A stretch of DNA of 64,000 bases, taken from Lepidodermella squamata (taxonomy: Eukaryota > Animalia > Gastrotricha). Under the pieces are notes generated by a model. That model was not told where the DNA came from and made no database searches. It saw nothing but the letters and a program-made list of their open reading frames with translations. The stretch lies in contig JBLDXI010000042.1 in NCBI GenBank assembly GCA_047495785.1, forward strand, positions 3,720,001 through 3,784,000, given 5' to 3'. Positions 1 through 64,000 of this stretch are shown here, piece by piece (position 1 is the first letter of the stretch; each line of letters starts with the position of its first letter). The position numbers and the translations under genes were made by a program.

Positions 1-1714
1 TTTTTATTGTTTTAATGATAAATTTATGAGCGTAGGTAGAATTTGGACTTTGGACTAAAAATTTCACTAATAAACTTTTTTCTGAATTAATTTCCTTAGG
101 ATGCGAAACTGCCTTAATCAACAAATTAAATCCAAGTTTTATGTATAGCATCAAATAGCCGTAATTAGATGCCCCGCCTCGGAAATTTGAGAGGCCGCGG
201 CCGGCAAGGTGGGTGACCTAACTATCCACCTTATTATTATTATTATCTAGACACGCTCCCTCGATCGATGATGTGTGATGCTTGCTTGTCAACTTTTGTT
301 TCAAAACGCGTGACGTGTGATTTTTGTTTACGCGCGCGCGCACGTGAAATTGCTTCGTTTGTCTACGCTCTAATTCACACGAGCAGCCATTATTGCAACT
401 TGAAATAATCTCGGCTCGGTGTGCTTGTAGCCATATCGCTTATAGTACTTCTGGTATTCGTTAGTCCATCATTAACTGGGTTAGAAAAGTGGCAGATAAA
501 AGAATCATCCGGCCTCTTAATCTTGGCCTAATCGTTATCGTGTGTGCGAATAGTAAAAATTGCATACGAGTACTACTATAAAATAGTGTAAAAGATTTAC
601 TGAATAACGTTCACTCCGATCTTTTTCGTTCATTAAATAGGTTAAACTTATAAGGCTAAAACCACGTTTTTCCTAAACATCTCGACAGGCCCTTTCTGCT
701 GGTTTTTGATGTATCTCAGCTGTCGATAGAATTTCCCAACATAATTTCAAATAAATTATGGAAATAGGAAAAATAAGGCCCTAGTCATCTCCAATGAGAC
801 ATTTCAGTAGATTTCACAAAGTAGCAATTTTGAAATTTTTGAAAAATTAGCATTACTTTTAATTAGAATAAATAGTTGACTATTTTATTTTATTTTATTG
901 GGGTTGAAAATTAAAAAAGGGTCTTCCTTTTACCGGAACCTAATTTACGGTAAGCGGAACCAAATTTTTGAATTTTCTAGTGGCCTGAAATAACTTTACG
1001 GATATTTCTTGCGGGTCAAGATCTTGCGGGTAAAATCAGCGTCACATTTTCTACAAGATCGAGTGTTCAATGCAGAACTCATGTTTCGCCTCGAATGCGT
1101 AGAATTATTCAAAAAATGACCCATAGCATACTTGGGTTCCGCAAAATGCAAATTTAGCTCCGCTACAGAATATTTGGTTCCGCTCTAAGATATTTCGTAT
1201 AATTTCCAAAAATTTGAATTTAGGATCAATTCCAACTTATTTTAATTGGTTGACGACGATCCCAATTTTAGGAGGTCCGGGATAAAAATAGATTTTTCCA
1301 ATATTTAATGGCTATCACGTTTTTGGAATTTCTCAAAATTTCACCATTGATAAAACAATATTGAGAAAAATTGCGAAATAATTTCAGTTCCAACCGACAT
1401 CACCTCGGAAACCGCTTACCCGCGTTACCCGCGAAATTAGCCGGGATTTAATTGTATAAATATTTTGCGAGTTCAAAGATAATTCTGAGTCCAAAAAGTT
1501 GTATGCGCCTAAATTTCAATTTTAATTGGAAAAATCTTGTTTTAATAATTTTTCAGTAATAAGGCTTATAAGGCTTATTGTCGATGTCCAAATAGTTTCA
1601 GTTGGACTCAAGACCTAACATGCGTGATAAGCGTCCGAATTTCAGCAGAAATTTTAAGCTTTATCGTTTTATTTAAAATTTTTACTTCGCGATTTAGGAT
1701 TATTTTTGATAATC

Positions 1715-3964
1715 ATGTCTAGCAGTTACGAGCCGATATGGCACGCGAAATGCGAGCACATGCGAGTGCCGCGCGATTCGGTCGGCGAAACGTCGAACAT
1801 GATCGAAGCGTTCAGCGACATTTACCGCGGCGCCAAGCTGACAATCGACTGCTACCGCAACCAGGTGGCAAATAGCGACAAATCAATCACCGGCGAGTTA
1901 TGGAAAGAAACCCTGTACCACACCAGCATCAGCCCGTTCGACCTGGCTGTTCTAACTGTCATGACAATAGCCTGGACCTTTCTACGATCTTTCATGGTTA
2001 ACTGGGTGTTCATACCCTTCGCGAAATGGGTCGGCGTTTTGCCGAAAAATATCGACAAATTCGGCGAATCTGCCTGGAAATCTGTCGCGTATGGCATCAA
2101 TTGGTCGGCGGCGTTCTACGTCACCTTCTACTGCGGCTACGATTTCTTCACGAATACGTTAGGAATGTGGGCTAGCACGGGGGAGAAGGCGATGGATCTA
2201 TCGTTTTCCTACGCGTTGGAGACCAGTTTCTACCTGCATTCAGTCTATGCAACGCTGTACATGGACGCGTGGCGCAAGGATAGCATGGTGATGCTGACGC
2301 ATCACTTTGTAACACTCTGGCTTGTTGTTTGCTCGTACGTTGTTGGCAGTTTGAAAATTGGCGTGCTCATTTTCCTGCTCGACGATATTGCCGATGTTGT
2401 ACTCGAGTTTGGCAAGTGTACGATTTACTTGCGCGATCGAACGACGGGATATTCGGTTTTCTTCGCCGTACTATGCGAGGTCATGTCCGTCATGTTTGCC
2501 GTTCAATGGTAAAATTTGATAATTTTTTATTACAAAATTGTCGCTACTAATTTTTGAAGATATTTAGAGCCTCAAATTCAAAGCCTGAATTTCACATTTC
2601 CAATTATTTCTATATTTTAGAAATTTTTCCGCAATTCCCTTTTAATTCCCTAGACTTGAGGGAAAATTGTCCAAATGTTATTATTATGCCTAAAACTGAT
2701 AGAACTCAATGTTTTGCGCTAAGAGTGATCGATTTATGAGTTGAACTTTAGCCTGCAGAGCCGATATCGATTCCAAGTATCGATTTTGCAAATCAGTGAT
2801 TTTAGCGATGGAACCTCAATTTTGGGAGTTCGAATAAGATAGCCGTGATTTGACGTGTTTTTTTCATAAATTTTTGAACGATACTTAGGCAGCCAAAATT
2901 CGAAATTTGCTCAAAAATGCCTTTTCGAAATATTCGAAATTTTCATAAAATTATTAAAAATTATTAAAATTATTGAGCTCACCGATTGATCTAGTAAATT
3001 TCGAAAGATAATAGAATTTTTGGTTAGACTGATTCAATCAGTTGACCTTGAGTGAATTTTTACCGGTCGATCGGTTCATTGCGAGGAAAATTTTGTCACC
3101 AAATTGGTTGCACGCGCCTCAATTTTTTTGCAAATTGATAACTGGGCGAGATGAACCATTTCGATAGATCTCCGATATACTCATAATAAATTGAAGTACA
3201 TATCAATGGCAGCGTTGAAGTACGTCTATAAGGACGCCATGTCTTTTACATCCGACCTCCGAGTCGCCGTGCTTATTTTACAACCTTAATTACTAGCACG
3301 CGAACTGATTTAATGCGACCGCAACATGTCTCACATGACTGCGCTTCGATTGTAACACCTGTAATCAAATTTCAAGCCGCCATAGTGTGGACATAATCAA
3401 GTTAGCGTCACGCACAAATCATAATGAACTCAATAAAAAAATTGAATCGAAAAACGCAGACAATAAAAATTAAGAAAAAAATGAATGCAAAAAATCAGAT
3501 TTCCACTGGTCTAAAATTGAAATTGAGCCGCCAAAATATTTCTCACAAATGTTCAATAAATCAAGAAAATTTAAAAAATTTAAAAAAATATTCAAAAGAC
3601 GAATTTCGAGTTTGCCTTAGACCTGCTTTGACCTTGAGAATGAAACTTGATTTTTAATGCTTTAATTTTTTTCAGGGCTGTTCTGAGATTGTTCTACCAC
3701 ATCACCAAAGTGTGGCGCTCAGCGACCCTGGGCGTCTGGGTGTCCCAGCCGGTGCTGCCTTTCCCGATCCACATATTCTTCATCGCTTTCCTAGGCAGTT
3801 TATACGTCTTCTACTCGTACTGGTTCGCTTTCATCCTGAAATTTGTCTACCGCGTGCTCACCAGTAAAAGCTCAGCTGAAGATCCGCGTGAGGACGAGCT
3901 CAACAAGGAGAAAAAACAACACCACCACCACGCCGATAAGAAGGCCGTTAAAAAAGCAGACTAG
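1715..3964 (+). CDS. CERS1: Ceramide synthase (LAG1/CerS1-like, TLC domain), paralog 1; exons 1715-2508, 3676-3964
   Basis: Lag1p motif RKDSMVMLTHHFVT...SY...G...DDIADVVLEFGK; KFGESAWK; C-terminal EDPREDE and KKAD dilysine ER signal; GT-AG intron 2509-3675 rejoins Trp codon TG|G in frame. Confidence 0.9.
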
Positions 3965-4467
3965 AACAACAACTGCTCGGCGACAATTACCATTATCTTT
4001 CTATAGGATCTATCATGTACTATCATCTGTGTTCCTCAGAGTTTCTTCTGTTTCGGTAGTGGAATTTTTTGTTGCATTTTTTCTTCTTCGTTTTGTTGTG
4101 TCTACGGCGATGATTTACGAGCTGCTAAAACAACACTGACAATGAATGCGTATATGTGGCGAATTTCATTTTAAAGTTATCACTGAGATAATATAATGAT
4201 AATAATAATATATTTGCAAATGATTATTATTTTATTCGAATAAAAAAACGGAAAACATTATTTTCTAAAATTTGCTCTCATTTTTTCGAGTCTTATGTCC
4301 GCATATTTTTTTTGCGGAAAAATTGATTGAGAATGACAGGTTAATTGGGTCGCGCTTCATTGCAGTAATCTAGAATATTGGCGAGCGAATCTAGACTTTT
4401 CTACTCGGACTGACTCTGGCGTATAAAAGGCAATGTCTCTGGTAAAAATTTCGCACAATTTGAAAAA

Positions 4468-4887
4468 ATGATTTTTTACAACAAGGTTACCGCATTCATT
4501 TTGGCGATTTTTCTGCTCGTGATGGAACCCGTTGAAGCTGAAGACGAGGAGAAGTCCTTATTTTGGGCCAAAGCGAACGAGGAACTAGCCAAAAACCCAT
4601 CGGCAAGTAAGTTTGATTTTTCACAAATTGAAAATTTGAAATAAATTGAAATTCCTAAAACAGGAATTGCGCTTATGCAAGCGATAAAAGATGCTAGTTC
4701 TAAGGGCTACCACAGGCTGTTGGGGATGGTGCGTCGGCACAAGCTGCGAATGGCCAGACTACAAAAATGCCTTTCAATTCTCAACTCGATTGAAATTTGC
4801 AAAAATCGCACAGCCTTTTTTCTTTGGGCGCAAATGCTTGCGCGCGACATAATGTCCGGGCAGTATGACAATGCCTTGCACCATTAA
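4468..4887 (+). CDS. Small secreted protein of unknown function, ~120 aa; exons 4468-4606, 4664-4887
   Basis: TATAAAAG at 4422; ATG 4468; signal-peptide-like MIFYNKVTAFILAIFLLVMEPVEA; phase-1 intron GTAAGT...CAG joins in frame to ORF 4675-4887; AATAAA at ~4930. Confidence 0.7.
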
Positions 4888-4972
4888 AGATCTCTCACTC
4901 ACTGTCAATGATTATTTGCGGTTTTTCTTAATAAAGTTATTTTTTAATCGCGAAATTGGAAGAGATGTGCGA

Positions 4973-5329
4973 AATATCGCGTGTCCCAAAATAAGTTGCG
5001 CGACCATTTTTTAATTTTACATATTTTTGAAATAATTCTCAGAATTAAACCCACTGGGGGAGCCTTCCAGACTTGATCCGCAATGTTGTCAAAAAACTTG
5101 AAAAAATTTCGGAAAAAACCCGGAATCCCCGATGGTAACAGGTTCGGTAATTTTCGGTATTTTACCCGTTTAGACCAAATTTCCACGATTTTTTTATGCC
5201 ATTGACAAGCTTTTTGAGATTTTCAAAGCTTTTCAGGCCCAGAGATATGAATTTACATCTCATTTGAGATATGCTGATCTCTTTTCCGTTAATCTCCTTT
5301 GTGTCTGGGTTCCTTGAGGGACACGATAT
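4973..5329. mobile_element. Putative MITE with short imperfect TIRs (CGTGTCCC/GGGACACG); related partial copy at ~6842-7000
   Basis: Inverted CGTGTCCC ends; internal motif CCCCGATGGTAAC.GGTTCGGTAATTT(T)CGGTATTTTACCCG recurs at ~6920-6962. Confidence 0.45.
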
Positions 5330-5700
5330 TATAGCCCTTCAAAAATTCTAATATTTTCTGTCAGTGTCTAGTAGATTGACGTCAATAACCAATTTTTGCC
5401 TCTACTCCGATCCGAGGATCCGAAAATCCATACTGCATTCTGCATTATATAAGGCTTTTTCACCGTTTTCGCTCATCGGCGCGAACAATAATTGGGCGTG
5501 TTTTCTTAAGCTATATTATAGTAAACAAAATTGACCTTGGCCATTATTACCGCGGCGAAGAAGTTTGCATAGCTGAAACAGCAAATTATTCCCATACCCG
5601 GCTATAGGCAGTAATAATGATAATAATAATGCATTTCATAACATAAAAATATCCTGGTTCCATTTTGACAAATCATTTTCATTTTTATTCAATAATTCTA

Positions 5701-6774
5701 ATGTCTGATGATCTTATTCCTATTTGGCATGGAAAATGCGAGCATTTAAGGATACCAAGAAATTCAGTCGACGAAACTTGGAACATTTTCGAAGCTTTTG
5801 GCGATATTTACCACGCGAATTCGTTAACTATACAGTGCTATAACAGCCAAATAGCAAATACCAGCAAATCGATCATCGGCGAACTATGGAAAGACGCCGC
5901 GATGCATCTACGAATCTCCAAGGAAGAATTGCTCATCATTTTCATCATGACAATAGCTTGGACGCTATTTCGGTCAATCCTAGTCATTAGGTTGTTCATC
6001 CCAGTAGCTAATTCGGCTGGGATCTTGCCGAAAAATGTCGAAAAATTCGCCGAATCAGCTTGGAAATGCGTTGCTTACAGCATCAACTGGTCTGTCGCGT
6101 ATCACGTGACATTTCATCGCGGTTACGATTTTTACTACAACACGGTTGATTTGTATGGGGATGAGCAAAAGAAACCATTCGATTTATCGATTTCCTATCT
6201 ATTGGAAGGGAGCTTCTATTTTCATTCACTCTACGCTGTCCTAGTTCTGGACACGTGGCGGAAGGATAGCAGGGTCATGCTAGCTCATCATATTGTCACC
6301 CTATTCATGATCTCCCTGTCCTATATGGGTGGCTACCTCAAAACAGGAGTACTTGTCTTTCTTTTGGACGACATTGCCGATGTTATTTTAGAGGCTGGGA
6401 AATGCTTCATCTACATGCGGGAGAGGAAGAGTGGTTATTCGTATTTGTTCGCGGCTTTGAGCCAGATTTTTACTGTTATCTTCGCTCTGCAATGGATTGT
6501 CCTGAGGCTGTATCTTCATGTGACCAAGGTATGGCGGTCAATCACGCTGGGAGTTTGGGTGTCTAACCCACTTCTGCCGTTTCCTATCCACATAACTGCG
6601 AGCATCTTCATGGGAAGTCTTTACTTGTTCTACATCTACTGGTTTTCTTTCATTGTTCGATTTGTCATAAGGATTGTTACGAACAAGAAGCCAATGGAGG
6701 ACATAAGGGAGGAAGAAACTTCGAATGTACAGACAAAGAGAGGCAAGAAGGTAACACCAAGAAAACACGACTGA
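5701..6774 (+). CDS. CERS1: Ceramide synthase (LAG1/CerS1-like), paralog 2, intronless
   Basis: Single ORF; RKDSRVMLAHHIVT...DDIADVILEAGK; colinear with paralog 1; AATAAA at ~6797. Confidence 0.9.
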   Translation: MSDDLIPIWHGKCEHLRIPRNSVDETWNIFEAFGDIYHANSLTIQCYNSQIANTSKSIIGELWKDAAMHLRISKEELLIIFIMTIAWTLFRSILVIRLFIPVANSAGILPKNVEKFAESAWKCVAYSINWSVAYHVTFHRGYDFYYNTVDLYGDEQKKPFDLSISYLLEGSFYFHSLYAVLVLDTWRKDSRVMLAHHIVTLFMISLSYMGGYLKTGVLVFLLDDIADVILEAGKCFIYMRERKSGYSYLFAALSQIFTVIFALQWIVLRLYLHVTKVWRSITLGVWVSNPLLPFPIHITASIFMGSLYLFYIYWFSFIVRFVIRIVTNKKPMEDIREEETSNVQTKRGKKVTPRKHD

Positions 6775-8381
6775 GTTTTAAAAGAAAGATGAAATGAATA
6801 AAAGTTACAGATCCATCGTTGCATTTTTCGTACTATCTACTTCGTGTCCCAGAATTTTTTAAATTGGCAACTAATTTTATTAAATTAAGAATATTTTATT
6901 AAATTAAGAAAATCCGGAAAACCCCGATGGTAACTGGTTCGGTAATTTCGGTATTTTACCCGGTTGTACCTACAAAATTTTTCCGGAATTTTTTAATCCC
7001 ACTAACAAGTGACTTATTTGAATGGCATTCTCGTGATTTTTCGATTTTTTCTACAATTTTCTGGCCATGAGATGCGGCTTCGTCTCTCAGTTCAGTGTTT
7101 TTGAACCCTTTTCCGAGTATTTTGTTTGCTTGCGTTACTTATGGGGCGCGCTGTATATCTTCTGATTGGTTTGGTTGTAGCAGCGCTTAGAGCTAAATAA
7201 GTAATTGTTACACTGTTCTGGAACAGCTTAGAAACTATCGCGGCATGACAATTTGCTGCAGCTCGAACTAGAGCCGAATTGCCACTTTTGCCTGACAGTT
7301 CGCGATTTCGCTTTGACCAGCCCAAGCTGCCGAAATTGAGATTACCTTCAGTCAATTTTAGCGGTTCATTTTTAATCGCCACTCTGCACTGCTAAAGGCT
7401 GCAATTGACCTCCCTACAAGTGGTGAAAAGCTCTCCCCGCCGATAATACGGCGGAAGAGGACAACCTGTCCAAACCAACCTTGATCAAGATCACGACTAC
7501 GCGAAACATTCGAGTACTAGCTCTCTCCTCTCTAATCAAGAGTGAATTTCGAGTGCTTGCTGTTTATAACATTTTTTGTAGCGGTAAAATGCTAAAAATT
7601 TTGATGATACATATCACACTCAGCCGTGTATCTCTCGATCGTAGATCGTATAGATCGTTATCATTAACCCATTATACAGCCCAACGTGGCAGCTTTTCGG
7701 CCATCTTATATTATTTAAAAAATCCTGTAGGGTGACTAAAATCCCCGTGTGCCTAAACAGGCAAACCTCCTCGCTTGGAAATCGACTCTGTGAAACCGGA
7801 TGAAAAACCAGTATCTCGGCGGCTCACTGTAGCCCAGTTCGATGCAATTCAATAATTTCATATCGCAACATCTGGGCGCACGTTCTCGATAGCTACCAAA
7901 TACCAAATACGATAGCTATGAATTTCAGCATTACACATGCTTTGTATTGAATTGAGTTTCAGACTACTGCCAATTATTTCATTGGCTATTGAATACATAT
8001 ATACTCTCAGCTGCTGTTACTGCACGCTGTAATTTTGATACCGGAATTTACGCGCTGTTAGACTTGGATTTGGGATTTGGGTCATTAATAAAACAAGGCG
8101 TGCAAGAAACATATTCATCATGCAAACACCTGTAATATAAATTTGCAAGAATTACCCATTCGTAGCTAGGGTTTGTCCGAAACTAAGGCACGAGTACTCT
8201 GCTGTAAAAATCTGATACGCCATGTTGCAAACTACTCGCGTGCTTGCCCCATGGCCATGCTACAACCAACAACAAAGCATGTTTCATTTCCAAACTTGTT
8301 AGCAGCGTTTTCTTTAATTTTACATAATATCTTACCATATTTTCAATCCAGTATTCTTTTGACTATTAGTATTTTGAAATC

Positions 8382-10018
8382 ATGACTGAGCTAGCGCATA
8401 AAGCGGCGTTGAACATTGACACGCCAGCGCCAGATCACCGCAAGACCTGCATCATCTGCACCATTGGCCCGGCGTGCAAGAGCGAAGCTGCCCTGCTATC
8501 GATGATTAAATCTGGCATGAACATCACACGACTCAATTTCTCACACGGAACTCATGAATACCACGCTGAGACAATCAAGATCATCAAACAAGTCAATGCC
8601 AACATCTCACCACCATGGCGCCAGGTCGCGATCGCTCTGGACACAAAAGGCCCTGAAATCCGAACAGGAATTTTCAACAACGACTTCCGCGTTGAAGTTA
8701 CCCTGGCTAAAGGGGCGACTGTTAATGTCACGACAAACATGGCGTTTAAAGACCAGCAAAACGAATCAACTATCTGGGTCGATTACAGCAACATTGTGAA
8801 AATCATGTCACCGGGTCGAAAGATCTTCATCGACGACGGCTTGATCGGTCTTGTCGTTCGAGAGATTTCAGGCAGTGACACGCTAAAATGCGAGGTCGAA
8901 AATGGCGGAGTTCTCGGGAGCAAGAAAGGCGTTAATCTCCCCGGGGTCGATGTTGATCTTCCAGCTGTTTCGGAACAAGACAAACTCGACCTCAAGTTCG
9001 GAGTTGAGCAGGGCGTTGACATGATCTTCGCTTCATTCATCCGAAACGCTGCGGCTATTAACGAAATCCGATCTGTCCTGGGCGAGAAGGGCCGTGATAT
9101 CAAAATCATTGCGAAGGTCGAGAATTACGAGGGGGTTAAACGCTTCGATGAAATTCTGGCCGCTGCTGATGGGATAATGGTAGCCCGCGGTGATCTTGGC
9201 ATCGAAATTGCCTGCGAGAAGGTTTTCCTGGCTCAGAAGATGATGATAGCGAAATGCAATCTTGCTGGGAAACCGGTCATCTGCGCTACTCAAATGCTTG
9301 AATCAATGACTTACAAGCCTCGCCCGACTCGTGCTGAAGCCAGTGACGTAGCCAATGCTGTCCTCGACGGAGCTGATTGCGTCATGTTATCCGGCGAAAC
9401 TGCCAAGGGAAAATATCCGATTGAATGCGTTGCTATGATGTCATCAATTTGCCGCGAAGCTGAGTCGTCACTTTCCTATAAGAAAATGTTCGAAGACCTG
9501 CGAACCAACTCAGTTACGCCGCCGTCCTTGATTAGCGAGATGGCTGTAGCAGTTTCGATTGTCCAAGCTGCGTTTGCTGTTGATGCCAAGGCTATTATTG
9601 TCTTGACTACGACCGGCGCTTCTGCTGCTAGGATTGCTCAGTTTCGGCCGAAGTGTATCATAGTAGCTGTGACCCGCAGTCAGCAAATCGCAAGACTCCT
9701 CAATTTACACCGCGGCGTCAAGTCAAAGTACTACCCCGCTGAGGTCGCTGAGCATTGGGCCGAGGATGTCGAAAACCGGGTTTGTTGCGATACAATTTAT
9801 TTCGATGAATAGCTCATCGGAAATTGCTTTCTTTCAGGTCAATTTCGCGATCGATTACGGCAAAATGGTGAACAACGTAAAATCAGGTAAAATGTCCGCT
9901 CTTAAGGACGCTTTTATGAAAAATGATTCAATTTACAGGTGACTTCGTTGTTATTACGACAAAATGGCGCGAAGGACCTGGGCACAACAATACTATCCGA
10001 ATCCACAAGGTTGACTGA
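8382..10018 (+). CDS. PKM: Pyruvate kinase; exons 8382-9779, 9838-9886, 9939-10018
   Basis: [45 protein letters not shown] motifs; two short GT-AG introns restore the C-terminus VNFAIDYGK...[22 protein letters not shown]. Confidence 0.96.
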
Positions 10019-10707
10019 GAAATTAATCTTAATACTTCGCCACGGATTTCGAAGACCTGATGTTATGTTCTGTTATATGATGGTAACACTGTTTTATGTT
10101 CTTTTCTATTGCAAATTTTGGATGCTTAATAAATTTTGAGTTGAATTTGACCATTAACAAGTGAAACGTTGGGGTTTGCAAAATGTCTGACATTGTGAGA
10201 TTTTGATGCCGCTTTCAAGATCAATTAACGAGGAGTCGAACGATATCAAAACGAGGTTGTTAGTCATCAGGGTTGCAGAGGAAATGGCCTTCAAAGTTTA
10301 CGGGTGAAAAATGCGCGCTTAAAAGATTGAGTTTTTTATTGCATCAATTAATAAGGACGAAGCTATTCGGACACAGCGAAATGTGTGTCACGCAATGGCT
10401 ATTCGAACACATTGTGTGCGCGCTTTTGGCTACTTGAACACACTGTGTATGCGTGATTGGCTACTTGAACACAGCGGTGTTTGCGCGGAAACGGCTATTT
10501 GAACACAGCGGTGTTTGCGTGGAAACGGCTATTTGAACACACACCGCGCCGCGCTGTAATTCCGCTAATAAGGCAATGATTATAGGTGATTATTGACCGG
10601 TAATTAAGGCGGATGTGATGAGTAACAACGCAGAATAAAAAGGGGGCGCCTGGGTTAGTTCGGTTTTTACTTTTCAAACTGAATCAGCTACTGACAATTC
10701 TACTGAA

Positions 10708-13700
10708 ATGTCTACTGAATCAGCTGAGCTAAGTATAAAGCCAGGAGATGTTTTTCCGTCCCGAGATTACATCGTGGACAATTGGTTACCCCGGTTTCGG
10801 GACCAAACTTTGGAGCCGTTCATCAGCCGTGGCACTGACAAGTCTGTTCTGCGTCTCATTTGTACTCATGGCTATAAACGCAAGGCGCAAATCACCAATG
10901 GCGAGCGTCCGAATCAAAATTTGGCTTACTTGGCTTGTCCGGCAAAAATCACCGGCACTGCGACGAAGGACGGGCATATGAAAATCAACCAAGTCGTGCG
11001 CTGCCATAGCCACGACATCTCGGAGGAGCGGTACGCCACCTACTGTTTCAACCGAAAACTCGACGAGGCGAAGAAGGCTGAGATCCTGTCCCATTTGAAG
11101 AACAACGCGAAAGCGTTGACAATCGCCCATCATGTGAGCAATGAAACCAACAAGCTCATCACCGCCAAGCAAATTCACAATTTAGCCCAGGTAAATGAGC
11201 CTAATGCCTCTCCGAATTTCGCTAATTACGCCGTTTTGTTACAGAAACACCGCATCAGCCCTGACGAAAGCAGACGTGTTCTGGACGAGACACTGGCAGC
11301 TGTGCAGGAGGGCGACGGCATCGTGCGCACCACCCGTGACGCGAACGGTAACGTCGACGTGCTCTTCATTGCGACACCGTCGATGATTAACGACATGAAC
11401 AAGCTCAAGCCGAACACCATCTTACTTGATACGACTTTTAAGACGAATGTCGAAAAGTAAAAGCTGTGTACGTTTGTTTACGTCTGTCCTCTCACTGGCG
11501 GCACTCGAGTCGCAGGCGTGTCTCTCCTAGCTGACGAATGCTCGCAAAATGTCAAGTCCATGCTGCAAGAGTTCAACAATTTGTATGGCGCTGGGCCGTG
11601 GTTTTTTATCGTTGACAAAGACTTTGATCAAATTGACATACTCCGCGAAATTTTTCCGGACTGTATCATTTTGCTGTGCATTTTCCACGCCTTGAAGTAT
11701 ATGAGAAACGTCATCGCTACGATTCGAAACAATGAAGTCAACGACCTGCAGCAATTCAAGTGCGAAGTGTTCGACGGTTTCAAGGCGATGGTCGGTTCTA
11801 AGCGCGAGGAGTTTTTTGAAACGGCCGTCGGCAGTTGGCGTGCGCTGGTTCAACCGCACGTCACCGTGAAAATCGTGCGCACGGCTGAGCAGCCGCTGGC
11901 CGATTACTTCGAGCGCAACTGGCTTAATTGCGTCGAAATGTGGGCCCTTTTCGCCCGCCGCACGCCGCAGTTACCCGATCATGCTCACTAACACGACTGG
12001 GCGCGTTGAACGATTTTTCGGCTCGTTGAAGGAAGAAATGTGCGCCGGTTTCTCAACCAAGCCACCGATGCCAGTTTTCATTCCGTTTCTGATTTCGTTT
12101 ATCGAGCGCCGCCGGGCCGAGAAAACCGTTGTGAAGCGCGCTGTTCGCCGAGGTGACCAGTTTGAACAATTGCTCGATAAAGCATCTTACGAAATTTCAT
12201 CGTAAGTTATTTTCAGAATTTGTAGAAAAAATTGTAAAATTTCTGTTTTTTAGCTATGCCCTGGCGGAATTTCACGGCTCATTGAAGCGATCCGTTACTC
12301 GTTCAATGGCTTTGGTTCACGGCGTTGGTGTTCGTGAAAAGTTCGAAAATGGCGATCAGGCAGACTATAATACCACGCCGAGCAAGTGCTCCTGCACGTT
12401 CTACATGAGCATGGCCTTGCCGTGTCATCACATCTTGTTCTTACGATCGAAGCACGACGAGCCGTTGTTTGACAAGATGCTGTTCCACAGCAAGTATTTC
12501 AATGATTTTATTCGCCCGGTCAACGGTGGCGAGCCAGTCAATGCTAACTTTCGTCCGGTTGAGGCCGATTTCGACGCAGAATTCGCGGCCTACAGATTCA
12601 CCGAGACAACTTTCAAGCCGAGAGCAGGGCGCAGACCGGCTGATAACGCCGGTCGTTATCGAAAAATGTCACAGCTGACCCTGGTTATTGCTGACCTCGC
12701 CTCGCAACACCCAAATCGTGTCTTCGACCGATACTATTCGCAATTGGAAAAGTTGGCTGATTTGATTCGAGCCCAGAAAAATTTCGAAATTGTTGTGAAG
12801 GTAATGACGTCTTGTTTTATTGCTTGTTTGCAAGTGGACTAAACTGAAAATTTGTTAGGACCTTCCGGTGGGTGATGAAGAAGCGACGCCTCGTCAGCCG
12901 GGCGAGCAGCAGCAGCAGCAGCAGCAGCCGGGCGAGCAGCAGCAGCAGCAGCAGCAGCCGGGCGAGCAGCAGCAGCAGCAGCCGGGCGATCAGCAGCAGC
13001 AGCAGCCGGGCGATCAGCAGCAGGCACCGGGTGACAACAACATCAACAACACGCCGACACAGTCACCGGTGGAACCCGCCGCCTTTGAGGCGCCCGCTGA
13101 CGCTCATTCGTCACTTCCGGGACCAATCACCGACGAGCTCGGCTTGCGCGAGCAGGATTACCTCGTGCTGCGCACTGACACCTACCTGGGCGACGAGCAC
13201 ATGCACGCGGCGAACAAGTTGTTCAACATGATGCGGGCCGAGGGCGTTGATGCTGCTACGCCGCTGTTGTCACAACTGCAGTTTCCGCCTACCACTGCAG
13301 AAACCGTTCAACTACATCATTGCGGGTCGGACCACTGGGTCGCCACTACGACGATAACCGTCGGCAAACTTCCGGCTGGTGTCAAACTGATGAACAGCCT
13401 GATCGGGCCGTTATCCGAATCGCTGAAAGTTCAAATCGCCCAAAGATACGCCGCGCATGCTGTTGACGGCGCCATCAGCGTCCACGTCTTGCCGGTGCCT
13501 CAGCAATCGAATGGCTTTGATTGCGGCGTTTACGCCATTGCGTATTGTGTCGAAATTTTGACGGGTAATGACCCGTCTCGAGTGGTCTTCGACCCGGCCG
13601 CCATGCGTCACCACCTCTTGCAGTGTTTCAACGATCGCCAGCTCAGCCGGTTTCCGTCCAAGCCGAAGAAAGGAAAAAGTGCAGCAATCAAAGTCGAACT

Positions 13701-13821
13701 AGTTCCTCTCCGCCCGACGACGACTGACTACTTGCCAGGTGAAGGCCTTAGTTTTAAACAAGGGAAGGACTCTGGTCGCATGAAAGGGAAGCCGCAAATG
13801 CCCTTCAACCGTAAAAAATAA
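10708..13821 (+). pseudogene. MULE transposase (DDE + SWIM) spliced to a Ulp1/C48-like protease; disabled
   Basis: LLDTTFKTN, FIVDKD, LLCIFH, NTTGRVERFFGSLK; SWIM CSC-x8-PCHH; protease HW...NSL...QQSNGFDCGVYA; introns 12202-12253 and 12801-12858; in-frame TAA at 11458 and +1 frameshift at ~11974. Confidence 0.85.
12895..13023 (+). repeat. (CAG)n-rich minisatellite encoding QPG(E/D)QQQQ repeats in the transposase-protease linker
   Basis: Five CCGGGCGA(G/T)(CAG)n units seen directly. Confidence 0.9.
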
Positions 13822-14902
13822 CTTACTGTTTTTTGTTTCTTTTTTGTATTTTGAGTAATGGCTAATGGCTAGAGGAAAAATGGGTTAATAAACCGTTTCC
13901 GCTTTGTTACCTGGTGTCTTAATCGGTTTTAACGCGTGTGTTGAAATAGCCAATAGCGCGCACGCACCACTTAACACCACTTGTTCGAGTAGCCAGTCAC
14001 GCAAACACACTGTGTTCGAATAGCAATTGCGTGACACACAATTCTGTGTCCGAATAGCCACATCCAATTAATAATGCCCCACGCAATAAATTCTGATGTT
14101 ATTTTGTTTTGCGCAGTTGACATATTTTGGGTAATCTGAGTCGGGGAATTTCGGTGGATATTCCTAAAGTGTGGCGGAATCAAGCTAGTGTCTCCACCTG
14201 AATGAATAGTGTCTCCAGACTTTTAAGCAATACTTTGGGGAATCCTATTTGAGGTCCTGTTTGATTTCAAAATTGATTTAAAATCCTCAAGAAAAACTGA
14301 GTAAGAACATTTTTGAATCCAAGAGTCGTCCTTCTTCAAGTCAACACATTTTTGCGATCTGCTGGAAAATACAGAAAACTGCACGTATATGGTCATTTAA
14401 TTTTTCCAAGTTGGTAATCCCCATTTTTCATTTGAGTATGTCGCCATTGAAGATACCACATTTTATATATGCAATCAAATGAAAACGGGTATATTTGGAT
14501 CAAATGATTCATTGCAGCTTATTTCTAAGAATAGCATTATTTATGTACCACAACGCCACGCCTTTTTTGTTTCCCCAGCTGCGCCAATATTTTTTACTGA
14601 TCATGAATCACCGTGTAGTGCGAAATATCGATCAGTCAGCGGCCGCCCACGGCGCGCGCCCTAAAATATGATTCACCCTCTCGCAGCTCGTTATTGCGCC
14701 GCTAACCATTGATAGAAAGAAATATAGGCATCCAGTACTCTGCTTCGCGCTTCCTCTCATGACCCGCCGATGGTATATAAGGAGCGCCAATTGCCGTCAT
14801 ATGAAATCTTCATTCGGCTTATTGTTTGATCTGTAAAAAAGACTCCTGCTTTTCGTCTCAACAACTAAATTATCTAATATTTCTGCCATCGATAAAAAAG
14901 AC

Positions 14903-16673
14903 ATGAGTGTTGTGGAGCCGCAAGCGAGCGTCGTCGAGCTGACGATTTCTTGCCGAAGGCTCTTGGACATGGACCTGTTCTCGAAATCCGACCCTATGTG
15001 CGTCGTCTTCCTCAAAAACCCAGTTCGAAAGACCTGGGCCGAAATCGGCCGCACTGAAACAGTTTGGGACAACCTCAATCCAGAATTCTCTCGAAAAATA
15101 ATCGTGCCTTTCGCATTCGAGGAATACCAAATGCTGCGTTTCGAGTTGTATGACATCGATGCGGAAGATACGGATCTGTCGAAACACGACTTTCTCGGCA
15201 GTCTCGATGTTTCACTAAGCGAAATAGTCGCATCAAATGGCTTGAAAGCGTTCGAACGGCCTTTAGAGGGCAAGAAAGGTAAGGGCAAGCATGGCACTAT
15301 CCGAATCGTAGCCGAGGAAGTTTCCAGCTGCCGCGACGAGTTTTGCCTACAACTCGGGGCAAAAGATCTACCGCTTAGTTACTTCGGCCTTGGAAATCTG
15401 ATGGGCTGGAGTTCGTATTTCTACGAAATTCACAAAACGACCGAATCAACCGGCTACTCCCTAATCTATCGAAGCGAGACTGTGAAGGCTTATCGGGCAG
15501 TTTCTTGGAAGCAAGTCACTCTCAACAGCTATACTCTGTGCAACGGCGATTTAGATCGGAGTTTGAAAATCACCCTCAAGCGATATCGATCAAATGGTTC
15601 GCACAAGAAAATCGGCGAATGCAACACTACAATCCGAAGTTTGATGGATTTGACGAGCGATCACTCAATGCCTTGCCAGCTCCGCTTGACATCCAACAAA
15701 ACAACCACCTTCACGCTCATTTCATTCAGCAAGGGGTCACACTCGACTTTTCTCGACTTCATTCGGATAGGGTAATTAGATTTCATGTCTTAGACTTCAA
15801 AATCGAATTGTTTCCTATTTTAGGGGTGTGGATATGCATTGTTTCGTTGCGATCGATTTTACGTCATCTAACGGAGCTCCGACTCATCCTAATTCGCTCC
15901 ACTACATGAATCCTAGAGAGCCGAATCAATATCAAACTGCTTTACGATCTGTGCTTGAAATCATTCAAGATTACGATTCTGACAAGCAGTTCCCAGTTCT
16001 CGGATTTGGAGCCCTAATCCCGCCAAGTTGGCAAGTCAGCCATCAGTTTTTCGTGAATATGAGCCCGACCAATCCTTACTGCTATGGTGTTGAGGGAGTA
16101 ATGGAAGCCTACGCCAGAGCCTTGCCCGTCGTTCGTCTTCATGGCCCGACCAACTTCGCGCCGATCATCAGTCACGTCGCAAGGTTCGCCACCACCCATC
16201 GCGACGGCACTCACTATTTCGTTCTGCTCATAATCACCGATGGCCTCATTTCGGACATGCCTCAAACTACAGACGCTATTGTTGCGGCGAGTGGTCTACC
16301 TATTTCGATTATCATTGTCGGGGTCGGCTCAGCTGATTTCTCGGCAATGGACGTTCTCGATGCAGACGATGAGCCACTTATCGATTCTCAGGGTAGGAAA
16401 ATGCAACGTGATATCGTTCAGTTTGTGCCTTTCAACGAAATCTTGCGGCGAGCTAACAACAGTATGACCCTCGCGAAGGTGGATCTAGCTCGAGAGGTTC
16501 TATTCGAAATTCCTGGTCAATTTCTCAGCTACATGAAGTCCATCGGCGTGACGGCGGAAATGTTAGCTGCGAGAGGTCCTTACATTCCGAGAGAAAACAG
16601 CGAATTACACGTTGCTGACATGCAAAGATCGGCTACCTTGCTTTCAAATCTGACTAGCGTGAGTCAACGATAG
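14903..16673 (+). CDS. CPNE: Copine (C2A-C2B-vWA); exons 14903-15771, 15824-16673
   Basis: LLDMDLFSKSDP, LRFELYDID, TFLDFI.GG, VAIDFTSSNG, DYDSDKQFPVLGFGA, GPTNFAPII, LLIITDG, RDIVQFVPF. Confidence 0.94.
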
Positions 16674-17020
16674 CCTGTTACTATTCTGGTTTCGAAAGCT
16701 ATCCTCCATTCTTCAAGTCTGCTGCTCTATCAATCACAGATACGTTGTGTCCCGTAATAATCTCTTGCCCTCTCTTGCCAATGTTGCATTTTTGTGCTTT
16801 TTATGCGAAATCGATGAATTATTTTTGTGGTTACCATTCACCCAGCGGAAGAATAAAACAATTTACAAGTGTTTTTATTTAATTCGGATTAAGTTAACTG
16901 ATTTAAGAGAGCATCCGAAATCCGAAGTCTTGGATCGCTTGAGAGCCAGTTAGGCAGCAAGAAGCTTGAAGCTTGTGCAACTTATTCAAGCATATCCATA
17001 AGACAGTAATCTTGAGCTTA

Positions 17021-18572
17021 TCATTCTAGCTTTAGCTTTTTATCATTTTCGTCCATATTTTCGTCATCATCCGTGCAGAATTTCCCTCCGAGCAGTGCTA
17101 CGTTTGGAATGGGTGCAATGCGAGGTGCAGAGATTGGTCTCTCTCCAGGTCTAGCAGCGGCGTTGTAGTCGTGGGTTTCCGTATAATCCGCATAGACCAA
17201 TCGATCGCCCCTCACGTCAACCAAAACTCGACCAGCACCTCGATTATTCACATTACTTCCTTCATTCAAATCGAAAGCTAATTGCCCTCTCCGCTCTCCG
17301 GTCAGCGCATGCAGTTTTTCAGGCCCATGTAAGCCGGATTCGATAACAGCCCTGGCTTCGCTTCGCTGCTGATCTACCTGCGCCATTCTATTCGCCACCA
17401 CTTCTTTGTCCAACGAAACACCGTTCACAACTTGCTTTTGTTGCTGTTGCAGAGATGCTTTCTCTTGAGTCGCTTGCTTTATCGACACCCGAGCCCGCTC
17501 CAATTTATCAAGATTATCAGGCTTTACCTGTTCCTGCACTAGCTTCTTCGTCGGTCCTGAGTTCAGCTCCTGAAGTTTTTTGGAAATGGCTTGCTGTTTT
17601 TCATCGGTTAATTTGTTTCCTTCAACTGATTTCGACTCCTTGACGAGATTTTGATTGACCTTGTTTGTATAGGCAGTAGTGCGCACCGCTGCTCCTCTTG
17701 CACATTCTGCTGTAGTCGCGACCGTAGCAGAAGCAGCGGCTGTTAGAAGCGTTCGTTTCAAGTCAACCTAACAACAAAGTTTGTTATGCCTAACGTTAAA
17801 ACAAAGCTCTACCTTAGAAATATCGAAGTCATTTTCAACTGCTTGAATTGACACGTCCGTTAGACCAGCAGTTGTCGCCTGAGATGTAACCCTGGCTACT
17901 CCTTGAACTATACTACTCGATACGTTTTGAGTCGCTGCACTGACCGCTTGTCCTGACGCGCCGCCGACTAGGCCACAAACTGCGCCAATACCAACGGCCT
18001 TTGCGAACGAACCAGCTGAAACGTCTTCGCCTTTCACAGCTTTGGCTGTCTCGGAAACCACCCCACTGACAACTCCCGTTGAAGCTCCAGCTCCGATCTG
18101 AATGCCAACTTTAGCAGCAGTGCTAGCAGTTTTGGCCAGTACAGTGCCTCCAACACTGAGGCCACCTGAAGCTACCCCGATCACAGAACCGACGGCAACG
18201 TCCGAGGCCAAATCCTTTGCGTTCATTCTCTCGCCAGCGATTTTTTTAGAGAGTGGATTTGAAATAAAGGACGCGCCACCCCCAATCATCACGCCGCCAG
18301 CAATAATTGCAGCTACGCCACCAGTTAGAACTGTGAGAGCGACACCTCCTGTTAAAAATTGTTAAAAAGTCGAAAATGGTGATGACTCTCAGAATAATAG
18401 CATCACCTCCAACTAGACCAGCCCCGGCAACAACTGAGAGCGCGCCTTTAATAAAAGAAGCCTTAAGAGATTCTTGACATCTGCAGCTGCAAGCAGCGGG
18501 GTCTTCGCACATCTTTCGATTTACGTACTTGCCACGACATTTATTTCCGCGACAAGCAGAGCATTTCCCCAT
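17021..18572 (-). CDS. 482-aa protein: Cys-rich N-terminus, glycine-zipper hydrophobic helices, coiled coil, C-terminal RelE/HigB/YafQ-like motif; exons 18572-18407, 18348-17813, 17767-17021
   Basis: Three minus-strand ORFs join in frame through GT-AG introns (58 and 45 bp), total 1449 nt; motif LHALTGERRGQLAFDL...GRVLVD...THDY. Confidence 0.8.
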
Positions 18573-19500
18573 GTTGTAAATAAAAACAACCCTGTGGTGT
18601 GGAAAACGAAAAACGAAAATTCTTTAGAGGTTGGGGTTACCTCTGAAAAAACTCTTTAGCATAACGGAGGTCGAGAAGCAGGCCCCGAATCGAGAGCAGG
18701 GGTTTTAGTCATCTGAATCAACGGTCATTGGATGAATAAAAAGGAGAAGATCTCCATGTGCGATTGAGAATTAATTAAGAAAAAAATCAAAGATTTAAAG
18801 ACCCAAGAGTGCAAAAATGTCTGCAAAAATATATATAAAAAAACATATGGAAGGACATGGGGTTGGAAAGGAGGAACTTGGTAATTTTTTTCGAAGTGAA
18901 GAAGTGAAGTGCTAAAGGAAAAAAGAAAGGGTGTAGGTACATTTTCCTATCATCATTTTTGGGACTTTCACCAACCGGAAACCGGAAAATTCTAATTTCA
19001 CCAAAATTTCACCATCAAATTAGGGCTTTCGCCAACGAAACGGAAACTGCTATCAATTTGGGTAATTTTGCCAACAAAATACGGGATCTTTTCATAGTGA
19101 ATGAATTTATTCGAGCTGGATTTGCAACAAAATGCGACACGCGACTACGTATTAAGCCACCCGGCGCCATATCCCCCAACGCCCAATATAATATTATTTA
19201 GTTTAAAAAATAAAAAAAACCCATAGGTTCCCCTGTCTTCATTTTTTAGTTTCTGCTCAAAAATAGTAGAGGTGGCCCTTTATCTAACGATACCAGGTTA
19301 ACGATTCCCTCCCAGATAATTTTAAAAAATTAACCTAAAAGGGCCATAAATGCTCATTTTTGGCAAGAATGACTGCCATTCTTCTGCCGAGGTTAACTCG
19401 TCCGGAACAGTTTCTACATTTTAGAAAAATTATAATAGTTTATCCACGTTGAGAATTTTCTCTATCTGGCGATATATACAGTTTGTCTGATATATATTTA

Positions 19501-19796
19501 ATTTCGCTTTTCCGATTTTTTCGGACGTGCAACTTGGACTTCGAATTCTCTCGCCGCGTTGCTTCATTCAGAGATATCCTAGCAAACAGGTCGATTTCAT
19601 CTACTCGCAGAAAATTAATTTTTCATTGTGAAATTCCATTTTATAAAACAAAATGAAATGGAATTTTATTATTGAAAATTAATTTTCTGCGAGCAGATGA
19701 AATCGACCCGTTTGCTAGGATATCTCTGAATGAAGCAACGCGGCGAGAGAATTCGAAGTCCAAGTTGCACGTCCGAAAAAATCGGAAAAGCGAAAT
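19501..19796. repeat. Long near-perfect inverted repeat, ~125-bp arms (MITE or fold-back)
   Basis: 19501-19625 is the reverse complement of ~19673-19796 with few mismatches; the spacer is also partly self-complementary. Confidence 0.9.
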
Positions 19797-20004
19797 ACAA
19801 TACTTGCCGCACAAATTTCACGCTATTTTCGATAAATTCTCTATCAAAAATTTGACATTTCGCCACGTTTTTTTTTACTGACTGAATCCCGTCGTTTTTC
19901 ACGCGCATTTTTTAGCGATAAAAGTCGAACCAATAATTATCATCGAACAAATCATCAAAAACAGTGTAGTAGTTGGTTAAATACGGCGCTTCAGGTTGAA
20001 AAAA

Positions 20005-21400
20005 TTAATTGTCGCCTCGACCGCGATGCAGGCCATTCATCGCCAAATAGTCAGTTAACCGAGTCTAGAAATACCGAAATAAAATAAATTAAATTAAAAT
20101 GAACAGAAATACCGGAAAATCCGTCATAATTCCATGAACGCCTTTTCCCAGCGCGACTTCAAAATGTTCCGGCTGTTGAACAACCCAAACAATGATTCGA
20201 ACACCTCGACGCTCAAGGTGCGAAAATAAATGTCGATTAAAAAGAGCTCTGGAAAAAATTAAATATTTTTCGGAAAATTAATCCTCCACAAATATTACTT
20301 GTGAACTACTCTCAACGTCCCTTCCAATAACTTTTCGGAGAAAGTTGTTGCGACGTCTGGGGTTAAACTGAAACAATTGAAAATCATGAATATTCGCGAA
20401 ATTCCAAGAAAGACTAACCCCATATCCGAATACTGAAACGGCAGTTCGAAGAAGCCTTCCCGAAGCGGCATAAACGGAAGCAGCCCGAGGTAGAAAGACA
20501 CCACAATAGTGATGACTCGTTGAAATGAGAATATTTTATGTACATCAGGATTCTAGAAAAAAACATTTCAAAAAACGAAATTAATCAGGGGAAAGCGCTA
20601 ACCAGGTCAAACGCTTTTCGCGCCTTTGTTTCGTCGTTATTGCCCCAAATCGTAATATCAGCTCGGTCGTATTTTCTTATCAGCCGATCAACTTCGTAAA
20701 TAATAACATCCGACCCGACTTTTGTGTCAATATTGACCGGGACGTCGGGAAATTCGCGAAACACATCCTCGAGGAGCGGAATTTTTCGATCGTCTCCCTT
20801 AGCAATATGACCTAGATTCGGACAAGTTTCAATTTTCATAGTTTTCTTCGGAATTTTTTTCAATTTCTTACTAGGCTCGAAGTGAAGTCGTAATTCAGGT
20901 TTCAGAAGAGGCAAATCTTCGTACAAAACGTCTTCGATATTTACGTTAACACCGGTGAGTCCTAATTGGAAACAATTATATAAAAAATGGATGGTAAAAT
21001 TCAAACAAACTGAGCAAATTGGAGTCGTGGGAAACCACAACCTGACCGTCCTTAGTTGCATGGCAATCCAGCTCAAGCAGATCAGTCCCCAGCTCAACAG
21101 CACTACTAGTAAAATTGATTAAAATTTGAGAAAAATAATCTATAAAAATTCGATTTACTGTCTGAATGCACCGATTGTATTTTCGAGTTGTTCACCGGCT
21201 CCTGCGATCGGGAAAAATTTCAAAGAAATTATAGAAATTTCGAGGGAAAATATCTAACCTCCTCTATGACTGCAATGAAGAGTTCGAAATCTGATGAATT
21301 TTTTGCGATGAAGAAGGCCAGGAAATCGCCAAAGAATAAACGACGTCAAAGCGTAGACCAGGCCAAAAGAGCCGATGTAAAACCCGAGGCTGGTCTCCAT
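20005..21400 (-). CDS. GDPD1: Glycerophosphodiester phosphodiesterase / lysophospholipase D, GDPD1/GDPD3 (GDE4/GDE7) family, multi-exon
   Basis: N-terminal TM, then SHRGGAGEQLENT, ELDCHATKDGQVVVSHD, IPLLEDVFREFPDVPVNIDTK, FYLGLLPFMPL, HLERRGVRIIVW, GVHGIMTDFP. Confidence 0.9.
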
Positions 21401-23789
21401 CTAAAACACAAAAATTATTCACGTGTGTTAAATTCCGGCTCTTTGGATCACACATAAAAAATGCGTATAATGCCGCAAAAAAACAGAAGAGTCACGTTAC
21501 AATTTAATCCACGTGTCGTTCACGAAAAAAACTTCTTATTATACAATGAAAACGCTGCCGTGCAATCGATACCTATATAGACGAGTATTGATTGCGAAAA
21601 AAATCGTGGTTCAAAGTCAATTATTTAAATTGCACGGGCACGAAAGAAAAACGGTTCACCATCTGCATGTGTGTGTGTGTGTGTGTATCTCGGGAGTTTT
21701 ATTACTAGGCCAAGCAAAAAAAAAACGTGCCCACCTTGAATTATTACATGCGATAGTAAAATTCTGTACTATTATTTATTCGTACTGCGCCTAGCGGGGT
21801 ATGAAATAATAAACACGGTGAGCAGCAGGAGGAATTATTTCTGGCCGATATAACCCGGGTTATTACATGCGATTATTACAGCCCTAGTAGCATGCAGTGG
21901 GCCCATCTAGTTGGGTCATTCACAGCCTTTGAGCTGTTCAGTTGCTCGTGTAAACGAAAACTGTGTCTGATGAATGGGCGAAAATGCTGTGTATATAAGA
22001 AATTTTATCGATGTCTTGTAATACTAGTGGAGTATTGACCTAAGTATCGTTATTATTATTTTGCATTACAACGGCTGCGGAAGCAACATACTATACGTAT
22101 ATATGTAGTATGTGTTTCCTACATTATCTGTCGCATCCGCGCCGCTGCTATCGATTGAATTTCGACTAGCCCCCTAATATATGGGGATATTCACGAACTG
22201 TCGCGCATGATTGAAAAATTTGCCTAAGAATAAGTATTTGTTGCTATTATTATAACACAAAAAAGTCCCATTATCCTAATACCAGAAAAGCCCTCATATC
22301 GAATTTACGAGGTTATTATAACAAGAGCGGAAAAAAGAAACAGTTCGAGACGAAAAAAACGGCGGGAGATGACGAAAAATCGCAAAACTGTAAAAAATGC
22401 AAAATTCTTCAGCAAATCACGTGGTCGCGCTAATGAAGATGTTGTTCAATTAATGAACTGCGATCTTTTTCTAGCAGTTTCGACACAAAAATATCGTGTC
22501 TATACATAGAAAAACCGTTGCGTGTAATTGCACCGGCTTCCTGATCGTTATGCCGATAGTAGGTAGCATGTTGGCTTTGCCCAGTAGCAGTTATGCCTGT
22601 TTTTGCCAATAGCGGCAGCTGTTCTGCAACTGACCACTTCATCATGAAAATGTGGTAGTATGAGTTTCACGCATAGTAATAGCGGCAATGCAAAACTAGA
22701 TGCTTTGAAGTGCTAATAGAGATAGAGATATTTTTTTGGCATTTACGATTAATTTAACGGTACCCAGTTTGTTGCAAATTAGGGCCGAAATAAAGGGCAG
22801 AGAGGGCAAAGGTCATTTGAAGCAATAATGGGCAGTAGTATTCCGTAATAAAAGAGCCTTGTCATTTAAGCGCCTACTGTGTGCGAGTGATTGAAGCTTG
22901 TGGGTGCGATTATTGCTCGAAAGTAAATGAACTAAAATCTTCCTTAATCCAATGGGGTAGCCAACACCTCATGCATCTCTAGTCGCTGGTAGATGGCGGT
23001 AGCCAGCAGCATTCGGCGGTGATTATCTATGATTAGCTGTTGATCTAGTTACTGCTGAGATTTGCTGATGAGGTTCGAAAAACAACGGACAGAACCTAAA
23101 TACAAGGCAGGACTTGGAGGAACTCGTTTAAAAAAATATGAGGCAGTGTCTTATAATTCGTAAAAATACGGTAATTTGTTTTTCGTGTCTAGACATACTT
23201 CAGGGTGCCGATTTCCGATGGCTGCGAGAATTTTTGGAAATTTTACATTCTAGCCCTCCTAGATGAGAGCAAGTAAGGTGAAGAGGCGGATTGTCTAGAT
23301 TTACCCTCTGTTTGGTTGAGATGATAATGGAAAAGCGCAATCAGCGAAAAACATCGAGTAACATATCAAGCAAAGGACAATATTTTCAAAGTCGGACTTA
23401 TTCGGGACAAATGGTACAAGGTTCCCGCTTAATTAACGTAAAAACCATCAGGAGGGAATAATGTGCAAACACGACATAGACGGCTAGTACTGCCATACTG
23501 ATCTACGTTCAATCAATGATGGAGGAACATGAGACATCTGAGAACATGAAAAATCTAGGTCATAGTTAATATTTAAAGCTTTACCATACAAATGCATTTC
23601 GGCCTGGTGATTTAAGCCCAAAATCATCACGAGGAGACATTTCGAAGCAAGGAAGCTGGCTGAAAGGTGGAAGAAGCCTTGGAATGGCGTAAAAAAATCA
23701 AGATTTTTGAGGTGGATTTTTCATCTTCATGAATTTGAGTTCTCGCTAAAATTTCTCTGCGGCTTTGTGATGAACTAGGAACTAGGATC

Positions 23790-24745
23790 TGTTTTATGGG
23801 ACTGTCACCAAATTGCACTAAATTATCATAAAATTCCATGCTGCACGAAGTATATAGAACTCATCACGCTGATGAACATTATCCTGAGGGAGCGGCTACG
23901 TAACTATCTCCATTCTTGAGATAACCACTCAGCTAAGGTCACGTGACCAACTTCACATTGAATTTTCTCCGTAAAGGTAAGTAAATAATGCAAATATGAG
24001 GTTTTCGAATTCTTGCTCCTCGATTCTTTTCTTATCGATATATAGGACGTGACAATAGGAAACGAAAAATAACATATTGATGAGAAATTTCAATCGGTCA
24101 CTCCGTCAGTTGGTCGTTTTTTCACGAGACAGATCCGGACTATAATGCCATTTGAATGATTTGATTTACCTATATTTACCTATATAGCGATGGCACGAAC
24201 AATTCGCTCGCAACAACTTGACCTTGACCTACTTAATTTCACGGCTTCAATCGATTCGCTTGTCGTGCAAAAACCCTAGGTATCTCACTCACAGATGGTT
24301 CATTAATTTGCGTTCTGGCTAAAATTTCTTATGATTCTATCCTTTCGTTCACATCTTTGCGATAAGTTCTGGATGGAACTAGATGGAAAAAAATCTGTAT
24401 TAGGGTGACTACAACATTTTGTCTGCTCTGGGAAATCACACAATTTCGGTGAAGAGTGAAGACAGATAAAAATCGGTGTCTCTTGGCTCTTGGGCTTGGT
24501 AACAAGCCAGGACCTGCTTTGTGGGACTGTCACTAAACTAAAGTGTCATAAAATGAATGTTGCACGAAGTATCTATCATTTGTGACAAAAAATGCGTTTC
24601 TCTAGATACACCTGATCACGCTGATAAACCATTTCTTTGAGAGCGACTTCTCAACTATCAGGTAAAAGGTCACGTGACCAAATTCACAATGGTCTTTCTC
24701 TACAACGGTGAATGAATGAAAATATAAGTTTTCGATGAATTCTTA
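23790..24745. repeat. Diverged direct duplication of ~220 bp (~23790-24020 and ~24520-24745), each copy with palindrome GGTCACGTGACC
   Basis: Shared blocks GGGACTGTCAC, TGCACGAAGTAT, ATCACGCTGAT, AAGGTCACGTGACCAA.TTCACA. Confidence 0.7.
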
Positions 24746-25523
24746 CTCAATTCAAAATTTCCCCCAAATTTTCATCTTTGCTGAAATTTGTTGCAATTTC
24801 ATGTCGATCAATAGCTATAATTTTGTTTTTGAAATTATGCTTCCCCTGATGATTGCTGAATTTTGAAATGTTGAAAATTTTCAACGTCCAGTGAATTAGC
24901 GAATATTATAATAAATTTATTTTTATTTATTGTCTTCATTGTTTTATAAATTAAATTGATTTTTTATTGTTATATATCTTGTTTATAGAAATAAAATTGA
25001 TTGTTTTTACAGCAATCGTTTGAGGAGAATTTTCGGTGTGTCCGGAATAAATCATGAATAGGGCCGTACTTGAAAATTATACGGCCATAAATAATTGTTG
25101 TTCAAACTCCGACTTGTACTGAACATGGCAACATCTTCTCCACGTGACGGTGGGGCCATGAGTAATATTCAGGTAACAGGTAACAATCGTAGTATGCGCA
25201 ATTTTTAACGCTCACGCTCAAAAACGAGCCGCTTTTTGTTATTTAATCTCAACTGACACAGTTGTTGTGATGGTTTTATGAATGAAAGCAAAAAAGTTAC
25301 CTCATAACAAGCGTATATTAGAGTGCATAAAGCGCATAAACGAGTGGCCACACCGGCCGCCCACCGGAGCATGACCGATAAAGTGCGGCATCAGCGTATG
25401 CGATAGGTGTCCAAAACGCATATACGAAACTTTCAACCCACGCATCCCAACTCTGTGGCGTTAAATTGGCATCATTTTTGCATCAACAATATAAAACTTT
25501 TATTCACGTATTTCCTTCAAATA

Positions 25524-26759
25524 ATGAGCTATAATATCATTGATAAACATAATTACCTTATAAATATGTCACAAGGCCAGTTATGCCTTGCGAATTGCTC
25601 AAGAAGTTACCAAGACGATTATGCGCAGCATTTCTCGGCAGAATACAGCTGCGAAAACACGCGACTTTTCGGCCAAACGGATGACACTTTGAGCCCGATT
25701 ACAGCTGGCTTCGATATACTTCGCGGTTATGGCGCCATTGCTCGTTGTTACAGAAAATTAGCTCGGGCGAACAACCAATCGACCTTGGGTTACATTTTTA
25801 CGAGTTCGATCAGCGAATGGCTGCATTTGTTTGGTTCAGTTCAATTGAACGAATGCCTGTTAATACTCACCATGACAATAGCTTGGACATTGGCTCGGAT
25901 AGTTTCGGAAAAACTCGTTACCTCAGTAAGCTAGATAATCAATGCTTTGATGCATTAACTGATCATTTCTTTATTACAGCCGTTTTCAGGATGGATTGGT
26001 ATGCTTTCAAAGAATCGGCCAAAATTCAACGAATCCGCTTGGAAATGTTTCGCGTATTCTGTGATGTGGAGCATCGCTTTTTACATAACTTTCTTCAACG
26101 GCCGCGATTTCTTTCAAGATCCAATTAACATGTTCCGACCATCTGCCAACGTCGGAGCTGATTTGGTCTTCATTTACGCGCTTGAATTCAGCTTTTACGT
26201 TCATTCGATCTACGCTTCGTTGTACATGGATGTTCAACGAAAAGATGCGGCTGCTATGATGCTTCATCACGTTGTTACTTTGACGCTGATTTTCGCGTCG
26301 TATAAAGTAGAAAAGTTGACGATTGGCGTGTTTATTTTCGTTCTGGACGATGTCAATGATGTGCTGTTGGAGGCTGGCAAGTCCTTCACGTATCTGCGAC
26401 GAACTTCCAAGTTTGGCTACAGCAAGCTTATGGATGCAGCAGCTAATCTTTGCGCAGCTTTATTCGCAATTTTGTGGTAAGGGTTCTGCAATTTTTCAAG
26501 TTATCAATAGCCACAATTTCCTGCTTTTGTTAGGGTCGTGAACCGTTTGTACCTACATGTGACCAAGGTATGGCGAGGTGCTGCTTTTGGAGCTTGGGTG
26601 TCAAGTCCGACATTGCCGTTTCGTCTTACTTTTCAGCTCAATGTTGCTTTCGCAAGTCTTTACGGATTCTATTGCTATTGGTTCTATTTCATTGCTCGCA
26701 TGGTGCATCGCGTCTTTGTCTATGGCGATAAGGAGAATGAAGACCCACGTGAGGACTGA
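25524..26759 (+). CDS. CERS1: Ceramide synthase (LAG1/CerS1-like), paralog 3; exons ~25524-25925, 25980-26476, 26534-26759 (start ATG 25524 or 25566)
   Basis: KFNESAWK, RKDAAAMMLHHVVT, DDVNDVLLEAGK, EDPRED; second intron at the same TG|G position as in paralog 1. Confidence 0.88.
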
Positions 26760-27320
26760 ATGTATCCTTTCTTCCAGCCAATGTGCTTTACTTCATAATG
26801 TATTTCGATGTTTTTTATTAATCCCATTTCAATACTGATTAAAATGATGCATTCACAAAACTTGGGGGAATTTTGTCACCTTGGAATTTTGACATTGTTT
26901 CAGCGAATGACTGGCAAGTTTTTTGCTTGGGAAGCGGAGGTTGAAATGCTTGTTCACCCAGTGGATTCACATACCACAACGCCTAAGTAGCTATTATTAT
27001 TTCTAATGTAATGAAGAAAGGAGAAGCAAATAGAGAAAAAACTATAAACAGCTCTCAGAATATGGGAAATAGAGATCGATTTTGATAGCGACAAGCATAA
27101 CATTCGCTCTCTGTAGTACGTGTTAATTAATAATGCGCGCCCGGTGACCACTAGGTATATAAGCAGATTGCGCAGACTGATGGTCGCTTAGAGGTGTTGT
27201 AAGACGATCGGAATCGATTGAAGTAAGACAGCCCAAACAAAGCCTTTTACATTTTCGTAAGCCGGCTTGTAAAATGAAGCGCATTTCTTACCGCGTAGGT
27301 TAATACAGTCAAAGTGACCA

Positions 27321-28983
27321 ATGTCCAAATATTATAGGAACATTGTGATTTGGCTCAGAAGCGTCTATCATCAGGTTACAGCCAGATTTGGTCTGGTTGT
27401 AATCATTTGCTCAGTGACATGTCTCGGAGTAGTCTTTATTCAATTCGGGGCTTCAACTTCAAGCAGTTCAGTTCACCATGCTTATGAATTGAAGAAGACT
27501 AACACAACTGCTAGCAAAGATCCGATTGTTTTTAATCGGCTTAAAATAATAAAGTCACCCAACTTACCGCCAGTTAGCGAGGCTGTAACGACGCAAACTA
27601 CTGCAGCAAAACCGACAGTGACATTTCCTGACGACCCGCTAATCGACGTCGAAACACTTACCCTCTTCAAACAGTGGCTCCGCGAACGGTATTTAGAAGG
27701 CTTCGTCGCAAAGCAATTGATGCCCTTCAGCGCGAAGCAAGTCGGAAAGAAGAAGCCATCTTCCGATTGGAAACAGACTCGTTTTATAATTTACGCCTGT
27801 GATGGTGGCTGCGGCGGTTGGGGAGATCGCGTTCGAGGAATAGTCGCTGCATTTTACCTGGCAATGCTTTCCGGGCGGGTTATGTGGCTGCGAGCTACTC
27901 AGCCGCAGCCTCTCGAGCGCTACTTCTATCTCAACGGCGATAACTATGCACCACACCTTGTATGCGCTAAGAGATTCCTTGCATTTTCTCATCGAAACTT
28001 TGTTCATAACCTGTTTTCATGCGTAACCTATGCCTAAGCCTATTACTTTCAATTCTTCTCGCTTTTAAGTCTTCATACGTGTCTTTCAGGGTCCTTTTCG
28101 TATCAACGAAACTACTCTGGCTAGCGAAGCTGCTAAAGCCGTTTACTACCTAGTTGATGCCCACTCGACTGCTTTCTTCGCCGACACCAATTTCACGGCA
28201 GCCCACGACCACGAACGTGCCTTAATGCTGCATAGCAACATTCAGTCCGAAGAGCTCTTCGCAACAAATTCCCTCTTCGATAACCCGGAATTCGCTGACA
28301 ACTTCCAGTATTACATTGGCGACTTCCCTCGTTATTCCCAGCTAAACCAGAGAACATTGGAAGCAGCTGCAGTTCAGCTACTACTAGCCAGGCCTAGATC
28401 TTCTTTGGAACAATTGTTCGACACTTGGCTTAAAAAAGCGAAAGTGACAGCTGATGAGTGGCGGGTTGCGACGAAAATTGGTCTGCAGATTCGCATTGAA
28501 CAACCAGCCTGGGCGGAGGAAACCCGATACCGGGTCTTGCCATCTCAGACCCACTGCTTCATCGGCGAACTCTGGCGTCTGATCGCCAACCGTAACTACG
28601 ACCCGCAGAAGGTTATTGTCTACGTAACAGGAACCGATGTCGGAATGACAAAGGCTGTCATCGCGTTTCTTCAAGCATCAGGTCTCCGGGTTGTCTCCAT
28701 GATGGATGACATCCATCCACCGGTGAATATTGACCGATTAGCTGGTGGAGATGCTGATAAGGCGATGCTTCGGACCCTGGTTGACTGGTACATCCTGACG
28801 CAGGTTGATGCTTTGATCGGGAGTAAGAGTGGTTTTGTTAAAAGTGCGAGTTTACTGACGGCTGTTCCACTACGGCTCTTTGCTCACTTGAGATCCCTCG
28901 CGAATGATGCGTCGTGTTTGTTTGACGATCATCTGGTTATAAAACAGGATGCCATTACCTTAAGGAAAAATGCTACTGAATAG
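27321..28983 (+). CDS. Type II membrane fucosyltransferase-like (GT-B, O-FucT/FUT8/NodZ/GT37 superfamily); exons 27321-27959, 28090-28983
   Basis: N-terminal TM and S/T-rich stem; CGGWGDRVRG...AMLSGR; motif I IGLQIR; motif II VYVTGTD; motif III DWYIL...SKSGF...A. Confidence 0.75.
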
Positions 28984-29530
28984 TCATTTCCAGCCTTGAA
29001 TAGTCTTGAAGAATAAAGACCCAAAATAAACCTCTAGATCATCGTTTTTGAGGGACCCGACCAAAATGAGATTGATAATTTCAAGATTCTTTCAAACTTT
29101 GGTTGATAGGTTGTATTTTGGCTTGGAACTTCGGGAATTGCCTCCAAGGTAACTTCAGCTTGTCATCCAAAAGCTTGACTTTCCAAGCCAGGAATCTACG
29201 TGATGGTTTCAGATTTCCAATCTCAACTTGACATTTTCCAAAAATTACGCTATCGCGGTTGTAGATCAGTTTGTCATTTTTATTTCTTTTGCCGTCATTT
29301 TTTTCCAAGAAAATCAATTTTACTTGTTTATGATAATATAATGAAAGATTTCAAAACCGCCATCATGAAAACGCACACTCATTTGAGACAAAAGGTAATA
29401 TAGTATAAAAAAATTCCATCCGAACCGAAAAAAAATCCAACGCAAAGAATAGCATATATACATGATTTTTTTGCAAGACGTAGGTGATTTTCGCTATTAT
29501 AAATATTTTTTATACACAACTTTATACATG

Positions 29531-30873
29531 CTACACAGCACGTTTACGTGGTATTGGCTTTCGATCGTCGAGCGATGATTTTGGACACTTGGCATATTGC
29601 GAATAGGTTCGAGCGATTGATTGCATAAACTTGACAACGTCGTTACAACCGGGTGCAGTCTGAATGGCTACGGACTCACAATTTAGCCACCTTGAAAAAA
29701 TTAAAATTGAATTAAATTAATCTATGAATTGATTTCAATTATAAAATATCAACTTTTGAATTTTGAAAATTTAAATTTTGAAATTAATAATATAAATTTC
29801 AATGCAAAAAATGTTTACTCGCAAAAATCTTCCAGCACGCCAGCTTCTGTTAGGACATCTTGAAGCGATTGCGTCTCAGACTTGCAAACGGAATGATCGA
29901 AGAGGTACAGGCCATTGAGGAAGGGTGAAAGCGCGGCGAGTTTCGGGTGCCGGTTGTGCGCCGCCGGTAGGAGAACTTCGCGCAACCGCGGCCTGACGTA
30001 GCACGCCGAGTTGTTAGCCAGATAGTCAAAAAATTGGCAGCCTTGGCAGTACTTGGCAACCGATATTGTTTCGATCATGCGCTTCAGCTTGCTAATCGAT
30101 GGCGTCTGCAACGCGCTTGAAATGCACGATAGCAGGCTTAGATCTTCGCATTCGTAAATGCATTCTGAAGTAATTCTAACGTCGCCCCTGAAAAAAAGGA
30201 AAAAAAATTTGAATCGATGAAAAAATCGAAACGAATATCGATTTTGGAAATTGACCTAATTTCAAATATTGGGACAATCGAAAAAAATGCATGCAATTAA
30301 AACGATGACCTCCCAAATGATGAGCCATTGCTATGTTTTTTCTTTCGGTTTCCAAAATATTGAAAATTTCAGCCTAGTAAATTATGAGTCACCAAGCTAT
30401 AAAACATCAATAATTATTTATCCAATCGATGTTGAAGCTAACCCAATAACTTCCGTGACCTATATTTCCGCAATTTATTGCTGTATATTATTTGTAATGA
30501 TTAATAAAAAACACATTTCCGCCTTCGATTTTTTTTCTAAAATCGAATATCTCCGTAATTTAAATTGGGTTATTTTCTAGAAAAAATCTGAAAAAAATTG
30601 AAAAAATATTTACTTGCAACGAGGTTCTTCGTCGTCTTCATCGGCAGGCGGAGTTGTCGGCCACAGGCTCATTTCGGCGTCCAACACACAACTGCGGTAG
30701 CAATGTCTAGCCTCTGCTTCCTGCGACGCGTTCGGGTTATCAACAGGATTCGCCGATACCAGCTCGGCAACGAGGGCGGCCATTAAAAGTACCGTCGAGG
30801 AGGTGATGACAACGAAAGCACCAGTAGTCTGAAATCGTTTACATGTTGATGAGCATTTTTGTCTACAGTGCAT
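29531..30873 (-). CDS. Secreted Cys-rich helical protein (DUF19-like Cys spacing, tentative); at least 3 exons, start uncertain
   Basis: Signal-like hydrophobic stretch ...LLMAALVAELVSA; exons ~30873-30615, ~30187-29819, ~29690-29531 splice in frame; ~14 Cys including CxxxC pairs. Confidence 0.65.
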
Positions 30874-33016
30874 TTTCTATATAAACAGAGATTGAAGATG
30901 ATGATGAAAATGTTAGGTTTTTTTTGACGGAACAAAAGGATGAGGCATAGCTGTGGGCAGGAACGTGATTTTTCACTCGACGTAATTCGATATCTAGAGT
31001 GAAACTTGTCATACGCCATGTCGCGCCCTTCTTCTTGATCTTTGCGATGGCAAAAGAATTATACGCCGCGCGTCCAAGCTGACTATTAAAATCGCTTATG
31101 CATGAACGCGCTGTTTAAATGCGCGAAAAATCGCAAAATCGATGGCATATAATGTCATTAGTCACCCTGGCAAAATACGCGCGCTAGCCGCATAATAACA
31201 AAAAGGCGGAGCGCGCAAATCGGGCCTCGATAATAACAGTTTTGCCTAGAAAAATTTAACGGCCGGGCAGAAAATCACGGAAATAAAATTTAAAAAATTA
31301 AGATAATTATATGTGCGAGACATGGAGTGTAAAAAAAATAAAAAATATGCTATAGCAGCAAAATTACCGGCTGCCTCTTTTATTACTATCGAGTAATTAG
31401 CTCGGAAAAATATTTGCACAGATGCGTGTAAAATATATTAATTATCATAATATTATATTGGCGTCGAAAAACTGCTGAATAAATAAAAAAAAATTTCGAA
31501 ACAAATAATTCTGCGCGTGTCGCTACAAAAACTTTTTATCGCAAAATCGTAAAAACTTCTAAACAAATTTTCACGTAAAATCCTATAGTTGTTGTAAACC
31601 AAGTAATAGCCGGCTCAATGTGCGGTTGTAATAATAATAATAATAGTAATGAAATAAAATAACTGCTTTTTACACCGGCTAGAATATAACGCCACACGGT
31701 GGTATGAAGCCAGCGTGTTTGCTAACGGCTGTATATGCCATGTGAATGAATATATATACCTGAGCCTAAATGGCGCAAAAAAGATGGCAAAAATAGTTAT
31801 ACGATAATATATAGGAATGCCTACTCACAATTATTACAAAAACACGTGCTGTACACCGTTGCGTGCTATTATACAACGGGTTTTTTCGCGTCGGCAGCTG
31901 TGCGTAACGTCGTCGACGACGTCACTCATCGACCGCGGCGCACAGGTAACCTATAAAAAGCGCGACTTTTATACTTTTTTTACGCGCAATATATGCATTC
32001 ATAAAGCAGCAGAAATGGTACCACCGCCACCGCATATAATATTTCGAGGCCGACGCGGTAACAATTATAACAACATTTCCAGTTGCTATTATTGTTATTA
32101 TTATTGATGCATATATTTTTGCGCTCTTTTTGCGCGCCGTATAATATAACAACCGTGTTATAATTCTATTTGCTCGCCACCCTTTGGCGAGAGCGTGACC
32201 ATGCGCTCACTTATTTTTCCGCATTCATATAATATATTATTATGCATATCTGTGGTCAAATAAGTCTACAACACTCTTCTGATGAAACAAAACGGGATAT
32301 AGCAGATGCGGTGTGTTTTATTGATAGCAAAACGCTACTTGTAGACACCCTCCATTAGCACCTTGATTTTCGTGTATAACGCAATTAAAAGGCGCCGAAA
32401 AATCTCCGCTTTTCATTCTCGTCTCGTTTTTATTCTCAGCCAGTTATTTATTTATTTCTGCGCATTTGTTATTGCTGTTCATCACCGCGAAAACACCTCC
32501 TTCAAGTGAGCAAAAGGAGTAGAGGCTTGAGATTGTGTTAATAATCGACAAACACTAGCGCAGTAACGAATATATGTATTTGCTTCTACAACGATGCGTG
32601 TTATCATTTAATCAAACTAGCAACAATAAAGAAAGGGAAGCGAGAGGGAAAGAAAAATTTCCGGCGCAATACAATAACACGCTGAAAACAAAGGAAAATT
32701 TCGAGGCCATTTTATAAAAATTACCTACTGAGCTCGTTCAAATTTTACAAATCTTGAACTTGACAGATTGACTTGAAGAGTTTGCAGCTCAAAAATATAG
32801 GGTGCAAACTTTCGTACATAAATATGAAATTTTTACCTTTCATACATATTTTTTTCATTTCATTCGAGCTGGAAACGTAAAGAAACTGACAGCGGACTAG
32901 TTTTCGGTTTTTAAAAACTAAAAACGGGGTTCCAAAAACGTAGCCAATTTTTTCCACCTGAAAATGGTGAAGTGCAAGGGCCCTAAAATTGAACTATGGA
33001 AAAAATTGAAAATCGA

Positions 33017-33085
33017 AACCTAAACCTAAACCTAACCGCGAACCCTAACTAAGCCCTAAAACTGACCCTAACCCTAAACCCTAAC
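33017..33085. repeat. Degenerate (CCCTAA)n telomere-like tract
   Basis: aacctaaacctaaacctaacc...accctaaccctaaaccctaac. Confidence 0.7.
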
Positions 33086-33870
33086 TCCTATTCGTCGTGA
33101 TCGTGAAAAACACAATTTTATGAAAAAATATGCATGGAAGATAAACATTTCATACATAAATACGTATGGAAGAACACTTCGAAAAATATATTAAAATATT
33201 TACTTGTCTCGAAAGTTTGTAAAAATGGGACAGTATTTGTTTCAATAAGAAGCGGATAATTTGTGGGTGTTTAGGGTCAGGGAAACGTCAGGGAACCCAC
33301 AATGATTCATTCGGTAATTAAATGGAAATACTAACAAATCTGAGGAATTGAGTTGTTTGGAAAATCAAAACAAAATGTGGAAATTTCCGACTTCCAAAAA
33401 CATTTTGAGCGTTTCACCAAAATTTCCATAGTTCTATAAACTAGAATAATCCAGGATTTATTTGCGAAATTCCTCTGCAAACGAGAATAATCTGAATGGG
33501 ATGAAGCCTATTTTACATTTTGAACAAAGGTTGTTCTCATGGTTCAAACAGGTGGACCTCTCGTGGCTTCGATCTTCGGTTTCTACAAAAGGCTACCTTA
33601 ATAATCGCTGTCTACAATGATGGAGGAGTAAACTTCCAATAACAAAAATCATTTTATTTCGGTAAATTTTGACCAGAAGCATTCATTTTACCGGTTTCAT
33701 TATATCGGGAATTAACCAATCGAAATGATGAAATTAATAAGAATTGATGTACAAATTGCTATTACTTGGAAATTATTAATCACTCAAGATTCATAATATA
33801 ATGCCGTCATCTTATTGAAGTCAACAATTTATGAGAGAATATTGCTTTCCCGCATTCGAAAGCATCGTCC

Positions 33871-36832
33871 CTACCCAAGTCTGGTCTCGCAAATAAACCA
33901 GGTTTTAATGGTGCAATCGAGCGATGACCACCATCCTGTAAATAAGAAATAACTTGTAAATATGTTCGAGAATTCTTGAGATGACATACCTTCACCGTTA
34001 ACGTTGAAATAGCCGCAGAATGTTGCACTTGTGTATGTTCCAGGGTAGTTGGGCATCCAATTCGTATGCTCTAGATAGGGCTCGCCGCTTTCCCACGCCC
34101 AGCCTTTTGTTGTCGTATTCCAATACAAACCAATGTGATAATCAGGCATTTTGTACCATTGCTCTATTTCACAGTAGGTTGGAAGGGGAAATGCTTGAAT
34201 TCAGCAAAAGTTACCGCCCAATCGCATGAGCAATCCCATCAAGAAGTATTGTTCGTCTTTTGAGGTGATACTAACCAAGTACCAGCCATTTAACGCGCAA
34301 ATCGCATCAGCCTCAGCGTAGCTATTCGGAATCGTAAACAATTTGTAACAACTGCCTCGGAAATAATATGGACACCCTAATTCAAAGTTTCCATATTAAG
34401 GAGAATCATAAGCAAAATTCGACCCTTACAATCTTCCATGTTCATTTGGCACAAAGCGTTCCCAGTTTGCATTATTGACTCGACAGTCCAGTGGTATGGA
34501 TCAATTTGGGTCGACGTTTTAGTAATAGCTGCATACGGTGACTCGGGCAAATCGTAGGATTGGCCGATAGCCCAGTCAGATTCGGCTACAAAATTTCGTT
34601 CATTAATGGGATATAGTGAATTCATTACCAAATCATTGAATTCAGTACCAAACATCATTGAATTCTCTACCACACTATTCCAATCAGTTCCAAGTTCCCG
34701 ATTTTAAGGCCCAGCTTCTAACCCTAACCCTAACCCTAACCCTAGCCGAACCATAACCAAATCCTAACCCTAACCCTAACCAGTTAAATATAACCGAATA
34801 ACATGGCGAGGTGTTGAATTAAATGAAATTCATTAAGATTTTCCCTTCGTTTATAGGCGCCTAACTTACGACACATTGGTATGTCACAAGCCTCAGGCAA
34901 TCCTGTATCTTGGCGATAACACCACGGCTGATTCATAACGTTTTTATCCGGGCTTCGGCAAAACGCCATCGAGCTGTGCCAGTCGGGGAAACTCTGCCAC
35001 CAACCAGAGTAGTTGCCAGGGTTCCACGATTTGCAAGTCGCTCCGCTTACAGTGAGCGATTGGGTGCCCATGTATTCGCGACCAAGTGGGGTGAATCGGC
35101 ACGTTCTTGGGTATGACTGAGTTATTGCTGAAAAAGAACTCATGAGCTTGTGATAATCGCATGTTTGTAACTCGACTTACGAAACTCGCAAACTGCGTTG
35201 GTGATTGACGCGCAATTACCGTCGTTAAGCAATAAATACGACCCAGTACTGTCTTGCCTTCGAGTATTCGCAGGAATGCCACAGTTTTCACTGCCGCCGC
35301 CGTTGGGCTCTCCCGGATTCCACCCGCCAAAGTCGTAAATGAAGTTACTGTTGACCGCCACTCCATCGTTTAGTCCAGTCCAATTTCCCTCATGCCCAGC
35401 GTCAACATAATCGACCCAAGGCATGGCGGGTAGTGAAATACTAGCTGCGTAGAGGTAGCTACTTTTCCTCTTCCCGCCATCGGGTCGCGTAAATTTCCCG
35501 CCCATGCTTCTACACCAATTTTGCATGTTGTTGTAGTTCATTTGCTGAGCTCTTTGCATTACGAGGCATACATCGCGGTACCTGATGCCATATGGGCACC
35601 ACCCATCTCGAATATCTTTCACGTCGAATGTAACCGCATTAGGGGCGTTCAATTTTCCTGGAGTTCCTCGCCTGTGAAGCCAACACGTGTTGCCTGCTAC
35701 CGATTGAGGAAACCAGGCTCCGTGAACTGCATGCAAAAATTGGCGCATTTTCTTACGGCATTCCATCTCACTTTTCACATTAGGAAATCCAATGACATCA
35801 CCCCCGCCGAAGTCCAAGTTGATATGTGTTGTCATTGGTCGAGCGGAATGGACCTTTTCGAAACCCCAAACGTTTTCAGTCAGCTGCTTTAGATTGCTGT
35901 TGAATTCGCACATTTTGTACTTGAGAAAGCATTTTGTAGTCGCGTATTCGTAGATGAAGCCTACGCAACGGTCGCGATAAGTTCGATCGCATTTCTGCGA
36001 GCATTCGATAGGCGTCACAAGCGTAACCATGACAATATCGTTGCCAGGACAATCTCCTCGAAACGCTCGATAACCAGACACTTCTGTTAGCCGCAAAACA
36101 ACAAAAAGGTCATTCGCTTGAAGGTTAATCTAAAAATCTTACCATCTATTGGCCGCGGCCACAGCTGACTGTCGAAAAGCGCGTAACCTGTCCACCATTT
36201 TGCAACGTCTCCGTATTTATTTTGTAGAATCTTGTAAATATAAGACTTATTTTAATCCTTTTTCTTTTTTGCTTACATTGGTCTTTCAAGAATGACCGTT
36301 TGGACTTGGTTTCATTAAAACTATATATATTTTCATACCCGCTGTAAGCCAATTGTACCTGGTAAAGCCGATCTCGCTGTTCAGCGGTCTGGAACGTGAC
36401 CATTTCAGACATGAGCCTCTCCTCGCAAACTTGCCACGCATTTGATCGATATTTAGGAATCGAGTCCATGAAGTAGCATTTTCGCATTTTGAGATCCGCC
36501 TCCCATCCAGCTGGGCAGAACAGCTTTTTGAAGTACATGTTATGAAGCATACCAGTGTTGTCAACCATTAGATCAGGCAAAGGTTCAGCTAAATCAGGGT
36601 GGTAGTACAGCTTACAGCTGTTGAGTTCTTGGCTAAACGCAATGCTGCTCGCGTTTTTCAACAACGCATAGATGAAACATTGCCCCGGTGACGAGGCTTT
36701 GATGTCGAAAGCTGGCTCTAATGATCTTGGTAGCCTGTTCGATAGCTCAGGGTACGTCTGCCATACTTGCTCGTTTTCCTGAGCCGAAGCGGATAGGAAA
36801 CAGCATATTGCTAAAGTTGCCAGTCTTAGCAT
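33871..36832 (-). CDS. Secreted mosaic lectin: signal peptide, partial C-type lectin domain (CTLD), PAN/apple x2, CTLD with EPN motif, kringle, degenerate CTLD, CTLD; possibly disrupted near 34700-34800
   Basis: PAN DCPGNDI...C...C...C.GF.Y...CFLK; CTLD WNPGEPNGGGSENC...LNDGNC...AVCE; kringle GREYMGTQSLTVSGATCKSW...FCRSPD...PWCY...CDIPMC; last CTLD NWMPNYP...W.SLDC...FICE. Confidence 0.8.
34718..34781. repeat. Interstitial (TTAGGG)n telomere-like repeat
   Basis: About 6-7 perfect CCCTAA units plus degenerate ones. Confidence 0.85.
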
Positions 36833-38918
36833 TAGAATTGTACTGACTCAGCGGGTGTTTTTTATTAACGCTTGCCCTGCAGTTATGGACGTCTTTTCAA
36901 AGGGGTAGCAGCGCATTGCGATTCCGCATTTCTAAATCGATATATTTGTTTTTTTAGACTTCTTCAAATCCAGAAATCTCACCTTTGGTGCGCTAATGGG
37001 TGTGATAATTTGAGTTCTCTTATGTTAATAATTCGCAATAAAAACGCAGAAAAGCGTCGCCAGCCGAATAAATCGGGAAAAATGTTTTCGACCAAAACAA
37101 GGCGAATCTAGGACTAATTCGATAGACACCCATGTAGGTACTTTTTAAGCAATTTAGATATTGGATATTGGATATAATGAAAAACGCGGATGAAAATCTT
37201 TGCTTTTACCCACAATTTCATTCAATGATCAACATGAGATTTGCGTAATTGTACTTGTGGTACTGACGAAATACTGCAAATACCACTAAGTGCTTATCCA
37301 AAGTTGAATTACCAAAACACGATGAAATTGCTATCCCTTCAGGCATTTCACTTTCTTAATGGCACTGACAGCCAGAAAATATTTACCTGGGCCACTATTT
37401 CAGATTTCAGAGTGCGGTTATTAAACTAGCAACTAGCCCAACCTTTAATCTGGGTTAGTAAATGAACGCGCATTGGTCAGTTTCGTGGGAAATGTCGTGG
37501 GCTACGCGGGAATATCGGGCGATAAAAATGCATTCGCTCGGGAGCTATTATTCGATATTATGATGTTCTCGATCGAGGAACTCTCCACGAAAACACCAGC
37601 GGGAAGAAGCCTGGCGATGCATCTAGTGGAAACATACCGAAAGGTTTCGCCTGGAACCTGCAAAAGAGGCGGCTATTTAGTTTTGAAATGAGGAGTGTCG
37701 TACCCCCAGTTCGACAGGAAAAGTGGAAAAAAACCTATAAAACCACAGTGGACCCTTTGGTCATAAAATTAAGGCCCGACAATACCCCCTAGTTCGAGGA
37801 TCCTACTTCACGCACTGATGTTGGCCGTACAGTAGCCTACCGTAGACCTAAATCTGCCTGACTGGGGACGCTGAGATACAGTATGATCCCGTCTTGCTTA
37901 AGCAGGCAATTGTCTGGTGTAATCAGTGAATTCATTTGGAACCGAAAAAATGTAATGTGGAACCAAGAAAAAGTGCGCACGCTGATTGGTCAATCCATAT
38001 TGACTATTGGAATGACATTAAAAAGCATTATGGTCGTGCTTTCCACTGAAAAATTAATAATAAAAGATGACCTTGCCACATCAGTTGCAAGGTTTCTAAT
38101 AAACTCGGCTGTAAATCCCACGTAAATCGTGGTCAAATGCTCAAGAGCATCAAGAGAGCCAATAGCATTAAGATGTTTTCAATGTGCATATTTCACGTGA
38201 ACGGGCCCATGTGAACGGGTGAATCCACGTTATACCGCAAGAGTCGCATATACTGATGAAAAATCTATATTTGGATAATATAAACTTGAGCCAACTACAC
38301 ACCGCTTCACTATCCCCGCACGCCAACAATTCTATTTTTAGCTCAATAACGAAAAAATTGTCGCCTGTCATGAGAGTTGCTTGTTTCCACGTGAAAAGCA
38401 AAAGCCAGCATGAATGATGCAATAATTTGTATCACCCACAAAATAAATCACTGGCTTCTTGTAGCAATTATATTTCATACCCACATACCCACGTACCCAC
38501 GGCTATTTTCTCGACTTTGAAATCTTCAAAATTTGCATTGTCTGTTTATCCTATGACGAATTTGCTTGTTTTTGTCAGAGGAACGGGTATGTGTCGCAGT
38601 GGCTGCTGTTTTTGCACTATTTAACACGCTTGAAATTATAAATGAGGTTGTTTTTTTCCATTGTAAGAACCAGACACGAAACGATTTTGACGACAATTGA
38701 TGCTATAACTACCATTGTACGGCGACATTTACGCCGTCAAAATGCATCATTCCATTCATAAAATGTCGTGCGGCTGATTTTTTTCGACGGTCACGCCACT
38801 CTGCAGGTTCGCGCGAGTATTTAGGTTATCATCAAACCCCTCACCTCCCATCATTGTGAACCTTAAGTAAAAGCTGGAAATAACCGCTGAATAAGTTATA
38901 CTACTATAATAAACGTCG

Positions 38919-40634
38919 ATGGAAGTCGACAACGGCGCAGTTAGGCTTTTATCTCTATCAATCAGCAGTTTCGAAGAATCATGTCGCAACGACATCGGGC
39001 TATGCATTGGAAATGGCAGTCCGTTAGATATCGATCCTGAAGATGACGATTGCTTTGAAGCCAATCCTATTCCGATTTCTCACATGAGCAGCGTCATGGC
39101 AGATGGCGGTATCAATAACTGGCCACAAAAGATGATATGCGATTCGGCAACAGACAGCGGATTTGGTATGCGTAAGCTTTTGATAATTTAGTATTCTTAG
39201 CGGCGCCAATATTTACCGCTGGGAACTTATTAAGTGTACCTCATTGATTAAGTCGACTTTATCGACTAAGACAGCTTCGAAATTGACTTTGAATTTCAAA
39301 AGTTGGAGAAAGAAAACGCAAGTAAATCGCGGAAAGGAGAAGTATTGGATTAATACGTATACAGGGTCACAAAGGAAACAGTGGACAACTTCCTCGAAAT
39401 GACATTATAAACATACATCGAATGGGGCACTGCACGCGTTAGCGCTGTGCAACTGGGTGTAACCACCCTGAACCCTGAACCAACTGTCGATCAGCAGTCA
39501 GAAGTAAAGAAAATTGTTCTAGCCGTAGCGTTGAAGTGATACTTTTTGAGTAGCTAAAGCAAGAAAGGACGTTTTTCCGCCATGAAATGATGCTTAAACA
39601 GTATAAGCAATAAAACTGCGTTTCTGTTTACTTTACGCAGTTGCACCAGTGTTGGGAATCTGAAAATCAGGGACTTCGATGTGACTGCAAGGACTGCATT
39701 AGAGGCATTTTTTTCTATGTTATTAGAGAAACCAGTCTATCATGATCTTACAACGCTCCAAACTCGACTTGGTCCAACACCATCCTTCGATTCCGCGATA
39801 ATTTCCATGAACGCGGTCGGTTACCAGCAACCCGTTGATTGGCAAGTGCGTCAATCTTGGCCGATGGCAGCACCTAGCTACCATCCAGTATCGCTGATCG
39901 ACGGCGCCTATGTCGTCATTGAACCGGAACAAAGCGAAGCCGCCTATCCTTGGATGACATTCGAAAAGGAGCTAGAACGCGAGGGTTTCGTCGTCAACCC
40001 TTTCTTCGTGATGGTATGATGGAGATTACACACATAGGTAATAGGATCCTTATTTTCATTTTCTGTAGCCGAATGAAGTCGCGCAAACAACCCCAGCACC
40101 ATTTGTCGAGCCGGTTCCGTTACCCGTGAAGCCCCTAATTCAATTTCAAAAGCCGCCCGGTCAAAACTTGTGGCTATGGTGAGCTTTCTAGTCTAGAATA
40201 TTGATTTTCCCAGAAGCTTCAATGTTGCATTTTAGGCAATTTTTACTTCAACTGCTGATCGACCCGGAAAATTACGAGTCGCTTATCCACTGGACTGGCG
40301 ACGAACCATGGCAGTTCAAAATTGCCGAGCCGGAAGCCGTAGCTCGTTTATGGGGTATGTGTTCGTTTTATTCAAGGTATAGCCAGAACTTATTAATTAC
40401 GTGATCTTAGGTGAGTACAAGGCGAAGCCAAAGATGAATTATGAAAAAATGGCTCGGTCGATTCGAACGTACTATGGTCGCGAACTAGTGAAGAAAAATA
40501 ACAGCAAAGCCGCGGCGCCTACCATCTACTACTTCGGTCCAGGATCTAAAGGGCCGATCGCCAAACTATTGGGCAGTGAAATGACCTTCGATCGACTAAT
40601 CAGCATTACGGGCGCGAATCCACATCGTGGCTAG
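38919..40634 (+). CDS. ETS-domain transcription factor (divergent, PEA3/ETV-like); 3' exons 39641-40013, 40069-40178, 40236-40354, 40411-40634; 5' exon structure uncertain
   Basis: LWLWQFLLQLLIDP...IHWTG...[35 protein letters not shown]...YYF after in-frame splicing. Confidence 0.82.
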
Positions 40635-41671
40635 ATAGCATCGTGTGCCAATTGCACCACAACAACAAACTAGACCAATAATTTACCCTTGTAGCGGTAT
40701 TAACTGACACATTAGCGACTTCTTCAATCCCAATGGTCATGTAATGCCCATGGTTCTTTTTTATCCTTACAAGTTTCAAAAACTGAAGTTCACCTTAGTC
40801 GGTAGTCTTTATTTCCGAGCTATTTTATATTTGGAGGTCTGCTGAGATATGCATGTACTTGAAATGGGTGCTGTGAATACCTATAAAGTTCAATCGGTAA
40901 TGCTCAGCTAAATTGTCGCTTACGAATTGCGTATATTCAATAAAGCGTTAAAATTCAATGCCATCCAAATTTGGAGAATTATCATAGTTGTGAATAGCTG
41001 ACAAGTTGATCTCGCTACAGTACTCACTGTCATTTTTGATTGTCACGAAATTCACGCGTCTGATTTCGTAAATATATTTTCGTAGGATCCAACGAATCCA
41101 ACGAACAGTTTCACGATTGGCTGCATGAAATCAGGGATATGAGATATGTCCTTACACAGCAGCAATCTGAATGGCAGATAAATTAGGTTAAAATATAACA
41201 GGCCTAATGACTTCGTTCAGCAGCGTTTCTTCTAAGAGCGTTTCTATTTAAGAGGTCTAACAGCAAGAGCTAACGATTCAATTAGTTTTTTTCCCGAATA
41301 GCCCGAATCCCTTGGAACCAACATGACCAATTTATCGCTGAGAATGAATCTTACAGGTATTTAACTTTTTTATTTACCATGTATAAAGTTATTCCCCACA
41401 AGCAACAAGAAAGAAAGGGGATATTAGGGCGGTTGGGGGCAGGGGTGTGACTTGGATTTTTTCGCGTTAATATGGTTAGAGTTAATAGGTAAGATTATGG
41501 TTAGAGTTTCATAGGCTTTCAACAATGATGGAACATTTTTCATTCCTCAATGAGGCCATAGGAACAATTGAGGATTACTGGGGCATAATAAGGTATCAAT
41601 TTCCAGCACTGAAACGAGGCCGTAGAAGGAAAGTCTTTCGTCAGCAATCTGTCGGCGAAAATCGGTGGTCG

Positions 41672-44342
41672 CTACGACGCAACAAGTACAGCATAGACAT
41701 TCAACACGAAAAACGCGTCGATGAGGACGAGAAAAGCCGACACGTCAAATGCCCGGGCGTAGCTTGTTGTCACATTGAAAACAGCGATTTCGCCATCATA
41801 ATCCATCAGAAGCGGATAATGAGCGGTTACTGCCAACATTACCGCTTCATATAGAACTAAAGTTCCCGTCAATCCGCATAGAACCAGGATGTATTCAGCC
41901 AAAAGAACTGACTCCGCTGTATCAGGGATTGCACGGAGGACATCGGCTTGCGAAACTATCAGGCTGAGCAGGATCGTCCCCGTGAATACTGGTCGGTCAG
42001 GAACATCAGGACGAAATAAGAAAGATCCAAAAACCAGAACTGTAAGTATGGCACACGGTGCCATATCGTTCACGATAACAGGATTCGGATTTCGCGAGAA
42101 AGCCACAGTGAAACGAGCATAGCTTGATGTCGAATTTCGCCTCAATAACGAGCTTGTAATGCCATGAGTAGAGCCAGCCGAATCGAGCGTCCACAGTTCG
42201 TTGCTGAAGGACTGGTCGAAATTTAGCCTAGTCCCTCCGAATAGCAAGAATTTATCAGCCTCGTCGAGTAAGAACGTGAAGTCGCATGTTTGCGAGTCGA
42301 ACGGGAATTTTCGCAATTTCAAGGCGCATGCCGATTTGATGACGCCGAAACGAAGCCAATGGAAAAATAGCGTACGATTCGGGGTCGTAGGGTAGTAAGC
42401 AATTTGCGTCTGCTCTTTGAACCCTGACTCCATGTAAACGTCAGTCGAGGTGTTTGCGAAGCGCATACTTGGAACCCATATTTGATTGCGGTTCACGGAG
42501 TAAACGCGATCTGCTTCTTCCACATTGGGTGCTGTAACATCTGCGGAGCAAGTGAAAACAACCCATTGAACAGTTAGCGTGACACCAGCTAGAATCTGGC
42601 GGGATTTTGCGTCGATATCCTCTAGTGTATTCAATTGCATGGTGATATAGATTTTCGTCCCATAGTCTGGAGACCTGATTCAAGCAAAAATGATTTTTGT
42701 ATATTTTTGAGGTCATCCTTCTGAAAATTTGAAATCATAAATTTTATTGATATCCAAATGGCCACTAAGTCAAATCTGTCATAATAAGCCTAATACACAT
42801 AGACCGCGAATTATGATTTGGTGTTCAAAGTAAACCTAACCAGGGTCAAGTAGTCTACCATACTTTAGTAAGGATGGCTCACCTGACGGTGGGATTCAGG
42901 TATGGGCAAGGTATCAAATCGCTGATCTGAAGCAGCGGAATTACGTTGCCATCTAACAAATTCGGTATACCGAAGTCTGAGGAATTTGTAATGAAGTCAA
43001 ACGTTCTTAATGCTGCCATAGTTGGCTGTGGCACCGTCGTGGTTGCTTCCAATGTAGTGGTAGCTGAGGATGTGGTTGGCGCTAACACTGTCGTTGAAGA
43101 AGTGCTAGTAAATGTCGCTGTAAGTGTGGTCGTCGATGTCGTGAGAGTAGATGTAGTAACGGTGGTAGCGCTGGACGTCGTCAAGGTCGATGTCGTAGGG
43201 GTCGAAGTTGACCTGGCAGTTGTTGTAGTAGTGGTAGGGGTGGTTGATGACGTTGAAATTGAGGTTGAGGTTGTGCTAGAACTAGTCGATTTGGTCGTCG
43301 TCGGGCCCGTCGTAGTCGGCGTGGGGGTGGTCGATGTCATAGTGCTTGACGTAGTCGATGGCGATGTTGTCGTCGTCGTGCTCGTTCTTGTTGTCGATGT
43401 GCTTGTTGGCGGTGAGCAGTCGTAAACAGCTACATAATATAGGTCGAATGTATCCGAGTATTGTCCACTGCGTCCACCTATTCCAAGTATTTTTGGTCCC
43501 GAGAATGAGTTCGAAATCTTCACAGGTGAAGGCGTGCTGTTATATGGCCCAAAACAAGTACCATTTTGCAAACACATCGCCATCTGAAAATCAGATGCTA
43601 TATATTTTAAACATGTCATTCATGTTTGTTGCTACTCATACTGATATGTAAGATCCGTTTAGAACTCGTAGTTGATGAATGACAAAGTTGTTTGCGAACC
43701 AAGGTTTCAGAGGGATCGAACCTTTGTAGAGTAGCTGAGTGGCACTACCTGGTGTCTGATAAATGGATGCGTCCATATATTTGGTGTATGGGCTGTATCG
43801 AGCAGCAAATCCCTGGTATATGGTTTCATTCGTCCCGTAATAGGTATCTTGAAAATATCCGATATGCAGGAGGCATCAAATACATATTCATTATACCTCC
43901 ATTTGGTGGCCTGCCAAGTGTTGAATTTCTGGCAATCGATAACATGAAGCCATCAGCATTATCTCCATTGGAAGATGCTGTAAAAGCCATCACTTCGATG
44001 TAAAAATCGTCTGTGGTGAAAGGCTTATAGTTCAATTACTATTAGCCTTCAAAGGTACTCCAAGTCAAACTCTCAAACCTGTTTGTTCCACAGTCCCGTT
44101 TCACGCCATGCGTCGCCTTCTGATGTAAGACGGGTAGTGTTCGCAGGCTGGCCGGTTAAATTCAGACCGGCCATCGGCCAGTATTCCCAATAAGTAGGAA
44201 TGTCCGTATTGTGATTTATCAGTGACCACCTTGGGACCAAAGTTCCGCATGAGAGCACTCCAACTTGGCCGTTGACGTTACCTGTCACAGTCAGTAACAC
44301 CATGGTTGACATAATGCATGAAAGAAGATTGAATTTTATCAT
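41672..44342 (-). CDS. Cys-loop ligand-gated ion channel subunit with N-terminal L-type lectin-like domain and mucin stalk, copy A (766 aa); exons 44342-44079, 44023-43897, 43847-43642, 43583-42883, 42674-41672
   Basis: Spliced length 2301 nt, open frame; signal peptide; RLT..G.W.KQPF..DF.IE..ADGF..GIGGRSG..SD; Thr-rich stalk; IWVP; Cys-loop CALKLRKFPFDSQTC (C-x13-C); four TM segments. Confidence 0.88.
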
Positions 44343-44971
44343 TGTTGTCTTATCGCAGTGAATTTTCTGAACTGAATCGCAGCCCTGTCAGTGTTTTCCT
44401 GGACCTTGCAGAACTCTGCGACCATATCCTCCCACTGATTCATGCGCCTAATGTCCAATCTCAATTATCCACAAATATAACAGGCTCGTAAAAGGACTCT
44501 TAGCGACCGTTTGATAGAAAAAAACATAAAAAATGTATGCGACCTCTATATAAAGTTCATGTTGAGTTGCTTACTATAGATGAATATTTCGGACCATTTG
44601 TTTTTTGAACGTGTGTAAACACACAGCGAAATTGTCTGACATGGTGTTTTTCGCGTTGTCATCACTGGGTTCGCTTTGGACACCCTATAAATAGTGGAGG
44701 TGTCGTGCACTTCTGAGTAAACAACACTGCACCCACATGCACACCCACCTGAAATAAACTGAACTTAGAGCTTCAAAATTACATCGCTATCTGCGAGAGC
44801 AGACACAGAATGCATAAGCTTAGAGAGATAGAGATAGACTAGCCGTCGAAGTAGATCACAGAGGGCTTCCGTCTAACAGTCCACCGAAAAAAGCATCACT
44901 TAAAATAAGTCGTGCCGAGGCGGATTGTTCGCCCATCAAAAATTTCCTTTTTGCGGAGTAACTAGTACCGC

Positions 44972-45833
44972 CAGTGTATTATACCAACCGGTTTTAATTC
45001 TGAAAAAACCGACCACCAGTTTAAACCAGTTTATACCGGTAAAAAACACCGGTTTTTATTAATTTTACTAAACATTGGATTTGGCCAAGTAGAGTGTCGA
45101 ACAGCTCAAATTCCTTAGCTCACATCAACATTTCGACTGCACCACGTTAATCTACGCGAAAAACTGCATAGTTTGATGTATTACTCGACTATTATTATGG
45201 AAAAATATCCAAAATTTTTTGGATGCAATAAAGCAATAAAAATTAAAAAATTAGGTAATTATCTCCGGATCTAGGATAGCTATGAAAATTCTGAAAAATG
45301 GATTGAATTCCCCGTGCAAACGTTACTAAGGGTGATCTTGAGATCAAAAGACGCGGTCTTGCCGATTCTTTTGAAAAAAAGAATTTTTACCATCTCCCGC
45401 TCGTCAATTAGATAACCGGAAGTGAATTTTGATTTTGCGATATTTTCTTTATTTTACCGAATTTCGCAGAGGAATTTGGGTTGTAATCTGAGTAATCTGA
45501 ACACGCTGAGCGCATTAGTTTCTTCACTGGGATTATCGATTATCGATTTTACGATGAATGATTGATTTTGAATTTTCTGAAAATCAAAAGTTTTTTGAAT
45601 ACCTGAAACGGACTAATGACCCTTCACAACAAGAATTAGCGATGACTATGATAACTAATGCTATACCTGATCTCGTGACTGCATCGGGTGTCAACACTTT
45701 GAGCTAGGACGACACATTTTCTATGCTTCTTTACCATCTAGTCCTTGGATGTGCATGTTTGAATAAAAACCGGTTTATACCGGTACCGGTGTAAACCGGT
45801 ATAAACTGGTTTGAGTTTAAACCGAATACACTG
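44972..45833. mobile_element. Non-autonomous hAT-type element
   Basis: TIR CAGTGTATT/AATACACTG; 8-bp TSD AGTACCGC at 44964-44971 and 45834-45841; subterminal ACCGGT/AACCAGTTT repeats. Confidence 0.85.
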
Positions 45834-46239
45834 AGTACCGCCTTGTGCATGGATTTCTCATCTGGCCAATTTTGATTATCCATTCTTGACATCATTTGAC
45901 CAATGTCACACCTTTGGCAAGTCAAAGACATCCCATTTCACGTTAAATATGTTTATTTACAGCCGGTTACTTACCGCAGTCACGTGCCTGCGTACATTCA
46001 TCAATCGAGATTACAAAGGAGGCTGGATATGATACAGCAAGTAAATAGGTAATAATTGTAATATCAATATGGAAAGGTAAACTGGACGATGCTAAGACCT
46101 AAGCATTCGGATATATCGTACCCAATATCCAAGTTGTCGTTAGAAAGTTTCTCCTCTGAAGTCAGATTTTGATAAATAAATAGTCATAAATCGAAAGATA
46201 AAGAATAAAGACTTTCAACTCCAGCTCCATCCTCACTGA

Positions 46240-49210
46240 TCAAGGTTGCGATGCGACAGATACGGCATATAAATTCAGGCAAAGAAATGCGTCGATTATG
46301 ACTAGGAATGCCAACAAATCGAATGCACGGGCATAGCACATTGTCGTTCTAAAAACAGCGAACTTCCGATTGTAATTCATCAGTTGCGGTTGACTAGCTG
46401 TGAGGCCCAAAATTGCAACTTCATACAGCGTTAACGCGCCAGTCAGTCCGCAGAGAATCAACATGTACTCAGCCAGTAGCACAGACTCGGCTGTTTCGGG
46501 AACTTCTTGAAGTACATCTGCCTGTGTGACTATCAGACTTAGCAGAAGCGTACCCGTAAACACCGGTCGGTCGGGAACATCAGGCTGAAAGATGAGAGAC
46601 GAAAACACCAATACCGTAATAATAGCACTGGGCGCCATTTTGTTAACAATAATGGGATTTGGGTCTCGCGAGAAAGCCACAGTAAACCGAGCGAAGCTTG
46701 ACGTATCATTTAGTCTCAGTGGTGATTTCGTTATTCCATAGTTAGAAACAGCCGAATCAAGCGCCCAAAGTTCGTTACTGAACGACTCGTCAAAGCTTAT
46801 CCGTGTTCCGCTAAAGCTCACGAATTTATCAGATTCATCGAGTAAGAACGTAAAATCGCATTGTTGCGAGTCGAAGGGGAATTTTCGCAACTTCAGAGCG
46901 CATTTCGACTTGATGACACCATACATTATCCAATGGAAAAATAGTGTGCGATTCGGTGTTGTCGGGTAGTAAGCGATTTGCGTCTGCTCCTTGTAGCCGG
47001 ACTCCATGTAGATGTCGGTTGTAGTATTCGCGAAGCGCATGGCAGGAACCCATATTTGTTTGCGGTCTACCGTGTAAACGCGGTCGGCTTCGTTTACGTC
47101 AGGGGCTGTAACTTCTTTCCAACAGGTTTTTACTATCCATTGAACAGTGAGCTTCGCTCCGACTACAATTTGACGCGATATAACATCGATGTCTTCTAGC
47201 GTATGAAGCTCCATGCTGATATATATTTTCGTACCGGATTGTGGAGTTCTGGAAGGCATCAAGTCTTGTTACAAATGTTTCAAAGCCAACATTCTTGCGC
47301 TAAAGAAGAATTTCTCATAATTTTGTTTGTCGGATATTGCTTTACCTGTAACTGGAATTCTTAGCACGACCCGTAGAGATCAGCTTAAGAGAGGAAACTG
47401 ACGCAGAAACAATTATGTAAAAATTCATTTCGCATTTTTTTCGCATTTATAGTTGTTTAATTTTCTGATCCCAGAATAGTATGGTGATTTTAAATTTTTG
47501 ATGGCCCGGGGCCCGGATCATTCATCTTTGACAAAGGCTGTTTCAAGAAATTTAGCGATCGTTGAGTCTACTAAGCTGCCAGGGTACTTGATTATCGCAG
47601 CAATCAGAATACGTTGATAACGATCGCCGAAACTTGCTCCAATAAGTGGCAACAATGGGGAAATGGCTGACATTCCTATGACGACTATTCAAGTGACTAT
47701 ATTCTTCGAAGACCGTACTCCGGCAAGTTTGAAAATTGTCGAATTCGATATCTTTCAAATTCACATTTCGGCTAACTCTATTTAGGTTGCTCAGCTTCCC
47801 CATCGCCTTCACCCTTCACGAATTTCGAACCTTCAATTACAGCTCAATATGGAATATTCGAGAGGAGCGGGATCCGAGTTCAGGGCACAAATCACGTAAG
47901 CGCCTTACCTTGCATTTGGACTGATAAGCGGGCAAGTAGTCAAATCACTAATCGTGAGTAATGGAATTTCGTTCCCATTCAGCAAATAGGGTATCCCGAA
48001 ATACGAGACATTCGTGTTGAAGTCATAAGTTCTGGATTCTGCTGTTGCTGCAGTGCTGGTGGCAGCCGTTGTCGGAGTAGTCGTTGTTGGGTTTGTTCGG
48101 GTCGTAGTCGGTGTAATGGTACTGGTTGAAGTAGATGTTGTAGTTGATGTCGTAGTAGGCGTTGTAGTGGTCGTCGAAGAAGTACTCGGTGTGTTAGTTG
48201 TAGTCGTTGTTGGGGTCGATGTCGTGGTGCTGGGACTAGTTGTCGTCGTCGTCGTGCTCGTGGTCGTTGTCGACGTGCTTGTAGTCGGTGGGCAGTAATA
48301 CATAGCTACATAGTATATATCGAGTGTATCTGAATAGCCACCACTGCGCCCACCTATTCCGAATATTTTAGGGCCAGAAAATAGGTTGGTAATTTTAGCA
48401 GGGAGGGAAAATGTGGGGTAGGGACCATCACAAGTTCCATTTCCGAAACACATTGCTATCTGCGAAAACACAGACGCGTGTCATGGTAGCCAACAACAGA
48501 TTTACGTTGTGCTTACTGTTATGTCTGACCCGTTGACGACTCGTATTTGATGGATGGCGAAGTTGTTCGCGAAATAGGGTGGCAATGTTGCGAAATTTTT
48601 TGTAAACGCCGTAACTTCGCTTCCAGCAGTCTGGTAGTAGTGCGCTGCTACAACCTTACTATACGGATTGAAATTGATAGAAAGACCCGTGTAAGCTGAC
48701 AGGGTCACCGCATAATAGTTTGAAACAGCTTAAGGAAATCATGTTTAAGCGCTTCTATTGACGGGAAACTTCTCAAACCTGAAGTAGGCGGTCGGGCGAT
48801 AGACGCGTTATTGCCGAAATGAACTCTGAACCCATCGCCCGGATTCCCATCCAGGGCTCCTGTATAAGCTAAAATTTCGATGTAGAAGTCGTCCAACGTG
48901 AATGGCTGTAAAGCAGAATGATAATGCTATGCGTTTCTGGAGTCTGCCCTCTGACCTGTTTATTCCAAAGCCCCGTTTCCCGCCATGTGTTGCCTTCCGA
49001 TGAGAGACGTGTCGTGTTGGCGGGCTGGCCAGCGTAATTTAGTCCACCCATTGGCCAATATTCCCAATACGTCGGTATGTCTGTATTGGAATTTATCAGG
49101 GACCATTGCGGAACAAGAGTTCCGCAGGAAAGCAACCCTACTTGGCCGTTAGTGTTCGTCACTACGGTTAGTAGAACGACGCTTGAGACAATGTGCAATG
49201 GAAACAGCAT
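46240..49210 (-). CDS. Lectin-mucin-Cys-loop channel subunit, copy B (apparently intact, 5 exons)
   Basis: Same exon/intron positions as copy A; CALKLRKFPFDSQQC; PDVPDRPVFTGTLLLSL; last exon 47248-46240. Confidence 0.87.
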
Positions 49211-49884
49211 TTTACATCAATCGTGTTGCTGAATTTTTCTTCTGCATTTATCTGGAATTTGTTTCCGGCGTGCTAATTGCCGCCCACCAACGCTGCAAAT
49301 CACGCCAGAAAATGCTTGTTGTTCAGCGATGTCCCCAGCCCAAGACAAAGAAAGAGCACTCGATTTCGACAAGCTTCAAAAAGATTGAGAACATGGGTAG
49401 TCTCTCCAGCAGTTGGCAGAAGTTCGAAATCGCTGGTCATGAATTAATAACGCGCCTCGCAATGTGCTTAGAGTGCCGTTTCTCCACATGCTGGCTGAGA
49501 ATAACACTACGCATCGACAGCTTCGGCACTTTTGCTGATTCTACGAATAGGTGATTTGTCGGCTAAACACGCAGCTGTTTGGATGACGTCAATTATGACA
49601 AATTCATGCAAGCAGCTGCAGTCATCGAAATAGTGCAGATAGAAGATAATCATCCGACTGGAGTCAGCATTCAAAATCCTTATGATGGAAAATTACAGTA
49701 ATCACCAATATATGAAATTGCACTACTTACACTGCATGCAGGGTAAGTGTCTGGCAAAAGCAGTTCACAGAAAACGGTTGGGCCAGATTGAAGATTGAGC
49801 ATGTTGTAGGAAGGCCCGCGGGCACTCTGAACTTCGTGGCCCTCCCTTCTCATTTTCTCCTGAGTCTGAGAAGCCCGACCTTAT

Positions 49885-50049
49885 CGTTCGTGGCGCGGAA
49901 GAACCCGCACTTCGATGATTTTTTGCCCTGACTGTACCCCGCGAGTACAGCATAACGCGCAGTATTGCATATAGTATCCAAAGCTGTACTCGCGGGGTAC
50001 CGTCAGGGCAAAAAATCATCGAAGTGCGGGTTCTTCCGCGCCACGAACG
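49885..50049. mobile_element. Hairpin MITE, ~67-bp arms and ~31-bp spacer, flanked by TTAT duplication
   Basis: 49885-49951 is reverse-complementary to 49983-50049; TTAT at 49881-49884 and 50050-50053. Confidence 0.75.
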
Positions 50050-51186
50050 TTATCTACAAACGAATAGCGAGCTTTGGCTGTCGACAGGATGGGATCTTGG
50101 ATCCTGGAGCTGCCAGGGATGGGAACATGATTTTCAACCGAGCGAAACGAGCCGAGGCAAAGAAATGTAAGGAAATTTTCCACTAAAAGAAGCTCCAAAC
50201 AGTGGGCTAAATTCTTGTTTTCTTGCCAGGGCTGGCCGAGCTGGGGGTGTTACCCCCATCCCCCTGAAAGTCGCACATTGGCTGTTGATATTTCATCGAT
50301 AATTTCATGTTATAGCGGCCTGAAGCTCTTAGTACAGTGCGTCCAGTAAATGTCGAAAAAATTTGTTTAGCGTTTAGCCACCAATTTTTTAATTCGAGAA
50401 ATTTGTTCACGAGCCCACATCTGTTCAGAAGGGGACTCTCGCCTGTTTTGTTTGAAGTTTGAAATAAATGGTTAAGCGCCCGCTATGGTTCTGCCCGTAG
50501 CAATAATTTCTGTCTGTTTCTTGCATGAGCAGAATACAGATGAAAAATTTCCAATAAAATTGATGATTTCATGGATTTTGCTTGGATAAAAGTGCCAAAT
50601 CGGGCGTGTCTATCGTCTCTCTATCAGGCCCAATATAAACTATCTGAATTCCATCGAACATCCACAGCTAATTTTACACAAAAATTGCGTTAGCCAAATA
50701 GCTCACGTTGTCCAAATCAGAGGCTCCCAAATAGGGTCGGTACCGTCGGTAACTTCTTCATTATTTACTTTATTATTTATTATTTACTGATCAGCACACA
50801 AACTGATAAGTGAGAAGCCAAAGCTAATTTTACTGCCCTTTTTGCGGGCGGTGAGTTGATCTAGTTTTTAGTCAGAATGTGCGGTAAAAATGTTACAGCA
50901 AACCGCATCTCGCTACGGTGAAACAAACGTGCGTTGACGTCCAAGTTTTTTGTTGCTTTTGTTGCTAAGCGTTAATATTTATTTACCTAGATTTTGTTTT
51001 AGTTGCATATACGCGTTTCAATAATGCGATATTTTTAGATCTTCAATGATGCGGTACCAAACAAACATTTGTGGACTACTGAAACATAATGAGGTAGCAA
51101 TAAGGTATCTACAGCCTTTTGACCTGAAGTTCGAAGAAATAAAGCCTTTGTTATATCAACAATCTGTCAGCAAAAATAGGTGAATA

Positions 51187-51438
51187 TTACGCCGCGACAA
51201 GTACAGCGTAAACATTCAACACAAAAATCGCGTCCATGAGGACGAGAAAAGCCGATATATCAAAGGCACGGGCGTAGCTTAATGTCGACTTGAAGACAGC
51301 GAATTTGCCATCACCATCCATCAGAAGTGGGTAACGAGCTGTTGCTGCCAACATGGCCGCTTCATAGAGCACTTAAGTGCCAGTCAGTCCGCATAGAATC
51401 AGCATATACTCAGCCAACAGTACTGACTCCGCTGTATC
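51187..51438 (-). pseudogene. 3' remnant (M3-M4) of an A-type lectin-Cys-loop channel gene, copy C
   Basis: DTAESVLLAEYMLILCGLTGT*VLYEAA...RAFDISAFLVL; in-frame TAA; truncated at a 19-nt G run (51439-51457). Confidence 0.85.
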
Positions 51439-53303
51439 GGGGGGGGGGGGGGGGGGGCTGATGTTCTCCGAGGAATGAGGAATCCCTGAGGTCATGAAGG
51501 GTTGAACGATTTTTTGTATCGAACCGGGACCAGAGATCTTTGATTTGGAAACTTTTCATGATGATTGCTCATGAATTTGAGAAGAACCGCGTGATCAAAT
51601 TTCATGAAGAATTTTCAGCAAATCTCCGAGTCCCCTGACCAACACAGTGCAATTTGCAGTTACGCAACAAGGTGAGAACAGGTGGGCCCAGGGTCAAGTA
51701 TTAATATTTTAGGGCAAACATTGTTTGTTCAAATGAGAAAAATTTTACTGGCGATTGTCATCACTAGAGACCAAGGTCACTGCTAAAATATATGCCAAAT
51801 GTCCCCTGGCTTCGGCGGAATAAGCATACAATACCTCAGATTTGCTAAGTAACACCGGGTGGTGCTACATTCACTCAGTTTTACTAAAATTTAGGTAATT
51901 CGTTACGCAACACACTTTTCTGCTACGCTCAATCAGGTTTATGCAGCGCTCGCCATTTAAGTCAAAACTATCTGTACGTATATTCAGATAATCCTCTTGT
52001 TCATTCGTTCGCCTATGAACGTACCTGATAAAACACTATTCACTGAGAATACGCCGTTTCACAAACGCAACAAAATGGTTTTATTTTCCTTTGAATCTCA
52101 TATCACATACATCAACAAATATAATAGCAAAACTCTTAAATCTGACATATTGAACCTCGCAAAAAAAAGATTCTACCAATATAATGCCGAGTAAAAATTA
52201 AGAACTAATTAAGTAGTAGTAGTTTATTGTTAAAACAATGATCCGACTGATACTAAGTAACAGTTTGCCTATAGACACGGGTATTTACATTTAACTAATT
52301 CTTTCTGTACAAATGATTATTTATAATTTTGCATGATGATGTTATAATACTTTAACGAACACACCCACACACACGCAATATAAGGATGACTTGATTTTGA
52401 AAATTCGCACCGATTCAGTGATCAGTTTTTAAAATGTTCATTTCCTCCTGAGGAATAATTTGGGTTCACTTTTCCTCAGTCTCAGGAATGAACTGACTCA
52501 AAGCTCAAAAAGGTTCAAGATCTAAAGTGGATATTGGCTTCTCGGTCGCCTTTTAATCATTTCTAAGTCAAATTGATAGAAATGTTATTATAATGATTAA
52601 ATTTCACCGTGGTGATCCCAAAAATCGGACTTCTATCAATTTGATTAATATCTCACGGTCATAATACCATGGTATTTACTACCATAAACGAAGTCATTTC
52701 CAAGTCTATCGGGAATTCGGTACCAAGAAAATCATCAAAACATCGCCGCTTCTAACTTCATACTCTATCGACGACCCTGAAATCTAAAATCGAAGCATTA
52801 CTGTGATTGTGTCATGATCGATTTGTAAAATACGAAACGAGTGCAAATTTTCCCCAGCAGCTTTTAAAATGCCGAAACGTCAGAAATAGTATAATAATTC
52901 TCAACAAATTAGAAATGCCCTTGCCCTCAATTTCAGTACATTTGAGCCAAGGGTGATTTCAACTCAACTTTCGAAAAACAGGCTCTGGGTTTCAGGTTTT
53001 AGTTGTTTTCTTTACAAAATAAGCAAAGTTGCAGCAATGACAATCTGGAAAGAAATTCGAACCGAGTAAGCTAAATAATAATAATATAGCGCATGGTATA
53101 ATTTTGTTTTTCAGATATACCATCCTACCCAATAATGCCGGATCCCATTTTAGTGAACCCATTTTAGTGTGCCATCACCGCAGTCTGACGGTTGGCGGTC
53201 TAAGATGACCTATGAATGGGGATGGAAATTGAATAGCATTAGGATTTAGCATTGATAAAGAGACGAAGCAATTAGGAAGCTTTCCACTAACGCTCCTGCT
53301 GAA

Positions 53304-56008
53304 TCAGTTATACGAGGCCACAAATACGGCATAGACGTTGAGACAAAGAAACGCATCGGTTAAGATAAGGAAAGCTGACAAATCGAATGCGCGGGCGAGG
53401 CTCATCCTTGAATTCAATACAACCAACTTCACTTTGTTGGCGATTAGATGTGGGTGACTAGCGGTAATCCCAAACATTACCGCTTCATAGAGCGTCAATG
53501 CGCCAGTCAGTCCGCACAAAATCAGCAAATACTCTGCCAGCAAGACTGACTCGGAAGTTTCGGGAAGTTCTTGGAGAACATTAGCCTGCGTTACTATTAG
53601 GCTTAGCAAAATGGTGGCCGTAAATACTGGTCGATCTGGAACGTCAGCCTGAAATACCAGAGACGAAAAAACAAGAAGCGTTAGAATGGCACAGGGTGCC
53701 AAGTTGTTTATGATGATAGGATTCGGATTTCGCGAGAAAGCCACGGTGAAGCGGGCGTAGCCTGACGTAGCATTTAGCCTTAGGGGTGACCTTGTAACTC
53801 CATAGGTAGAAACAGCTGAACCAAGCGTCCAAAGCTCGTTGTTGAACGTCTCAGCGAAGCTTATTCGAGTTCCTCCGAAATTTAAGAATCTATCAGCTTC
53901 ATCGAGCAGGAACGTGAAATCACATTGCTGTGAATCGAAAGGAAATTTCCGCAACTTCAGGAAGCATTTTGATTTGATGACCCCGAGCAGACTCCAGTGG
54001 AAAAATAGCGTGCGATTTGGCGTGGTAGGGTAGTATGCGATATGCATAAGCTCTTTGTAGCCATTTTCCATGTAGACATCGGTCGTAGTGTTTGCGAAGC
54101 GCATACTTGGAACCCATACCTGTTTGCGGTCTACGGTGTAGACGCGATCAGCTTCGTTGACATCAGGTGCTGTCGCTGCTTCTTCACAGTTGCGTACAAT
54201 CCATTGAACAGTGAGCTTGACGCCGGCTACAATCTGCCGCGATTTTGCATCGATCTCCTCGAGTGTATACATTATCATGCTAATGTACATTTTCGAACCA
54301 GATGCTGGAGTTCTGTAAAGAGTTATTATTTCTTCAATCAAAATTGCTGATAAATGAGGGGTCGAAATTTTGAAAATTTGTGTCCCATCAACCGTTGGGT
54401 CTTTTTCAAAGCGGTTTTCGCTGGAATGAGCCTTAATTCACGCCACAAAAGCTCACGATTCCACAATACATGACAGATGCGCCTTTGTTTATTAGCCGAA
54501 GTGAGCCATGATTATGTACAATTGGGGCCGTGCCCTTTTGATGCATGACTAATTTTTTTCAGGCCCCAATATACATAAGGAGACTTGACCCAATTAGAAA
54601 TTTGAAATAATTAACTTTACCTAACGTTGGGATTGATATTGGGACAAGGTGTCAAATCACTGATCGAAAGCAATGGAGTTTCGTTGCCGTCTATCAAATA
54701 GGGTATGCCGAAATCAGAGACGCCCATGGTGAAGTCATAGGTCCGAAATCCGGCGACTGTTGCGCTTGTTGGGGGGTCAGCAGATGTGGCGCTTGACCGA
54801 GTGGTAGTCGTACGGGTCGTAGTGTTCGTACTGGTCGAAGTAGGCGTGGTTGAGGCTGTAGTTGACGTCGAGGTGGCACTGGGGCTGCTATTTGCTGTCG
54901 TTGCGGGAGTGGTCAGAGTAGTTGGAGTCCATTTAGCGGAGCTTGTAGTAAGCGTTGACCTAGTGGTAGTCGTAAAAGTTGATGCTTTGCTACTGGTCGT
55001 GGTTGAGGCTGTATTTGTCATCGATGTCAATGAAGTCGATTTGGTGCTAGTACTAGTCGATGTGGTCGTCGTCGACGTGCTTGTGGTTGGTGTGCAGTCG
55101 TAAACAGCTACATAGTACAGATCGAGAGTATCTGAGTAAGTTCCACTGCGCCCACCTATTCCGAACATTTTTGGGCCCGCGAACAGGCTGGACATTTTCA
55201 CGGGTGAAGATAAGTTGGAAATAGGCCCCAGACAAGTTCCGTTCTGCAAACACATCGCAATCTGTGACGTCAAACGCAAACTATTAGCAGCCAATAGGAA
55301 AACCTTTTCCACAAACCGATACGTCCGATCCGTTGGTAACTCGCAATTGATGGATTATGAAGTTGTTCGCGAACCAAGGCGTCAGTGATATCAAATTTTT
55401 GTAGAGCAGTCGCGTCACATTTCCGGGTGTCTGATAAACGTTGGCATCCACGAAGTTCAAGTACGGGCTGTAAGTAGCAGTGAAACCCGAATAAGCCGCC
55501 ATATTAACGGCATACTTGTGTACGTAGGCTAGAAATAACCCGCCTTCAAGTATCCTCTGTATTAGGGTCATTTGTCATACCTGACGTTGGCGGCCTGGTA
55601 AGAGAAGCGTTATCGCCAATCACAATCCTAAAACCATCACCGTCTCCCGAATCTAAGGCTCCTGTGTGAGCCAGAACCTCGATGTAGAAATCATCCAAAG
55701 TAAAGGGCTGTAAAACAGAATGTAATGCTTTTGCGATTATCAGCAAATACCCTAACCTGTTTGTTCCAAAGCCCCGTTTCTCGCCACGTGCTACCTTCCG
55801 ATGCGAGGCGAGTAGTGTTTGGTGGCTGGCCGGTTAAATTTAGCCCAGCCATTGGCATATAGTCCCAATAAGCAGGGATGTCAGCATTGTGATTTATAAG
55901 TGACCATTGTGGAACAAGAGTTCCGCAAGATAGCTCTCCCACTTGACAGCAAGTGTTACTAACATAAGCTAATAGCAAGAAGCTAGAGGCAAGATGGGCT
56001 CGAAACAT
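53304..56008 (-). CDS. Lectin-mucin-Cys-loop channel subunit, copy D (apparently intact, 5 exons)
   Basis: Same structure as A and B; GDGDGF; CFLKLRKFPFDSQQC; ADVPDRPVFTATILLSL. Confidence 0.87.
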
Positions 56009-57728
56009 AATTTTTGTTTGCCGCCTGCCTTGTGTTTACCTGATTTTTTGAATGTCTTCCCGGTGCTAACTGCTTAGCTACTTGGTTACCATCAATTTTA
56101 CTTTCATCCAAATGGCGACAATTCCTCTAATTTAAAATTCAATCATGCAATACGCATTGTCGTATAAAAAATATCTCGGATGCTTACCATGCTTACAATA
56201 TATAGATCAAAACAACTAATTGCAGTACTCGATCCTGACGCGCAGTTTGAATAGCAAAACTTTTCCTAGCTTGAAATTAGGGCTACGACAAAGTCAATTC
56301 GCGCAACTGCAGCCTACCTAAACATTATTCATTTACTTATCTATTATTGAGCTATTTAATACACGTCTGCAATAAAACCGGCGAGTTTCAACCCGTGTAT
56401 TGAGGAGTTGTGGCCGCCCACGCTATCCAGGCAGCAGGAAAAATGAAGTAAACTTATCAGGTCTCAGGGTCAGGGGGGTTGATGCGCTATGACAGCGAAC
56501 GAACTAAAATAATTTTTATTGTCCTTCTCCTTCATGCGTGTTGTTGACAGTAATGATGGTTTAGGTAACATTATTCATTATTTCATGCATACTTAGTGCC
56601 ACCGATCGCAATACAGAATACATAATACCCTGGGAACTAAATACAGTTCTGACCATCAAAAGCTGGTTTACAGGCATCCTTTGTGAGAGGGTCGTTACGT
56701 GCTCTCGGCCCGTTTCATCGTTAATTTCTCGTGCCAGCGCTCGTGGCAGCAATACCGCATGTCGCCATATTCTGTTATGTAACTACATTGCAACTTGAAT
56801 ATATTGCAACGGTGTTATAACGAACGATTTTGGTTGGCTCGTTCCAAAATAATCACTTTGCATGTAAACAACCTTAGCTATAACGAACATTTTATAGCGA
56901 ACTTTTATCTATAACGAACGTTTCGAGTCATGAGACGTACTATAGGACGCCGTAGAGAATCAGAAAAAGCGTGATATTTTTAATGAGGTCCAAAGTCCAA
57001 CTCGACCAATGAATCATGTCATTACTTTGTTGCAATCATCTTAAGCCTCTTTTTTTGCTTAAGATCAACGAGATCAACACATCTTCACACAGCGTCACGC
57101 CGATCTTTTTCAAACACCCCAGTTTCTGTCTTAGATGCTTTGAACATTACATTTTCAGACACAAAATTGCTCTCGTGGAAGTCCTTAACGATTCCGCCTA
57201 CTGACATTATCAAAAGGAACCCGTTAAAACCAGTTTCAAAAATCAGTGTTGAAATCAATATTCAGCTTTTTCATATTTTTCACTCGCAGCTGTTTTAGAG
57301 CACAAAAATCAAGCACTCCGCCTGTAGTCCTGGCGGATAGGACGATTTCGGCCGGTTTGATTAAATTTTAATAGCGTCGTCATTTTTTATTTCCAACTCG
57401 AAAAAATTGACAGTCAATGAGAGGTGAATGAGACTATGACGGACACGGTGGTATTTTTTGTGGGATCATAGAGAGATCAGAAACCTATGAAATTTCAAGT
57501 TGAAATAAATCGAATTTTCAATCTCATGTTGAGTATTTTCGAATTGCTAGTATCTCCTGACCATGCAAGATAACGGTGTCCTGGTTTCAAAACATTGTAG
57601 CCAACATCGAAAAGCAATATTCCCCAAACGCGCGATCAAGAATTCATCAAATTCGAATTTCTGTGAATTTTCAAAGTCGTAATTCCGAAATCGTCCTTCC
57701 CGCCGTGAAAGGGTTAATTATTAACTTT

Positions 57729-57918
57729 GCATCCCGCATCAAATGCGGTACGGTGCGGGATGCCTTGAGTTCACTTAATCCCGCACTTCGTCTCGCGCCT
57801 CCCGCAGTTCATCCCGCAGTTCATCCCGCAGTGCATCCCGCACATCCCGCAGCTCATCCAGCACCTCGTCTCGTTCTGAGATGTTTCGGGGTGCGGGATC
57901 CCGCAGCTCATCCCGCAC
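57729..57918. repeat. CATCCCGCA-based minisatellite with inverted TGCGGGAT copies
   Basis: Repeated (T)CATCCCGCA(G/C) units seen directly. Confidence 0.8.
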
Positions 57919-57940
57919 TTGAGGCGAATGAAATAAAAAA

Positions 57941-58014
57941 GCGGACGAGGGCGGGAATCGAACCAGTGACTTCAATCACCAAACACGCACGCTGATCGAT
58001 TGCGCCACCGGTCC
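57941..58014 (-). pseudogene. tRNA-like sequence (pseudo-tRNA or SINE head)
   Basis: Minus strand GGACCGGTGGCGCAATCG...GGTTCGATTCCC...CTCGTCC then TTTTTT: A box, B box, acceptor-stem pairing and Pol III terminator; anticodon arm does not fold well. Confidence 0.65.
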
Positions 58015-58969
58015 TATCACAATAAGATATACAGAACGGCGATACTTGGTTCGCGCTGAAATTGCGTGCAAAGTCAGTAAAATTGGCGTGCGGCCAAGGC
58101 CAAATTCACTGTGAAACGAGCATAGCTCGATGTCGAATTTCGCCTCAATAACGAGCTTGTAATACCATAGCTGTAGCCTGCAGAATTGAGAGTCCAAAGT
58201 TCGTTGCTGAATGACTTGTCGAAATTTAGCCTAGTCCCCCCGCATAGCAAGAATTTATCAGCCTCATCAAGTAAAAACGTGAAATCGCACTGTTGCGAGT
58301 CCAATGGGAATTTACGTAGTTTCAGGGCGCATGCCGATTTGATGACGCCGAAACGAAGCCAATGGAAAAATAGCGTACGATTTGGTGTGGTAGGATAGTA
58401 AGCGATTTGTGTCTGCTCCTTGAACCCAGACTCCATGTAAACGTCAGTTGATGTGTTTGCGAAGCGCATACTTGGAACCCATATTTGATAGCGGTTCACT
58501 GAGTAAACGCGATCTGCTTCTTCCACATCGGGCGCTGTAACATCCGCTACACAGGTGTAAACAACCCATTGAACAATTAGCGTGACACCAGCTAAAATCT
58601 GGCTGGATTTTGCGTCGATATCCTCCAGCGTGTTCAATTGTATAGTGATGTAGATTTTCGAACCATAGTCTGAAGACCTGGTTGAAGTATTAATAATCTA
58701 TGATCTTTACATTTGCTGGAAGCCTTTTCATAATAGTTGCTTTGAAATATAGGGTCACTCATGTGTTGAATCTTTTATACATTGTCCAATAATCCCGTGA
58801 TTTACAGTTCATGACCAACCAAGTTAGCTAATAAAGGTGGATTACCTGGCGGTGGGATTTATAAAAGGGCAACGGAAAATCGCTGATCCGAAGCAGCGGA
58901 ATTACGTTGCCATCCAGCAAATTCGGTATGCCGAAGTCAGAGGAATTTGTAATAAAGTCATAGGTTCTT

Positions 58970-59886
58970 GCACATTTCCCCATCCGCCGGTGTTTCCTCC
59001 ACGCGCGCATTCCTATTGGTTGGTTAAATTTACGCGTAACCGCAGGTCGCGCGCATTTATTGCGCAACAAATCATTGCAGCTTTCTACGCGCGCGCTTCA
59101 AAATCATAAGAAAACCACAAGTCAGCTAGCCCGAATTGAACAAGTCCAATATATGAAGCGCGCGCATCGAGAGTACATTTTTCAATTAGTACCAAGTTTA
59201 AAAAAATTGCAAATCAAGAAGATATGCGAGAAATAAGGATGACTTACAATCGACAGGGCGCTCAAAAATATTTCCTAGCAAAATAAAATGGCACCATCAT
59301 GGTTCATTATGTCGCTTTTATGAAATCGCAATTTTTCTAAATTTTTAGAAGCGCTTGAGTTTTGATCATTCCAAGTCATTTTTACATCCACTTCATATTA
59401 TAAGCGGCTCGGGTAATGAGCGGTAACTTTTCAAACGCACAAACTTTCAAGGGCAAGAAAAAAACATTTTTGAATCAATTCGATGTAGCGCGAAAATAAT
59501 CAAACGGTTTTAGATATGTCTCAAGCTATATTTTGATGAAATTACCCCAAATTCACCGAAAAAAGCTCGTGCCAGCGGTGCGCGCTTTCGCAATTTGTTG
59601 AAATTTGAATTTTGCGCGCGCAAAATTGTATATTTTATTCAATCGATATGTAAATAAGAACAAAATACATGATAATCCGAATTTTTCAAGTTATTCGGCA
59701 ACAAAATCTGCCTTAATTTAAGCTTTTTTATTTTCTTGAAAGCATTTCGCTGACTCAGCGCAGGGCGCAGTCGTCTTTGCTCTCGTCCGTGCGCGCGCGC
59801 GCACGAAGGCTGTAATTATCTTAGTTGTTGCGCAACAAGGCCCAGCCAATAGGAATGCGCGCGTGGAGGCGGATGGGGAAATGTGC
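58970..59886. mobile_element. Non-autonomous Mutator-type element inside copy E
   Basis: TIR GCACATTTCCCCATCCGCC...TCCACGCGCGCATTCCTATTGG at both ends; 9-bp TSD TAGGTTCTT (58961-58969; right copy split, see next feature). Confidence 0.85.
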
Positions 59887-59888
59887 TA

Positions 59889-60134
59889 CATTATAGGCCG
59901 GGTTTGCAGGGTCGAAGTCCATTTTTATTTGCTGCGTCGATGGTGTGGTGGTGAGGTGGTGAATTTTGTTGTGGTAGTAGTTTTTGCAAGTATTTTTCAT
60001 TCATCTCCATCTAATTAATCAGCTAAAAAAATAACCGACCGCTCGACCGCACCACCATCACCACATAACAAGCCAAGAAAAAACATGGATATGATTCATC
60101 ACTGAGTTCACTATGCTAAACACCACCTACAATG
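59889..60134. mobile_element. Small TA-targeting MITE (Tc1/mariner-type) inserted into the right TSD of the previous element
   Basis: TA|CATTATAGG...CCTACAATG|TA followed by GGTTCTT. Confidence 0.7.
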
Positions 60135-61358
60135 TAGGTTCTTAGAGCTGCCTTTGTTGGCTGTGGCAGCATCGTGTTCGAGGTCGCTTCCAAAGTAGCG
60201 GTGGTTGAGGATGAGGTTGGAGTTAACGTTGATGTCAAAGTGATACCTGAGGTGCTAGAATCAGTCGATGTAGGTGCTGTCGTCGATGTCGTGGAGGTAG
60301 ATGTTGTAGTGGTCGTAGTGGTCGGATCGTCTTGGTAGTCGAGGTCGATGCGGTAGTGCTGGAACTAGTCGATTGGGTCGTCGTCGTGCTCGTCGGTGTG
60401 GGGGTGGTGCTTGAACTGGTCGACGAGCTGAGGCCGTTGTGGTGCTCGTTGTCGACGTGCTTGTTAGCGGTGAGCAGTCGTACACAGCTACATAGTACAG
60501 GTCTACTGTATCCGAGTATTGCCCACTGCGTCCTGCTATCCCAAGAATTTTAGGCCCTGAGAATAATTTAGAAATCTTCACAGGTGAAGGCGTGCTGTTA
60601 TAAGGCCCAATGCAAGTTCCGTTTAGTAAACACATCGCTGACTAAAAACGAGAGTTGTATGCTATAGAAGATGTGTTGTTGCGCCGTCATACCGAAATGT
60701 AAGATCCGTTTAGAACTCGTAGTTGATGAATGACTAAGTTGTTCGCGAACCAAGGTTTCAGAGGGATCGAACGTTTGTAGAGCAGAGAGGTTTCACTGCC
60801 TGGTGTCTGATAAACGGATGCGTCCACGTATTTGGAGTATGGGTTGTAACGAGCAGCGAATCCCTGGTACGTCGTTGTATTCACCCCGTAAACGATATCT
60901 TGAAAACATCCGATATGCACGAGGCATAACATTTATAAATCGTACCTCCATCTGGTGGCCTGCCAAGTGTCGAATTTTTGGCAATCGCGGGCAATCGCGC
61001 AGAGAATCACGGTTTTTTAACTTTGAGAGCCTGCATCGCAATTTGCCCCGCCTCAGATTAAATAATTGAGCTTATTAGCCGTTGCTTATTTATTTACACA
61101 ATTGCTTTTTTCGTTTTGATTTACACGAGCCTTTTTCCTCTTTTTTCTGAGCCTTTCTCTCTAAAATTATTTGCTTCGTAAAAATTACATACTGGCACTA
61201 GGCCAACATATTAATCTATAGCATTAAACTATTCCTTCTTCGTTTATCCCATTAACTATTGGTGCTGAAGGTCTCAGGCAATTGTTTGAGACAAGCGCCT
61301 CCTCCCCTCCCCATCTTATTTCCTCCCACAAATATCAGGGGTTTTCGATTGATTTCCC

Positions 61359-63071
61359 ATGTCATTTTCCATCTTCAATCGATTCTGGCCCCTCAGCAAT
61401 TCGTCGGCTGACGAAGCTGCCATCGGTATTATCGGCGGCAACGAGTCGTTTATGGACGATGTTGAACAGGCTAGAACTTCACCGGTTCGGGCCGAAGGGC
61501 TTAATTCCAGCAGGAACAGCGATGGGGGAGAGCCCCTAACTGCTAAAAAACCGAACATGGAGAGCAAAGATAACGAGCCCGTTTCGAACCCACGCCTAAA
61601 AACGTTGGGCAACTCCCAGCAAAACAATCGCTCCCAAGAACTGACTCGGAAGCGGCCTAATGTGCAAGGCAATCAGGGAAGCTCCGCCCCGCCACAACCA
61701 AATGCCCAGCAGGCGGAGAGCTCGGAAAAACCTGCAAGTCGAGAAGAAGACGATCAAAAGTGCACCGTTGTCATCGACGACGCTCTACCGCTCTACAGGA
61801 CTGACCAAAAAGTAGAAGACGAATTCATAAAAATCGATGAGTCACTGCGTATCAAGCGTATCTCCTTCCTCACACTGGGTGGCATTCAGGTACTCTTTTC
61901 GAAACCAGAAATGGCCCTGCGAGCAATTGGAAAGACTGATTGGCCTGAAGACGCCTTTGGTGGAAAGTGTAGGGTGCACAGGACCTCGCGATACTACCAG
62001 CTCTTCCCAAACGAAGAGAAACCACCGAAAACAAGCACGGAACCCCGTGGCGAAGAATCAGGTATAAGGCGTCTCGCGCAGCTGGAAGGGCGAGCTGTTC
62101 TCTGTTACAACTTCCCATCCTCTCTGACCATTGAACAACTGAAATCCTCTTGGTCAGCATATCTGGAAGATGCTACAATTACCTATGACAAAGGCAAACG
62201 TAAGGTTATTTGTTACATGAAAACTGTCGAACTAGCAAAGCGCCTGACGAAGGGCGACGGCCTCCCTTTTCGTGAAATCCGAGTAATTGAAGGTGAAGAA
62301 CTTCAGGTAAAGCGTAACCCACCTAGGTGCAACTACTGTCAACATCACAGCCATGTCACAAAAAACTGTGACTGCGACGTCCCCATCTGTGGCTGGTGCG
62401 CTGGAGGTCACTTTACCCAACGTTGCTTGTCACGTAACAACCCTGAAGCGAGAAAATGCGCGAACTGTAAGGGTCCTCACTCGGCAAGCTACGGCGGCTG
62501 CAAGTTCGTGAAAGCGGCAGCTGCGAAAATGGAACAGGTCGAGCGAGACAAAATTGCTAAGGCGATGAATGAAGCTGCTACGGCCCCTGCACAGCGACAA
62601 TTTCAGCAGGCTCCTCGGCCTAAACAAATGGCTCGGGCGCCTACCGCGACGGCTCAAACAGCCGCTGACAACGCGTCAGAAGACGATGCCATTATCCGCC
62701 TGGCGGATCGGCTTGCGCCTTTGGTCGCCTCTCGAGTACGCCAGCAGCTCCTAGGCGAGTTTCATGCTCAGGAAATTTCTAAGCCCGAATCTACGGACAT
62801 TGACAACCTCAAAAAACAGGTCGGCGAAATTTTAGCTTTGTTAAAAACTATTTCACATCAACAGAACCCCGATCCGAACGAAGTATTCACCGGCACACAG
62901 CAGAGCGCCGGCTCTCAACTGATTGCGGCTTACTCCCTGCGATCTAGTACGGCAACCGCCACGGCTTTGCCAGAGAAGGAGAAAGGTACGTCGAAGGCAT
63001 CTGGACGGGGCGGGCATCGCCGAAACAGCGTTGGCCCGGCAACCGAAAAACCGCCAAGCCCCACAGTATGA
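61359..63071 (+). CDS. LINE ORF1 (gag-like nucleic-acid-binding protein)
   Basis: CNYCQHHSHVTKNC, CGWCAGGHFTQRC, CANCKGPHSASYGGC zinc knuckles; 570-aa open frame. Confidence 0.88.
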   Translation: MSFSIFNRFWPLSNSSADEAAIGIIGGNESFMDDVEQARTSPVRAEGLNSSRNSDGGEPLTAKKPNMESKDNEPVSNPRLKTLGNSQQNNRSQELTRKRPNVQGNQGSSAPPQPNAQQAESSEKPASREEDDQKCTVVIDDALPLYRTDQKVEDEFIKIDESLRIKRISFLTLGGIQVLFSKPEMALRAIGKTDWPEDAFGGKCRVHRTSRYYQLFPNEEKPPKTSTEPRGEESGIRRLAQLEGRAVLCYNFPSSLTIEQLKSSWSAYLEDATITYDKGKRKVICYMKTVELAKRLTKGDGLPFREIRVIEGEELQVKRNPPRCNYCQHHSHVTKNCDCDVPICGWCAGGHFTQRCLSRNNPEARKCANCKGPHSASYGGCKFVKAAAAKMEQVERDKIAKAMNEAATAPAQRQFQQAPRPKQMARAPTATAQTAADNASEDDAIIRLADRLAPLVASRVRQQLLGEFHAQEISKPESTDIDNLKKQVGEILALLKTISHQQNPDPNEVFTGTQQSAGSQLIAAYSLRSSTATATALPEKEKGTSKASGRGGHRRNSVGPATEKPPSPTV

Positions 63072-64000
63072 TAGTAGGACAGTGGAATTCAGGCCATGCC
63101 AAATTAGCAAATAGAATCGCTGAACTTTTATTCTTAATTCAAACTCTTTTAGTTGACATACTTCTAGTGAACGAAACATGGCTTGATCGCGAAGACGACG
63201 ATGCTTTGGTTGAAATACCAGGTTATACCATATTTAGAACAGACCGAAGAAATCGGGCGGCTAACAATTCAACCTACGGCGGAGTCGCCATTTATGTTAA
63301 AAATACTATTCGTGTTATTGAAAGTTTTAGGCACCAGGCAGACCACAGCGAGTGGATGGCGCTGAAAGTGATGAACTCTCAAGGTGCCACGTTAACTCTA
63401 GCCACTGGGTATAGTTCGCCGGACTATGATCTTGACTTAACTTTTTTGCAGCTTTGCTTGGACGGGCTAGGCGACCCCAATGCTCCTTGTATTTTTGCAG
63501 GTGACCTGAACGCTTGGCACCCTTGCCTTTCGGACTCTAAAAGCCGAAACAAGGCTGGAAACGGCCTCGTTGCGTGGCTCGAAACCGAGGGTCACACGTA
63601 ACGGCAAACGTAAGTAACGGCACTCCAACGCTTTTTCAGCTGCTGGTGTTGGGAGGCAAATCGATATTTGGTTGGGAAACAACGCTGCCCTCGCGTACGT
63701 ATCAAACACCGCAAAGGTATGTGACAAGTTCGGCAGTGATCACTGCGCGACATTGTTGAACGTGGACTTCGAGGCGGTCCCCACGCCTCCACTAGTCAAC
63801 TCGAACGAGCCTCGTCTCAACTTCTACAAGGCCAATTGGAACAGGTTTGAAGAACGGCTTAAGCACTGGCTGAAAGTGTTGGCAGAGCCTGTGAAAGCAA
63901 AACCCGGTGACCCCGTCGACAGCATCGATCGATACGCTGATGCTATCACCGAAGCTATTAAGCGAGCGGCAGCAGAGGTAATCCCGGTGTGTGCCGAAAG
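63068..64000 (+). pseudogene. LINE ORF2 N-terminus (APE endonuclease), disrupted
   Basis: QWN, VNETW, RTDR, GGVAIYV, YSSP, AGDLNA, later GSDH; ATGA overlap with the ORF1 stop; stop at 63599-63601 and frameshifts. Confidence 0.85.

Follow-up and report, generated by a model that had tools for sequence, protein, structure and literature searches.

On the minus strand of the window (the whole 64,000-nucleotide stretch of Lepidodermella squamata DNA analysed here), between positions 18572 and 17021, lies a gene of three exons that add up to 1449 nt, i.e., 482 codons and a stop (Table 1). The initial annotation had recognised an intron-containing animal gene at this place, and sequencing runs bear this out. 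In Logan contigs from run X1, whose kind we guess to be RNA, 45 and 58 nt with CT..AC ends are skipped, exactly at the predicted introns, whereas contigs from the DNA-like run X2 read straight through both. One X1 contig carries an untemplated run of T just past 16867, downstream of the AATAAA, a loose end that resembles a poly(A) tail. Coverage by X1 contigs stops short of 18476-18572, and the transcript evidence therefore concerns the rest of the gene, the 5′ end excluded. The gene is thus spliced and transcribed, and the features previously listed for its 482-residue product (the cysteine pattern, the glycine-rich helices, the long helices and LHALTGERRGQLAFDL...GRVLVDVRGDRLVYADYTETHDY) are all present.

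Each part of the gene is single-copy in the 121-Mb genome. The locus sits among ordinary eukaryotic genes, encoding pyruvate kinase, copine and a TLC-domain protein, with the copine gene, a foldback repeat and a GDPD-like ORF as its immediate surroundings. Examination of the neighbouring ORFs revealed no HTH or antitoxin-like ORF and no higA adjoining the gene, in agreement with the initial annotation, nor is there an immunity gene immediately downstream, where the 3′ UTR and then the convergent copine gene are found instead. Run X2 contains two strongly divergent haplotypes of the gene, and of the codon differences at the places listed, 16 are non-synonymous and 11 synonymous.

Table 1. Features of the gene and of its predicted product, with positions in the window
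Feature	Position	Strand	Description
Exon 1	18407..18572	-	ATG at 18572; basic Cys-rich N-terminus and start of the hydrophobic stretch; 55 codons + 1 base
Seven-cysteine cluster	18477..18563	-	Residues 4-32; candidate zinc-binding or S-acylation site beside the membrane anchor
Uncharged stretch of ~46 aa	18260..18446	-	GALSVVAGAGLVG-G-GVALTVLTGGVAAIIAGGVMIGGGASFIS, split by intron 1; Kyte-Doolittle maximum 2.09 over 19 aa
Intron 1	18349..18406	-	58 nt, GT..AG, phase 1, in the Gly codon just before GVALT
Exon 2	17813..18348	-	Gly/Ala/Val/Ser-rich hydrophobic module
Three weaker small-residue hydrophobic segments	17930..18214	-	Glycine-zipper type; exon-2 residues 45-74, 78-98, 108-139; hydropathy 1.3-1.6
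Intron 2	17768..17812	-	45 nt, GT..AG, phase 0
Exon 3	17021..17767	-	Linker, long helices, HigB-like core, tail; stop included
Antiparallel helical hairpin	17330..17521	-	Exon-3 residues 83-146; model helices 9-40 and 47-72; directly before the β-sheet
HigB-like (RelE-superfamily) core	17165..17326	-	Four predicted β-strands; alignments A1/A3, hhalign, Foldseek, Atlas, family HMM
C-terminal tail	17024..17164	-	pLDDT <50; acidic cluster, ends K-L-K-L-E (KxKxx dilysine pattern)
3′ UTR	16867..17020	-	AATAAA at 16879-16874 (minus strand); transcript end near 16867

The predicted protein begins with seven cysteines in the pattern C4-x2-C7-x4-C12-x9-C22-x5-C28-x-C30-x-C32. This spacing is identical in the tardigrade protein P0004, to whose N-terminus exon 1 is 49% identical, and in exon 1 of another relative, L007; zinc binding or S-acylation is a candidate function of the cluster. 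None of these three complete N-termini (window protein, P0004 and L007) has a signal peptide. N-myristoylation was discarded as a feature of the family because an initial MG- is not conserved, P0004 beginning with MPGS and L007 with MVKC. The module that follows is encoded mainly by exon 2, whose 178 residues (17% Gly, 17% Ala, 15% Val and 12% Ser) are conserved better than any other part of the family (33-60% identity). The length of the uncharged stretch, approximately 46 residues, would allow it to form a membrane hairpin of two helices, a topology that we infer from this stretch together with the missing signal peptide, and the three weaker hydrophobic segments may be inserted in the membrane as well.

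This glycine-rich module has no true match among 301 sampled Bacillota genomes. The sole match to its profile (L065), which lies between ABC ATPase and L17 genes where no ORF of at least 100 aa is listed, was taken as chance. By language-model features, exon 2 is nearest to uncharacterised Bacillota clusters (0.93), DUF637 (0.89) and PT-TG (0.82), a result to be read as a lead only, as the Atlas recognition value for this search is low (1837). PT-TG was rejected as the identity of the module, since the TGxDPxTG-type motif of its members is absent from exon 2 and the two have no motif in common. Neither of the recognised pre-toxin domains (PT-TG and DUF637) gives a Pfam match at E≤10, and no N-terminal secretion or trafficking domain was found with Pfam or NCBIfam.

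The tip of the protein had been described as a RelE/HigB/YafQ-like RNase, and, as far as kinship goes, this reading has stood up well. Judged from its sequence, the core near the C-terminus is remotely homologous to the HigB-like toxins of bacteria (RelE superfamily) and has kept residues of catalytic type. We accept this kinship because five largely independent routes converge on it: profile-profile alignment, Foldseek, the Atlas shape search, a DNA motif scan and an HMM search. In hhalign, the family alignment A3 matches PF05015 members, picked by the Pfam model alone, with a probability of 83.9% (P 7.8e-6) over 46 columns, from the NxH motif to HDY, and with a score of 38.7, against 10.5 for the reversed control and a mean of 9.3 (sd 2.0, max 17.6) for 100 column shuffles. 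The same alignment matches a set of HigB-like proteins from Clostridia with a probability of 92.6% (P 4.5e-7), a closeness that is partly by construction because the set was found via a pattern from the animal motif; this set itself matches Proteus HigB structures at 5.5e-8. The DNA pattern from the animal motif has two matches in 596 Gb of bacterial genomes, where approximately 0.3 would be expected by chance according to our own arithmetic, and both fall in ORFs for HigB-like toxins, each followed directly by an HTH_3 + Peptidase_M78 antitoxin. A pattern scan of metagenomes gave one match, which lies in an unrelated protein and was rejected as chance. Searching with the animal-family HMM in six frames, we obtained matches in two of five bacterial genomes, and in each of the two the HigB-like gene is the sole match.

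The relationship is distant. HigB alignments of the animal domain span just 35-46 columns, and models from Pfam, NCBIfam, PADLOC and PDB sequences gave no useful match to any exon or to the family profile, even at E≤10. No RelE-superfamily family appears among the weak Pfam matches of 12 family members, the locus is not picked up when the whole genome is scanned with PF05015, the domain missing the curated Pfam score, and the Atlas feature search of the C-terminus returned no usable match. His387, Leu389, Gln396, Ala398, Arg414, His433 and Tyr435 are invariant in the core, and Asp400 and Arg410 nearly so (≥90%), the numbering being that of the full-length protein, calculated as exon-3 residue + 234. 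In Proteus HigB, we take the residues of catalytic type to be His54, Arg73 and Asp90-Tyr91-His92. His54, Arg73 and His92 align with the invariant His387, Arg414 and His433 of the animal family, in which the C-terminal order is H-D-Y, versus D-Y-H in HigB.

The AlphaFold2 model (pLDDT 72.7) consists of two helices followed by four strands, and differs from HigB in that the N-terminal β-strand of the latter is missing and the two helices are far longer; a single-sequence prediction, with a pLDDT of 43, was set aside. The best PDB match of the model in Foldseek is Proteus HigB (4mct_D, E 0.087, probability 0.80), with an rmsd of ~12 Å across the whole alignment, and 22 of the best 50 rows are HigB, YoeB, RelK, HP0892/HP0894 or ParE-type toxins, none of them individually significant. 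This comparison, which had been put forward as a check of the RelE-like tip, therefore has the RelE superfamily leading the ranking but yields no significant match. An Atlas shape search points to a PF05015 cluster (TM 0.62 by target, 50 residues) and to a Gp49/RelE cluster. VIA-align of the model returned helical hairpins only, because the long helices dominate, and does not address the sheet.

Among 1.84 billion representatives, only 11 relatives were found, and those that can be placed are all eukaryotic (a tardigrade, another animal assembly and an intron-bearing marine contig). XP_055340391.1, from the tardigrade Paramacrobiotus metropolitanus, is encoded with introns on a 1.25-Mb scaffold, between animal genes; one relative adjoins a secretogranin V gene in another assembly, and one, in marine metagenomes, has a Gly-rich exon upstream. 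The family sequences are 22-40% identical to the window protein. No relative was found in viral contigs and plasmids, and a homologue search with the family profile A1 returned two already-known members only. The family is present in at least two animals, and its predicted architecture is one not seen in bacteria: relatives that are long enough share a seven-Cys basic N-terminus, a Gly/Ala/Val-rich module, a hairpin, a HigB-like core and an acidic tail. This speaks against the polymorphic-toxin build that had initially been proposed, as all of these relatives pair the same Gly-rich module with the same C-terminal domain, and the genome analysed here has one copy of each part. Homologues with other C-terminal effectors, which such a build would predict, are absent from the relatives found in this search, which was seeded from the C-terminus and covers proteins that have this tip. 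The gene is old, since the position and phase of intron 1 are the same in three genomes (those of the window gene, the Paramacrobiotus gene and L007); the position of intron 2 is not common to P0004, L005 or L007. Horizontal acquisition, as suggested in the initial annotation, is a plausible origin for the RNase domain, but it would have to be ancient in view of the conserved intron. The family is also rare, patchy and fast-evolving.

The extreme C-terminus provides a possible clue to localisation. The window protein ends in KKLKLE, which fits a Lys at -3 plus a Lys at -4 or -5, and the same arrangement after an acidic cluster is found in 8 of the 12 distinct family C-termini, the dilysine motif being absent from the other four. 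These termini suggest a cytosol-facing, ER-tethered putative RNase. We favour, with moderate confidence in the explanation as a whole, an animal gene that is old and single-copy and whose product, anchored in a membrane, has a HigB-like endoribonuclease domain (BECR fold). With no signal peptide, the N-terminus would stay in the cytosol; were the uncharged stretch inserted as a hairpin, the C-terminal half would be cytosolic too, and the terminal KKxx/KxKxx motif would ensure residence in the ER or early secretory membranes through COPI retrieval. An odd number of membrane passes, on the other hand, would place the domain in the lumen and render the dilysine motif meaningless. At the membrane, the domain would cut RNA, most likely the A-site mRNA of membrane-bound ribosomes, like HigB, so that translation would be shut down locally and in a regulated manner, to serve defence, the stress response or cell death. 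RelE is cited in PMC11980606 as also cleaving A-site codons on eukaryotic ribosomes. As no antitoxin gene lies in the vicinity, the protein would need to hold itself in check, by the acidic tail or the hairpin covering a basic RNA-binding face, or be restrained by sequestration at the membrane. The RNase domain was probably acquired from bacteria long ago, and its fusion with the membrane module would have taken place in an ancestral animal. A bolder version, which we advance tentatively and regard as rather doubtful, is that several animal lineages keep an ER-tethered HigB descendant that cuts mRNAs on membrane-bound ribosomes, an antitoxin-free kill switch self-restrained by its acidic tail or hairpin and released in infection or severe stress.

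Other readings deserve consideration. Hydrophobic Gly-rich helices in front of a C-terminal nuclease recall the designs of CdiA, LXG toxins and colicins (PMC3482391), which raises the prospect of a released colicin-like antibacterial effector whose Gly-zipper module would enter the membrane of a microbe and carry the HigB-like RNase inside, the producer being kept safe by storage in or on a membrane or by release upon lysis only. The Bacillota, DUF637 and PT-TG clusters nearest to exon 2 (0.93, 0.89 and 0.82) would be in line with such an effector, as would a family that is rare, patchy and fast-evolving. We nevertheless consider it unlikely, and the secreted antibacterial role envisaged at the outset is a poor fit: the three complete N-termini have no signal peptide and the conserved dilysine end is of a cytosolic type, while the architecture is fixed and single-copy. 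The feature match remains a lead in view of the low recognition value, PT-TG brings neither a common motif nor a Pfam match, and the 301 Bacillota genomes contain no true match to the module. A second reading concedes the RelE/ParE fold but not the RNase, the domesticated domain having kept its fold to bind some partner or, in the manner of ParE, to inhibit another target. This is decidedly improbable in our view, since the invariant positions exactly match His54, Arg73 and His92 of HigB, plus a second Arg and a Tyr, in an active-site-like pattern, and the closest relatives by every method are mRNA-cleaving HigB and YoeB types, not ParE. It draws on the ParE gyrase poisons included in the superfamily (PMC11980606), on the rearranged C-terminal catalytic triplet (HDY versus DYH) and on the first strand of the fold, which is missing in the model.

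More radically, the likeness to HigB could be convergent or due to chance, the C-terminus being a lineage-specific domain of another fold. We give this little credence given that five largely independent routes point to the HigB family, although no curated model detects the domain, the structural E-values are not significant and the alignment is as short as stated above. The toxin ancestry of the domain and the divergent X2 haplotypes, with the codon differences given above, could finally evoke a selfish toxin-antidote element of the kind found in nematodes, with an antidote elsewhere or in the same protein. Such an element is highly improbable at a single locus with no partner gene beside it, and an architecture and one intron conserved across distant species point to a gene that has long served its host, not to a driver of recent date.

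Our search of the literature found no prior description of a membrane-anchored animal protein with a HigB-like domain, and the combination of a membrane anchor with a HigB-like tail seems to be undescribed in animals. RelE/HigB toxins are treated as prokaryotic. The few database entries in eukaryotes that the literature consulted mentions are all fused toxin-antitoxin genes whose origin is questioned by the authors (PMC11980606), and Tox-RelE is listed for bacteria only (PMC3482391). Here, such a domain is predicted in a spliced, transcribed animal gene with a conserved intron, in a branch of the RelE superfamily that current Pfam models miss entirely. If active, it would represent a new class of animal RNase, the chemistry of which is known and easily assayed, and a clear example of how a toxin domain can be domesticated while its antitoxin is left behind, offering a way into how a cell restrains such an enzyme.

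Comparison with known systems highlights both similarities and differences. HigB from plasmid Rts1/Proteus vulgaris (PF05015; PDB 4mct, 4px8, 4ypb) is the best structural and the best profile match, and shares with the animal domain the motif (N/K)-x-H-x-L-x-G-(D/E)-R-x-G-x-x-(A/S)-x-x-(L/V), an Arg-led strand and a C-terminal His/Tyr cluster. However, HigB is a free protein of ~92 aa encoded in an operon with HigA, whereas its putative animal counterpart forms the end of a 482-aa predicted membrane protein, encoded with introns and no antitoxin gene, and has longer helices, an insert of 8-12 residues before the Arg strand, an HDY end and an acidic tail. The HigB-like toxins of Clostridia (L017 from Herbivorax, L018 from Tyzzerella and relatives, alignment A4) have the closest bacterial motif (NLHPLSGDREGQYALDL versus NLHPLTGERPGQLAFDL in the animal family), with the reservation made above about how they were found, and also end in His-Tyr rather than Tyr-His, theirs being S/T-x-H-Y-E; unlike the animal protein, they are small, belong to toxin-antitoxin operons with HTH_3 + Peptidase_M78 antitoxins and have no membrane module. 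In bacterial polymorphic toxins with Tox-RelE (Zhang et al. 2012, PMC3482391), a long protein of several domains likewise ends in a RelE-type RNase domain. Those proteins have RHS repeats, HINT peptidases, secretion signals, Imm54 immunity genes and variable tips, none of which is found here. In ToxM, which we compare by description, a RelE-superfamily domain is membrane-tethered within one polypeptide, but the toxin is N-terminal, the TM domain central, an antitoxin neighbouring and the host bacterial, whereas the animal protein is built the other way round and has a Gly-rich anchor. Finally, the dae amidases of ticks and mites are domesticated bacterial effectors kept as animal genes. Together with EndoU/XendoU, they provide precedents for a toxin-derived animal enzyme and for a BECR-fold RNase in animal cells, respectively, although dae are secreted cell-wall amidases, EndoU represents another BECR family without the HigB motif and neither has a membrane module.

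The main finding of this study is that five largely independent tests link the C-terminal domain of a 482-aa gastrotrich protein to the toxin HigB, of which its core is very probably a remote homologue. The fold itself is a known catalytic one; new are the kingdom, the architecture and, putatively, the mode of control. We found no description of an animal HigB-like family in the literature searched, where Tox-RelE is given for bacteria only (PMC3482391), the handful of eukaryotic database entries are without exception toxin-antitoxin fusions whose origin is doubtful, and transmembrane BECR-fold toxins are described only in bacteria, with a domain order opposite to that of the animal protein (PMC11980606).

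The gene model, in which the reading frame is broken twice with GT..AG ends both times, is confirmed by public sequencing runs. Both introns are exactly skipped, with CT..AC ends on the plus strand, in contigs of X1, a run only guessed to be RNA that covers the coding region beyond its first 97 nt, and both are read through in contigs of X2, as expected of DNA. An untemplated T-run in one X1 contig, just beyond the transcript end, matches the expected poly(A) tail, and an AATAAA lies a few bases before that end. Each part of the gene is single-copy in the 121-Mb assembly, and its neighbours (pyruvate kinase, a two-exon copine and a TLC-domain gene) are all ordinary eukaryotic genes, which shows that it is not bacterial contamination. 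The initial annotation was thus right to describe an intron-containing animal gene with no antitoxin gene beside it. The copine gene (C2 plus copine/vWA domain, in two long ORFs) is oriented convergently to the gene studied, and ~190 nt separate the copine stop codon from the poly(A) site of the latter. Some 900 nt upstream of the start, an inverted repeat with 163-nt arms that are 90% complementary, separated by 8 nt and each carrying a 57-aa ORF, resembles a foldback element or MITE. The interval that separates pyruvate kinase from copine holds a series of ORFs with no Pfam match, then a 317-aa ORF that combines PGEQQQQQ tandem repeats with a Peptidase_C48 domain of the Ulp1 type (E 4e-5); together they are probably a transposon-derived unit.

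Coordinates of the gene, its surroundings and related loci (window positions unless a locus is named)
Feature	Position	Strand	Details
Start ATG	18572	-	
Intron 1	18406-18349	-	58 nt, GT..AG, Gly codon split after first base
Intron 2	17812-17768	-	45 nt, GT..AG, between codons
Exons 1, 2, 3		-	166, 536, 747 nt; sum = 482 codons + stop
Stop codon	17023-17021	-	
AATAAA	16879-16874	-	
Transcript end	near 16867	-	
Haplotype differences	17398-18142		X2, places listed
Copine gene	14903-16673		
Inverted repeat	19482-19815		
ORF run	10708-13821	+	
Herbivorax toxin	L017:3594-3947	-	HigB-like
Tyzzerella toxin	L018:5229-5585	+	HigB-like
Marine contig relative	L005:399-1929		one gene, two calls
483-aa relative (P0007)	L007:247-2056		
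Dispersed repeat, example	C63:36133-36264		one of seven places (L008-L014)

The relatives of this protein are few. Searching 1.84 billion representatives exhaustively with phmmer, using the last 149 residues as query, retrieved 11 proteins (best 6.7e-16). None has a bacterial context, and every one that could be assigned is eukaryotic. XP_055340391.1, from the tardigrade Paramacrobiotus metropolitanus, has two introns and lies on a 1.25-Mb scaffold with animal genes on either side, while another relative adjoins a secretogranin V gene in a different assembly. Automatic gene calls are wrong for this family: a relative found on numerous contigs from marine metagenomes has its single gene divided between two calls, the upstream "gene" being the Gly-rich exon of the same protein, and a 483-aa call from a sequencing run reads through the in-frame introns of the same three-part gene and omits the Cys-rich first exon upstream. 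The whole architecture is common to all members long enough to judge, and its best-conserved part is the Gly-rich module (33-60% identity). The spacing of the seven cysteines is identical in three species. Because three genomes share intron 1 at one position and in phase 1, within the codon directly before GV(A/G)LT, the gene is old in animals rather than a recent acquisition; the other introns differ between genomes.

Nine positions are conserved in the family alignment: His387, Leu389, Gln396, Ala398, Arg414, His433 and Tyr435 are invariant, and Asp400 and Arg410 are found in at least 90% of the sequences. A pattern made from the animal motif (42 bits, ~0.3 chance matches expected) had two matches in 596 Gb of bacterial and archaeal genomes, both small ORFs with a HigB toxin layout overlapping a downstream HTH_3 plus Peptidase_M78 antitoxin gene. 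Relatives of these ORFs occur in 14 of 401 Clostridia genomes and shade gradually into classical HigB sequences with a DYH terminus; their profile matches Proteus HigB structures at 5.5e-8 and PF05015, the Pfam HigB-like toxin, at 2.2e-5. Profile-profile comparison aligned the animal family with this Clostridia set (probability 92.6%, P 4.5e-7). Since the set had been reached through the animal motif, the test was repeated with PF05015 members gathered solely with the Pfam model, which gave a probability of 83.9%, a P of 7.8e-6 and a score of 38.7 over 46 columns that begin at the NxH motif and end at the terminal HDY, versus 10.5 for the reversed family alignment and 9.3 +/- 2.0 (maximum 17.6) for 100 column shuffles. 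When the animal-family HMM was run in six frames against five whole bacterial genomes, the sole match in two was a HigB-like gene, with weak E values of 0.023 and 0.19 per genome. Proteus HigB ranks first by Foldseek among 350,542 PDB chains (E 0.087, probability 0.80, 22% identity), HigB, YoeB, RelK, HP0892/HP0894 or YoeB/ParE toxins fill 22 of the first 50 rows, and an Atlas shape search returned a PF05015 cluster (TM 0.62 by target, 50 residues) and a Gp49/RelE cluster. The RelE/HigB-like tip proposed initially is supported as probable homology to HigB, although no single structural score from either search is significant and the core does not reach the Pfam threshold, which is why we call it a remote homologue and not a Pfam member. 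The Clostridia toxins in Herbivorax and Tyzzerella end in S/T-N-H-Y-E, not D-Y-H, are paired with ~370-aa antitoxins (HTH_3 plus IrrE/Peptidase_M78 domain), fall below the PF05015 cut-off and have no ATG, GTG or TTG start at the expected N-terminus. Elsewhere in the source assembly, a 123-126-aa ORF repeated at seven places aligns with positions 36-79 of Pfam's HigB-like model, at the same weak score each time (18.7 bits, E 0.22).

Is the core an enzyme? His387, Arg414 and His433 align with His54, Arg73 and His92 of HigB, which we take to be active-site residues. These three positions never vary, although family members share only 22-40% identity with the window protein, which points to a functional active site and makes an RNase likelier than a ParE-like non-enzyme.

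No exon is recognised by curated family libraries. Seven cysteines (C-x2-C-x4-C-x9-C-x5-C-x-C-x-C) lie within residues 4-32, in basic surroundings, and the N-terminus has no signal-peptide character. An uncharged stretch of ~46 aa (hydropathy maximum 2.09) spans the exon 1/2 junction, followed by three weaker Gly/Ala/Ser/Val-rich segments; Gly and Ala each make up 17% of exon 2, Val 15% and Ser 12%. Exon 3 encodes an Ala/Thr-rich linker, then long helices. An AlphaFold2 model of its last 174 residues (from exon residue 75; 15-sequence alignment, mean pLDDT 72.7) consists of a pair of long helices (model residues 9-40 and 47-72), four strands (78-80, 88-92, 106-112 and 115-122) and a disordered tail. 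The initial comparison of this build with bacterial polymorphic toxins fails on the defining features of that system: whereas polymorphic toxins have a secretion/trafficking domain, a pre-toxin domain, alternative tips and an immunity gene, the animal protein has no trafficking domain and no recognised pre-toxin domain, and its single-copy gene has no immunity gene at the locus. No homologs with different C-terminal effectors appeared, the tip being the same in all relatives; these were all found through the C-terminus, a search seeded for the HigB-like tip, and members with other tips may exist. An Atlas feature search placed exon 2 near Bacillota clusters, DUF637 and PT-TG, with low recognition value. 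PT-TG was rejected as its identity, as PT-TG members look unrelated, and a profile of the Gly-rich module had no true match in 301 Bacillota genomes.

We favour an ER-tethered, cytosol-facing RNase because of three features. Lacking a signal peptide, the N-terminus would stay cytosolic, and the 46-aa stretch has the right length for a two-helix hairpin, after which the chain would again face the cytosol. Of 12 distinct termini in the family, eight have an acidic cluster, then one Lys at -3 and another at -4 or -5 (KKLKLE in the window protein; KNKKD, HKKKD, DKKND, EKKDK and SKKNK in relatives). Dilysine is the classical COPI retrieval signal to the ER, which works only on a cytosolic C-terminus, and these termini may thus direct such retrieval. 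At the membrane, the HigB-like RNase would then cut RNA, the simplest target being mRNA held in the A site of ribosomes bound there; RelE also acts on eukaryotic ribosomes, according to work cited in PMC11980606. With no antitoxin gene at the locus, control would have to come from within the chain, by the conserved acidic tail or the hairpin over the basic face, or from location. X2 contains two haplotypes, which among the places listed differ by at least 16 non-synonymous and at least 11 synonymous codons, in the Gly-rich and helical parts and none inside the HigB-like core, in addition to 15 differences beyond those listed. This divergence, together with the rarity, patchiness and fast evolution of the family, is more in keeping with a role in defence or conflict than with housekeeping.
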